Made by a program: the position numbers and the translations under genes | Notes under the pieces: model-generated | What the model was told of the DNA's origin: nothing | What the model saw: the letters and a program-made list of their open reading frames with translations, nothing else | Databases searched by the model: none | Assembly: GCA_964016885.1 (NCBI GenBank) | Contig: OZ024740.1 | Coordinates: 119,350,001 to 119,414,000, forward strand | Source: Eledone cirrhosa | Taxonomy: Eukaryota | Direction: 5' to 3' | Length of the DNA stretch: 64,000 nucleotides | Shown: positions 1 through 64,000 of the stretch, in pieces | How positions within the stretch are numbered: the stretch's first letter is position 1 | How the letters are laid out: the number at the start of each line of letters is the position of its first letter

Positions 1-85
1 GATTTTCTATCTATCTCTCTATATATGTGTCTGTGTGTGCATATATATATATAAATATGCACACACAGACACCCCCCCCCCCCCC

Positions 86-129
<44 letters not shown>

Positions 130-396
130 CACACAGACATATAGAGATAGATAGATATATGTAGTAAATCTATACAGTGAGATTTGAACAGTTGGCAAAA
201 TAAATTATGCAATCCTTGGCTCCATATATATCTCTAACCCATGCTAGCGTGGAAGATGGACGTGAAATGAAGATGATGATGATGATATGATGATATATAC
301 ATATATACATATATACATATATACATATATATATATAATCATATATAATTATAAGAGAGTATTGAAGTTTGCTTGAAGCATTGTGGAATAATAAGC

Positions 397-659
397 TATA
401 TTTCTTTAGGTCGTTTTGGAAGCCTCAACAATGCAGATGGGTAAATCTCCGGGTAACAAGATCCGGTGGTGGAGAGAGAGATGTAAGTGAATGTAGATTG
501 AGATGTTTAGTGTGTAGAAAAACGTAGGAAACGTTCTTCTACACATCAAACATCTCAATCTACATTCACTTACATCTCTCTCTCCACCACCGGATCTTAT
601 TACCCGGAGATTTACCCATCTGCATTGTTGAGGCTTCCAAAACGACCTAAAGGAATATA
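397..659. repeat. ~260 bp fold-back palindrome (centre ~528) with a ~60 nt unpaired tail at ~340-396, between TA-rich tracts; probable short PLE insertion
   Basis: tatttctttaggtcgttttggaagcc...tgtagaa is mirrored by ttctaca...ggcttccaaaacgacctaaaggaata with few mismatches. Confidence 0.85.
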
Positions 660-823
660 CCGTATATATAATTATATTCATATGAATATATGAATATATA
701 TATATATGTATATACAAATATTTACATATATATATACATATACATATATATATATATGTGTATGTCTATATATATTTATATTTAATCATATATAATTATA
801 TACATATGTATATATGTATATGC

Positions 824-878
<55 letters not shown>

Positions 879-1346
879 CACACATTTCATTTAACTATAA
901 AAGTATGTTTTCATACAATTTTATGAATTTTATCTGCTTTATTCAATTTCACTTCACATTATTTCATTATTCTTCAATACATTTCACTAGATTTTACCCA
1001 CCATACCTCAATGACCTCACATTTTCATTTATTCAAACCTGTGTACGCTGTGTACTCTCCTCTGCTCTCTCTCATTCTGTCTATCTCTAACAATCTATCT
1101 ATCTTTCATATCTATTTCATTACTTTTTCCTACGTACCTTATTAATTCTATGCAAGTTGTCTATCACAATGTTCTCTTCTCCTCATTCTCTCTCTTATTT
1201 TCTTAATCTCTAACTATTACTTTCCATCTCTATTTGATTTATTTTCTGCTATATTTACCTCCCTTGCATTCAACATGATACTACTTCTCTATTTTTTGTG
1301 GGTAATATATATGTATATGTATATCTATATATATATATATATATAT

Positions 1347-1549
1347 AACGAAGGAAATGTGGTAAGGAACCAGGTGGACCATAACACACCAAAGTACTCA
1401 ATACTTAGGGTAGTAGAGTGGGTAATAGGAACGAGTAGGACCCCGACGGCTGAGCTCAAGCCGTTTCGACGGCTAATTCTGGACTAAAATTTTAGTCCAG
1501 AATTAGCCGTCGAAACGGCTTGAGCTCAGCCGTCGGGGTCCTACTCGTT

Positions 1550-1554
<5 letters not shown>
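1347..1554 (-). mobile_element. Short PLE pLTR insertion in (TA)n: perfect 130 bp palindrome (1425-1554) plus ~78 nt tail; retains only the 3' half of a hammerhead (GAAA-stem III-GUC)
   Basis: Exact palindrome centred on taaaa|tttta; GAAAcggcttgagctcagccgTC at 1512-1534; same family at 3589-3717 and 36108-36220. Confidence 0.8.
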
Positions 1555-1607
<53 letters not shown>

Positions 1608-1695
1608 CATAAACAGAATTTCCCCAACTTTCTGTCCACCATTTCTCAACATGCTTCTCTCTCTCTCTCTCTCTCTGTATCTCTCTCTCTCTCTC

Positions 1696-1790
<95 letters not shown>

Positions 1791-2041
1791 CTATTGTCCA
1801 CCTCTGTCTTCCTTCTGTTTGGGTATGTTTACATGTCTAGATTCAGCCTTTCAATATAATTCATGCATTAACTGGGTATTTTTCATCTCAGCTATTATGA
1901 AGATGAATATATCAAAGATTACCATGTTCAAATAACACTGCACTACATTTAAAAATACATGCATACATCCGTACACAAATACATATGCATATATTTATAT
2001 ATACTTATATAATATACACATGCAAACACACACAATCATAA

Positions 2042-2083
<42 letters not shown>

Positions 2084-2416
2084 TTATATATATATATTAA
2101 AATACGCACATACAAATAAACACATTAACACAAATGAACATACACAAATGAACATACATTGAAATATACATGTTTTCTTTTCCTTGTAAGCCTATATTGA
2201 ATCCTTGTTATCTAAGCATAGCTAGATGATATACAATGATCATATAAATGAACTGCATGCGCCTAACCGCCCTATCACTAACATTTGAGAAACAGCTTTG
2301 ATGTTTGAATTGTATGGAGAAATAAAAGGCTAAAATACATATTGAAAACATTCATGTGTATAGAGATATTACATATACATATATACATATATATGTATAT
2401 GCCTATATATATAATA

Positions 2417-2492
<76 letters not shown>

Positions 2493-2494
2493 AT

Positions 2495-2551
<57 letters not shown>

Positions 2552-2771
2552 ATATTAAATAAATGTAAACTATATTTATAAAACCATATTTATTTTATTA
2601 TATATATTTCAAGGGCAAGAAACATATATACTAAAATAAATATGGTTTCATAAATATAGTTTCCATTTATTTAATATCATTGAATATTTACTCCAGTAAC
2701 TGTTGAGTGCTCTAAATCAGTTATAAACATTTATGTTTGTCGGACTTCCAACAAATTAAATACAACTTCTA

Positions 2772-2841
<70 letters not shown>

Positions 2842-3416
2842 TATATACATGTAAATATGTATATCTAATATCTCTATATGAGATAACTGTTATATATATA
2901 TATATATATATATAACAGTTATCTCTCATTCCTACATACCGAAGAAATGAGCAATCCACTGGGTTGACTCTGTAGAATCAAATTAAGGCCTAGGATGCTG
3001 TAGGTGGCTCATGCCTGCCTTAATTGCAATGCAACTAACACACACACCAAAACGCACATATATATGTAATATATATCATATATGTATATATATATTTTTT
3101 GCATATATTCATGTAAAAGTAAAATTTTCGAGAACATTTTTAGGTTAAATTTATTGGGTCAACTATTATATAGATACAATGTTTGAGGGGCTAGAATGCA
3201 AGGTATGGCAACCTAAGTCCTGATTGAGTCGTAAGGGCACTCACATGATATATGACATTTCTTGGGCATTTTTAAAACCTGGCAGAACCGATCCTTCCCC
3301 AGATCTGAACAGAGCCAATTTATTCCAAAGAAGTAACAATGCATGAATTATATTGAAAGGCTGCATCTAGACATGTAGACATACCCAAACAGAAGGAGGA
3401 CAGAGGTGGACAATAG

Positions 3417-3468
<52 letters not shown>

Positions 3469-3518
3469 GCATGTTGAGAAATGGTGGACAGAAAGTTGGG
3501 GAAATTCTGTTTATGATC

Positions 3519-3593
<75 letters not shown>

Positions 3594-3717
3594 AACGAGT
3601 AGCTCAAGCCGTTTCGACGGGTAATTCTGGACTAAAATTTTAGTCCAGAATTAGCCGTCGAAACGGCTTGAGCTCAGCCGTCGGGGTCCTACTCGTTCCT
3701 ATTACCCACTCTACTAC
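1410..3717. repeat. Local inverted duplication: 1410-1869 is repeated in reverse at 3338-3717
   Basis: Palindrome, (TA)n, gatcataaacagaatttcccc, (CT)n and ttcatgcatt all recur as the reverse complement. Confidence 0.9.
2547..2774 (+). mobile_element. Short PLE fold-back (2547-2682) plus ~90 nt tail, flanked by (TA)n; same family as 23556 and 63306
   Basis: caatgatattaaataaatgtaaactatatttataaaaccatatt is mirrored; the tail is homologous to 63675-63761. Confidence 0.8.
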
Positions 3718-3779
3718 TAGAGAGAGAATGGTAGAGACGAAGTAAGCAACAGATATATAGGAAGAATCATCTTTAGAAC

Positions 3780-3900
3780 TAGACTGGTACATTTTTGTCA
3801 ACTTTGAAAGGTTGAAAGGCAAAGTTGACCTGAATAGTATTTGAACTCAGACCACAGAAAGCCAGAACTAAATACTAGAAAGCATTCTATCCAACGTACT
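3780..3900 (-). mobile_element. SINE fragment (Nin/Deu-domain-like); related copies near 14530-14700, 20140-20330, 40290-40500, 42565-42680, 43290-43400, 44250-44370 and 45195-45300
   Basis: Recurrent ctggtac...aaaggcaaagttgacc...tttgaactcag motif or its reverse complement. Confidence 0.7.
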
Positions 3901-5574
3901 ACGTGCTGTAACTTTGAAGGAATAATGACTGAAACTGTAATGACCCATTCAACTCATGCCAGCATAGAATGCTGATATGAATGAGGATGATTATGATGCG
4001 AATTTTATAAATCAATTACAAACAAGAAACTTGCTTCATAAGATTCTTTATATGAATTATATTTTTTTAATGTCTCCTTCATACTCTTGTATTCATACAA
4101 ACATTCCTTGGGTATCTTTAGTGTTTAATAATTATTTGTCTTTAAAAACTAATGAAGGAGAGATTTTACATAACATTTTTTTATTATTAAAATATGTTTA
4201 AAATAATAATTTTTAAGTGTCATATAATAGCTTCAGTTTTATTAGTTAATTTTTTTTTTAGTTTTACTCACATATATTCATTCACACAGACACGTGTGTG
4301 TGTGTATGTCTGAGTGTGTGTGTATGTCTGTGTGTGTGTGTACTTTTAAATTCATAAATGCTTCCCTGGCTTCACAAAAAATATTTTAAAGACTGGACTA
4401 CTTTTATATTCAGTGTTCGAAAGTTCTAAATATTTAAAATTTTGTGCTAAAATAATATTAAAAATTCAACACAGATATTTAAACATTTCCCTCTTAGTTT
4501 TTTTTATCTCTTTATCATTTTTTTAGCTTTTTTGCACAGTTTTCTCTTTGTATGTGTGTATGTGAATGTATGTGTGTATAAGTATGTTTGTGTATGTGTA
4601 GGTGTGTGAGTGTTTTGATGTCTGTGTGTGTGTGTATGCAACAGTATATTTTTGTCACTGATTTTCGATTATGAATAAAAGAATATTTTAATAGATATAA
4701 ATGAATGTTGATTTGCAAGTTATATTTAGATATTATAGATAACTAATCTTTAGTAAACTTCTAATTTCAGCATATAAAAAATTGTTCAAGTTATAAATCG
4801 AAAGTAGACTTCAATGTGATAAATTGTTGAACAATGGTTCAATTAAAGTGAGGAGTCAATCTTACAATATTTATGTTTATATAAAAAATAAGCACATTTT
4901 AGAATATGTACAATAATTTACATTGCAATTATATATACTATCACAATCATCCTCATCATTCAACAGCTTTTTTTACTGCTAGCAAGAGTTGAATGGGTTC
5001 ATTGTATTGCGGTACCACCACCACGGACACTGTCATGTCTTTGACACAACTGAAGATGTTGATTAACACATTGTATAGCAAGTTTTCTATGGCTGGATGC
5101 CTTTCCTATTACCAATATTTTTGCAGCATGTACTGGGCGATACTGTGTTGAATGTGAACATTTACTAAGGAACTGACTGATGTGTTAGGATTTACAATGA
5201 CATGGGGTTGATTATGGTGATGATGCAAACAGCTACTAAGTAGTTATGGCTGGTGTGTTAGGATTTAGAGGTGTTGCATGGAGGGTGATGCTGGGCATAA
5301 CAGTGATGAATCTAGTAGGGAATGGTGGTGGAGCATATATCATATATGTATATATAGATAGATAGATAAAAGGGGAAAGAGCTACCCATAAGAATCAAAC
5401 TTGCATTTGGTATATGCCAGATGAGTGCTTAACCAGATGATGATGATGATTTACTTCACATTTATAATTTCTTGATGATGAATATTTTGACAATAAATAT
5501 ATAGGAATGTTAAAATTTCGTGTGAGTTTTTAAAAGGCTAAAACAGGTTTTTTAGACAGTAATTATATATATAT

Positions 5575-6660
5575 ATGTATAGGGGAGCAGTCAGCAAAGT
5601 TAGGATTAGCAATGAGTATAGCGAGGAATTTAGCGTACAGGTTGGGGTCCACCAGGGCTCTGTTCTTAGCCCTCTCCTGTTCATCATAGTCCTGCAGGCA
5701 ATAACGGAGGAGCCACAGAAAACAAGTACCACCAATCTCTGGGAGGACCCTGTAGAAACAGTAGACAGCTTCTGCTACCTAGGTGACCGAATTAGCAACG
5801 GAGGTGGGTGTTCAGAAAGTACAATAACTAGGGTAAGAACGGGATGGAAGAAGTTTAGGGAACTACTACCACTGCTAGCTGCAAAAGGCTTCTCCCTCAG
5901 AATGAAAGGCAGACTGTATGATGCGTGTATCCGAACAGCGATGTTGCATGGTAGTGAGACCTGGGCGTTGAAGGTGGAAGACTTACGTAGATTAAAGAGA
6001 AACGAAGCCTGCATGCTCCGATGGATGTGTAACAGTAATATACGTGAACGACAAATCATAAATGAATTGAGAGAGAGACTGAGCATAAGAGGAATCAAAT
6101 GCTGTGTGCAGGAGAGGCGGTTGCGCTGGTATGGACATGTGATGCGTATGAAGGATGACAGCTGGATAAAAAGGTGCAGAGCACTAGAAGTTGATGGAAA
6201 CCGCGGAGTGGGGAGACCCAAGATGACCTGGGATGAGGTGATAAAAGCCGACCTTACCCAATTACACCTCTCAAAGACAATGACACACGACCGTGACTTC
6301 TGGCGTCACGCAGTAATACAGAGTACCCGACCTCCCATGGGTACAAGCTGAAACATATAGACAATATGCCCCCACACCCCCCACCGCAAGATGGTCGTGG
6401 AGGTGCCACGGCAAAAAAGCACCCATCCCATACTGTAAAGTGGACGTGTAGGTGCCACGAAAAAGCACCCAGCACTCACTGTAAATGAGGTTGGTGTTAG
6501 GAAGGGCATCCAGCTGTAGAAATCAAGCCAGATCAGTTCCTGTATGAGCAAGGCATGGTCAGCCGACCAGACACTGCCCACAACAGGACAACCCGTCTAA
6601 CCCATGCTAGCGTGGAAGAACGGACGTAAAACGGTGATGATGATGATGATGATGATGATA
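5575..6660 (+). mobile_element. RTE-clade LINE 3' fragment with an internal deletion of the YADD region; ends in (GAT)n
   Basis: GVHQGSVLSPLLF, FCYLGD, MLHGSETW, RRLRWYGHVMR, GRPKMTW; 3' UTR gaagggcatccagctgtagaa...cccatgctagcgtggaa then (gat)n. Confidence 0.92.
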
Positions 6661-7299
6661 TACATATGTGTGTGTGAGCACATGTGTGTGTGTGTGTGAG
6701 CACGTGTGTGTGTATTATTTTTTGATACACACGCATATATATATATGTGTGTGTGTGTAGCAAAAATCTTAAAATATTTTTCCACAATAGTTTTCTTATC
6801 CTGTTACTTATGACCACCAAAAAATTAACCTGTGACTACAGAGATAAAAACTTATATGAGTGTATCCGTATATTCCAGAAACCAGCCACAGTCCCACACC
6901 AGCCATATACACAACATAAACTCATACATATTTACATACAAACATATGAACACACACATACATATATCTATCAATCTCTCTTTTTCAATCAATCAATTTG
7001 ATCAATTAGACCCTATGCCAAGTGAGCAAGGACCTTTTTTTCAGGGGGCTTCCAGAGGACAAGTCCCCCCCCCCCCACACACTTTTTCAAACGTCTATAT
7101 TTTATTTTTTTGTTTATTTGATATAATGAATTCTTTTTAAGCTTATTCTTTTATATCTCAACTTCATTTGAATATATAAAATTTAATTAGCGTAAAATTT
7201 TGCTTATGTGATAGGGTATGGGAAAGGCACTATAAGCTATTTATGCTTCTTTAAGAATCAACAAATGTTGGTGTGTCCCTCTCACATTTTTAAGGCAAA

Positions 7300-7510
7300 C
7301 GAAGCCCCCGCAAGTGGGATAGATCTCATCAAATCAGACCAAGGAAACAATGCTTCCATTTGTCTTTCCATTGTTGATACTATCTACTAGTCACTACTCC
7401 TGGCATAAGGAACAATAGGAAATAAAGTGTCTGCCTCAAGGACACAACGCACTGCCTGGCCTGGGAATCAAACTCGCAGCCTCAATATTTTGAATCCAAC
7501 TCTTTAACCT
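7300..7510 (-). mobile_element. tRNA-type SINE fragment; related + strand copy at ~10815-11110
   Basis: Core resembling gtgtccttgaggcagacacttt, with a B-box-like gagtttgattccc on the minus strand. Confidence 0.55.
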
Positions 7511-7670
7511 TCACTCTCCCTCTCATCTCTTTCTATTTTTCTTCTATTTCGAACTCTACTTTCTGATGAAGGACAAGTGTCCAAAACATTAAGACTCTCT
7601 TCCTGCTATTTCAAGCATTAAAATAATATATTTCTTCCATGTACTGTTTGTTATTTTTGTTTACCTCTTA

Positions 7671-7672
<2 letters not shown>
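7510..7672 (+). mobile_element. 3' pLTR fragment of the Neptune-type PLE family with a decayed hammerhead (7559-7594), ending at (TA)n
   Basis: CTGATGAaggacaagtgtccAAAAcattaaga (G12A); reverse-complement homology to 7735-7870. Confidence 0.75.
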
Positions 7673-7728
<56 letters not shown>

Positions 7729-7820
7729 TATATGTATAAGGTAAACAGAAATAACAACACAATCGGTACAGTATATGAAAGGTATATATTAGGTTAATGC
7801 TTGATATAGCAGGAAGAGGG

Positions 7821-7856
7821 TCTTAACGTTTCGGACGCTAGTCCTTAATCAGAAGA
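7821..7856 (-). ncRNA. Minimal type I hammerhead ribozyme, G8U substitution (probably dead)
   Basis: tctt CTGATTA a ggac-tagc-gtcc GAAA cg TT aaga. Confidence 0.75.
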
Positions 7857-8315
7857 AAGAATGAGAAATAAAATAGATTAAGGGGACGGGCGGAATGGAA
7901 TTGGAAAAAATGTCTTTAGATAAAAATAATAGACCCATTCATGTTGACATCTCTTGCAAAACTGTTGGTGCTGGCGTTTTGTGTATGATTTGTTTCTTAG
8001 AAAAGTCGATGATGGCGCGCCTCTACCTGAAATGGAAAAAAAAACGTTTTGTAAAAAGAGCTATACTTGAGCACGTGCGTAAGCATGAGTTTGTGTGAGT
8101 GTGTGTGTGTTTTATTATAGGTCCGTACGAACTAAGAAGAAATGTGTGTGTATATGTGAGTAAAAGAGTGTGTGTGCATGTAAGTACGAAGCTATGAGCA
8201 AAGAGAAAGCGATAGGAATCTAGGGGTGTGATAATAGACGGGTTATTAGAGAAATTGGGGAGGTGTGTTGAGACCAAGAGGGGAATAGGACCCAAGACGG
8301 TGAATCTGACTTTGT

Positions 8316-9707
8316 TCAGTCCTGGTGTGCGAGGCCTGTGATCCATGATGTAAAAGAATACCCAGGACTGAAACATGTAGGGAAGATTGACCAGGACAAC
8401 AGAAATGACGGGGCGACAGAAGTATCCAAATCGAGTCGTATGTCCCTCAAATGTTCGGCAAAACGGTCCGCCATACGGCGTCTCGTTTGTCTGATATATA
8501 AAGACCCGCAAAGGGAACACCGGAGGGCATATACAACGTGGGAGGATGTGCAGGTAGAGGAATGGCGGATACTGAAAGACCCGTTAGGGCCTGTAAGAGT
8601 GGTGAGGTTGGAAATAAATGGACAAGTCTTGCAGCAGGAACGGGAACAAAGATGAGAGCCGGGTGGAGTCGTGGGAGAGGACGAAACAGAATTGCGAACC
8701 AGGAGGTCGCGGAGGTTTCGGGCGCGCTTAAAAGCAGTAATGTGTGGGTTTGGAAAAAATCGAGAAGTGATGGGGTCAGAAGAGAGGATACAAAAGGAAC
8801 GGAGGATATGTCGCCGGAGTGATAGGGTGATGGGGTGGTAGGTGAGAGGGAAAGGAACACGGGTGTTGGGAGGGCGGGGGTGAGGTGAGTAAACTGTGGT
8901 GCGGTCTGTTTCACGGGCGCGGGTGAGAGCAGCTTGGATGAAGGTGTGGGGATATCCACGCTGAATGAAGCAGGAAGCCATGCAAAGGGAATGGGTTTCG
9001 AAATCGTTGTCCTGGCTACAGAGTCGACGAAGACGGATGAATTGGGAATAGGCTATGGAGTGTTTGGTGTGGGTTGGATGAGAGGAGGTGAAGTCGAGAT
9101 AAGATTGGGAGTCTGTTGGTTTAATATAGATGGAAGTAGAGAGGGTGTGGTGAGAGTGATTAATAGACAGAGAGATATCTAGAAAAGCGACAGAAGAATC
9201 GGAGCCAGAGGCGGTGAAATTGAGAGCAGGATGGAAAGATTGGACAAAAGAAAGAAAACAGTCGAGCCGTTCTCGTGATAGAGAGATGACGCCGATACAG
9301 TCGTCGATATAACGACCGTATAGCTCAGGAGTCGGTCCAGCGTACTGGGAGAAGATCTGGGCTTCGACGTAGCCAACAAACAAGTTGGCATAGTTTGGAC
9401 CCATTCTGGTTCCCATTGCTACCCCAGAGTCCTGCTGGTAAAATTCACCCAAAGAAGAAAATCCATTAAGGGTGAGAACAAGCTCAGCCAGATGGAGAAG
9501 AGTGGTAGTGCTGGGGTAAGTTGTAGGGCATAAATCTAAAGAATGCTGGAGAGCGTGGAGGCCGTCATCATGAGGGATGACGGTATAGAGAGAAGTGATT
9601 TCCAGGGTAAAGAGAAGGCGGGAGGGACCAGGAGGGTAGGAGAAAGAGTTGAAAAGTCTAAGGGCGTGATTTGTATCGTGGATGTGGGAGGGGAGATTGC
9701 CGACCAA
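8316..9707 (-). CDS. PLE reverse transcriptase + Cys-rich linker + GIY-YIG endonuclease (truncated, frameshifted at the C-terminus)
   Basis: GVAMGTRMGPNYANLF, RYIDD, FLDI, YIKPTD..YL...SSHP, CSRSCCKTC, VVYALRCSLCGSLYIRQT, RFAEH. Confidence 0.92.
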   Translation of the reverse strand: MVGNLPSHIHDTNHALRLFNSFSYPPGPSRLLFTLEITSLYTVIPHDDGLHALQHSLDLCPTTYPSTTTLLHLAELVLTLNGFSSLGEFYQQDSGVAMGTRMGPNYANLFVGYVEAQIFSQYAGPTPELYGRYIDDCIGVISLSRERLDCFLSFVQSFHPALNFTASGSDSSVAFLDISLSINHSHHTLSTSIYIKPTDSQSYLDFTSSHPTHTKHSIAYSQFIRLRRLCSQDNDFETHSLCMASCFIQRGYPHTFIQAALTRARETDRTTVYSPHPRPPNTRVPFPLTYHPITLSLRRHILRSFCILSSDPITSRFFPNPHITAFKRARNLRDLLVRNSVSSSPTTPPGSHLCSRSCCKTCPFISNLTTLTGPNGSFSIRHSSTCTSSHVVYALRCSLCGSLYIRQTRRRMADRFAEHLRDIRLDLDTSVAPSFLLSWSIFPTCFSPGYSFTSWITGLAHQD

Positions 9708-9930
9708 CGGAGCGAGGATGGTGTCTAAATATTCAGAAATTATCTCGGTGGGACAGTTGCACGCAGAAACGATAGGACGGCCAGGATTATTTTGTTTGTG
9801 TATTTTGGGGAGGAATATATATATATATATATATGTTAAATATTTCAGTAGGAAAGGTAAAGGAAAGAAGAATGTTCTATCTATACTACAGAGCTATTTA
9901 ATTACATAATAAACAACACAATATAATTAT

Positions 9931-10076
9931 TCCATTACCAAAGGTTTCAAGAAACTAGACGATCCTTACATAAACGTCCAGCCTATTCACCAGATGAAAT
10001 AGTTATGTTTTGGATATAAGTTTTGAAATTTCAAAACATAACCAAAACATAACTATTTCATCTAATGAATGTGCTG
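9931..10076 (-). mobile_element. PLE pLTR with a hammerhead (9931-9998, core CUGGUGA) overlapping an imperfect fold-back (9979-10076)
   Basis: Minus strand: ttcat CTGGTGA ataggctggacg...cgtctagtttctt GAAA cctttgg TA atgga; palindrome centred on ttttgaaa|tttcaaaa. Confidence 0.7.
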
Positions 10077-10716
10077 AATATAGAGGATGGCAGAGAGTTT
10101 GGGGATTTAGGGAGAGAGGGGGAATTGTGAGAATGATAAAGAGTGAGGTGTGTACTGGTATATAGAGAGGGGGGAGAGTGTTTTAGAGTTTAATGAGAGT
10201 GGAGGAATTGTGAGAGTGAGAGAGAGTGGGTATGTAGTGGGATATAGAGGGAAAGAATGAGTGTTGTGGTTTAGTGAAAGAGAGAAATTTTGAGAGTGAG
10301 AGAGTAAGGAATATATTTGGATATAGAAAGGAGAGAGTGTTTGCTGGTTTAGTGAGAGAGGGAGAATGTTGGTCTAGTGAGAGAGGGTGATGCATGTAGC
10401 GATATGTAGAGGGGTTGAGAAAAGTATAATGTTTTAATGAGAGAGGGGTAATATTTTGAGAGAGGGTGACAAAATAATTGTATGATGGAAGAAAAATGTG
10501 TTAATATTGGGTTTCCCAGTAAGGTAGCTCTGTATATGAGTGTGTGTGTTTATATGTATATGTGTGTGTGTATATATGTGAATGAGTGTGTTTATATATG
10601 TGTGCATGTTTGTATATTTCTCTCTGTACATATATATGTGTCTAGTATGTTAATATATATGTGTCTATGTATATATATACATATGCGTGTGTGTGTTTAT
10701 ATTTGTGTGGTGTGTG

Positions 10717-10747
<31 letters not shown>

Positions 10748-11168
10748 TTATATATGTGTGTTATTTATGTATATGTGTTTATATATATGTTTGTGTGTGT
10801 GTGTGTTTATATTGTGAAAGGGCATGGCTAGGGTGTTCGGCTCACAATCATAAAGTCGTGTGTTTGATTCTCGGGGACGTGTTGTATCCTTGGGCAAGAC
10901 ACTTTATTTCACGTTGCTCCAGTCCACTCATCTAGCAAAAATGTGTTGTACACTAACCTTGTCACACACTGTGTCACACCGAATCTCCCTGAGAACTACG
11001 TAAAGGGTACGCGTGTCTGTGGAATGATCAGCCTGAACGTTAATTTCTAGAGTAGGCTGTTAGGTTGATAGTATCAACTGGAAGACTCGTCGTCATAACC
11101 GACGGAGTGACTCCGTTTATATATGTGTATGTATTTATATATATGTTTAAATATATTTATACATATAT

Positions 11169-13000
11169 TAGGGTGTTCCATTTAGCAAACTATTTGTCAA
11201 TCTTCTTCTGTCAATTACGTGTTTGGTGTTTGAATTGATGAAATAACGAAATATGCCGAATTTTAGGTCAATCGAATAATATTTAGAGTTGCACACCTTC
11301 TCATCTTTTTATTTATGATGATTTTATTTTTACCTGGCCTATGGTATATTGTCTTTTCTGTTTACTTTACTGAAGCCAATGAGGAAACCGCATGACAGAA
11401 CGAAATGAAATGAAAATAAGCAAGAGGAATGTTCTAAATACATAATAATATTTGGGTTTAAGAGAGAAACACTTTTTATGGATGGAATTTATTACCAGAA
11501 ACATGCTACTTTGTACTCTGGGAGACATGTTGAAATAATAATAAGCAAATAAATTAAATGAAAATACACAGAAAGATGTTCTTCATAGACAATAATTTGG
11601 AGGTTAAAGAGATAAACACTCTTTATGAATGAAATTTATAATCAGAAACGATTTTTTCTAGATCTCTGGACTCATGTGTTGTAAGCTTATCTTGTTCTTT
11701 GAACAGAACTCACTTGATCCCATATATGGCCTCAGCTACCCAACGAACCTGGCGGTAAGCCATTGGGGCTGAGAAGAAGAACTGGGGAGATGGCCAAGAT
11801 ATAGATGGGAGAGCTTTATGAACTCAGCATAATCATCTCCTGGATGATCTCCAGAAAGCAGTTCAGTCAGCAGATATTCAACAATCTCCTTCCTCGTTTG
11901 CTTGTAAAAAATCTTCCATGGGCATAATGAGAATTATTTATGATGATGTCCCACCGTTCCTGGAACGCTTTGAACATTGGGATACTGGGACCAAATGATG
12001 GCAAAAATAACTCGAAGACTTTTTTTTATAACCAGTTCAACAATTAGTTGGCTGCAAACCAGCCACAAAACGGATTTTTTCAGAGCTGCTTCAATTTTCG
12101 TATTAACTCCTTGCTGCATGCCGATGTTATTAGCGGTGGTGTTGAAGGATATACCAATTATTCTCTGCTCAATTTTGAGTCGTTGAATTTCCTTCTCCTT
12201 AAACAGTTGAGGGGAAAACCGAGATTTCAGACACATCATGACCAAGGCTCTTCGCAATTGTGATTTAAGAAGTACTTGCCTGCCACACTGATAGTTTCTC
12301 ACGTTTTCATGTAACAACAAGAGTGGCATCGAGAGTCGGTTATATTCGCGGTGATTTTTGGGAAGGTATTGACATGAAGATTTCATCATCATCATTAATA
12401 GCTGAGCTGGAAGACGAACTTTCAAGATTTACCTACTCGGATGTTTTCTTGAATTCTTTATTCTACTTTCTCTTTCTTACTTTCATAACACAAATCTTCT
12501 TTTCCTTCTTCTAAATGGATCTCGTATGTTCTGCAGCACCATTAGCCAGGAATGAGGACATCCAACCTTTCCGCTGTGTCATAAGGAAAGCTCTGTTTTC
12601 AGATAGGACATTATTTTGTTCGAGAACGTCCTGGCTTGCAATGTCAAATATTTCCTTGAAATCCTGACAAAGCTCATGATCTGCAATTGCTTTGTCATCC
12701 TTGACTTTACTTTTTTCCATTCTTAATACTCCTCAAACAATTTCTTGATTGAACTGCAGATGCTTATGTCCATTTTGACAGGGTTAATTGCTTTTCCCCA
12801 CACTTCCTTGATCTTCTGGCTAGCGTCTTTTACGTCAACTGAAACTGTCTCTCCGAGGTTGATGTCATGGTAGGGAAAACACAAGAGCAAGTGTTGTTTG
12901 GAGAGGAGTCGACTTTGAAATAACTCACCCTCGAGCATTCTCTTCAACAGCCAACTTACTTTGCTGAATTCCTTTTTGATATTCTCTGTGATAGATGAAA
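11169..13000 (-). mobile_element. Decayed hAT-superfamily (hATm-like) DNA transposon, transposase pseudogene
   Basis: FNTTANNIG...VLWLVCSQLIVELV resembles the FDTTASNTG...LACRHH motif; also IKEVWGKA, IKKLFEEY and EIFDIA; TAGGGTG at 11169 is a candidate terminus. Confidence 0.6.
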
Positions 13001-13574
13001 AACAAATAAATCAATCAATTTTACTCTAACAAACCTTTGTGTTCTCACATTTCTGGAACTCATTGCGGCTATGAAAAGCAAAGGAAAAGAAAATGATTTT
13101 ATCCCATCAAAACAACATATGGAATGTGACAAAACCCAGCGTGTTTACCACTCACCAACAAAACCAGAACTAAACAAACAATGCAATAAATTTTGCATTA
13201 GAACCTTCCTTTTAACCCTTTATCTTTACCTTGCTTAATTATCAAAACAAATATTGAAAGACTCACCTCATCAATATGATATCAAATATGTTTTCTTTGT
13301 ACAAACATTGAAAACCAAACACTTATGTAAAATTATTTTTTACATATGTAGTATATGTTTATGATTCATTTATTTTTACTTTAAGACCCTATAAACGGTT
13401 GAAATGCTTCCTGCAGACAAAAAAATGTTACCTGGCTACAATCAACAAGGGCTGTAGTTAATTGTTTTCATATTTTTAGCATAGCATTTAAAAAACACCA
13501 AAATGGATTCAGGGCGCAATTGAGATAAGATAGTTTCAACAACAAATATTTCTATCATAAATATGAAGTTTAGT

Positions 13575-13995
13575 CTTCGGTTTTCCATGGCTTTCGGTGC
13601 ATCGAGCAGTGCGTAGTCGCCAACAGTTATGATCAGCGGCAGCTTTTTCGCATCCGTGCCATGTGATGTTAGTTACCATCAGGTCTTATTAGAATGTTCG
13701 TTGCCAGGTGATCCTGGGGAAACCTCGTTTCCTTTTCCTGCCAGGTGGAGTCCAGTTCATGACTGTTTTCGAAAGTCGTTCATTAGGCAGGTGCAGAATA
13801 TGGCCAGCCAGGCGGCACCGTCTCTCTGGAACCACCCTCTGCAGCGTCCATGATTTGGCTCACCGCAGGATTTCCTCGTTTCACACTCGGTCGTGCCAGG
13901 ACACACGAAGGATCTTTTGTAAGCACTGCTGGTGGAATGCATTCAGTCATCCCTCTATCTTTGCCGTGGTCTTCCAGGTTTCGTTTGCGTAACCT
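13575..13995 (-). mobile_element. RTE-like LINE 3' fragment, degenerate
   Basis: Minus frame ETWKTTAKIEG*LNAFHQQCLQKILRVSWHDRV*NEEILR. Confidence 0.75.
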
Positions 13996-14800
13996 TCACT
14001 TCGTTTATTCATTATTGCTGTTATGCCAACATAACTCTTGCATAACGGTTATCACCGAGACATATATATAACAGCAATTATGTATAAACGAAGTGAATTA
14101 TAACCTGTTGACTTCTACTTCATGATTATAAATATGCTCTCGAGTAAACAGACCCACTTGTGTACTTCATTGAGTGCTCTACCCTGCTTACTAAAGTGCC
14201 GGTGATAAACTATAGTATATCATGAGTAAAACTAGTAGTATATTTCTTCATTGTACCGCACACACACACGACACACATATATATTAACAGAGAGAAGAAC
14301 CAAGTTATACTTAAAAACTTTGTTCCTCTCACTATAAATACGTTTTTAGCCCTGCCGCCTCTATCCTAACAGTCTACAACAGAAGTCCGGGCTGGAAATA
14401 TCCTTTTAGAGTTTTAATGCTGCAAAAACACTCTATGTATTTGAATGGACCAGTTACCTCATCTGATCATGACGTAAATAAAAAAGCCATATATCTATAT
14501 CTATATATATACAATAATTGCTTTTACTGTTGGCTCAAGGCCAGCAATTCCCTCAATGCATCACTGGTGCTTTATTTTATCAACCTCGTAAGGATGAAAG
14601 GCAAAGTTAACCTTAGCGGGGTTTGAAATCAGAACGGAAAGGCTCATAACTATATGCTGCAAAGCATGGGGTCTCTTGCTCTACTGATACTGGCAATATA
14701 ATAATTGTTTCTACTTCAGGCACAAGGCCAATATAATAATAATAATAATAATTATTATTATTATTATTATTATCATAAGGGGTTTAGATCGATTATCCAG

Positions 14801-14848
<48 letters not shown>

Positions 14849-14851
<3 letters not shown>

Positions 14852-15740
14852 TTCCTCCCGTTTGGCTAACAGTGGGTCTCTTCTTGCTCACATCCCACTC
14901 ACACTGGACGTGTCTGTACCTTTCGCTCATGAAATCCACCTAGCTTATGCTGACCAGGACTACCATGTTGCTTGTTTAATTCCTTTCTTTGGTTTGCTTT
15001 TATCCTTCTATGTTGTTAACTTGTCCCCCTCGCTTTACGCGATATACTGGTCCCAATAACTTTTTTTGGTTATTGCTCGCACCAACCTGAGGTATCTGAT
15101 TTTTAATGCGATGAAATACCAATGATGGTTGGAAAATCACTGACGAAGGACTATTTTTATCATATGTAACCTATGTGCAACCACGCAGTATTCTTCTTTC
15201 TTCTCATGTTTTTTTATATATATTCACCTTGGCTGCGTTTGTCTGTTTCTCTCTTACTGCTTCCACGTTCTCTCTGTTTCTCCCACCTTCTTTCGCTCCC
15301 TCTGTCAATTACACTTTCTCTCGACTGACCGCTTCCTCGCACTTCCACTCGCTCACTCTCTGTTTCTCCCCTTCTCACTTCCTCTCGTTTGGCTAACAGT
15401 GGGTCTCTTCTTGCTTACATCCCACTCACACTGGACGTATCTGTACCTTTCGCTCATGAAATCCACCCAGCTTATGCTGACCAGGACTACCATATTGCTT
15501 GTTTATTTCCTTTCTTTGGTTTGCTTTTATCCTTCTATGTTGTTCACTTGTCTTCCTCGCTTTACGCGATTTACTGGTCCCAATAACTTTTTTTAGTTAT
15601 TGCTCGCACGAACCTGAGGTATATGATTTTTAATCCGATGAAATACCAATGATGGTTAGAAAATCACTGACGAAGGACTATTTTTATCATATGTAACCTA
15701 TATGCAACCACGCAGTATTCTTCTTTCTTCTCATGTTTTA
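14849..15740 (+). repeat. Head-to-tail partial tandem (14849-15222 and 15223-15740) embedded in (TA)n; PLE pLTR-like
   Basis: ~370 bp near-identical direct repeat; each unit ends in ttctcatgtttt followed by TA. Confidence 0.8.
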
Positions 15741-15749
15741 TATATATAT

Positions 15750-15926
<177 letters not shown>

Positions 15927-15931
15927 TATAT

Positions 15932-16500
15932 ATATTGTTATGCTTTGGGAGGGTCATGTTGCCAATAAGAACCACACGCACCAGTTGGTTACACTCCAAT
16001 TTATTATAAATTAAATTTATAAATTTAACAATTTATAAATTTCCGGTTGGTTGGTTGGTTCCATAACTGGACGGTTGTTCATATAGTGTCAAAGTTCTTT
16101 CGTCAAACATTTTGTGACCTCATCAGTGACTGGGATTCTTTTCTTTGTTTTTGTGCATCTCCTTTGTTCTGTCCTACGCCATCTTGTTTTTATATAAAAA
16201 CAAGAGTGCGTAGGACAGAACAAAGGAGATGCACAAAAACAAAGAAAAGAATCCCAGTCACTGATGAGGTCACAAAATGTTTGACGAAAGAACTTTGACA
16301 ATAAACAAACAACCGTCCAGTTATGGAATCAACCAACCGGAAATTTATAAATTCTTAAATTTATGAATTTAATTTATAATAAATTGGAGTGAAAGCAACT
16401 GGTGCGTGTGTTTCTTATTGGCAACATGACCCTCCCAAAGCATAACAATATCGGTTTCAACACACGTTTTCAGATAAAGAATCTTGCTAAACAAATTCAG

Positions 16501-16503
<3 letters not shown>
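15932..16503 (+). mobile_element. PLE fold-back: 520 bp palindrome (15932-16451) plus 52 nt tail, in (TA)n, with a hammerhead in each arm
   Basis: Centre ttttt-atat-aaaaa; the same pLTR follows a GIY-YIG C-terminus at 29776-30343. Confidence 0.9.
16257..16299 (+). ncRNA. Minimal type I hammerhead ribozyme with intact core (mirror copy at 16088-16130, minus strand)
   Basis: gtca CTGATGA g gtca..tgac GAAA gaac TT tgac. Confidence 0.8.
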
Positions 16504-16541
<38 letters not shown>

Positions 16542-16546
<5 letters not shown>

Positions 16547-17404
16547 TTGGGGAGGGTTGTAATAATATTGCCAGAATTAATAACATAAACCACTCACTGT
16601 TTGGTTGGGTTTTTGCTTCTGTATCTTTTATATCAGTTAATTTATTCAGTCCTCAATGTTTACCATTAACTGACCAAAGGTAAAAAATACAGATATAATA
16701 TAGACACAAACACATGTATATATAGTCTAACAAAGTTCTTTCGTTGCACATCTGCAACATTGTCAGTGGTGCTATTATGTTCCTTATGTTGTATTGTATA
16801 TCTACGCCATCTTTATTTAATCTGTTTATTTATTTATTTATTTATTTTTGTCTTCTCTGTGCATGCGTTTGCGTGTGTGTATAGTGTTTGGTGTGTGTTC
16901 GCGTTTGGGTGACTGTTTTGGTTATTGTATTCTATCTTAGTTTACTAGTGTGTGTGTTTATATGTGTTTGTTGTTATTGTGCTTGTGTATATATTTATGC
17001 ATTTATTTATATATCTCTTAGGTCAGTATTGTTAGTTTGGGTTTTGTTGTTATTCCATTTATTTTTTCTGTTTAGCTTTAGCCTTCTAAGTTCTATTTCA
17101 CTTGCCTCTCTGATTTGCCTATCTGGTGGGTCATTTCTATGTTTAGATATTATTTTAATTTCTATGTTGTCTATGTTATCCTTATGTTGTTGTCTGGCAT
17201 GTTCGTATAGTACTAAACCGTTTTTTCGACGAAAAAACGGTTCAGTACTAATAAATTAACTGATATAAAAGATACAGAAGCGAAAAACCAACCAAACAGT
17301 GAGTGTGTTCTGTTATTAATTCTGGCAATATTATTACAACATTATGACCCTCCCCAAGTATAACAATATTTGTTTCGACACACGATTTCATATCTAAAAT
17401 CTCG

Positions 17405-17485
<81 letters not shown>

Positions 17486-17526
17486 GAGGTTTTAGATATG
17501 AAATCGTGTGTCGAAACAAATATTGT
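16542..17526. mobile_element. Asymmetric PLE fold-back of a related family: long minus arm with a decayed hammerhead (~16731-16770), junction hairpin (17208-17250), short plus arm, tail (17363-17408) and an inverted copy of the tail (17481-17526)
   Basis: 16542-16645 is mirrored by 17249-17362; the tail is mirrored with 1 mismatch in 46 nt. Confidence 0.8.
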
Positions 17527-17566
<40 letters not shown>

Positions 17567-17567
17567 C

Positions 17568-17848
17568 GATTTAGGAAGCTCAGACACCGACTATAGCTGC
17601 AACTACAGTCAGTTGTTATAAAATACCTTAAAGAATAGGGTAAAGTGTCTTATACATCGATGAAATATTCCCAGTGGTCACTGGCAACATTTTCTCTGTC
17701 TCCCATGATCGTTACCCTATTTTAAAGCTACTTTATAGCAACTGACTGTAATTGCAATTGTGTTCTGTGCTTGAGCTTCCTATATCTAATAAGCTTATTT
17801 CATTACTGCTTGCAAAAGTTCGAGGTTCGCAATCAAAGATTATTTAAA
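17568..17848 (+). repeat. Older, diverged fold-back (arms ~17568-17643 and ~17712-17786) plus tail, between TA tracts
   Basis: taggaagctca...tacagtcagttgttataaa...aatagggtaa versus ttaccctatt...tttatagcaactgactgta...tgagcttccta. Confidence 0.7.
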
Positions 17849-17856
17849 TATATATA

Positions 17857-19480
17857 GCTTTTGTTGATTTTGAGAAAGCCTTTGACAGAGTCCCATGCCC
17901 CATTATGTGGTGGACCCTCAGAAAACTTGTGTTGATGAATGGCTTGTGAGAGCTATACAAGCCATGAATAAAGAACCAGTCAGCAAGGTTATTTTAACAA
18001 CGAATATAGTGAAGAGTTTAGCGTAAAAGTTGGTGTTCATCAATGCTGTGTCCTTATCCCCCTCCTAGTTATTATTGCCCTTCAGGCTATAACAGAGGAG
18101 TTCAAGATCGGCTGCCCATGGGAAGTTCTATACGCAGATGATCTAACGCTCATAGCTGAATCAATGGCTGAACTAGAGAAGGTATTCCAAACATGGAAGC
18201 ATGGCCTAGAATCAAAAGGCCTTAAAATTAACTTGTCTAAGACTAAAGTTCTAGTATGTAGGAAGGAAAATAGGGCACTGGTCCCCTCTGGGAAATGGCC
18301 ATGCACAGTGTGTAGGAAAGGAGTAGGCAGAAACTCCGTTTTTTATCCCAAATGAAAAGTATGGGTGCATAAAAGATGTAGTGGGATCACAGGTAAGCTA
18401 ACTAAGAATATATATTTTATATGTGGCCGGTGCTCAGGTGCAATAAGTAGTAGCAAGTGCCCACAGGATACTAGCTCATTCCATTGTCCAGATGGTTCTA
18501 TAGAAATAGTGGACACCTTCCGTTATCTGGGTGACAAAATCAGCAGTGGTGGAGGGTGCTCTGAAAGTACAGTAGCTAGAGTCAGAAGAGGATGGAAAAA
18601 GTTCAGAGATCTTATACCACTATTGGCCGCTTAAGGTTTCTCTCTAAAAATGAAAGGCAGACTGTATGATGCCTGCATACGAACAGCAATGTTATATGGT
18701 AGTGAGACATGGGCATTGTGTGCAGATGATCTATGCAGACAGGAGAAAAACGAAGCTTGCATGCTCCGTTGGATGTGTAAAAGTAATATACGTGAAGGGC
18801 AAAGCATAAATGAACTAAGTGAGAAATTAGGAATAAGAGGGATCAGATGCTGTTTACTCGAGAGAAAACTACGTTGGTATGGTCACGTGATGCGCATAAC
18901 AGACGACAGCTGTATAAAAAAGTGCAGGGCGATCAAAATAGATGGTAGCTACGGAGTAGGCAGACCCAGAAAAACCTGGGACGACTTGATAAATTCTGAC
19001 CTTACATACTTACACCTCTCCAAGAAAATGTCACTGGACCGAGATCTTTGGCGCTACACAGTAATACAGAAGACCCGCCTTGCCTAAGTACAAAGCGAAA
19101 CCTACAGTCAATAGGCACATCTTAACCAAAATACACCACCGTCCCACTACCCCTACCCCCACCCCATCTATACCACCCATTTCGATGTAAAGTTATGTTG
19201 GTACCACAACATCCAGTCGTAAATAAATGAGGTCGTGTAGGTGTCACGACAAAAAAACACACAGTCCACGCTGTAATGTGGTCGTGTAGGTAACACGGTA
19301 AAAACCTCCCAGTCCACACTGTAAACGTGGTTGGTGTTAGGAAGGGCATCCAGCCGTAGAAAACCTGCCAGACAGTCCTACACGAGCAAGACAACCAATC
19401 TTGCCTTAAATGGGACAATTCCCGTCTAAACCCATGCTAGCGTAGAAGATAGACGTTAAACGATGATGATGATGATGATG
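17857..19480 (+). mobile_element. RTE-clade LINE 3' half (pseudogene) with a PHD-like Cys/His insertion in the RT; (GAT)n tail
   Basis: FVDFEKAFDRV, LYADDL, KINLSKTK, WPCTVC..VHKRCSG..FICGRC, FRYLGD, LYGSETW, LRWYGHVMR; several stops and frameshifts. Confidence 0.92.
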
Positions 19481-19836
19481 AGTATCAGTGCTCTGAAATA
19501 TTGATGTATTTATGAATGTATGTATAGTATATTTGATAGTATGTATATTGCTCTGTTTAATCACCTCTTAAATATCACTGGAATTCTATAAGAATCCAGC
19601 TCCGATAAGTCTCGGCAGAAGCGAAGGGATATGCAATCTTGATAAGCGTTAACGAATGAGAAACAGCTGTCAGATGCTTCCCTTTGTTTTTGCCGTGACT
19701 AAGTAAGTGTCATAGTCACTACTTTAAAACTCATGGCGAATGGTCTTCAAACTGTTTTAAAATAAACATACAGTATATTATCAAATATACTATACATACA
19801 TTCATACATACATCACTATTTCAGAGCACTGATACT
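19481..19836 (+). mobile_element. PLE-like insertion with ~65 bp terminal inverted arms enclosing a decayed hammerhead with a long stem I (19608-19700)
   Basis: agtatcagtgctctgaaata... is mirrored at ...tatttcagagcactgatact; atct-TGATAA...GAAAcagctgTC-agat. Confidence 0.72.
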
Positions 19837-19852
19837 ATATATATATATATAT

Positions 19853-20040
19853 CATTATACTTTGGGAGGGTCATGCTGCCAATAAAAACACATGCACTTT
19901 TTGGTTTTCACTTCAATTTATTATAATTTTCCAGCTGGTTGGTTAAATAACCAGATTGTTGTTTATATATTTTGGCCTCCTCAGTGACTGATTTTTTACT
20001 TTGTGTCTCTATATTGTTCTGTCCTACACCATCTTTGGTG
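19853..20040 (-). mobile_element. Degenerate pLTR copy of the 15932/30 kb PLE family, hammerhead partly deleted
   Basis: ctttgggagggtcatgctgccaataa...cctcctcagtgactg...ttgttctgtcctacaccatctt. Confidence 0.75.
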
Positions 20041-20465
20041 TACGAATAATATTTTTAAGAACATGTGGTGTTATATATGAAAGCAAGTTGTCTGACACTC
20101 TACCGATGCTGCCAATCAACTAAACTTCAATAATATTGATAATGGTTTCTGATTTAGGCACAAGGTAAAACATTTTGGAGGAGAGGTGTCGATTACATCA
20201 ACCTCAGTGCATTACTGGTATTTAATTTTATTGAATTTGTAAAGATTAAAGGCGAAGCTAACTTGGGTAAGGTTTGAACTCAGAATATAATGGGTCCTAA
20301 CTACATGCCGCAAAGTATGCTTTCTGATGTTCTATTTATAATAATAATTATTATTATAATGATGGTATTCCCACTATATCTCACACACTCTCTCCCTCTC
20401 TTGCATTCTCCCCCTCTCTCTTCTATTTCCCTTTCTTTGTCCCCCCCCCCATCCCTCCTCTTTTT

Positions 20466-20507
<42 letters not shown>

Positions 20508-20513
<6 letters not shown>

Positions 20514-23463
20514 AGATCAAAAGATGGTTAAAGGAGTTCCATATATTTTATTATGCGCATTTGAAAAACAAACATCATCAAGCAATAATATTTGTGTTTT
20601 CATCAGATAAAACAGGAGAACATGATATGAAGGCCAAAAAACACCTGTGGATAGTGCAGTTTTAAATCAACATATGAAAAGTGGTTTTAGATTGATGTGT
20701 GATATTGGGAAAAATATTTTATTTAGAGAGGGGGGGGGGATGAAAAGAGAAGGAGATGAGAGGGAGAGATGGGTGATAGAGAGAAAGAGATAGATTTTAT
20801 AACTGAGAGGAGATATATTTTTTACATAGAGAGGTTGAAAACCGTTGGAAGATACTGTATAAATTAAAAATTTTGAAAATTAACGAAGGGAGGATATGTG
20901 CGAGGAAAAAATATTTTATTTAGGGAGGGGGGGTGGAAAGGATGAAAAAAAGGGGGAGGAGATGAGAGTGAAGGTGGAGAGGGAGAGATGGGTGATAGAG
21001 AGAAAGAGATAGTTTTTATAACTGAGAAAAAGATATATTGTTTTAATATAGAGAGGTTGGGAACCGTTGGAAGATAATGTATAAATTAAAGGAATTTGAA
21101 AATTAACGAAGGGAAATTATGTATGAAGATAGAGAGAAAAAAATAATAATTGTGGGTGAATATTCTAACGTCAAAAGAAGAAATGTATGTATTGTGGCAA
21201 TTTCAAAAATAGCGAAGAGAAAAATTGTTAAGGTTTGTGTGTTGAAGGATTTGAGAAAAATAATGTGAAGTTAAAGTTTGTATATTGATTGAATTGATAA
21301 TATGTGCGAATAAAGAGTTAATATGTATTAATAATGAGTTCGTTGATGGGGAGAAAAAAATAATAATAAATTAAGGATGAAATTGAGATTAAAAAGATTT
21401 ATGATAGAGAGAAAAAATAATAGTGATTGCGGATGAATATTCAAATGTCAAAAACAAATGTTATGATTTTACGAGAAGATAGAATGAGGGTAATGAGTAA
21501 ATGAGTATTATAGAGTGTATAATGCCCTTTAAAGTAAGGTAGATGGGTATATTTTAAAGAGGTGTATGTATATGTGCCTTTGAGAAAAGATTCTAAATTG
21601 ATAAAGAATTGAATATTAACTGTATACTTTGTGAAAAGTTCTATGGAATTTATGCAGGCAGATAGAAAACAAATCTGAGCGTCTATTTATTATAGAATCT
21701 AGGTTAGAGATAATGGTAAATTTTTCATTTAGGCAGAGATTACAGATTTTAGATAGAGAGCTGTTCAAGTATGAGGATGCAGAAGAAATCTTCTTCCAAA
21801 AGATGGTATATTTAATGTTTTTGTCTTTTAAGGACCATATGAGTTCTGAGAGAGCAGTGTTAGTTCTTTTAAGTTTGTATTTGAAAGATGAATGATGATT
21901 ATAGAGACGAGCTTTAAAAGAGGTGGAAGTGGAGCCAAAATAGGTGAAGGAATTGGTGCTAGTTATAATTTTACATTCATAAATTAAGTTTTTATCGAGG
22001 CAATGGTTGTTGAGAGGACATTTATTTTTAATGCGGCAGTTGTAATTAGAGAGATTATTAATGAGTGATCTAGTGTTATCTATAGAAGGAATTGGATTGG
22101 AGAAGTTGTTTGCGATAGGAATAATAGGAATAATAGTTTCTTGATTTAGATTTGGATTATGAACATTTAGCGAAGTTGTGTTTGACGTTGTATTTGGGTT
22201 TACAGAAGTTAGCCTAGGGTTTACAATGACGTCGGGAGTACTATTACTGTTATTATGAAATTCAATATTGGAAGGAAGAGATTTAGTATTTAATATTTTG
22301 TTGTTGTGTTTAGAGATGATGTTGGAAATATTGGAGGATGTAGAATACGAAAATTTGATGGTGTGTTTGTTAAATATTTTACTATAGATATGTGAGGGAG
22401 GGAAGCATTTATTTAAGGCACTAAAAAATAATTTAGGAATATTGTTATTAATATTGATGGAGAAAGGAGCATTATACCAAATTATGTTTTTGTATCTAAG
22501 TCTTTTATTAAAGTTATTGGAATGGTCATGATTAATTATTCTACTGTAAGTTTTTCTAGAATTTGTTTCTTTATTATATTTGATTTTATCTGGATAGCCG
22601 GCTTTAGAAAGTGCGTTATTATAGTAATTGGCGTTAGCATCAAAGATGTTTTTATTAGAAGATATGTTAGATATTCTATTTCCAATATTATTAACTATAG
22701 CATTCTTGATATTGGTAGGATGGTTAGATTTAAAGTTAACATAATTAAGGTTCTCATTGTTTTTATGGTAAGGGTAATATAGGCCAGTGTCAAGATTAAG
22801 AGATACATCCAAGAAATTAGCTAGTTTGATACTATTATCAAATTCAATTTTTAGGTTATGTTGGTTAAAGAGATTACGTATATTGTTCTTAATAATATTA
22901 AGTTTAACTATATTGCAATTTAGGATAGTAAAGAGTCCATCGTCACGATAAATTCCACCGCGAAGTTGAGGAATTTTCCGACTCAAAGAGTTCAAAATGA
23001 AGATACCAATTAAATCAGTCAATTGGGATGAATCGGATGCTCCCATTGTGATGTCGAAGTTGTTAGAGGTATCGGCTCTGGTCCAATATTCGTTGTTGAA
23101 CTCTAGGATGGTTTTACGTGCGGTGAGGATGATGTGAAGTTCATCTGTGGTGATGTCAGAATATTTAAGTGCGAAAGATAGAGCATTATTGAGAAGTGAA
23201 GGCGAAATGGAGGAATAGTAGCTGGCAATATCAAATTGAATAAATTTTAGTTTGTTTTTATTATCCAATTTGTTGAACCAGCCAATCACTTCAGAAGTAC
23301 CAAACCATAAATTTAGGTTTACAGAAGAGCAATTAGAACTAACCTGTGGGATAATCCTATCCAAGATGGCTTTACTAACAACCCCCAGATCAGATTTAGA
23401 GGGGGCGATTAATCTAACAGGTAGTTCAGTGCGAAAATTGTTTTTGTGATCCTTGAGATTTAT

Positions 23464-23466
<3 letters not shown>
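20508..23466 (-). mobile_element. Naiad-type Penelope-like element, 5'-truncated, in (TA)n; ~1.1 kb 3' UTR with internal duplications and a hammerhead at 20546-20612 (G12C)
   Basis: Stop-free RT/GIY-YIG frame; 3' end homologous to 63090-63256. Confidence 0.9.
21616..23466 (-). CDS. PLE RT + GIY-YIG endonuclease; the frame is open from the truncation point (~616 codons)
   Basis: NLKDHK, QFDIASYYSSI, ITMGASD, YRDDGL, FLDVSL, SNHP, IIWYNAPFS, NCRIKNKCPL..C, IYEC..YFGST..FKAR, CNLCLNEK, ICLH. Confidence 0.93.
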
Positions 23467-23533
<67 letters not shown>

Positions 23534-23555
23534 TATATAAATATATATATATAAA

Positions 23556-24050
23556 TACATTAAATAAATGGAAACTATATATATAAAACCATATTTATTT
23601 TATTATATATATTTCAAGGGTAACCAAGACAACATTGGTACGCTTTCATCAGATAAAATACAAAGTTTGTTTCATAAATAGAGACATACCCATGAAAATC
23701 ATACCTTATCGGTTGGAAATTCACGGGATTAGGGATTATTCAACTTTATGTGTGAATATGCAAATGAATATGTAAATCATTGAAAAGCAACTGTTTATTT
23801 AAATAACACTGGAGAAAGAGAGAGACAACAAATATAATGGGATAAAGATAAAAAATATTACGAGAGAGATAGCGAGAAGAAATAGACAAGAGAAGATGAA
23901 TATAACGTTAATTTGGAGGAAATATATTCTAAGTATAAATCTAATATTATGTGTATTTACGATTATTCGTTGTTTAAATTTCTTTTCTAATATAATATTT
24001 TCTGTTATAACTAAATAGATAAATAAATAAATAAATAAATAAATAAATAG
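23556..24050 (-). mobile_element. PLE pLTR/3' UTR (tail-less inverted arm), probably continuing at 27935 beyond the Tx1 insertion
   Basis: Homologous to the 2547 and 63306 arms; contains an intact hammerhead. Confidence 0.7.
23596..23660 (-). ncRNA. Type I hammerhead ribozyme, intact core, palindromic stem III
   Basis: tattttat CTGATGA aagcgtacca...tggttaccctt GAAA tatata TA ataaaata. Confidence 0.85.
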
Positions 24051-27000
24051 ATATGTTTCTTTTATTTGCCACCAGGGCATCAAAAGTGGGACAAGTACAA
24101 TGGGGGGAGTTTACAAAACAAGGCGTCCTCAATAAGGAGGAGGCAATAACAATATATAAAAATAAAATAAAATATAACAAAAAATAAAATTTATAACAAA
24201 GTCCTCAATAGAGAGGAGGCGCCTTGGGGGGTCGCACACACCCCCGAAAAAGTGTGCAACCCTTCTCCTCAGGAGCACAGAGAAGGGATGCTCCCTTGGT
24301 CTTTCATCTTCCTCACCTATAGTCTGATGTAGAGTGAAGGCCCATTCACACGGGCCATTCTCGCCACTTTCACCCATCTTTCATAGAAACGGCTGGGGTG
24401 CAGCACCTCTCTCTCCATCCTGATCCTTCTTCCGAAATGATATCGGAACAAATGGACCAGTTGTTAGCCAGAGAGAAAGGTGTCTGACCTCAGTCCTTTC
24501 AGACGCGTCCACCATACAACCTCTTTCGCCATGGCTATTACGCACAGAAACACGGCCTCTCCTTCGTTTTTGAAGAGGGGAAGCGGCTTGATCGTTACAA
24601 TAGACTCGGTGGTCAACCGGATTGGTCCCACCCTTGACAGCAGTTGTTCGACAAACCCCACAGATCGGCAATGCCCGAGCAGTGTACCAATGCGTGTGCA
24701 ACGGTTTCCTCGTCGCACACGCATCTGGGACAGATCTTTTTCGATGGGTCCCTACCCGGGCGCCCGTGTCTGTAGAGCCTTTCTCGAACGGGCAGAGCCC
24801 TTCTGTAGCATTGCCAGGCCAGGGACCTCTGGAAGTTATCCATGGGTCCCGGGCTGAATGTCCTACCGAACAGGTTGGCCAGTTCGTCTTCCTCCATGCC
24901 TAGGGCTTCTCCGAGGGCGTCGTTGCACCTGCTAACCACCAGCCCTCTATAGAATGACGAGGTGGATTCTCCACTGACAGCCGGGTCCGCCTGCCAGAGA
25001 GCCGTGAGTGCCTGGGCACACTCGGTGTGCCAGGCGCCCAGTTTTCTCGGTCTTTGCTTGACCCAGGATTGCAGCTCGGTGAGTGAGACGAGTCTGGGAA
25101 AGGCTCGCCTCACAAACGGGGACCACACCGGTTGACCGGAGAGGAATACCTGAAGGTGCCGTAGCCTTAATGCGTGTTTACGTATCATTAGCCACGGCAT
25201 TCCCAGCCCTCCTTTCGAAGGGTGTTGACAGCAGATGGATCTCCTCACTATAGGAGCCCGCTTCTTCCAAAGGAATTGGAAGAGTGCGCGCTCCATTTTG
25301 GCGAGCGTTTCCCTTGGGCAAGGCACAACGGTCAGGCGGTAGTATATGACGGACGCTATATAAGTGTTCGCCACCTCCGCCCGTCCTTTCAGGGACAGTT
25401 TGCACTCGGCCCACTTCTGGGTCAGTGCAAACACCCTGTTCGTCACCTCACCCCAGTTCTTCTCCACCTGGAGGTCTGGTCCGAACCAGACCCCGAGCAA
25501 CTTCACCGGGCCCTCCGTCCAGCGCCCGACGACGCCATCGGAGGGCATCGATCTGCCCCTCCACGTGCCGAGTTGCAGACCGATCGACTTGTCCCGGTTC
25601 AGCTTAGCCCCTGTAAACCTTTCGTACTCCTCCAGTAAGGTGCCGATCGCCCTGATTTCCGAGGCCGTCGACACCATTACTGTTACGTCATCGGCGTAGG
25701 CTGACACCGCTTTCCGCAATCCCGGTTCCAACGGGATGCCCTGCAACAACTCCAACTTCCGCAGCAGTGGCTCTAGAGTCATTACATACAGAAGGGAGGA
25801 GAGAGGGCACCCCTGTCGGATGGACCGCGCGATTTCGAACGGCTCCGAGAGGTAGCCGTTCACCTTGACCCTAGAGCAGAAGCGGCTGCTGTGCATGGCA
25901 TTGATCCAGCCCCTGAAAACGGGTCCGAAGCCTGCCGCGGCTAGCACCGCATCCAGGTAACCATGGTCGACCCTATCGAATGCCTTAGATTGATCCAAGT
26001 TGATCAGGGCCCCACCAAAGCCGGGTTCGTTCCCAACCCTCTCTATGATGTATCGCATGAGGTGGACGTTATCGTGGATGGACCTGGACGGGATAGCACA
26101 TGTCTGCGCATCTCCCACCAGGTTGCCCACGACAAGCGCCAACCTCTTTGCTAGCACCTTGGCCAAAATCTGTAACTCTGTATTTAGCAGAGTTATGGGC
26201 CTGAAATTATTTATATCGTCCCCCTTGTTCTCGTCCTTCCTCACTAGCGTGACTACGCCCTTGGTCATAGCACTGGGAATTCTCCCGTTCTGTTGCCAGT
26301 TGCAGTAGACCGCCTGGAGGAGTTCGGGGAACAAGTCCGGCATAGCTAGATATAGTTCGTATGGAAGACCATCGAGACCCGGGGATTTGCGTTTGCCGCA
26401 TTGGCTCAGCACGTCCTCTATCTCAGCGGCTGAAATCGGCTCCTCGCAGGACTTCGCCTCCCTGTCCGAGAGACGCGGCAGGCCGTCGAGGTATGGACCG
26501 AAGTCCACGTCCCCAACCGGCCCCCCGCCCCTTCCGAACAATCCGGCAAAGTGCTTTTGAAAAGCCTCGCACATCTGCTTAGGTTCAAGGATCACCCGTC
26601 CATCCTGGTCTCGCAAAGACCGGATAGTGGATCTGCTCCCTCTTTTGGCTTCTGTCACGCGGGCCCAGCTAACAGCTTTGGTCCCCTCGTTTCCCAGAGC
26701 ACGTATTTTGCTTCGGACGATGCAGCCTTCGTGTTTCGCGTCGAAGAACTGGCCCAGGGCCGTTCTCGACGCTAGCACTCTGGCCACGCCGCCGCTTCTA
26801 ATTGCCTCTTCTACACTATCTACCAACTCCCTTTCCTTCCTATTTCTATTTGAGGCTAACTCCTTACTAAATTCTATAGAGACTACTCTAATCTCTCTTT
26901 TGAGAGATCCCCACCACCTGCTGTTGACGATGGCGCCCGTCAACCGCTCCTTAACTAAAGTGCTAATCCGGTTCCTGTAAGCCTTACTTGCCGGTAAGGA

Positions 27001-27934
27001 CAAGTTGAGCTTCCAGTAACCGGGTCCCTGTCTATGAGTTCTGTCAAGGTTGACCATGCAGGTCACTAATTTGTGGTCTGAATAGCCAACCATGCGCATT
27101 TTTGGACAACTTAAAAAGTCCTTATCCTTAATTCTAACTAAGAACCTATCTATGTACGACCTAGATGATCCGCTACGATTTGCCCAAGTCCAGGTTGGCG
27201 CAGTCGTAAAATCTAGTCGAATATCTAGTCGATATCTATCGGCCAGGTCAAATCGACCGATTAACCCTTTGAGGCTATTACACCCCTCTCTATCGGGACA
27301 GGCCCCTACGTAGTCCCAGCGTGCATCTAGGATACCATTCCAGTCCCCCACTAATAGAAAAGTCTCCAGACGATGGAAGAAGTCCGGCCGCATTGACCCG
27401 AAAGGGCCGTAGGCGGCTACCAACCTAAACGCTCCGCCTTTAACACTGCCAAGGTCCAGAACCACTAGTCGACCCTCCGGGTCCAAATGTACCATCTGTG
27501 TTGCGAGACCCAGATGTTTTTGCAGCAGAACGACAACTCCACCCCCACCACCGGGCTGACAGAGAGATGCGTGCATCTCAAAGTCATCAAAGGTGGGGGC
27601 CAGCTGTCGCACGTTGCTGATCCGGGCCTCGCAAATAACCATCACATCTATACGTTGTGACCTGAGGTCATTTAGAAGCATTGCTTGCTTCCAAGTTGAG
27701 CCCAGGCCACGCGCATTTAAACAGCCTACTCTTAGCATAGCCATGTTGGTGGTGAAGAGAAAAGGCACTTACCTCTCTGCGTCCCGGGTATCGGGCTGCA
27801 CAATTTCCATTAGGGTGAGGGATGGGTTGTTGGGTGGGGGGGGGGGGGTTGTGGAAGTGTAGAGGCATCAGTGTGTTGTGTGGTTGGGGAGCTTGGAGTT
27901 GTGTGGGTGTTTGGGGAGGGGTGGGGTAGTTTTT
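24050..27934 (-). mobile_element. Tx1/L1-clade LINE, truncated just upstream of ORF2, ending in a (TTTA)n tract
   Basis: GC-rich 3.9 kb block containing an APE-RT-CCHC ORF; 3' aataaaagaaa followed by the microsatellite. Confidence 0.92.
24613..27768 (-). CDS. Tx1-like ORF2: AP endonuclease + reverse transcriptase + CCHC zinc knuckle (frameshift near the C-terminus)
   Basis: LNARGL, GDWN, IDRF, SDH, GYWKLN, KSPGLDG, FRPITLLN, DQSKAFDRV, RQGCPLS, AYADD, KGGLG, CPRC...ETVAHALVHC. Confidence 0.95.
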   Translation of the reverse strand: MPFLFTTNMAMLRVGCLNARGLGSTWKQAMLLNDLRSQRIDVMVICEARISNVRQLAPTFDDFEMHASLCQPGGGGGVVVLLQKHLGLATQMVHLDPEGRLVVLDLGSVKGGAFRLVAAYGPFGSMRPDFFHRLETFLLVGDWNGILDARWDYVGACPDREGCNSLKGLIGRFDLADRYRLDIRLDFTTAPTWTWANRSGSSRSYIDRFLVRIKDKDFLSCPKMRMVGYSDHKLVTCMVNLDRTHRQGPGYWKLNLSLPASKAYRNRISTLVKERLTGAIVNSRWWGSLKREIRVVSIEFSKELASNRNRKERELVDSVEEAIRSGGVARVLASRTALGQFFDAKHEGCIVRSKIRALGNEGTKAVSWARVTEAKRGSRSTIRSLRDQDGRVILEPKQMCEAFQKHFAGLFGRGGGPVGDVDFGPYLDGLPRLSDREAKSCEEPISAAEIEDVLSQCGKRKSPGLDGLPYELYLAMPDLFPELLQAVYCNWQQNGRIPSAMTKGVVTLVRKDENKGDDINNFRPITLLNTELQILAKVLAKRLALVVGNLVGDAQTCAIPSRSIHDNVHLMRYIIERVGNEPGFGGALINLDQSKAFDRVDHGYLDAVLAAAGFGPVFRGWINAMHSSRFCSRVKVNGYLSEPFEIARSIRQGCPLSSLLYVMTLEPLLRKLELLQGIPLEPGLRKAVSAYADDVTVMVSTASEIRAIGTLLEEYERFTGAKLNRDKSIGLQLGTWRGRSMPSDGVVGRWTEGPVKLLGVWFGPDLQVEKNWGEVTNRVFALTQKWAECKLSLKGRAEVANTYIASVIYYRLTVVPCPRETLAKMERALFQFLWKKRAPIVRRSICCQHPSKGGLGMPWLMIRKHALRLRHLQVFLSGQPVWSPFVRRAFPRLVSLTELQSWVKQRPRKLGAWHTECAQALTALWQADPAVSGESTSSFYRGLVVSRCNDALGEALGMEEDELANLFGRTFSPGPMDNFQRSLAWQCYRRALPVRERLYRHGRPGRDPSKKICPRCVCDEETVAHALVHCSGIADLWGLSNNCCQGWDQSG

Positions 27935-28588
27935 AAATAGATAAATAGATAAATAAATGAATAGATGGGTATATCGTGTTATAGATAATTGTTTTAATGA
28001 GTTATGAGGGGTATTGGTTTTGTATTTAGTGTAAGTAAATATTAAGTTAAATTAAATTAAATTAACTGAGTTAATAAGAATATTTATATTTATATATTTT
28101 AAAATGGGAAGATACGGACAAACTCCAGTTTTGTGCATTTATTCGTTAGTATGAGACTATTTTGTCAAAATAAGTATAAAGGATGAAAGATATATTTAGC
28201 CAGAATTAGTTAGTGGTTATAAATCTAATAAAAGATATTGAAAAAATATTAAAAATTTAAGAAAATAATTTATAAGAGATAAGTAATTTTTTTAAAATAA
28301 GTATTTTTAAAAAGGGATAAAAAATTAAAGAAATAAAAAATAAAATATAAAGAATTAAAAATTATTAAGATTAAAATTACAATTAAAATTACAATTAAAA
28401 TTAAAATTGAAAATTAAAATTTAAAGAAATTAGAATTATATATGTATATATTTTATGAAACTTTAAGAAGTGAAATTATAGCAAATGTTATAGCTATGAT
28501 TTAGAGAAATAAATATATTAAAACCAAGTGGATAAGATTGTTATGGAAATAAGTAGAAATATTATAAGTGTAATTATAATTTATATAT

Positions 28589-29669
28589 AGTTCTAAATGT
28601 TGAATTCAGGCGATGTCTACAAGAATTAAATAAATTCGTTCTTAGATTAATAGAGTTCTTACATTTAAGTTTTAAAAAAATTTCCTCAACACACAATTTG
28701 CAGAATCTAGATAAAGCTGTGTTTCAGTACGCGGGTGCTTGAAATGATTTCCCAAGTTAATGAAAAGTCAATATTTTTGCATTTTAAGTTGCATATCAGG
28801 TTTGAAATAGAAGTTGAAGATTTTTTATCAAATCTTCGGAAAGAGCATTGTGATTATTCCAGCGACCTTTAAATTATGTAGAAGTTGCACCTACATAGTT
28901 AAATGTATTATCACTGGTTTTGACTGTACATTTATAGACCACGTCCTTATCTAAACACTTATTTTGTAAAGGACAGTTTAATTTAATTCTACAGTTACAT
29001 TTTGCGGTTATTTTGGCTAGGGTTTAAATTTCTATTATTGATTCTATTTATATTTTGGGCTATGTTCATAGTAGTAGAGTAGGATAGTAGACATACTATA
29101 AAACTATCCTACTCTACTACTTTGAACATAGCACATAATATAAATAGAATCAATAATATAAATTTAAACCCTAACCAAAATAACCAAAATAGCAGTAATA
29201 TATCTAGCAATATCCAATATAATAGTACCGTTCTGAATAACAACAACTCCGCAAAATGTAACTGTAGAATTAAATTGAACTGTCCTTTGCAAAGTAAGTA
29301 TTTAGATAAGGACGTGGTCTATAAATGTACAGTCAAAACCAGTGATAATATATTTAACTATGTAGGTGCAACTTCTACAGAATTTAAAAGTCGCTGGAAT
29401 AATCACAATGTTCTTTCCGAAGATTTGATAAAGCATCTTCAACTTCTCTTTCAAACCTGATATGGAACTTAAAATGCAAAAATATTGACTTTTAATTAAC
29501 TTGAGAAAACATTTCATAAGCACCCGCGTACTGAAACACAGCTTTATCTAGATTCTGCAAATTGAGTGTTGAGGAAATTATTTTCATACTTAAATGTAAG
29601 AACTCTATTAATCTAAGAACGAATTTATTTAATTCTTGTAGACATCGCCTGAATTCAACATTTAGAACT
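28589..29669. mobile_element. ~1.08 kb fold-back of a Naiad-type GIY-YIG coding region (centre ~29095); frameshifted; left arm has a deletion
   Basis: CNCRIKLNCPLQ..VVYKCTV..YVGATSTEFKSRWNNH appears on both strands; centre agtagagtaggatagt...actatcctactctact. Confidence 0.88.
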
Positions 29670-30343
29670 GATGTTGCTGTTCCACTCATATTTTCTATTT
29701 AATTTTGGTTGCAATTCTTTTATGTTTATTGCCTCTGTAATTTGTCTAAACATTGCGTCTTTTCTGTGTGTAGAATCTACACACAGAAAAGACGCAATGT
29801 TTAGACAAATCACAGAGGCAATAAACATAAAAGAATTACAACCAAAATTAAATAAAAAATATGAGTGGAACAGCAACATCACAACTTACAATTAAGGACA
29901 AAATGAAAAGACACACACACATAGAACAAACAACCAACCGGTAACATGTAAATAAACAAATAAATAAACGAATATAAAGACACACAGACACCCGGATGTG
30001 GCGCATGCGCAGACTGAGCACACAACACACACACATAAACAAAATGGCGTAGGACAGAACAAAGGAGAGGCACAAAAACAAAGAAAATAATCCCCAGTCA
30101 CTGAAGAGGTCACATAATGTGTGACGAAAGATCTTCGACAATATATAAACAACTATCTGGTTGTGGAACCAACCAACCAGAAATTTATAAATTCCTAAAT
30201 TTATAAATTTATTATAATAAATTGAAGTGAAATCAACAGGTGCGTGTGTTTCTTATTGGCAACATGACCCTCCCAAAGCATAACAATATCGGTTTCAACA
30301 CACGTTTTCAGATAAAGAATCTTGCTAAACAAATTCAGAAACG
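29670..30343 (+). mobile_element. Second PLE family: 211 bp fold-back (29670-29880) of a GIY-YIG C-terminus, then 3' UTR, hammerhead (30097-30139) and tail into (TA)n
   Basis: HRKDAMFRQITEAINIKELQPKLNKKYEW; gtca CTGAAGA ggtcac..gtgac GAAA gatctt; strong homology to 16200-16503. Confidence 0.85.
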
Positions 30344-30360
30344 ATATATATATATATATA

Positions 30361-30973
30361 GGGCGGGTAAAATACCCGAGATCCATGCACGAGTTCTCTC
30401 CAGCGGTCTCTGTCCCTCATTATCGCTGCCATGTCCTGCGTCTCCAACAGACCAGTGTCTGTCCTTAGGGCATCAACATACGTTAACGTTGATCTTCCTC
30501 TTCCAGTGTGTCCATGTAGGGGCTCCCACAGGAGCAATAAGTGCAATGTCAACTCTGGATGTCGGTGAGCATATCCAGCTAACCTCAGTCTCCTCTGTGT
30601 CACTTTTTAGCTGACTTTTGGGAGGCTCCCATACAGCTCTGAGATTATCATCCTCAGTGTATACTGATTAAAGTTCAGAGCCATCCTCCGCATTCTCATC
30701 TGAGTGAGTTTCTTGGTTAGTGTCCAAGTCTCAGACCCGTAGAGCAGCACAGACTCCACTACAGCAATGAAGAGGCGGATTTTCAGGTCTTTACAAAGGT
30801 CCGGCTTCCACACCGATCTCAAGCTGTGGCACGCCGCCCAGGATTTGCTTTTTCTCTCAACCGCATCATCTTCCGTATTCCCAATCTTTGCTCCCAAATA
30901 CAGGAAGCCCTCAACCAATTCTAGCAGCTTTCCGTCTACATTAGTGATCCCCTCTGGCTTCTCAACATTATCA

Positions 30974-30976
<3 letters not shown>
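30361..30976 (-). mobile_element. RTE-like LINE 3' fragment
   Basis: VEGFLYLG, VESVLLYGSETWTL, RRLRLAGY, GRGRSTLTY, MRDRDRWR. Confidence 0.85.
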
Positions 30977-31023
<47 letters not shown>

Positions 31024-31144
31024 TGAGATATATATATATATATATAATAAAGTATGTGTTCCCACGTGTAAAAAATACATATAGTAAGTACAGCGAACTT
31101 TTTTTTATTTATTTTAAAACCTTTTCTCTTTTTGCTAAACATTG

Positions 31145-31222
<78 letters not shown>

Positions 31223-34200
31223 TACATGCACACATGTTTAAAGGCTGTTTGCATTTCCATACGTCTCTGTGTACAAGTTTGTTACTTTTGTTGCTATTGA
31301 TGTTGTGGATCAATAACTCTTCAATGAATTATCTTAAACCTGAATCTATAACATATGATCAATTCTATATTGAATAATCCCCCCTCCACCTATCTTGGTA
31401 CTACCATCAGTAAAATATTACGTAAAAAATTATCATTTTATCTCTTCATAAATTTGGTATTCAATGCATAATTAAGAATTCACTCAAGTCATTATTATGA
31501 CTATATGTACGTATGTGTGTGTGTATGCGTACACGTATGTGTGTTTGTGTGTGTGTATTATTTTTTTATGTTATTGCTTCAATTCAACTTACCTCTCTCT
31601 ATTGCTTGTATTTCTATGTGGAATCTGATAAAGCACTAGGGCTATCAATATACATTTTGGTAAACTATAAACAGAGAAAAAGAAAAAGTAAATTTTACTT
31701 TTAATTAAATATACCATTACAAATATATCCTTAATTATATTTTATTGAAATTCCTATTAAAATCGGGAATGTTTAAAAAGAATATGATTAGACATAAAGT
31801 AGGTAACAATGAAATTAAGTTACAGTTTGGTTAAATGTTAATATTGTGAACATTGGCATACAGAATGATGTGTTGTTGAAAGAATTTAATATATGAGGAA
31901 TGAAAAGTAAAATAATATTGGTTTGAAAAGATTGCATTATTTCGAACTTTAGATTGATATTAGCAATATTATGAAGGTAATTAGGTACTTTTCATATCTA
32001 CTTTATTATCATACATTATAGTTTTGTTAAGATTTGATCTTGTTCTTGGAAATTGATATTCTTTGAAGTTTAGTTTTCAATTCAAAAACTAAATTTTTCT
32101 TAGAATAATATCTTACTTGAAAATATATTTCTTTGAAAAAATAAGCTTTTTTGAAAATTCATATTTCTTGTAATATTTACAATTTTAGATTTCTCTGCAA
32201 CACTCATCCCCACTCTCTATCTATCTATTAATCTAATTCCCTCTTTGCAATGTTTGATCAGTGTAGTTAAGTTTGTGTTAACACATACCATGCAGTGATT
32301 ATCAAATAGTTAATCAAAAGTAATTATACAGGGAGGAAAGGATTTGAGCAAGGATGAAAGTGATAGGGTGAGAAGAAGTATGAAAATAAAGTTGGAAGGA
32401 AGTATAGAAACGGGAAGACGATGAAAGACATGGTGAAAGATGATGGTGGAGAAAATGAATTCCTGAGTTGATGAAAGGTGCTGTTGATGATAAGGCAAAA
32501 TGGAGAGTTTTTTTCATAGGACCTGCATGGTTAACCTCAGCTGCCAGAGGGAAAGTGGCTTTACAATATTTACTATTTTGGTGAGGGAAAGACAGTGGAA
32601 CAATAACTAATACCACTTTAGACAATTTAACAATTATGGGAAATCACTTTGGATATGTTTTAATCTTATTTAACTCCTCAGGAATGCATAGACAGTAGGC
32701 CAAAATCTATGTTTTGTATGAGAGAAATATGACTGGAGTTTTCTCTTGTTACTACCTGGATTCCTTAAAATAATACTAGCCACTAAATAATATTGTCTTT
32801 ATTCCATCTCACAATTATTTTTAATTAGTTTCTTAATGCTGTATTTTACCTGTATCAGCATTTCTCAGAAAATAGATTTCTATCAATGGAGCATTATAAT
32901 TAGTTAAAAAGCTATACACTCAAATAAATTTACAACGATTTAATTTTATTAACTTAAATCTACCAAAATGCTAAAACAATATTTCAGATATAAAAAAAAG
33001 TGTTTCAACATACTTCTCTTCTATATCTGAATTATGCACAGTTAAATAGATATATAACCCTTTACATATCAATAATATGGAAACACTTAAGTCTGTATTG
33101 ATATCAGGCTTTTTGTTTTCCTTTCAACATATCATAAAACACTAATACGAAGGTCATAAATTAATAAACAAGTACAGAATTGTTTATGTGTGATACTGGA
33201 TATCTAAGTAACTAAATATTTTTGTGGAAAACAGAGGTGGAACCATTTTACATTGTTCAGGCATCTCTAATGCTTACACAAACTAACATAGCAAAAGTAT
33301 TACAACATACATGCACATAAAGTCACATTCCATATGCTTTGTCAAATACTATTAAAAAATATTTTGTTATTCTTATATTTTGGATGGTTTTTAGCTGCCA
33401 GGAATATCACTGAGCAGCATTTGAACTCAAGGAGATAGAAAAATGAAAATTGAAATAAAGATAAATTCTAACTTTTATTTCAACCCTTTCTCTATATTAG
33501 TCTCATAAATGTTTAGTGACAATACTTAGTTTAAGTTATATGTAATATAATTCTAGTAGTGTTTCAGGCTACATCAATCTTAATCCTATTGTTTCCAGTC
33601 TCTTTTAGCAGAATAACACACTAACTACCATGTGTTAAAAACATGTTTTCTATGCTCAACTAAATTATGCTTTTGCTGCTCAGATAAGGCATGGATTCAC
33701 TGATATGCTAAGGTGCTTTCCATTTACTTTTTAATTTTCATGCTGTAGCTAGGACTTCGGGTATATTTTTACATTTTTTTAACTGATCCTTTATCTTACT
33801 GAGACCAGCTTTCCACTGGGTATTGCCCAAATGCCCATAATACCAATCCACGACTGCGTATTCAATTACATCGTTGTTATATCTAACCAACAACATCATC
33901 ATCAATGTGTGAAGATTTGTGTAACTATTTTAGTTAAGAAATTAATTCCATATTCTTACTTTGATATTCCATAGCAATTAAGATGTACTTGTTTATATAA
34001 AATGTACCCTTATTTTGAAAAAGAAATTTTGAAAAAAATGTTATAGTAGTATTAAAAAGATTTTTATTGAACAAATATTCAACCAGATTTTAAAAAACGG
34101 TGTATTATTTTAAGCAGAAAAGTACTCAAAAATGTTGTTATTTCGCACATCATTGAACAATGATTATTGAATGCTTTCACCATATATATTACCTATAATT

Positions 34201-34485
34201 GATTCCTAAGTTTTTTTACAAATTAGTAAGAAATGTAAATAGCTATACTTTTGAAGTAAAATATCAATATTAGCATTAATTAGGTATTAAAATAAACTAA
34301 ATTCTGCATACTAATATACATCTATATTTATACATGGCTTATGCATAGTATACATCACTGTCATCATCATTTTCATTACTGATATTTCTCTTTAAAAAAA
34401 AAACTATATACACAACTCCATATTGTTTTTGTTATCATGAACATCATCGTTATTCTCTTTTGCACATCGTAACTGCTTTACGTGC

Positions 34486-35640
34486 CTAGGGTATGATCAG
34501 TGTAGTTTCTGCTGCTGTTGCGTCTATTGTATTGATAATACTTTTAGTAATATGTGTGCCATGCCTAGTAGTACTATTTTTTGTATGCTTTATATATTTG
34601 TAATTACTTGAGTTTTGGTTTTGTATTTGTCTGTGTGTTTTTTTATCATTCCTAGAGCACCAATTATTATAGGTATTGTTTCTGTTTTCATTGATACTTC
34701 TAATAGATGTATGAATGATACATCTATTAGAAGGCATTTTCTTTTTTTTTTGTGGTCTTTCGCTATAATATCTGGTTGGTTGGCTTTGATCTCTCTGTAT
34801 GTATTGGCATATCTCAGAGAATGGTTGATTGGTCATTCTCTGACACTTTTTCTGGTGTATTTTTGTACCATCATTGTTCTGTTGGTATTTCACAATGCTG
34901 GCTTAATCTCCAATGTATGAAGGTCCTATCTCTATCATGCCTGTGGATATATTGCTTTTTGGCTTAAGCTGAGCATCCAGAAATCATGTGGTTGATTGTT
35001 TCTTCTGTATCTTCACATATTCTACAGTTACCGACTGTGCTTTGTTTCATTACGTACTTCTGGTAGTTTTATTATTAGTATTTTATTCTTATTAGTCTTA
35101 TTTTTATTACTTGTTGTTACTTCATTACCAAACACAGATATGTGTGCCTAGTAACGCTATTTTATGTATGCTGTATATGTTTTAAGTCCTCGGGTTTTGG
35201 TTATGTATCTGACTGAGTGTTTTTCACCATTCATAAATCACCTACTATTATAGGGACTGTTTCTCTTTTTATCATTCACATTATATCACCAGATATTCAT
35301 ATTTGGATAATTTCTCCATTATCAGAGGTTTTTTCCAGATTTCCTCTATTCGGGATTGCCATAGCTTATCTTTTTCTACTCAGAATTTCATGTTTATTTG
35401 TTTTGTGAATCCATGTACTGTCTGCTGTAGTGTTTCCGGTTGTCTCTCATCTGCAGTTTAGAAGAACATTAAATCATCTATATACAGGAGATGGTTAATG
35501 TTCTTGCCATAGCATCTATAACCAAGTGTAGTTCACCTTAGTATCTCAGATAATGCTGTCAATGCAGAGCAGAAGTGGAATTGTGGAAGGGAGTCACCTT
35601 GAAATATCTCCCTGTTAATTGGAATAGGCTTTGTTTCTAT
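34486..35640 (-). mobile_element. R4/Dong-like non-LTR element remnant (RT + CCHC + restriction-like endonuclease), heavily deleted
   Basis: Minus frames: REIFQGDSL, INHLLYIDDL, CRICEDTEETINHMISGC, NQPDII..KCLLIDV. Confidence 0.75.
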
Positions 35641-36077
35641 AACTCTGATATCGTGTCGCGTCCTGTCCAGGAAGGAGTCCTTTACTTTCAGTCACTGAAC
35701 ACCATATAACAGGGATAAACACTGGTCTGATGAGCCTCCAGGCTGGAGACAGGCTTTCGACAGCTTCTATACATTTACCGAATTTCAGACAATCAACAAT
35801 CTATGTCTTTCAGTATTCATATCGCCAACTTTGTAAAATACTGACAGATGAAGATGTGCCTGACTTAATGTATGCTTATATAACAATCGTCTGAAATGTA
35901 CATTATAGTCTTTATTTAATAAATAGAAGTATAGAGAAGTAGAACAATTTGTTATATTTATTAACACACACACACACACACACACATATATGTGTTCATG
36001 TGCATGGATGTGTATATATATATAATAAAGGTGTATATGGAAGCATATATGATACGTTTGAGTTTTCTCATCAACGC

Positions 36078-36107
<30 letters not shown>

Positions 36108-36112
<5 letters not shown>

Positions 36113-36218
36113 AACCAGTATCGGGGTCTTACTGGTTCCTATTATCCACTCTACTACCTCAAGTATTGAGTACTTTGGTGCGTTATGGTCCACCTGGTTC
36201 CTTACCACATTTCCTTCG

Positions 36219-36220
<2 letters not shown>
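36108..36220 (+). mobile_element. Minimal PLE fold-back (13 bp arms) plus tail in (TA)n; same family as 1347-1554
   Basis: ataggaaccagta-tcggggtct-tactggttcctat, then a tail that is the reverse complement of 1347-1424. Confidence 0.8.
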
Positions 36221-36286
<66 letters not shown>

Positions 36287-36929
36287 GTATGTATGGTTGT
36301 ATGTATATATGTATGTATGTTTGTAAGTAGAAAATCACATTTTTCATTTAGTCTTTGATCAGATATTTTTTATATAAATGTTTCTTTCATTAAGTAAATG
36401 CTTACAATCTGGAACATACTAAATAGGTTTGCTCTTAAGCAAATGTTGAAACAATCAAGAGAGCTGATATATTGTAATAGGTTTATCTATCTGGGGGTCA
36501 TTATTTATGAGACGTGGTAACTATTATGGCTAAGTTATTTTAAATATTCAACACTATGATGAAAGAATTTGATATTCCCAAGATTATAATTATTTTTACC
36601 ATTTAATTAAATTCAATTCTCTTTTATCTATAGTGAATTCATGTTTATGATAAATCTTATAAGAGATTTTTTGTTTCTATGCAATTCAAGATGGAAATAT
36701 CCACCAAGTTCTTTAGTACTCAACATAATATTTCTTTTTAAACATTCTGGTATATAGCATCCTTGATTAGGCCTACAATGTGTGTCCTGTTCATCCAGTT
36801 TCAAGTTTGTTAAACTCATGAACATAGCTTTTGACAGCTGTTGCTCTGACAACAATAAAAATATTAACAGGACTGCCTTTTCTACTACACAGTTTAAAAA
36901 CACCCATTTAGCAATAATTAGAATCCTAT

Positions 36930-37829
36930 GTGTTCAGAGAAGGTGAAGCCGCCTGTGAGACGTGGGACCGGCTGGGACTTAGCCCAGTAGACGTCACTTC
37001 GCCTTCTCCCCTGTTGACGTCAAGTCCTCCCCAAAGCACTTGGGATGCCATCCAGTGCAGCTTGGCCTCAGACAGGCTCACGCGCCAGCTCGACCAGCAC
37101 TGCCTTGCTTGTTTTCGTGTGGCCTCCAAACCCCACAGTGGTGCCTGGCTCCATGCCCTGCCCTCCTTCTCCACTGGCACGCAGCTAGACAACCATAGCC
37201 TGCGCATCGGGGTTTCCTTGAGGCTCGGCCTCCATATCTGCGAGCCACACCAATGTCGCTGCGGATCCATCGTGGACTTTTTCGGCCTCCACCCGCTTTG
37301 TTGTCGCCACAGTGCTGGCCACATTCCACGCTATGCTGCCCTCAACTAGGTCATAAAGCATGGCTTGGATGCTGCTGGCTTCCCTACCCAACTCGAGCCA
37401 GTGGGGCTGGACCGAGGGTGTGGCAAAAGGTCAGATGGTATGATCATCTTCCCGTTCCACGGTGGCAAAACCCTCGTCTGGGATGCCACCTGCACCGACA
37501 CTTTCTGCAGCCGCAACCTGGTGCAGTCTGCGGCTAACCCAGTTTCTGCTGCACGTTGGGCTGAGGAGGCTAAACTCTTCAAATACCGGTCACTCACCGA
37601 TAGGTTTGCGGTTGTACCCCTGGCAGTGGAGACTTCTGGTGTCCTCGGCCTTAGGGCTACCTCTCTACTCACCACCTTAGACGCTGAACTGGCCAGCCGT
37701 AGGTGTGAGCCCCACGAGTTGGATTGGCTTTTCCAATACATCTCCCTTGCCCTCCTCCGAGGAAACGCCTTCTCTATTCTGTCCGCCGGGGCTGGGGGGG
37801 GGGGGGGGCATTACGTATCATTCCACTGA
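36930..37829 (+). mobile_element. CRE-clade-like non-LTR retrotransposon 3' fragment (Cys/His knuckle + restriction-like endonuclease), one in-frame stop
   Basis: SGAWLHALP..LRLGL..CRCG..GLHPLCC, then TAG at 37347-37349, then LEP..KRSDG..LVWDATC..AEEAKLFKY..PLAVETSG..LLRGNA. Confidence 0.82.
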
Positions 37830-40800
37830 ATCAAGTTTTGAAAGTTACATGTGAAGGAGGGGGTGAGACAGGAGTTTCCAACAGTAGTATGTACCAAAAT
37901 TGCCTTGGTCATTATTTGACTGATTATAACACCTTCAGCTCTCTTCTCAGCTTGGAATATTGCATCAACGCTACTTCATGGCAACCATATTTAGTGATTT
38001 ATTTATTGACCACAGGAAATTATCATATATTTAATTCAATTAAATAAATTTGTATAAAACTGTGATTCTTTGAAATTTAGTTATGTGCCCTTGTTGGCCC
38101 AAAGGTAGTTCAGGACTTGAACATATGCATTGCCTACAAAACATATATTACAATACACTTTAGTAGGCCTTACATATATAATATAATTAGCCCCACACAT
38201 ATATCTTTTCACCATCACTCTTACTAGTATCCTCATTAGAATCATTGTAATTTATATTGTACCACTTCCATAGTCAGCTGGCTATCTAACTACAAATTTC
38301 CCACGCCGACCTTCATAATCTCCTGCTAACCATAGCCCTTTGCCATCTTACTTCTCTTTCACCTACTGCCGGCTATCATCATCTGTTGTACACATATATA
38401 CACACATATAAACGCACATATACATACATACACATACTACCCTAACATTGTCTGTATGCATATCATTATAAATAGATTAAAAATAATGAAATGAACCTTA
38501 TGAAAAAACATGCAGCTACGTGTGATATCAAAAAGAAAATATTGATAAAACTGCTGGGGGAGACAATGCGGTCTTTGCTTAATTTTTTATTCAAAGTGCT
38601 TACCAGTTACTACTGATATGTAATTCAAAATATTCCACTCTCTGGATATACAGACAGAGGTTATAATCACAATTTGTTTAAAGAAAATAAAGAAAGATAA
38701 ATGGCACTCATGCACCAACAAATCGAGCTGTAGTTTTGCTCGAAATATCTTTAAGTCTGGCCAGCACGCTTGAAGCATAGTTGTGGGTGATAGTGAGGCT
38801 AATACACTGGAATAGTCAAGCACCATTACGGGCATTACTTGATAGTTCAGTAAGGTGTGCCGCTAACAATGAGAAGAATCTCGTTGTCAGTGGACTAGCT
38901 TCCCCAGGTATCTCGAACACCATAGGCTGCTAATGATTATGACTTAGCCATAAGGAGATTATTGTTCTTCGTGTTGCTGTGTCAGTACTATCCTTATTGC
39001 TATAAACAGGAAATCTTTACTCCCTAAGTTTTTCCAAGGTCTTAATTTCAAGTTGTCCCAACCAATATTCACACAATCAAATGTAGGTCTGGCAAGGTAG
39101 TTGACATGTTAGGGGTGTGATAAGTACGTTGTGTGATGTAGGAAAGAAGTGAGGGAGCTACATTCCACCACGTATGGTTCTTAAAACTGGGTGACACTGA
39201 TTATCAGGTTGCTGATAACCATGGACTACTCTGCTGAAATGCTAATATAGCCAGTCCACCTCTGAGGCAGTCTTCAGAGATATCAAACATAAGTAAACAT
39301 TTCTCTCAGCGGAATATGTCTAATTGCAGAAGAATAAGTTGATGAAATAATTGAAGTAGGAAAAGATATATGATAGAATAATAAAACATAGAATTCTAAT
39401 AGGCTAAGGGACTCTGAAAATGTCTCATAAGTATGATTCATTATGAGGTCTTTTAGTCGGGAGACGCTCTGAGACTGATGTGATCGATGAAGTTTGTGTT
39501 CAACTGAAATATTTCTAAGTTAATTTATACAGGAAGAGTGTAAACAAGGATGAACTAACGAGCGAGTTGGTACATAGTTGCTCACCTTACGAGAAACGGT
39601 TACCAAATCTCCCTCACATCACATCTTACACATTAAGACTCTTTTCCTACTATATCAAGCATTAAACTATAATAATATATTTTTTCATTGTAATGTGCTG
39701 TTTGCTTTGTTGCTCCCGTTTAATTTTTGCATGCACACAAACGCACACACACATATGCAAACAAACACTCACACACACACATATATATATTAAAAAATAT
39801 ATACGCAGTCACAAAAATTCATTTTTGTATGGACTAAGTGTGGTAGACGAGGCAAATGACAAGTGACATTTATACATGTGTGTCAATATTGCCGGTATTT
39901 TCACTCTCTTCAAACATCCTAATTTTAAGAAAACGTTATTAAATGACAAAAGAAGTAAAACTACGGTATGTTAAAAGGGTTTCCCAGCAAATATTAATAA
40001 CATACCTATCGTAATGACTTACTCACTCTCTGTGATGAAACTTTTTGCGTTCAGTCAGTAACCAACATAGGCTTCCTCCTTGAACTCTAAAAACGGTCTT
40101 AAACAGTTCAAACCTTGACATGCTTACATTAGGAGTGATCCGTAACTTCAAATTTGACTTAAAATGTTGAACACTGCCGGTATTATAGCAACCTCAAGCA
40201 GAAGTGTCTCTTACACAATCGGCTACAAGCTAGAAGTGATTGAATATGGGATTGTTGTTATTTGTTATTATTATTATTGTTGTTGTCGGTGGATTGGCAG
40301 AATCGGTAGAGCATCGGACAACATGCTTAGTGGCATAAAATTACAGCCCTCTACGTTCTGAGTTCAAATCCCACCGAGGTTAGCTTTGCCTTTCTTCCTT
40401 AGGGTATCGAGAAAATAAAGTACCAATAATGCACTGGAGTCGATTTCATCGAATTTCCCCTTCCCTTGAAATTGCTGGCCTTGTGCCTGAAGTAGAAACT
40501 ATTATTATTATTATTGTTGTCATTATGATATGTTTTTTACTATCATTAATACCTTCAGTATCTTTATTTTTAATCATATTATTTCTATTAACATCATTTT
40601 ACATATATGGTATCTGGAAAATTAGTCTCTTGCTTTTTTATAGTAAGAAATTGATTTTTTAATAGCTATAATTTATTCTTCAAACTCCACTTAATTTTCC
40701 TTGCATACATTCCGTCGCATCTCAAGAGAACGTCTTCACGCATTATTGTTATGTTTTTCTATTTCCTAACGGCAATATTTGCGCTCTATTTATTTTGAAA

Positions 40801-40835
40801 TATTTACTGCTGCATCCACGAATTGAAATTTCTCA

Positions 40836-40883
40836 GTTTCAGAAGATCCCGGTTTAGGGTGAAAGCAAAAATTGTTTGCTTAC
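40836..40883 (+). ncRNA. Hammerhead-like motif (CAGAAGA variant) in a relic of the 59/62 kb pLTR family
   Basis: gttt CAGAAGA tccc-ggttta-gggt GAAA gcaaaaattgtttgc TT a. Confidence 0.55.
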
Positions 40884-43800
40884 TCTTTTAATCTGCGCTA
40901 ATCTAAACTATAATAAAGTAAGGAGTGCGGGATTGCGTACGATTTACTTCTTTTAATCCAGTTAGTAAAATATGTTGGATTATGAATGAATATTACATAA
41001 TTTATCTACTAAATTTCGTAGCTGTTGATTTAATATATTTTATTGTTTATTTAAAGATTCACTTCTTTAAAATTTTCAAATGTCAACACTTTCGGTTAGC
41101 GATCGCTTAAATAAACATTCATATATTTCCATCACTAATTTTCTCCTAATGCAGTTTATCTATAATATCGTCTTTTTTTAATGGATTACGTTACTGATTA
41201 CATAAGAGAGTGCAACGCAGTCTTCGTTCAATTTCGGTGTATATTGTCAATTAAGATTTCATTTGATGTATCATATCTACATGCATATATATTTACATAT
41301 AATATCAATATGCACACTACACATGCTAGCAGAAAAACCACCACCGAAGGGTAGTTTTTCTGCTAGTAATAATTAATATACGATCTCTGTCCTCTGGAGA
41401 ATTTTTGCCCATCGTCGTATTGACAGCATTTGGTTGTTTTAACAGCTATTCTAGCGATCAGTTTTCTCATATTTATATGAATTCAAATACACACTTGCTT
41501 TGTCTCGATCAGAGACAACAATGTTTATTCATTTAACATTATCATAGCTATGATTAGCTCTCTATTTAGGATAAACACCATAGCTTGAGGTTCATTAACC
41601 CGTTATTTATTTTCTTCGTCTTCTTTTGTCCTTCTATCTCTTTCTTTTATCACACAGACATCATAGCAGCAGAAATATTTATTTTCCTGTTGCACGATCC
41701 CGCATTTGAAAAGGATTCTCTCAATTAAATTGTGCGAAACCATTCTGCTGGTTTGAAAGCTTCTGATGGTGAAGAGTGTGTGTGTGAACGTACCTTGTAG
41801 ATCGGCTTTCTTGATTTCCTTCTTCTGGTCACTTCTTTGCGCCAACACACTTCTCCTTGTCCTCCGCCTCTTTCAGTCTTTTCTGTATTTCATCTGCCTG
41901 TCACCCACCTAGTTGATTGTTTGTCTGCCGATAAATCGCCGCTGGTTCCTTTCCTCTGGGGCAATTTTGCCCATCGCTTTGATTTGCCTGTTCTAGCGAC
42001 GAATGTTCTCATTTTTATATGAAATCACACACACACGTGTGTGTGTGTGTGTGTGTGTAAGCAACAAGATGGAAACCATTGGATATCAATACAAACCCGT
42101 ATTATAGCACACATTCACATATAAACGAGTAGAAACACTGAGAGAGAAAGAGAGAGGGGGAAGCCTGATTGCCACAATATCCACGACCACCTTTGAATTC
42201 CAAGATCCTTGATACACATTACATGTGAATATATCTGTACAAAGAAGATTTTGTGTCAATGGGCTTGTACATTTCCAAGTAACATTGCTTTTCCCGCAAT
42301 GAGATAGATTCACTATCAAGGGTAATCCTTGATAGCTATTGAGGTGTTTGTAACATTATACTATGTATGCATGGACCCATTACTCCGAATGGATTCGTGC
42401 GGGGCGCTGCCCTATTGGGCATTTTGTTATTTAAATCTAGCGGAGTCCATCTCCTCTCCAGGTCTGAACCAGAAAAAGAGAAGAGGGAAAGAGAAAAAGA
42501 GATAGGGGGAGGGAGAGAGAGGGAGGGAGGGAGAAAGAAAGGGAGAGAGAAAGACAGAAAGAATCGATTCCAGTACTGGACTGGTACATTTTTTATCATC
42601 TTCGGAAGGATAAAAGGCAAAGTTGACCTCGGCAGAATTTGAATGAATACCGCAACGCATTCTCTACGACAGCCTAACAACTGTTCGTTACCTATAGCAT
42701 ATATTATAAAGAGGCCATATATTTGAAAGAAAAAAGTATGACAACGGTTAAACGCCCTCTGGTGCTATATTATATTACTCTTTACGCAGGTTCCCTGTAA
42801 ATATGGGGCACATAACAAATACTACATTTGCTACTAGATTACTCTGGCACTACTATTAACATGCTGGTTCACTATGTCAAGCTTTATCTACGTTCCTGCA
42901 CTCACACATGAGATAAAGCTAGACGGTAGCTTCTGTCATATATACATTAGTAATAAATTGATCACACCTTTTATGAAGCGATTTATTAGAAATAGAAAAA
43001 TAAAAACATGACATATACGTAAGCCAACACCTTTTATGTATAGCTGTTGTTTTTTTGTGTGTCTATTTTATGTACACAGGTTAGTGTATGTGAGAGGATA
43101 TATGTGCGTGTGAGACTGATTTAATGTAGTTAGAGATGCATAGGTCTGTGTAAGTGAGGTGTTAATGTATTTACTGTATGGGTTTTCTGGTGTATTCTCA
43201 TAGTTACTGTGTGCATGTAATATATGCGCGTATATATATAGAGAGATAAATAGAAAGAATATATGAAAAGAGAGACATAAGTAGAACCAATTCTAGCACT
43301 TGATTGGTACTTTATTTATCGACCCCGAAAGAATAAAAGGTAAAGTTGACCACATCGGAATTTGAACTCTAAGAACAAACAGCATTCTATTCGCTGCCTA
43401 CGTATCTACATATTTCTCTTTCTCATCATCTCTATCTCTTTCTCTTTCTCTCTCTCTCTCTCTGTTTATATATATATGTGTGTGTGTGTGTTCATATAAC
43501 TTAGACAGTCAAATATATCTTCACATAAGTAAATAAACAAGACGGTCTTATGTAAACGCTATAATTCTTTCTGTACATATGTCTGACCTGTATGTTATGT
43601 TAGAAGTTTTGCTAATGTGTTCGATAGATTTATTTGTCTTTATTTAGATTTAGATTAAATTTAAATCAATTCAGTTTTTCAATATTGTTCACTTATCGAT
43701 ACTTCATATAATATGAAAGAGAGCAACTTGGAGAATGCCAAACTAAATACTATAGATAATTTCAATTTATCTCCCTATGATGTGGGTTTAAATTCTACTA

Positions 43801-46800
43801 TATCATTTTTACTACGCGTTTCTGTTGAATTTGTTAAATTACGTTCGGATAATATTCTCAAGTTTATTCAATCAACGGAACCTTCCTTCCTGTAAGCGTT
43901 TGACTCGTGCTTTGTCAAAGGAAACTGTTAATTCAAATATATTAATTGTTTAACTTATACAAAGCAACACATTTTACAATGATAAAAGGTTTGATTTAAG
44001 TGAAATAAAAAATTTCGATTTTGATCTTTTGCAAGAAATAAATGATAATGAAATGTGGTTCTTTTAGTATTTGGTACCAAATAATACTTATTACCTTAAG
44101 GTTTGGCTTTACTTAAAAATGGAATTACACTAAATTATACTTAGAGCATTGACGATATCCGGCGATACCAGTCATATTGTGAGTCACTGAATTCAAACAT
44201 CTGAAATTGTCCATCCTTCAAGAATCAATAAAGATAAAGTAAAACAGACTTTAGGCGACGAATTGTTTCGTTGCCTCTCTCTGCTCTCTGAATTCAAATG
44301 CCACTGGGGTCAACCTTGCCTTTTATCCAGTCACGGTCGTTAAAAAAGTACCAGTCTAGTACTTGGATCGATTATTACTCTATATATTTTTCTCACTTCA
44401 ATATTCTCACTTTATCCTTGTCTGAAAGAAATCTGCTATATTGAGAACTGGAGAAGAGATGGGCTTCACCAGATTTGAAAATGCCCTCAGAAACGCTGTA
44501 TGACAACACGGTGCCTCTATGGCTTCCCGCAAGCGTTACGGCTCCTTGCATGCAAAACAGACTTTGAGATAAGGGACTAAAACACATTTTCAGATAAAGT
44601 AATGTGACCTAATTTCAAGTTCGTGTTCTAGATATTTTAATGTTATTGTATCACTAATAATGCCTCAACTGTAATTTACAGTACTCCCTCAAGTTGATAT
44701 TTAAGAACACCACACTCTGGGAAATTAAAAAAAACCAAACCTATTCATCTCTCTAAGGCATAGGATAAATGAATATGCATTCATGTTATTAACTTAATTA
44801 TTTATTTTTCTTCACAGCATAATATTATTGGAGTCATTTATAGCCACATGAGATTTGTGACAATACATATCTTAGCAATTTTTGGAGTTCATTTGAAAAC
44901 AACTTAATATACATAAGAATGAAACAAAAAAAATTGAGTAATTAAATAGTTGATAAGATTCTTGACAGTCAGACTATACATTCAAATCTCACACTGTGTT
45001 GAATTATTGAATCAGGAGCTAACTGAATATTATTAGATACATCAATGTTACGATAGTGTATTAAGGAATCTGGTTTCAAAGTAAACAGACATGGGTAAAA
45101 GAATGGATGAAATAGTTAGATTAAATAACGTAAAAGTATGAAGCTGCGTTTATTTTGTCCATATCATTAACACCAACCTTGTCAACAGCATTATTCCACC
45201 GAGGTTAACTTTGCCTTTCATCCTTACGGGGTCGATAACATAAAATACAGGTAATGCACTCGGTAATTGCTGGCCTTGTGCCAAAAATAGAAACAATTAT
45301 TTAAACACACATCAGTACAGCCATACATACGATAGTAAGACCACAGATATACATGTCCTGGTGTCAGTAGTTTCTCTGTTATTTTGTAGAGGAATTTGTA
45401 CAGATACCGTTTGAAAATTAATTATGGGATCAGCTTTTATTTTCTTTGTTTTTTTTTCAGAATAAAATTGTAAAGAACAGAATCTGATGACGCTACAAAG
45501 TTGTGTTGCAATATCGTTATTGGCCATGGTTTTGATTTTGGTAGAAGGCACATATTAAGTGAAATAAACATTTTCAACAGTGATTGTATATTTTCCACAT
45601 TGTACAATGTAGCATTTACAGTGGTTGAAAAGTGTACAGTTGGATTGTTTCGAGGTAATCCTAGTAATCAAAGCCGATTATGTCCTTTATAATATTTTGT
45701 GCATGATTGTGTTTTCTGATGTCTAAGTTCCCATAATGCATAAAGACCACTGACAAAAAAATATTCAACCTTCAAATTTAAAACTGCTCAGTGATGAAGC
45801 CTGTAAATATGGTTTGAGCCTTATGACCAAAGTAGTAATTTAAATTAAAGTTACATGCCTAGACATTTGTGATATGCCATTACAGGCTATTATGCAAATG
45901 CTATTTATTCTACCTCATGTCTAAAAAGGCTTTCTACCTCTGATGAAGAGGCTCTCTTGGCCTGTATGTATATTTATTATATCTATGATTTACTAGATGT
46001 GTTAAATCATTTCGATATTAACTCTTATTCTATACATTTTTTTTTATAGATTTTACTTCCTGATATCAAACCAGAGAGTAACGTTTTAAATAACTATTAA
46101 ATATGTTAGAAATAGCAGCCAAATCTATCTCAACTCACACGTTACCTTTATAAAAAGAGACGCAGGGAATACTGTAATCCTTCAAATTATTTTTAAAGTA
46201 GAAAAAACTAATAGACTGGTTACAGCTGGAATGCTTTTCGACAATGTGCCTTAATAAATAAGAGCTAAACTAAGCTGAACAATAGCAAGTTTCATAAACG
46301 AATCTGCGAGACAGTGGCCAATCAATCTGCTAGAAATAGAATCAAAATCTCAAATCCATTAGATGGCAATTTAATTATTTATTTTCGTGCTGGTCGTTCA
46401 GTTTTGTTTTAAATAGAAGAATATGAAAAATAATGTGATCATGTTTTTCAAAAGATTTTACTATATCAATTAAATTTGAGAAAATAATTTTAATCGTCTT
46501 TTTTCCTATTTGATTACATGTCATCATCAGGTTCTATGAGTGCATGTCTTAGATGAATAGAATTTATTAAAACTACATTGATTGCTCTTAGATAGATTAT
46601 TATCATTAAGATGTAAGTGGAATTTATTATAGATTATTCATTCAGTGAGGTTTGACATTATCAGTAGCCAGATAATTTCAAGTTGTTTTTCTGTAAATTA
46701 ATTATCTCAAGTATTTCACAGATATTTGCAGACAAGGCTTTAATTTCATCTTTAATGTTTGCATTATCTACAGGATATTTTGCGAAATGGTCAATATAAA

Positions 46801-46919
46801 GTATTTATTCCATGCAGTTGATTTAAGTTAATTTCTACAACTTTCATACGAATGATTAATTTGGATGACACTCACTCTATCTTTATCACAATATCATTAA
46901 AAAGAGCCACGGCACTGAC

Positions 46920-48020
46920 AGTTTCCAATCAGAAATGGAGCCTGTTAGCCTTGACCGCGGCGAAGGTAGGTTAGGTGCCTGGTTGGTATAACTCTTTCCC
47001 TGTTTGAAGGGCGTAAACCAGCTATAAGCCACAATAATCCCACCATAAACACAGAGGGGTCTTCTTGGTTGTCCATCGTAAACGATGATGACATCTTTAT
47101 TTTAGTTCCCATCTGCCGTGGGCACGAAGGTGGCTGTGAAGGCGTGTGGGTTTGAGACTGGCAACTCCCAGAGTTGCCAGTCCACCTGTTACCACCGCCT
47201 CTCACCCATCGCCGCAGGGCTTTGGGAGTGCACGCTAAAGAAGAAACCTGTGCGGGAAAGGTTTATAGTGGGAGGGCCAGTACACAGTGACGGTCCCACT
47301 CACTCGGCTGCAGAAGCCAGAATTCGGTGGTACGGAGGACTGTCACGACCAGGGACTTCCTTGGCTGCAGTGGTTGGCCACAACGTCTGTAGTGCCTTGC
47401 CGTGCCCTAGCGCTCCACACCGCTTGCTGTCACCGCCTTCGTGACTGTTGGGACGATGTTTTCCTCCTCCTCTCACTCTGCCGGGTCAAGTCTTCGCATG
47501 CAGGGGCAAGCATCCCCTATCTAGCTCACCAGGGGGGGGGGGGGGTTCAGACCGTCTGGCTACCCTCAACCTGGTTCGGCCCGCCAGCCAAGGCGGTTTA
47601 CCAGGGTGTGGCTGCTGTCGCATGCTACAGCTTCTTGGGGCCACAGGTGAGAGCTGAGTGTCAGGTAGGACCCAAACAGGACGAGCTGTCCGGAAAAGGG
47701 CATGGCTAGCCCCCACTACAGAGGTACATGCCCCTCCCTGACACCCCAGGCATATACAGACGTATATACATACACATACATATGTATATGTGTATTTACA
47801 CATTTTTGGATGGCGGTTGACTCTTATCAGTTCTTCCGCCGCTTTGTCAGGTTTTGTTTTTTGTCCTCCAAGGTGTCCAAAATCACCCTCCTCACCAAGT
47901 AAACTTGGTGGGGTTGCCAGTTTAGTCGTCGACGACCCGACCATGCGACAGGTTGTACTGGTTTACATGTTACCAGTAGCACTCAAGAGTGACCTGACAC
48001 AGAGGGGTAGAAGATGATTA
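46920..48020 (-). mobile_element. GC-rich island resembling an RTE-type LINE 5' region with a structured RNA segment
   Basis: Sharp GC shift, no credible ORF, nested stems at 47559-47670; family resemblance is from recall only. Confidence 0.45.
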
Positions 48021-51000
48021 AAAACCAGTTATTAGCCTATCCTGTTTCACGCTGGTCACTGCTGGAAATTATAATGTCCTCTGTCCCCGGACGCCCGCTC
48101 TAATTCACTAAATTGCAATGATGGTATTACGCCTGAGGAAGGACCTATGAGAAGGAATGGCTAATGGAACGGATGTTGCTTGCTGTTCCCCGTGGCAACA
48201 CATTTACAATGTTTATTGCGAGATGTAATTGAGATAAGCTATTGAAACAGACGTCTGGATCTGCTTGATTATTTAAGTTCTTTTTTATTGTTGCTTTATT
48301 TTATTTATATGTTTAAGCACGATTTGTGCTCACTATTAATGAATCCCTAAAAATCATTTCCCTTGAACATATGACTCTTTTTGAAACAGAAAAGTATAGT
48401 TTATCGATTCGTTTCGATTTAAAGCAGACACATTCGAACTTATAACTAGTAATTAGTGTTGAAAGTTATAATATACGTCGTAAATGAAAATGCGAATACT
48501 TGTTTAATTTTCTGCAACATCTTCTAGATGATTACCAAACTTCACCACCAATTGCTTCATTCAGGAAGATGATAAATGTTTCGAAACAGCATTTCTAAGT
48601 AAAATTGGAAATATAATAAAAATAGACAGTATGTTTTTATAAAACTATATATCATATTAATAAATATTTAGAATGAGATTCAAAAACGTTATCAATAACA
48701 GAAAATATCAGCTGCGTCACTCAAATATTTCCCAAGCAATAACGCCTTGTCTTACTAGACACTGCTACAGACACCTTTATGATTTTAACATGAATTGAAT
48801 GTTATTCCTTTTCGTAATCATTCAACAAGCAATTGAGAGTATACCTTATTTTCCTACTATATATAAATGAAACAATTTGATTTATACTGTGCCGTTACAC
48901 TAGCCAAAAACAGATTTAAAATTTTCTGAGTGTCAGTAGTTACGATATTGTGTATTTCTCGAGGCATAGACACAAGAGTTTCACACTAATTAATGTTTTG
49001 AAGTTGTTAACATTTCATTATATAGGAAATGTTTTCTTGTCCAACAAATATTGCCAATATTTTTAAATTCATTTGGTTCACATGATTGAATCTTACTTAT
49101 CCGTTCATTTCATTTATGTTTCTGTTTGAGAATTGTATTTTATACATTGTTAAAAGTTTTGGTTCGTGATCAAAGAATGTACAGCTAATCTGATAAATAT
49201 GTTATTAATGAAGCACGCTTTGTTTTGAATCTGTGTTCGTAATATTGGTTTAGGCTGAGTCAGATCACTGAAATGACAAAACTTTGAAATGGATTGAAAT
49301 TTAAAAAAATAAAAAAAAATAAAATAAAATAGATGGTTCTTTCATTATGTTATACTTATTTCTAGTAATGTTATGTTGAAATTTCTTTTCAAACGATTAA
49401 TATATTATATATAATTTCATATGTACATCATTAATTGTTTACGAATTCTCTGAGTAAATGCACAATATAGTAATATTTATTAAAAGGTTACCAATGTGTA
49501 TATCAATGTATATTTAAATAGATTCTATAAAGTTTAATGAAGACTTTATTAATTCATAATATTATATAATATCATATAGGTGTGTGCATAACTGTGGCAA
49601 GGAATCTTGCTCCGCAACCACGATGTGTTAAGTTCAATTTCACTGCATTTCAACTAGTGTAATTTGTGAGTGTAATGTGGTAGCCAATATAATATATATA
49701 AGTGTGTGCATGTAAGCGTGTGGAGTTGCATCACTTTATATCAATGAGTAATTTAGCCATTTGATAACAATAAGTATAAGACTGACATAAACACAATGAT
49801 CGATATTATCACTTAAGCCCTCGAAAGTATTATTTTTCAGGTCACAAATATACTCGGTGGGATTAAGTTTTTCCGTGTTTACTCAGGAAGAATGCGCTGG
49901 ATAAATCTTAATTTGAACGACATTTCATATATACTTATGTAGTATTTTACGTTGTTGTTCTTTCCAATATAGACTTTTGGACATTGATTTGTGCTTTCCT
50001 GAATATATTTACCATTAAGAGTTAAGAAACAAGATAGTTGCATTGTGTCAGAGAGATATATTTGGTTAGAAAATACTTTCTCATCGATTATAGCCAAAGG
50101 AAGAGTGAAACTATCAGAAAACTTGTACCTCACCTTGACGTTTCTTCTATTAATGATTTTGTGAAACTTCTGTTTTCTAGAGAAGTGTTTGCCTTATTAA
50201 ATTTAGAAGGGATTGGGTGAGATTAAGCTAAATGAGGTATTACATCAATTTATCTTCTTTTTTGATTATGCAAATGTTTACATTATTCTTTCTATTTATG
50301 TAATGTTTTTCTGTTACGTAGCTTCTATCTAATGAATTACTTTTATATTCCACAATACAATTGCAGGTTATGTCTGATATCTGCTTACTACTGGTAAAAT
50401 ACATCCATTTTAGAATACTAGATGTAATGTTACTACAAAATTTTGTTTGGTTTCTTATTTTCATAATTTTAAGTTCAAAACTTTAAAGAATTAACAACTC
50501 TAATTTTAACGATAACAATAATTAGAATAACATTTTTGAATGCATCAGTTAATCCTTTCTAGCTCTTGGCCATGCATATTACGTGATTTATTAAAATGTC
50601 ATCAATGTAGGCCCCTAGCTTTATTTAATGTAATTCACTAACTCTAAGAAAATGTTTATTTCCTTTGAAAAAGCAAAGGGGTTAAATATTGGTGGAGGGC
50701 TTCTGTTTTTCAGGTTTCAAATATCCTGAAAGCGAATAGTAGTAGTCTTTCTGTGTTCACCGAAGAAGGAATATGTCTAATGAAGTTTGCTTTGAGAGAC
50801 CTTTCCGTTAGAACATTGCAGTATATTTCGTTTGTTTTTTCTTGGTTTTTTGTTGTTGTTTTTCTAATAGAGACATTTGCAGTATGTGTAGTTACGAAAG
50901 TTCTTTTCCAATCGATTCTAGCAAAAAGGATAGTAAAGCTATCAGATGAATTGCAGCTCATCTTGACCTCAAAGAACATAATAAAACACATGAAATTAAA

Positions 51001-51460
51001 ACACGAGAGAAGGTAGGAGAGAGCAAAGGTAGGACGGGGAAAGGGAAAAATAGGAATATGAGCAAAATAAGAGGCAAAAGAAGAAAGCGAATAAAAGATT
51101 AAGAAAAAGGGAATCAGAAGAGAATACTGAAAGCTATTGACAAATGAAACAACCAAGGTCTGTCGGTCCTTGATTCCACTGAATCACCAATTTCATATAC
51201 AATAGTCATTATGATGTGAAGAATATTAATATATATGTATTTTAATGTGCATATAACATGGTTTGTTCAATTGGCTGAGTTTAAATATAAAGTTGAAATT
51301 CACACGTGTACTATGTTCTCGTTAATTCCTCCCCAATAAACATATCTAAAAGCATGCCCAACTTCGACTATTTTCATAGTAAAATAAATTGTGTTGAGGC
51401 TGTTAACTATGTGTTAAATTTAAACTCGTAATTCACAACTCAACTGTTCTACAATTAGTG

Positions 51461-52190
<730 letters not shown>

Positions 52191-52272
52191 CGTATATATA
52201 CATATATATATATATATGTGTGTGTGTGGTATATACATATGCATACGCATGATGCATGTATATATTGACATG

Positions 52273-52359
<87 letters not shown>

Positions 52360-52366
52360 TGACATG

Positions 52367-52417
<51 letters not shown>

Positions 52418-52602
52418 TAATTTGGCTTGGGTGGTTAATGCCTTCTTGACCACGTTTTCAGTTTTGTATGGCTTCTTAAAACATTGTTTAGCTCTGGTTT
52501 TTAACTATTGAGCACTTTGCCAGTATCATTTCTGATTTTTGCGTTTCGCTTCGCTTTTCCTGCCCGCCGAAATGCGATTGTCGCTGAATCTTTATTTGTA
52601 TT

Positions 52603-52663
<61 letters not shown>

Positions 52664-54372
52664 GCAGTGGGAATAAGAAGAAAGCAAGAACGCGGGCAGG
52701 GGAGTTTTTTTTATTAGTTGTCTACTAGGGGTCTTCTTGAAACAAAGTTCCCTTTTTCTTTTCTTTGGGATCGCTCTTACTAGGAAGCTAGTAGAGTTGT
52801 TGTTGTTGTTGTTGTTGTTAAAGCAAAGTCACAGTGAATCTTCTGTAGAATCGAAGTCGAGCATTGAAGAGCCGAGAGTCACCAATATGCCAGTCAAGTC
52901 TGACGCCATAGTGGTGAGAAGACTGATATCTTAATTTTCAAGTCCCTTTGGTAACGAGACAGAAGGTATGGTAGTTGCGTCGGTAAAGTTACAAGGCTGC
53001 CACATCGCTATTCCCTGTTGTTGGTTAGTAGTTAACCATGTGTTGTCGCTGCTGCTGATGTATTTGGTAGTGGTGATAGCCATGTGTTGCTGCTGATGGC
53101 TGACAGTAGAGAAGTACTTGGTGGTAGCCATTTTGAAATTTCCTCGTGGCGAAAATGTTTTAAAATACTGCTACTTTTTTTTTATTTTAAAAGGAATATT
53201 TTGTATTTACAATATTCCTCACGTCAGGTCACCAATTTAGTAGATGATAAGGGTGTTTTAATGTAGTAACAAAGTTGTTAGAGGGAATAATGTAATTGTT
53301 ATAACGCCACCAGTAATCTGTTTGATAGAAAGATGTGTTAGTCATATCGACAAACGAGTAACTTGATAACAACGTCAACAAGAAGAATGTTCGTGAGATG
53401 AAAAGTATGTTTATTTGTTGTGGCACAAAGTAATTTTTGTTAAATTCTATGATTGTAGTTAAACCTAAAAAAGGTTACAAAAGGAATGTGCCAGGCCCGA
53501 GGCAGGCCAAAGTGAAAAATCTCACCGTTACATGTTGTACGTGTTGTTCCTTCGAAGTTCAGGATGTGAGAGGCTGATTCTTCAAATCCTCGCGGGGAAT
53601 TTCTCCCTCAGGGCGCGTAGGGATAGATTCTCTTCTACTGGCGCTGATTGGCTGAACTGAGCCAAATCACACACAGAGAATGTATGTGAGCCCGCGGAAT
53701 GTAGGTCACTACAGTGATATGTGGTTATTAGAATGATAATAACAAGAATAAAGATTTAGTTTATATATGGTTTACTTCATTTGAATCGAAAAGAGATATA
53801 AACATGAGTCAAAAAGAACAATAATCAATTACCACGAGTTGAGAAGGTTGACAATGTTATTTTGTTGTTGACATGTAAACAGCGAACGACGAGATAAAGT
53901 TTGTGGTTAAAGTTTGTTGCAGTCGTCATAGTAGTTTTCGTCGTAAGTCTGAGACCATAGTGAGTGAGAGATAATAATGGTCAGTAATTGATTGTAGACC
54001 ATTGTGGCTTGTAGATAGCGGAATATCTTTCACAAAGCGGGCCTGTAGTAGTAGGGCTCTGATCTCTCTGTATCTCTGTAGACCTCTAGGGTCTGTTGAT
54101 AAGGGTGAATCTTTACATAGTTTGCTGTGTATCGTAGAGCTTCAATCTGTATTATCAATGTGGGAAAATATAGGCTTTATATACCTGCCGCTTTCTGCCT
54201 CCCACCTTTAGGGGATAGCACACGCATCAACCTGTTCACACCAAAAGGGTGATGACCTAGAATTTGACCTTTAGGTGTCACCCAAGGTTCAAGGCGCGGA
54301 CAGACTTCGCTACATATACATATATATAATATAAAACGAAAAATCAGTGATGCATCTGGACTCAGTTTATTG

Positions 54373-54462
54373 TGTGTTACAATTGTTTCGCCGGCACATA
54401 GCTCGAGCCAGGATCATTGTATGGATCTGTTTGATTCTAGATCTGCAGATTCTTCGGACACA
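54373..54462 (-). ncRNA. Hammerhead-like motif (U4C) with a long stem II insert in a probable PLE pLTR (~54320-54660)
   Basis: tgtgt CCGAAGA ...N~62... GAAA caattg TA acaca, with palindromic stem III. Confidence 0.6.
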
Positions 54463-54659
54463 TCCAATACTTTCGGAACAAACTTTCTCATTGGGGTGTT
54501 AACTTAAAAAAACATCTTCCTCCTCTGTCTTGATATTGGCTGTTGTTTTTCTACGTCATCATAAATTCTGGTTAATATTTGATGCCAAACTGGCCATCAG
54601 CTACTCTCCGTCCGATACACTTCAATGGACTCATGCTGGGTTTGGTATTTCACAAGTCC

Positions 54660-55099
54660 GCTCACACACACATATATACCCACACATACACACACACATA
54701 TATACACATACACACACACGCGCACACGTACATATATACGCATACACATATGTACGAATATACACCCGCATACATATACATACACACTCTCTCTCACACA
54801 CACACCCACACACGTCCACGACCATATACATACCAACATACACGTCCACAGGCGCCTGCCTATATGGTCTCCTACATCCGCTCTCACACGCACGCACACG
54901 CGCACACACACCCACACTCACGTACACGCATACAAGGACACATATCTGCGTACGCATACATTTGCTCATATACACAAACACGTACAGACATATACATAGA
55001 CACGCACATATACACGCCTATCCTTATAGAGAGGCACACAGACAGACACGCTTCCGAAGACACATACACACACATATACATACATATATATAATATATA

Positions 55100-55163
<64 letters not shown>

Positions 55164-55353
55164 CATATATGTGTATGCACACGCACAGAACATACTCACA
55201 AACAATCCCTACCATATGTAGGTGCACCTATACACACATACACATACCCCCCCCCACACACACACACACACGCACTGGCTCATATACATTTTAACAAATA
55301 CGCGCCCATTTACCTCCGTGTCCACGTAAATCCACAGAGACACATACACACAT

Positions 55354-55391
<38 letters not shown>

Positions 55392-55397
55392 ACACAG

Positions 55398-55474
<77 letters not shown>

Positions 55475-55491
55475 TACATACACACATATAT

Positions 55492-55526
<35 letters not shown>

Positions 55527-55546
55527 CATCTACATGCATGCACACA

Positions 55547-55584
<38 letters not shown>

Positions 55585-55657
55585 CACTTACACATATACA
55601 CACATACGAAAACAATAAAATAAATATACAATACATCCATACACACTCACATAACAT

Positions 55658-55700
<43 letters not shown>

Positions 55701-55733
55701 CACACACACACACACATATATACACATATATAT

Positions 55734-55786
<53 letters not shown>

Positions 55787-55890
55787 TATGTACATACATA
55801 CACACAAACATACATGTATATATCTACATACACACCCACACATGTACATATACATACGCACACGTCTACGCATACACATACATATAAAAA
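54660..55890. repeat. Degenerate (CA)n/(TA)n low-complexity tract
   Basis: Direct composition. Confidence 0.9.
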
Positions 55891-58550
55891 CAGTAAAATA
55901 AATTTACGATATATTAAAATACATTAAAATATGCATATAACGTCACATAGAGATATATAAAATAAGAGGGGAAGTTACATGTATTCGTGTGATATACCAC
56001 ACATGTAGAGTATGATATGCACACTTAGGTCTGTGTACGGAACAAACAATAAGTGTTCCAAAGTGGAACACGTGGAGAGTATGGATTCACGATTGAAGAG
56101 GTACACATTCAGGGGGGCGCGTAGCCCGGTCACATTGGGGTATGTCACTGTGGATGAGGTCTGTTGTCCTATAGGTTCGGGTACTTGACTGAACGACCGT
56201 GGAATCCGGTCAGCCTGCCCCTACGCAGGCGATGCTCCTGCCTAAGGTGACGTGCGTAGTCAGGTGTGCATCTTGGGTTATTTTGGTTTACCCCACGGAG
56301 CATATAATGTCATCAGAGTATGGTGTCAGGTCCCTTAAACTCGTTTCGTCGCTCAGGTTACCCTCATCTATTACTTTCAGTGAGCGACTCTTTTAATAAT
56401 TATTTACATTGGGACGCCTACAATTCCAAACGTATCAATGTTGCTTCAGGAAACTAGATATTCACGTAGTTACGACCTTAACAGTCTCTACAAATGGCAG
56501 TTTGTGGCCAGGGATATTTTAATGTAATGGTTAGAGCAATCGACTGGCATCCAAGCGATGCGGGGTTCAGTTCCTTGCAGGTACTTCAGTCCTCTTTTTT
56601 CTGTATTCACGCGTATTTACTTGATTTTCTTAGTTATTGTGATAGACTATTACTATAGTAATTCATACAGAGACGACGACGTTTCACCATCTCACCAAAT
56701 AGAGTATGAGAGAGAGAGAGAGGCACGCGCAGGAGACATACATATAGTTTAAGCAAACTTTTAAAATCTATTCCTTCCAGTGTTATATTTTTCTATAATG
56801 CTTCTATTAATTGATTAATAAAGTAGTGTCAACTTTTGCCCTTGTATGTAAATTCTGGCTGAAGACAGCTATATCAGAACATGTGTATACTATAAATGGC
56901 TCTGAGCTGCTATTTCCCTTTTTGGTCAGAAACACCCTGGATTAAATACCAGGCCTTTTGATTGGGCCGGTCACCGATTAGTCTTCTAGTGTCGTCGGAC
57001 CCCACCTGCCCTTTTCCTTCGCTAAATCGGGAGAAAGTCATCACACTTAAGGAAAGTGCTCTATCTGGTTGAATAGCTGAAGCAGTATATTTGGTTGTTC
57101 ATTATATTATTGTTTTCGCCATCTTGTCCCTGCGGTACAATCAAGATATACTACCCAGCTAATAGGCTAAAGTTTGAGGCCCTCCCATTCCCTTCGTTAT
57201 TTTCCTATTTTCGCATTCTTTTTATCACTTTTAAAAAATAAATGGTCTAATTCTTAATTCAAAACGTCCGCTGAAGAAACCATGAAATATATTAGGTCAA
57301 CTTCTCCTTTTTGAACACACACGGGCACATTTGGTTTAATAACAGCGTCTACTTTTCGCAGCGAGGCTAAAACTATATTTCCTCAAAAAAGTCGTAATCT
57401 GCACCCCCGTAAATCTATCTTACATCTTTATTATATTTCTATATACTACCAATTACTACATTTATCTATTTATTTATCTATTTTCTTTGTGCTTCAGACA
57501 ATTTATTTGCCAAATATTCTTATAAAAATTACATTCAAGTCTGTTATGAAGAATTCAATTTCCTTTTGTTTATGTAAATTTTATGTTAAAGCGTTTTATC
57601 AGTTTTCTAACAAACATTTCCTGAAAGTAAATTCCACTGACAACACATAAAAGAAACATGACATAAAATATCAATCTTTTTTCCATCCTCCAGTACTTCA
57701 CCAAAGAAGATCTAGTCTATAGATGGTAACCTTATTTGCTCGTCTATTTTTCTTCTTCTGACCTTAATTTTAATGTCTGCTATCAGATTCTAATATCTAT
57801 ATCAGACAGCTGCTTAAAGTGATAGGAAATTCATATTTTGCTTCACAATTCATAGATTAAGCTTTCCAGAGATTATTGCTATTGACGGGAAACTGAAAAT
57901 GAAGGGGGTTGTTGTGGTAGATTTTAATTTGATATCAAATAATTATATACCTTTCCTTTGGGAAAAATATTGCTGTCAAAAGTACGGAAATGAGCTGAAA
58001 TATTGTATGTGAAAACACAAGAGATTTTATGTAACATTATAATCCACATCATTAATATAATTATCGTCATACAAACAATAGGAGAAGGATAGAGTTACAA
58101 ATATAGAGTTAAATAAAACTGAACTACATCTTGAAGCAAATTCATAAATTGTCAATAATTCTATATAGCATTTGTAGAATATTTGAAAGGGTTAATTTAC
58201 AAGAAAACTATTCTAAACAGTTTAAAATCTAAATAAAAATAATTCACTAAAAAAAAATTATCTCTGCACGGTGGTCTATAGCAGAGGAGTTCAAACAGGC
58301 GGGCCGCAAATTACTCATCTATGGCCCATGACAGGTCAATTTTAGTGGCTAATATTTTCCTAAAAACTTGGTGATATGTCCCACCCATATCATCGCAGCG
58401 ACATCAGTATTAAGCTTGACCTACCAAAATAGTAGTTTTTACTTTAGGCATAAGACCAAATAATTTTGGGTGGGGTGAAAAATCTATTAAATCGAACCCA
58501 GTGCATTAGTTGTGCTTTATTTTATTGCACACACACACACACACACGCAC

Positions 58551-58586
<36 letters not shown>

Positions 58587-58631
58587 ATAATAATTACTAT
58601 ATATATATATATATATAGTAATAATAATTAC

Positions 58632-58685
<54 letters not shown>

Positions 58686-58727
58686 GAAAAATTTGAACAG
58701 GGGCAGAACAGAGAGGCAGTACAATAA

Positions 58728-58839
<112 letters not shown>

Positions 58840-58840
58840 T

Positions 58841-59028
58841 AAGTTATTCCGGGTTGAATCGGAGGGAGGTAACCACGGTAAGTAAGTTACTCAATACATA
58901 GCAGAGTATAAATGTTTTAATATAGAAGAGCTTCTACAGGACTAGGACTGTTTCATTCGTGAGAAATCATCAGGTTGCTTTCTCACGAATGAAACAGTTC
59001 TAGTCCTGTAGAAGCTCTTCTATATTAA

Positions 59029-59033
<5 letters not shown>
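58841..59033 (-). mobile_element. PLE fold-back (58912-59033) plus 71 nt tail in (TA)n, with a hammerhead core at the fold
   Basis: 55 bp arms and a 12 nt loop; minus strand CTGATGA tttctcacgaat GAAA cagtcctagtcctg TA. Confidence 0.82.
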
Positions 59034-59079
<46 letters not shown>

Positions 59080-59083
<4 letters not shown>

Positions 59084-59860
59084 ATAATAATAAATTTCAG
59101 ACTAAAATCCAAAGAGGGCTCGATAAGGATAAATATATATCAAATATATAAGAACCGAAGAGCAAATATTTATTAAAATAACAGATTAAAGTTTAAGCAA
59201 AGAATTGCTGCTTTCACTCTTAACGGGATCTTCTGAAACCAAAAATATCAACCTGTGAACGCAGAAGTATATATTTCGAAAAACGTTGCAAGCAAGCGAA
59301 GGAAGACAGGAAGACGATACTTTGGTTCGTGGGGACGTTCCCTGGCATTGAACGAAAAAAAACGAATATAATACGTCATTATTTGTAGCGTTGAGAACAA
59401 TTACACGCAAAGCCAAAACCACGTTTATGGTATAAATGAAATCGTGGACTAATATTCTATTTAGGTGGTTCGTGGAGACGGTCTCTGGCAATGAACGGGA
59501 AAAAACGAAGACGATACGTCATTATGTGGTGCGATACACGCAAAGACAAAACCACGTTTATCGTATAAATGAAGTCGTAGACTAAAATTCTAACTAGGAA
59601 ACCAAACAATTTTCGGTTTCAGAGTTAAGAATAATGTAAATAAATTACAGAGGCTATTGAAATCAACAATAATTAAATATCCAGAATGCACGCATCCAAA
59701 ATCGTACATACACATGCATACGCGAAAACACCCACCATGGGTATGCATATACAAGCACGTACACAAAAACACGCGCACATACAAAAACCCGCGAACACCT
59801 GTACCCGCACACAAACGAACGTATACACCAAATGCACATAATATATACACCAAATATATA

Positions 59861-59897
<37 letters not shown>

Positions 59898-62750
59898 GTG
59901 GGGGGGGGGGCGTGCGTGTATACATATAATTATAAAAACGTATATAAATATAAACACATAAATATGTATATAACGCGCACATGCACCTACCTACAGGTAA
60001 ATACACATATGTTCGCTAAACTTACGTCAACCAAAACACAAAGTACGCATATACACACACCCTACATACGTGCAAACCCGCATACACACACAGACGCAAA
60101 ATACACGTATACACAATAACCATATATACCAATATATATAATAACCACATGTACCACTATATATAATATAATATATACACCTATAACAAATACAAGCAAA
60201 TATACTTACGAGAAAGTATACGTACCTTCACAAAACATAGAGGTAATATATACTGACCAATACAAATAAGTAATGGAATAAACATAAAATATACTTAGCT
60301 ATCACATCAAGACGTAAATTATCCGCGTATTGTTCGTACTATCCCTTAGGGTATAATGTGGGGCTGTAATACAGGAATGTTTTATGCAATTTATATTTAC
60401 AAGCCGAAATTGCCTCAGATGTTTTGTTTAAGATGTGGTCTTTGGCGTAGAGTATTTCCAGGGCTTCCACGGCGTAGAGGTCACATGGTCTTTTATTACC
60501 GTTATACGATCTAACCGTAGCTAGGATCTCCTAGTGTAACCTATATTGGGTGTCGTTGTCTTTTAGACTCCAGATATAAGCTGAAAGTGACGTCATATTC
60601 CTTCTAAGAGGGTTAAAAAAAGAATGGGTATGCATGTAAAGACACTGCTTGAATCTATTGGTGGTTAACCCTATGTAAGCTCTACGGAACGTGGGTGTTT
60701 CAACCTTACATTTGTAGACAATGTTACTGGAGAGGCATTTCCCGGATAGAGGACAGTCAACCCGATTCCTACAATTACAGTTAGTACTAGCTACAGGGTT
60801 GCACGTGTTCCTACGGCTAGGTAATTGAGCTAAATTTGATACAGTGATGTTATGTGCAAGGTTAGGAGTCGTAGAGTTAGAAATGTTAATTGTTTTTGTA
60901 TTAAAAATGTTATTATATTTATGTGCTGGTGGGAAATGCTTCTTAATAAGGGAGAGAAAGATATTAGTTAATGGTGTGGCCAACTTCATATTATATGGTG
61001 GGTTATACCATATAATGCGTCGGGATCTATTTTTCCTAGGTCTATGCTCATACTCGGTATATGCTACCTTATCGACAAATCCACTCCGAGCAAGAGCTTC
61101 ATTGTAATATGTGGAATGGTCGGTGAAAATATGCTCGTTTGTAGATAGACGGGAAAGCCTCAAAGAGAGGTTTCTTACCAGGTTCTTGGTTATGCTGGCA
61201 GGATGATTAGAATGCTTACTTATGTAATTAAGCGTATCATTCGGCTTTCTATACGGGTAGCGCAAGCCATTCGACAAATTGAGGGTAACTTCGAGGTAAT
61301 TAACGACCAAGAGGTTGGCCTCAACCTGTATGGAGAGGTTGAACCTTTAAAGAAGGCTGTGTGTTCTTTTCTGAACCTGTCGCAAGCGCGTGGGCCGCAC
61401 TTTGTCATGGTCAATAGACCGTCATCACGGTACAAACCACCGCCCACGTTGGGGAATTCTTCCTTGAATGAGAAAAGAAGGAAAAGGCCGATAAGATCAG
61501 TAACCTCCGCAGCATCGGTGGCGCCCATACTCACGTTGAATGGGGTACTATTAGATTTTTTAACCCAAATAGAGTCGTCGAAATAAATCACCGACTTACA
61601 GGCATTGAGGATGACATCAACTTCGAAATCCTTAACCACCATGGGCGTTTTAGCGAAATTGATAGCTCTGACAAGAAGTGGTCAAGGGATGGAGGAGTAG
61701 TAATTATTGATGTCGAATTGGATAAAACGGCAATGTTCCTTGTTGCATATGCCGTTCAACCAATCAATCACCGCGAAAGAATTGTTCCACAGTGCAAGAG
61801 GGGCCAAGCTTCTAATTTCAGGTATAATTCTATCTAAAATCCTTTTACTAATTCTACCTAAATCGGAGTTCGTAGGCTTAATAAGCCGAATAGAGGGGTT
61901 TTGGGGGAAATTGGATTTGTGATCCTTCAGGTTAAAGTGAGGAGAAATAGGGTCCAAAGGTTCAGTCAGGTCCAGGTTGAGATCAGAGGTGATTTTAAAC
62001 CCAGCATCGTTGATGTCATTAATGACACTCCGATTAGTTTTACGGTAATGCATAGTTATATCATTATGTAGCAGTTGATGGGAAGTACTGCGTTCCACTT
62101 GATATAGATTGTCAGTTTTGTCGGGGTGGACGTGCACGGCACTAGAATCCTTAATAGAACGAATTCTATTCTTCAGGTCCTGCTGGAAGGAATTGCACCT
62201 ATTTTGAAATTTGATACTCCGTATGAGTTCCAAGACATCATTTTCGAAGGTTAGAAATGCTGGGTTACTCGGAGGGTTAATGTACATTTTAAACCCAAAT
62301 TTATCCTGTTTTGTTGTCCGCTTTTTCCTGATTATCGAAATAAAAGGCATGCCAACGCAACCTTTTAATGAACTTGTCTGTTTTCTGTATCAGGAGTTTT
62401 AGGTATGTCTTCCTGTTTGGTACGAGTATGTTCTTAGTAGAAATATTCAGATGTTGTTTCTGCATGATGAATATATGTCAATAGAGTGCTCAACCGAGGG
62501 AGCCAAATAGTAATAATAATAAATTTGAAGACAAAAATCCAAAGAAGGCTCGATAAGGATGAATAAATATCAAATATATAAGAACCGTGGAGCAAATATT
62601 TATTAAAATAACAGATTAAAGTTTAAGCAAAGAATCGCTGCTTTCACCCTTAACGGGATCTTCTGAAACTAAAAACAATCAATCTGGGAACGTAGAAGTA
62701 AATATTTTGAAAAACGGTGCAACCGAAGGAAGACAGGAAGAAGATATTTT
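59080..62750 (-). mobile_element. Full-length Naiad-type PLE with direct pLTRs (59080-59320 and 62509-62750)
   Basis: ~240 bp direct repeats flank the coding region; 3' end abuts (TA)n; internal tandem at 59322-59459 and 59466-59592. Confidence 0.9.
60339..62465 (-). pseudogene. PLE RT + GIY-YIG ORF, complete from the ATG but broken by frameshifts and a stop
   Basis: MQKQHLNISTKNI..FIKRLRWHAF, DKTDNLY, NLKDHK, QFDINNYYSSI, SMGATD, YRDDGL, SNHP, CNCRNRVDCPL, VYKC..YIGLT. Confidence 0.9.
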
Positions 62751-63089
62751 AAAGATATACGACATGTTTAATAAATAAACATTTTGAAAACACATTTATG
62801 AATATTGAAAAGCTGGCAGCTATATTGAGTTCCAGCAGAGAGCAGTGTAATGTAGCACTCTCTTTATAACGACCAGAATCAGAAACGATGTTTGTAGTCG
62901 ATAGTTACCCCTCATTTGCTTCTGCTGGAATCCGCTACATGGCGCTACGTCATCAGTTTCCAAATTCATAGCTGAAGGCTCTCAAATCGTTTATTCATAA
63001 ACATACGGTATAGCGCTAGATATACAAAATACTAATACTTATATGTATTATACAGCAATGTTCGAGCGAACACCTTAATTATATATATA

Positions 63090-63256
63090 TATAATATAAG
63101 ATCAAAAGATGGTTAAATGAGTTCCATGTATTTTATTATGCGCATTTCAAAAACAAATATCATCATGCAATAATATTTGTGTTTTCATCAGATAAAATAG
63201 GAGAACATGATATGAAGGTTAAAAATACTTGTGGATAGTGCAGTTTTAAATCAACA
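63090..63256 (-). mobile_element. Solo 3' pLTR of the 20.5 kb Naiad family in (TA)n
   Basis: Homologous to 20508-20690. Confidence 0.88.
63129..63199 (-). ncRNA. Type I hammerhead ribozyme, intact core, long stem II, palindromic stem III
   Basis: tattttat CTGATGA aaacacaaatattatt..atgatatttgttttt GAAA tgcgca TA ataaaata. Confidence 0.88.
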
Positions 63257-63261
63257 CCTCC

Positions 63262-63305
<44 letters not shown>

Positions 63306-63308
<3 letters not shown>

Positions 63309-63761
63309 GATATTAAATAAATGGAAACTATATTTATAAAACCATATTTATTTCATTATATATATTTCAGGGATATCATATTAACAATATGCTATGCCTT
63401 CCTCAGACAAAATATAATATAGACAGTTTTATAGATAAATAGATTTGACATACCGTTCAACATCGACTTGTATTTGAAAAGTTGATTTGGCAGATCAACT
63501 TTTCAAATACAAGTCGATGTTGAACGGTATGTCAAATCTATTTATCTATAAAACTGTCTATATTGTATTTTGTCTGAGGAAGGCATAGCATATTGTTAAT
63601 ATGATATCCCTGAAATATATATAATGAAATAAATATGGTTTTATAAATATAGTTTCCATTTATTTAATATCGTAAATATACTCCAAATACTTGTCGAGTG
63701 CTTTTATATCAGTTATAAATATTTACTAGTTGTAACCCAACAATTTAAATATAACTTTCCA
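63306..63761 (+). mobile_element. PLE fold-back: near-perfect 369 bp palindrome (63306-63674) plus ~87 nt tail in (TA)n; intact hammerhead in each arm (63566-63631 + and its mirror)
   Basis: Centre gttgat-ttggcag-atcaac; tattttgt CTGAGGA agg..cct GAAA tatata TA atgaaata. Confidence 0.9.
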
Positions 63762-64000
63762 TATATATATATATATATATATATACACATGTAAGTGTGC
63801 AGTGGATGCTGTTGCCGTACAGTGAAATGTTAGTTTTGAAGAACGTGCTAAATGCATAATATAAATTTTTAACTCATTTGCTGGGTATTTACCGAAATAC
63901 GTTAGGCAAGAATCTGTTGTAACACATTTAGTTGTAGACACACACGCGCACACACATATATGTGCGTATAAATACACACACACACACATATATATATGTG

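Follow-up and report, generated by a model that had tools for sequence, protein, structure and literature searches.

How does a retroelement fragment come to look as if its inverted copy had been cut exactly at the boundary of its tail, with the two pieces put back in swapped order? This question is raised by a locus in the genome of Eledone cirrhosa, which is 3.0 Gb in size and rich in (TA)n repeats. The locus lies in a stretch of 64,000 nucleotides of contig OZ024740.1, called the window below, to which all coordinates refer. The initial annotation took the arrangement as evidence that the boundary is a cut or processing site. The analysis described here points instead, with a probability of roughly 0.7, to head-to-head Penelope-like fragments in (TA)n whose inverted tail arose later, as a mirror copy made by fold-back of a nicked or broken TA repeat. 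The locus is laid out as follows.

16503-16545: (TA)n tract that separates element B from its neighbour, element A.
16542-17228, minus strand: inverted arm of element B, a tail-less Penelope-like 3' fragment of about 690 nt.
16731-16770, minus strand: decayed hammerhead-like motif of the element B pseudo-LTR; the CUGANGA core is altered at one base, and stem II folds.
17010-17228, minus strand: ORF remnant, the last ~70 codons (end of the GIY-YIG region); the left limit is approximate.
17208-17250: 43-nt hairpin at the head-to-head junction, with its turn point at 17229, followed by a jump of ~550 nt within the element.
17241-17366, plus strand: direct arm, the 3' end of the pseudo-LTR, with the ATG of the element ORF at 17344.
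17359-17362: internal TATA, the TA match where the inverted arm and the mirror copy each meet (TA)n.
17363-17408, plus strand: loop or boundary bases and one-sided tail (ORF codons 7-22).
17407-17482: (TA)n tract, the axis of the mirror.
17481-17526, minus strand: mirror copy of the tail, with 1 mismatch against 17363-17408.
17527-17566: AAA and a further (TA)n tract, beyond the mirror.

Several parts of the original description hold. The inverted arm does start, at 16542, at the position matching 17362, with an ambiguity over 17359-17362 because TATA is common to the arm and the tract. The tail does recur in inverted orientation, and its only mismatch is a T in the direct copy and a C in the inverted one; the match is well beyond chance (E 2e-15, self-BLAST within the window). 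The final two bases of these 46 nt are indistinguishable from the TA tract, and the tail of the family is really longer: both window copies break off at one and the same point and lack ~18 nt of the longest family form. The hairpin of 43 nt is confirmed as well, with one mismatched pair and a 1-nt centre. The seamless join in swapped order stands in part. The two pieces are complementary at the TATA, but AAA intervenes between the inverted piece and the TA tract beyond it, so that the seamless join has to be inferred.

The surroundings of the locus are rich in other repeats. A sister Penelope-like family, A, occupies 15932-16502 as a near-perfect palindrome with its centre at 16193/16194 and a one-sided tail; more copies in the window lie at 30037-30340 and 19855-20035. 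Element C (17567-17850) is an old palindromic repeat with a one-sided extension, similar in outline to Penelope stumps. Element C was considered as the insertion that caused the mirror and rejected: among 315 genome candidates its closest relatives are mostly 66-88% identical, so that it looks older than element B. Further on, at about 17850-19100, lies a decayed reverse transcriptase (RT) region of a non-LTR retrotransposon, which resembles an ORF piece in one fetched locus (L032; L numbers denote such loci) and which may be RTE-like. Upstream, 14848-15147 and 15375-15674 form a direct duplication of ~300 nt with 95% identity, 527 nt apart.

The locus is a head-to-head 3' fragment pair of a Penelope-like retrotransposon inserted in (TA)n. 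A family search with arm and tail as the query gave 233 candidates, of which 40 were scored, with 92-100% identity and 41 matches listed. Longer copies contain ORF pieces, 406-489 aa in length, in which YVDD, a CX4CxxC linker and motifs resembling GIY-YIG occur; YVDD and NVVY...YIGET were read by eye in L039, L057, L059 and L093. On these motifs, an RT and, at the C terminus, a GIY-YIG endonuclease occur in one ORF. In the ORF pieces Pfam matches RVT_1 alone, below the cut-off (E 0.0016), and no GIY-YIG domain; no intact full-length ORF was seen among the family copies fetched. The 18 longer homologues are 29-45% identical and almost all unnamed.

The arms can be placed on this parent at both ends. 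The inverted arm of element B matches the 3' part of the ORF-bearing copies L093-L098 at 79-86%, and the ORF remnant was positioned by BLAST onto L093, where the ORF ends at 6483. The tail continues into the ORF start in L010, L063 and L107, with the ATG at the equivalent of window position 17344. In this element, then, the pseudo-LTR extends over the start of the ORF and can carry a tail on one side. Such a tail is present, on exactly one side, in all 36 head-to-head pairs among the fetched loci (L030 counted twice), and the arms are unequal in 30 of them. A MITE or DNA transposon with terminal inverted repeats would have inverted repeats at both extreme ends, a constant length and no RT parent; this reading was rejected, since the tail is one-sided, most arm pairs are unequal and the parent has an RT. 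Helentron and Crypton readings were dropped once the RT parent was found.

A canonical hammerhead core is present in the sister element A, at 16261-16289 on the plus strand and 16098-16126 on the minus strand, and is decayed in B. An Rfam scan gave no hammerhead family, its sole matches being microRNA-type hairpins below gathering scores, and folding did not recover the full hammerhead fold. Reading the ORF by eye shows a linker of the form C-TNRK-CxxC, then a pair of Cys within the core and two His; the flanks are TA. Judged from these motifs, the linker and TA targets fit the Neptune or Nematis type, which has a CX2-5CxxC linker before the GIY-YIG core, a CCHH motif and microsatellite targets.

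In published descriptions of endonuclease-bearing Penelope-like elements, the inverted copy is truncated at its 5' side and just one end has a tail, formed by the first codons (PMC8557442, PMC3846280). The copies studied here agree with the passages of these two papers on head-to-head 3' fragments, a one-end tail made of the first ORF codons, a palindrome at the inverted junction, a putative hammerhead-like motif, an RT with GIY-YIG behind it and a CX2-5CxxC linker, and insertion in (TA)n. They differ in tail length (~57-60 nt in the longest form, compared with 30-40 nt) and in the mirror tail across the TA tract, which is not among the layouts in those passages; PMC3846280 mentions tail-to-tail repeats as a prediction only. 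Long asparagine-rich stretches were observed in the N-terminal half of the ORF in L093, L094, L096 and L097, and PMC3846280 likewise describes such stretches for rotifer Penelope elements. Penelope-like families have also been annotated in one cephalopod genome (PMC13282606).

At the place of the junction hairpin, other family copies continue straight through 17229, and the only one with a similar junction, L034, is without a hairpin. A hairpin forming the fixed centre of a foldback-element family was rejected, as other copies run past this point into the ORF. Junction hairpins with arms of at least 12 bp were counted in 5 of the 30 pairs with unequal arms and in 2 of the 6 with equal ones (raw counts). 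The hairpin that had been read as the mark of an internal jump is a junction scar, and other copies have scars of this kind too. The centre base of the hairpin agrees with the family on the bottom-strand reading only, a T being found at the equivalent place in nearly all of 30 copies. This one base hints that the inversion turned at the hairpin, the tail-side strand probably reversing its direction at 17229, and that the direct arm lost ~550 nt afterwards. Alternatively, the hairpin may be a snap-back scar joining two separately primed copies.

Tail-less arms in this family usually start as (TA)n-TTGTTATAC, at the equivalent of 17366-17369. Exact patterns give 5858 usual arm starts and 471 of the window type (~7%), so the seam at 17362/3 in the window is a minor end, and the usual starts extend 4-7 nt beyond it. 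Tailed ends also fall into classes, of 27, 24, 12, 7, 6 and 3 among 79 tail copies. Right after each of the four end classes examined, the template continues with TA or TAT, as read from the read-through copy L063; this suggests pairing of the target TA end with the RNA. The pattern fits such pairing; later slippage might give the same result.

A comparable boundary is known from Poseidon of Anolis carolinensis, where two reverse-transcription start sites delimit the tail and the target is cut and extended on both of its strands (PMC11167929). Given these start sites, the tail boundary here is mechanistically real as a start site, though 4-7 nt off the seam. The proposal that the boundary is a cut or processing site therefore survives in modified form: such a boundary is mechanistically defined in Penelope-like elements (PMC11167929), and the tail-less arm start is sharply fixed in this family, but at 17366-17369 and not at 17362/3. 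The two systems share a tail with discrete end points and an AT-rich target. Poseidon belongs to another clade, and unlike the ends described here, which precede a TA match, the start sites in PMC11167929 are not homologous to the cut DNA. A stem-loop predicted at 17355-17372 (7-bp stem, AACA loop) adjoins the usual arm start; with a z of -0.6 against shuffles it is not significant, and as a likeness to Poseidon it may be regarded as a lead only.

If the inverted tail had been cut out at the arm boundary, tail-only fragments in (TA)n would be expected to end there, whereas scattered ends would make the coincidence in the window unremarkable. A search pattern with a TA run at most 24 nt from the tail gave 229 matches; the 100 rows listed represent 37 distinct loci, which all lie on C1-C3. 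By its design the pattern picks out TA joins, and some rows end early at a substitution. At two of the listed loci the match is the 5' end of a long copy, and several others represent internal deletions or very small palindromes. Among the matches listed, the exact native match begins at 13 positions from 17343 to 17369, with 11 loci at 17359-17363 and 14 at 17366-17369. The ends therefore cluster at TA-like spots of the template and not at a single arm boundary, and the scatter that would make the coincidence unremarkable is largely present. An origin as a "collapsed palindrome" (TTGT + ACAA) was rejected, with no unmutated example among these 37 loci.

Four of the 37 TA-joined fragments (the window, L105, L113 and L123; among the matches listed) are mirrors of the adjacent tail. 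In each, the fragment faces a family tail across one TA tract, and both its ends and its variants are equal to those of that tail. The other 33 loci are not mirrors, which lends some support to the idea that the inverted tail is an independent, very short insertion of the same family into the TA tract in the opposite direction. Tail-to-tail pairs of this sort exist: L155 and L166 have differing ends and variants, and L007 pairs with the sister family. In the window, however, the end common to the two tails recurs in just 1 more of the 79 tail copies, and their common variant block occurs in 7 of the 79; the chance of identity in both block and end is ~0.02. An independent insertion is thus a very improbable source of the window copy.

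Tail-to-tail pairs were found at 16 loci genome-wide, and 14 of them end at the same point on both sides. The chance of a common end is 0.247 per pair, a value that the spacer limit of the search (20-50 nt) may bias somewhat, and the binomial probability of 14 out of 16 is 2e-7. Rare variants or rearrangements are common to both sides in L113, L123, L159, L160, L161 and L167. The inverted tail thus reads as a mirror copy of the neighbouring tail and not, as had been proposed, as a piece cut from the arm.

Where the mirrors end bears on another explanation, a doubly tailed circular or hairpin intermediate, joined via a TA run, cut at the internal TATA and integrated in (TA)n. A single crossover at the TATA would then account for the entire arrangement and its swapped order, and the endonuclease of a Penelope-like element cuts AT-rich DNA of its own pseudo-LTR in vitro (PMC11167929). 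If true, the locus would carry the first trace in a genome of the endonuclease resolving such an intermediate at the tail boundary. Opening of a circle should, as a rule, make the mirror end and the arm start complementary. The mirror ends are instead scattered over 17342-17400: at 15 loci they lie at 17342, 17359, 17363, 17366 (2), 17370, 17378, 17382, 17385, 17394, 17396, 17397 and 17400 (3), a table that leaves out L155 and L166 (asymmetric), L161 (rearranged) and one more of the 16 loci. Only 2 of the 15 stop at the TATA of the window. Among six mirror loci with a visible inverted arm (the window, L123, L158, L163, L164 and L168; L161 is not counted), the pieces fail to join in four: L158, L163, L164 and L168. 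L123 is seamless too, at the usual boundary; with so many arms starting there, chance alone would lead one to expect this. A complementary piece within 1.5 kb is absent from all 29 other window-type arms, including the 7 with a tail in view. It is highly unlikely that the locus arose through such an intermediate.

Mirrors are not confined to the family tail. A mirror scan of 290 tracts gave 19 mirror-like hits, compared with 3-5 under shuffled flank pairing; this background rate is rough, because about half of the 19 came from loci chosen for mirrors or tail fragments. Flanks other than the family tail are copied in 8 of the 19. An example is a 473-nt exact mirror of a tail-less arm in L046 (2187-2360), across a 173-nt TA tract, which ends in an (ATTT)n run. 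Another is a 26-nt mirror in L143 of a flank that appears to be single-copy, found nowhere else among the fetched loci. The hits in L124 and L154 look like independent insertions. In L153, L108 and L015, the outer flanks of an element or tail fragment are inverted copies of each other. The mirror end in L169 has three tandem copies of the boundary motif with TA runs between them.

The exactness of many mirrors, including that across 473 nt, together with the tendency of TA tracts to form hairpins, could also be read as an assembly or sequencing artefact of reads folding back in the TA tract. The mirror in the window has one differing base, those in L160, L165, L168 and L169 differ also, and several mirrors end at junctions with a truncated repeat. 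These sequence features speak against an artefact, which is extremely unlikely.

The truncated repeat is ~180 nt long and ends in (TA)n. A mirror is joined to a 5'-truncated copy of it, with varying breakpoints, in 6 of the 14 symmetric pairs (the loci concerned are L156, L158, L159, L161, L165 and L168). Mirrors at the 5' junction of short-repeat insertions mean that mirrors also arise at the far end of new insertions. The same machinery may mobilise this repeat. Mirrors also look younger than their hosts: over six loci, 4 of 208 positions in mirrors are diverged (1.9%) and 32 of 624 in the host arms (5.1%), a borderline difference (Fisher p = 0.05). For the window alone (1 of 45 in the mirror, 7 of 110 in the arms) the difference is not significant.

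These observations can be set against an origin of the mirror in the same integration as the arms. In one version, both TA strands were nicked and each primed at the same RNA start, the second copy being aborted after 46 nt; in another, a read-through RNA primed itself in a UA run. One RNA would account for the common variants and ends. Cutting and extension of both strands by the Poseidon protein has been observed in vitro (PMC11167929), and self-priming on a sense template would yield tail-to-tail repeats (PMC3846280). However, mirrors copy non-tail flanks too, occur at the 5' insertion junction of another repeat and look younger than their hosts. The two versions taken together are unlikely.

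In the favoured reading, fold-back of the TA repeat after insertion, the locus would have formed in steps. The element endonuclease would cut a TA repeat, and reverse transcription would start where the target TA end matches a TA-like spot in the RNA; the layout is seen directly, and the mechanism would be that of PMC11167929. Of the two arms formed in this way, one would lack the tail and its counterpart across from it would carry it. The tail-less arm in the window would either begin at the minor TATA at 17359-17362 or have lost 4 nt later, by slippage to the same TATA. After the turn and deletion suggested at the hairpin, a free 3' end in the self-complementary tract at 17407-17482 would snap back and copy the tail as far as the first TATA. 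The released strand would then re-pair with TA repeats across the break, as in snap-back synthesis-dependent microhomology-mediated end joining (MMEJ). The recurrence of mirrors is an observation, while the enzymes and the cause of the break are conjectural; candidate sources of the break are the element endonuclease, a cruciform-cutting nuclease or a replication template switch.

The seamless look would then come about because both pieces end independently at one TATA, where they meet because it is also a minor TA-matched arm start. Coincident ends need two events, one seen in ~7% of arm starts and the other in 1 of 14 other mirrors, and should be uncommon per locus. Both events prefer a few TA-like spots, the TATA at 17359-17362 among them. 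A further difficulty is that the window mirror stops one base short of the TATA and has AAA rather than a clean TATA next to it, which requires assuming either substitutions in the tract or an untemplated insert. Of the features of snap-back, a primer and an inverted copy are present; the far junction is TA-like in TA-ended mirrors, but AAA intervenes in the window.

Snap-back with TA/AT primers has been described (PMC5728401), and TA-repeat breaks are repaired by MMEJ (PMC13645644). The locus has in common with the cases in these papers an inverted copy of a neighbouring sequence, a TA/AT inverted-repeat primer and, in the proposed reading, closure by microhomology. The breaks in those cases were induced in flies or tumour cells, whereas the copies here, from ~14 to more than 470 nt, are fixed in the assembly. 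In LINE-1 insertions, too, the second target end self-anneals or inverts before joining (PMC11702581), but the target there is not a self-complementary microsatellite. No description of mirrors for Penelope-like elements was found in the literature searched, mostly outside subscription journals. The locus is a known kind of retroelement insertion, probably together with a known kind of repair scar.

The locus itself is of little wider importance. The family, by comparison, provides thousands of countable ends, and the classes examined all precede a TA match in the template. Such ends bear on how Penelope-like elements prime reverse transcription and on why microsatellites are favoured as targets. 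The recurrence of short mirrors in (TA)n, some of them at 5' insertion junctions, suggests that self-complementary targets steadily add small inverted duplications.
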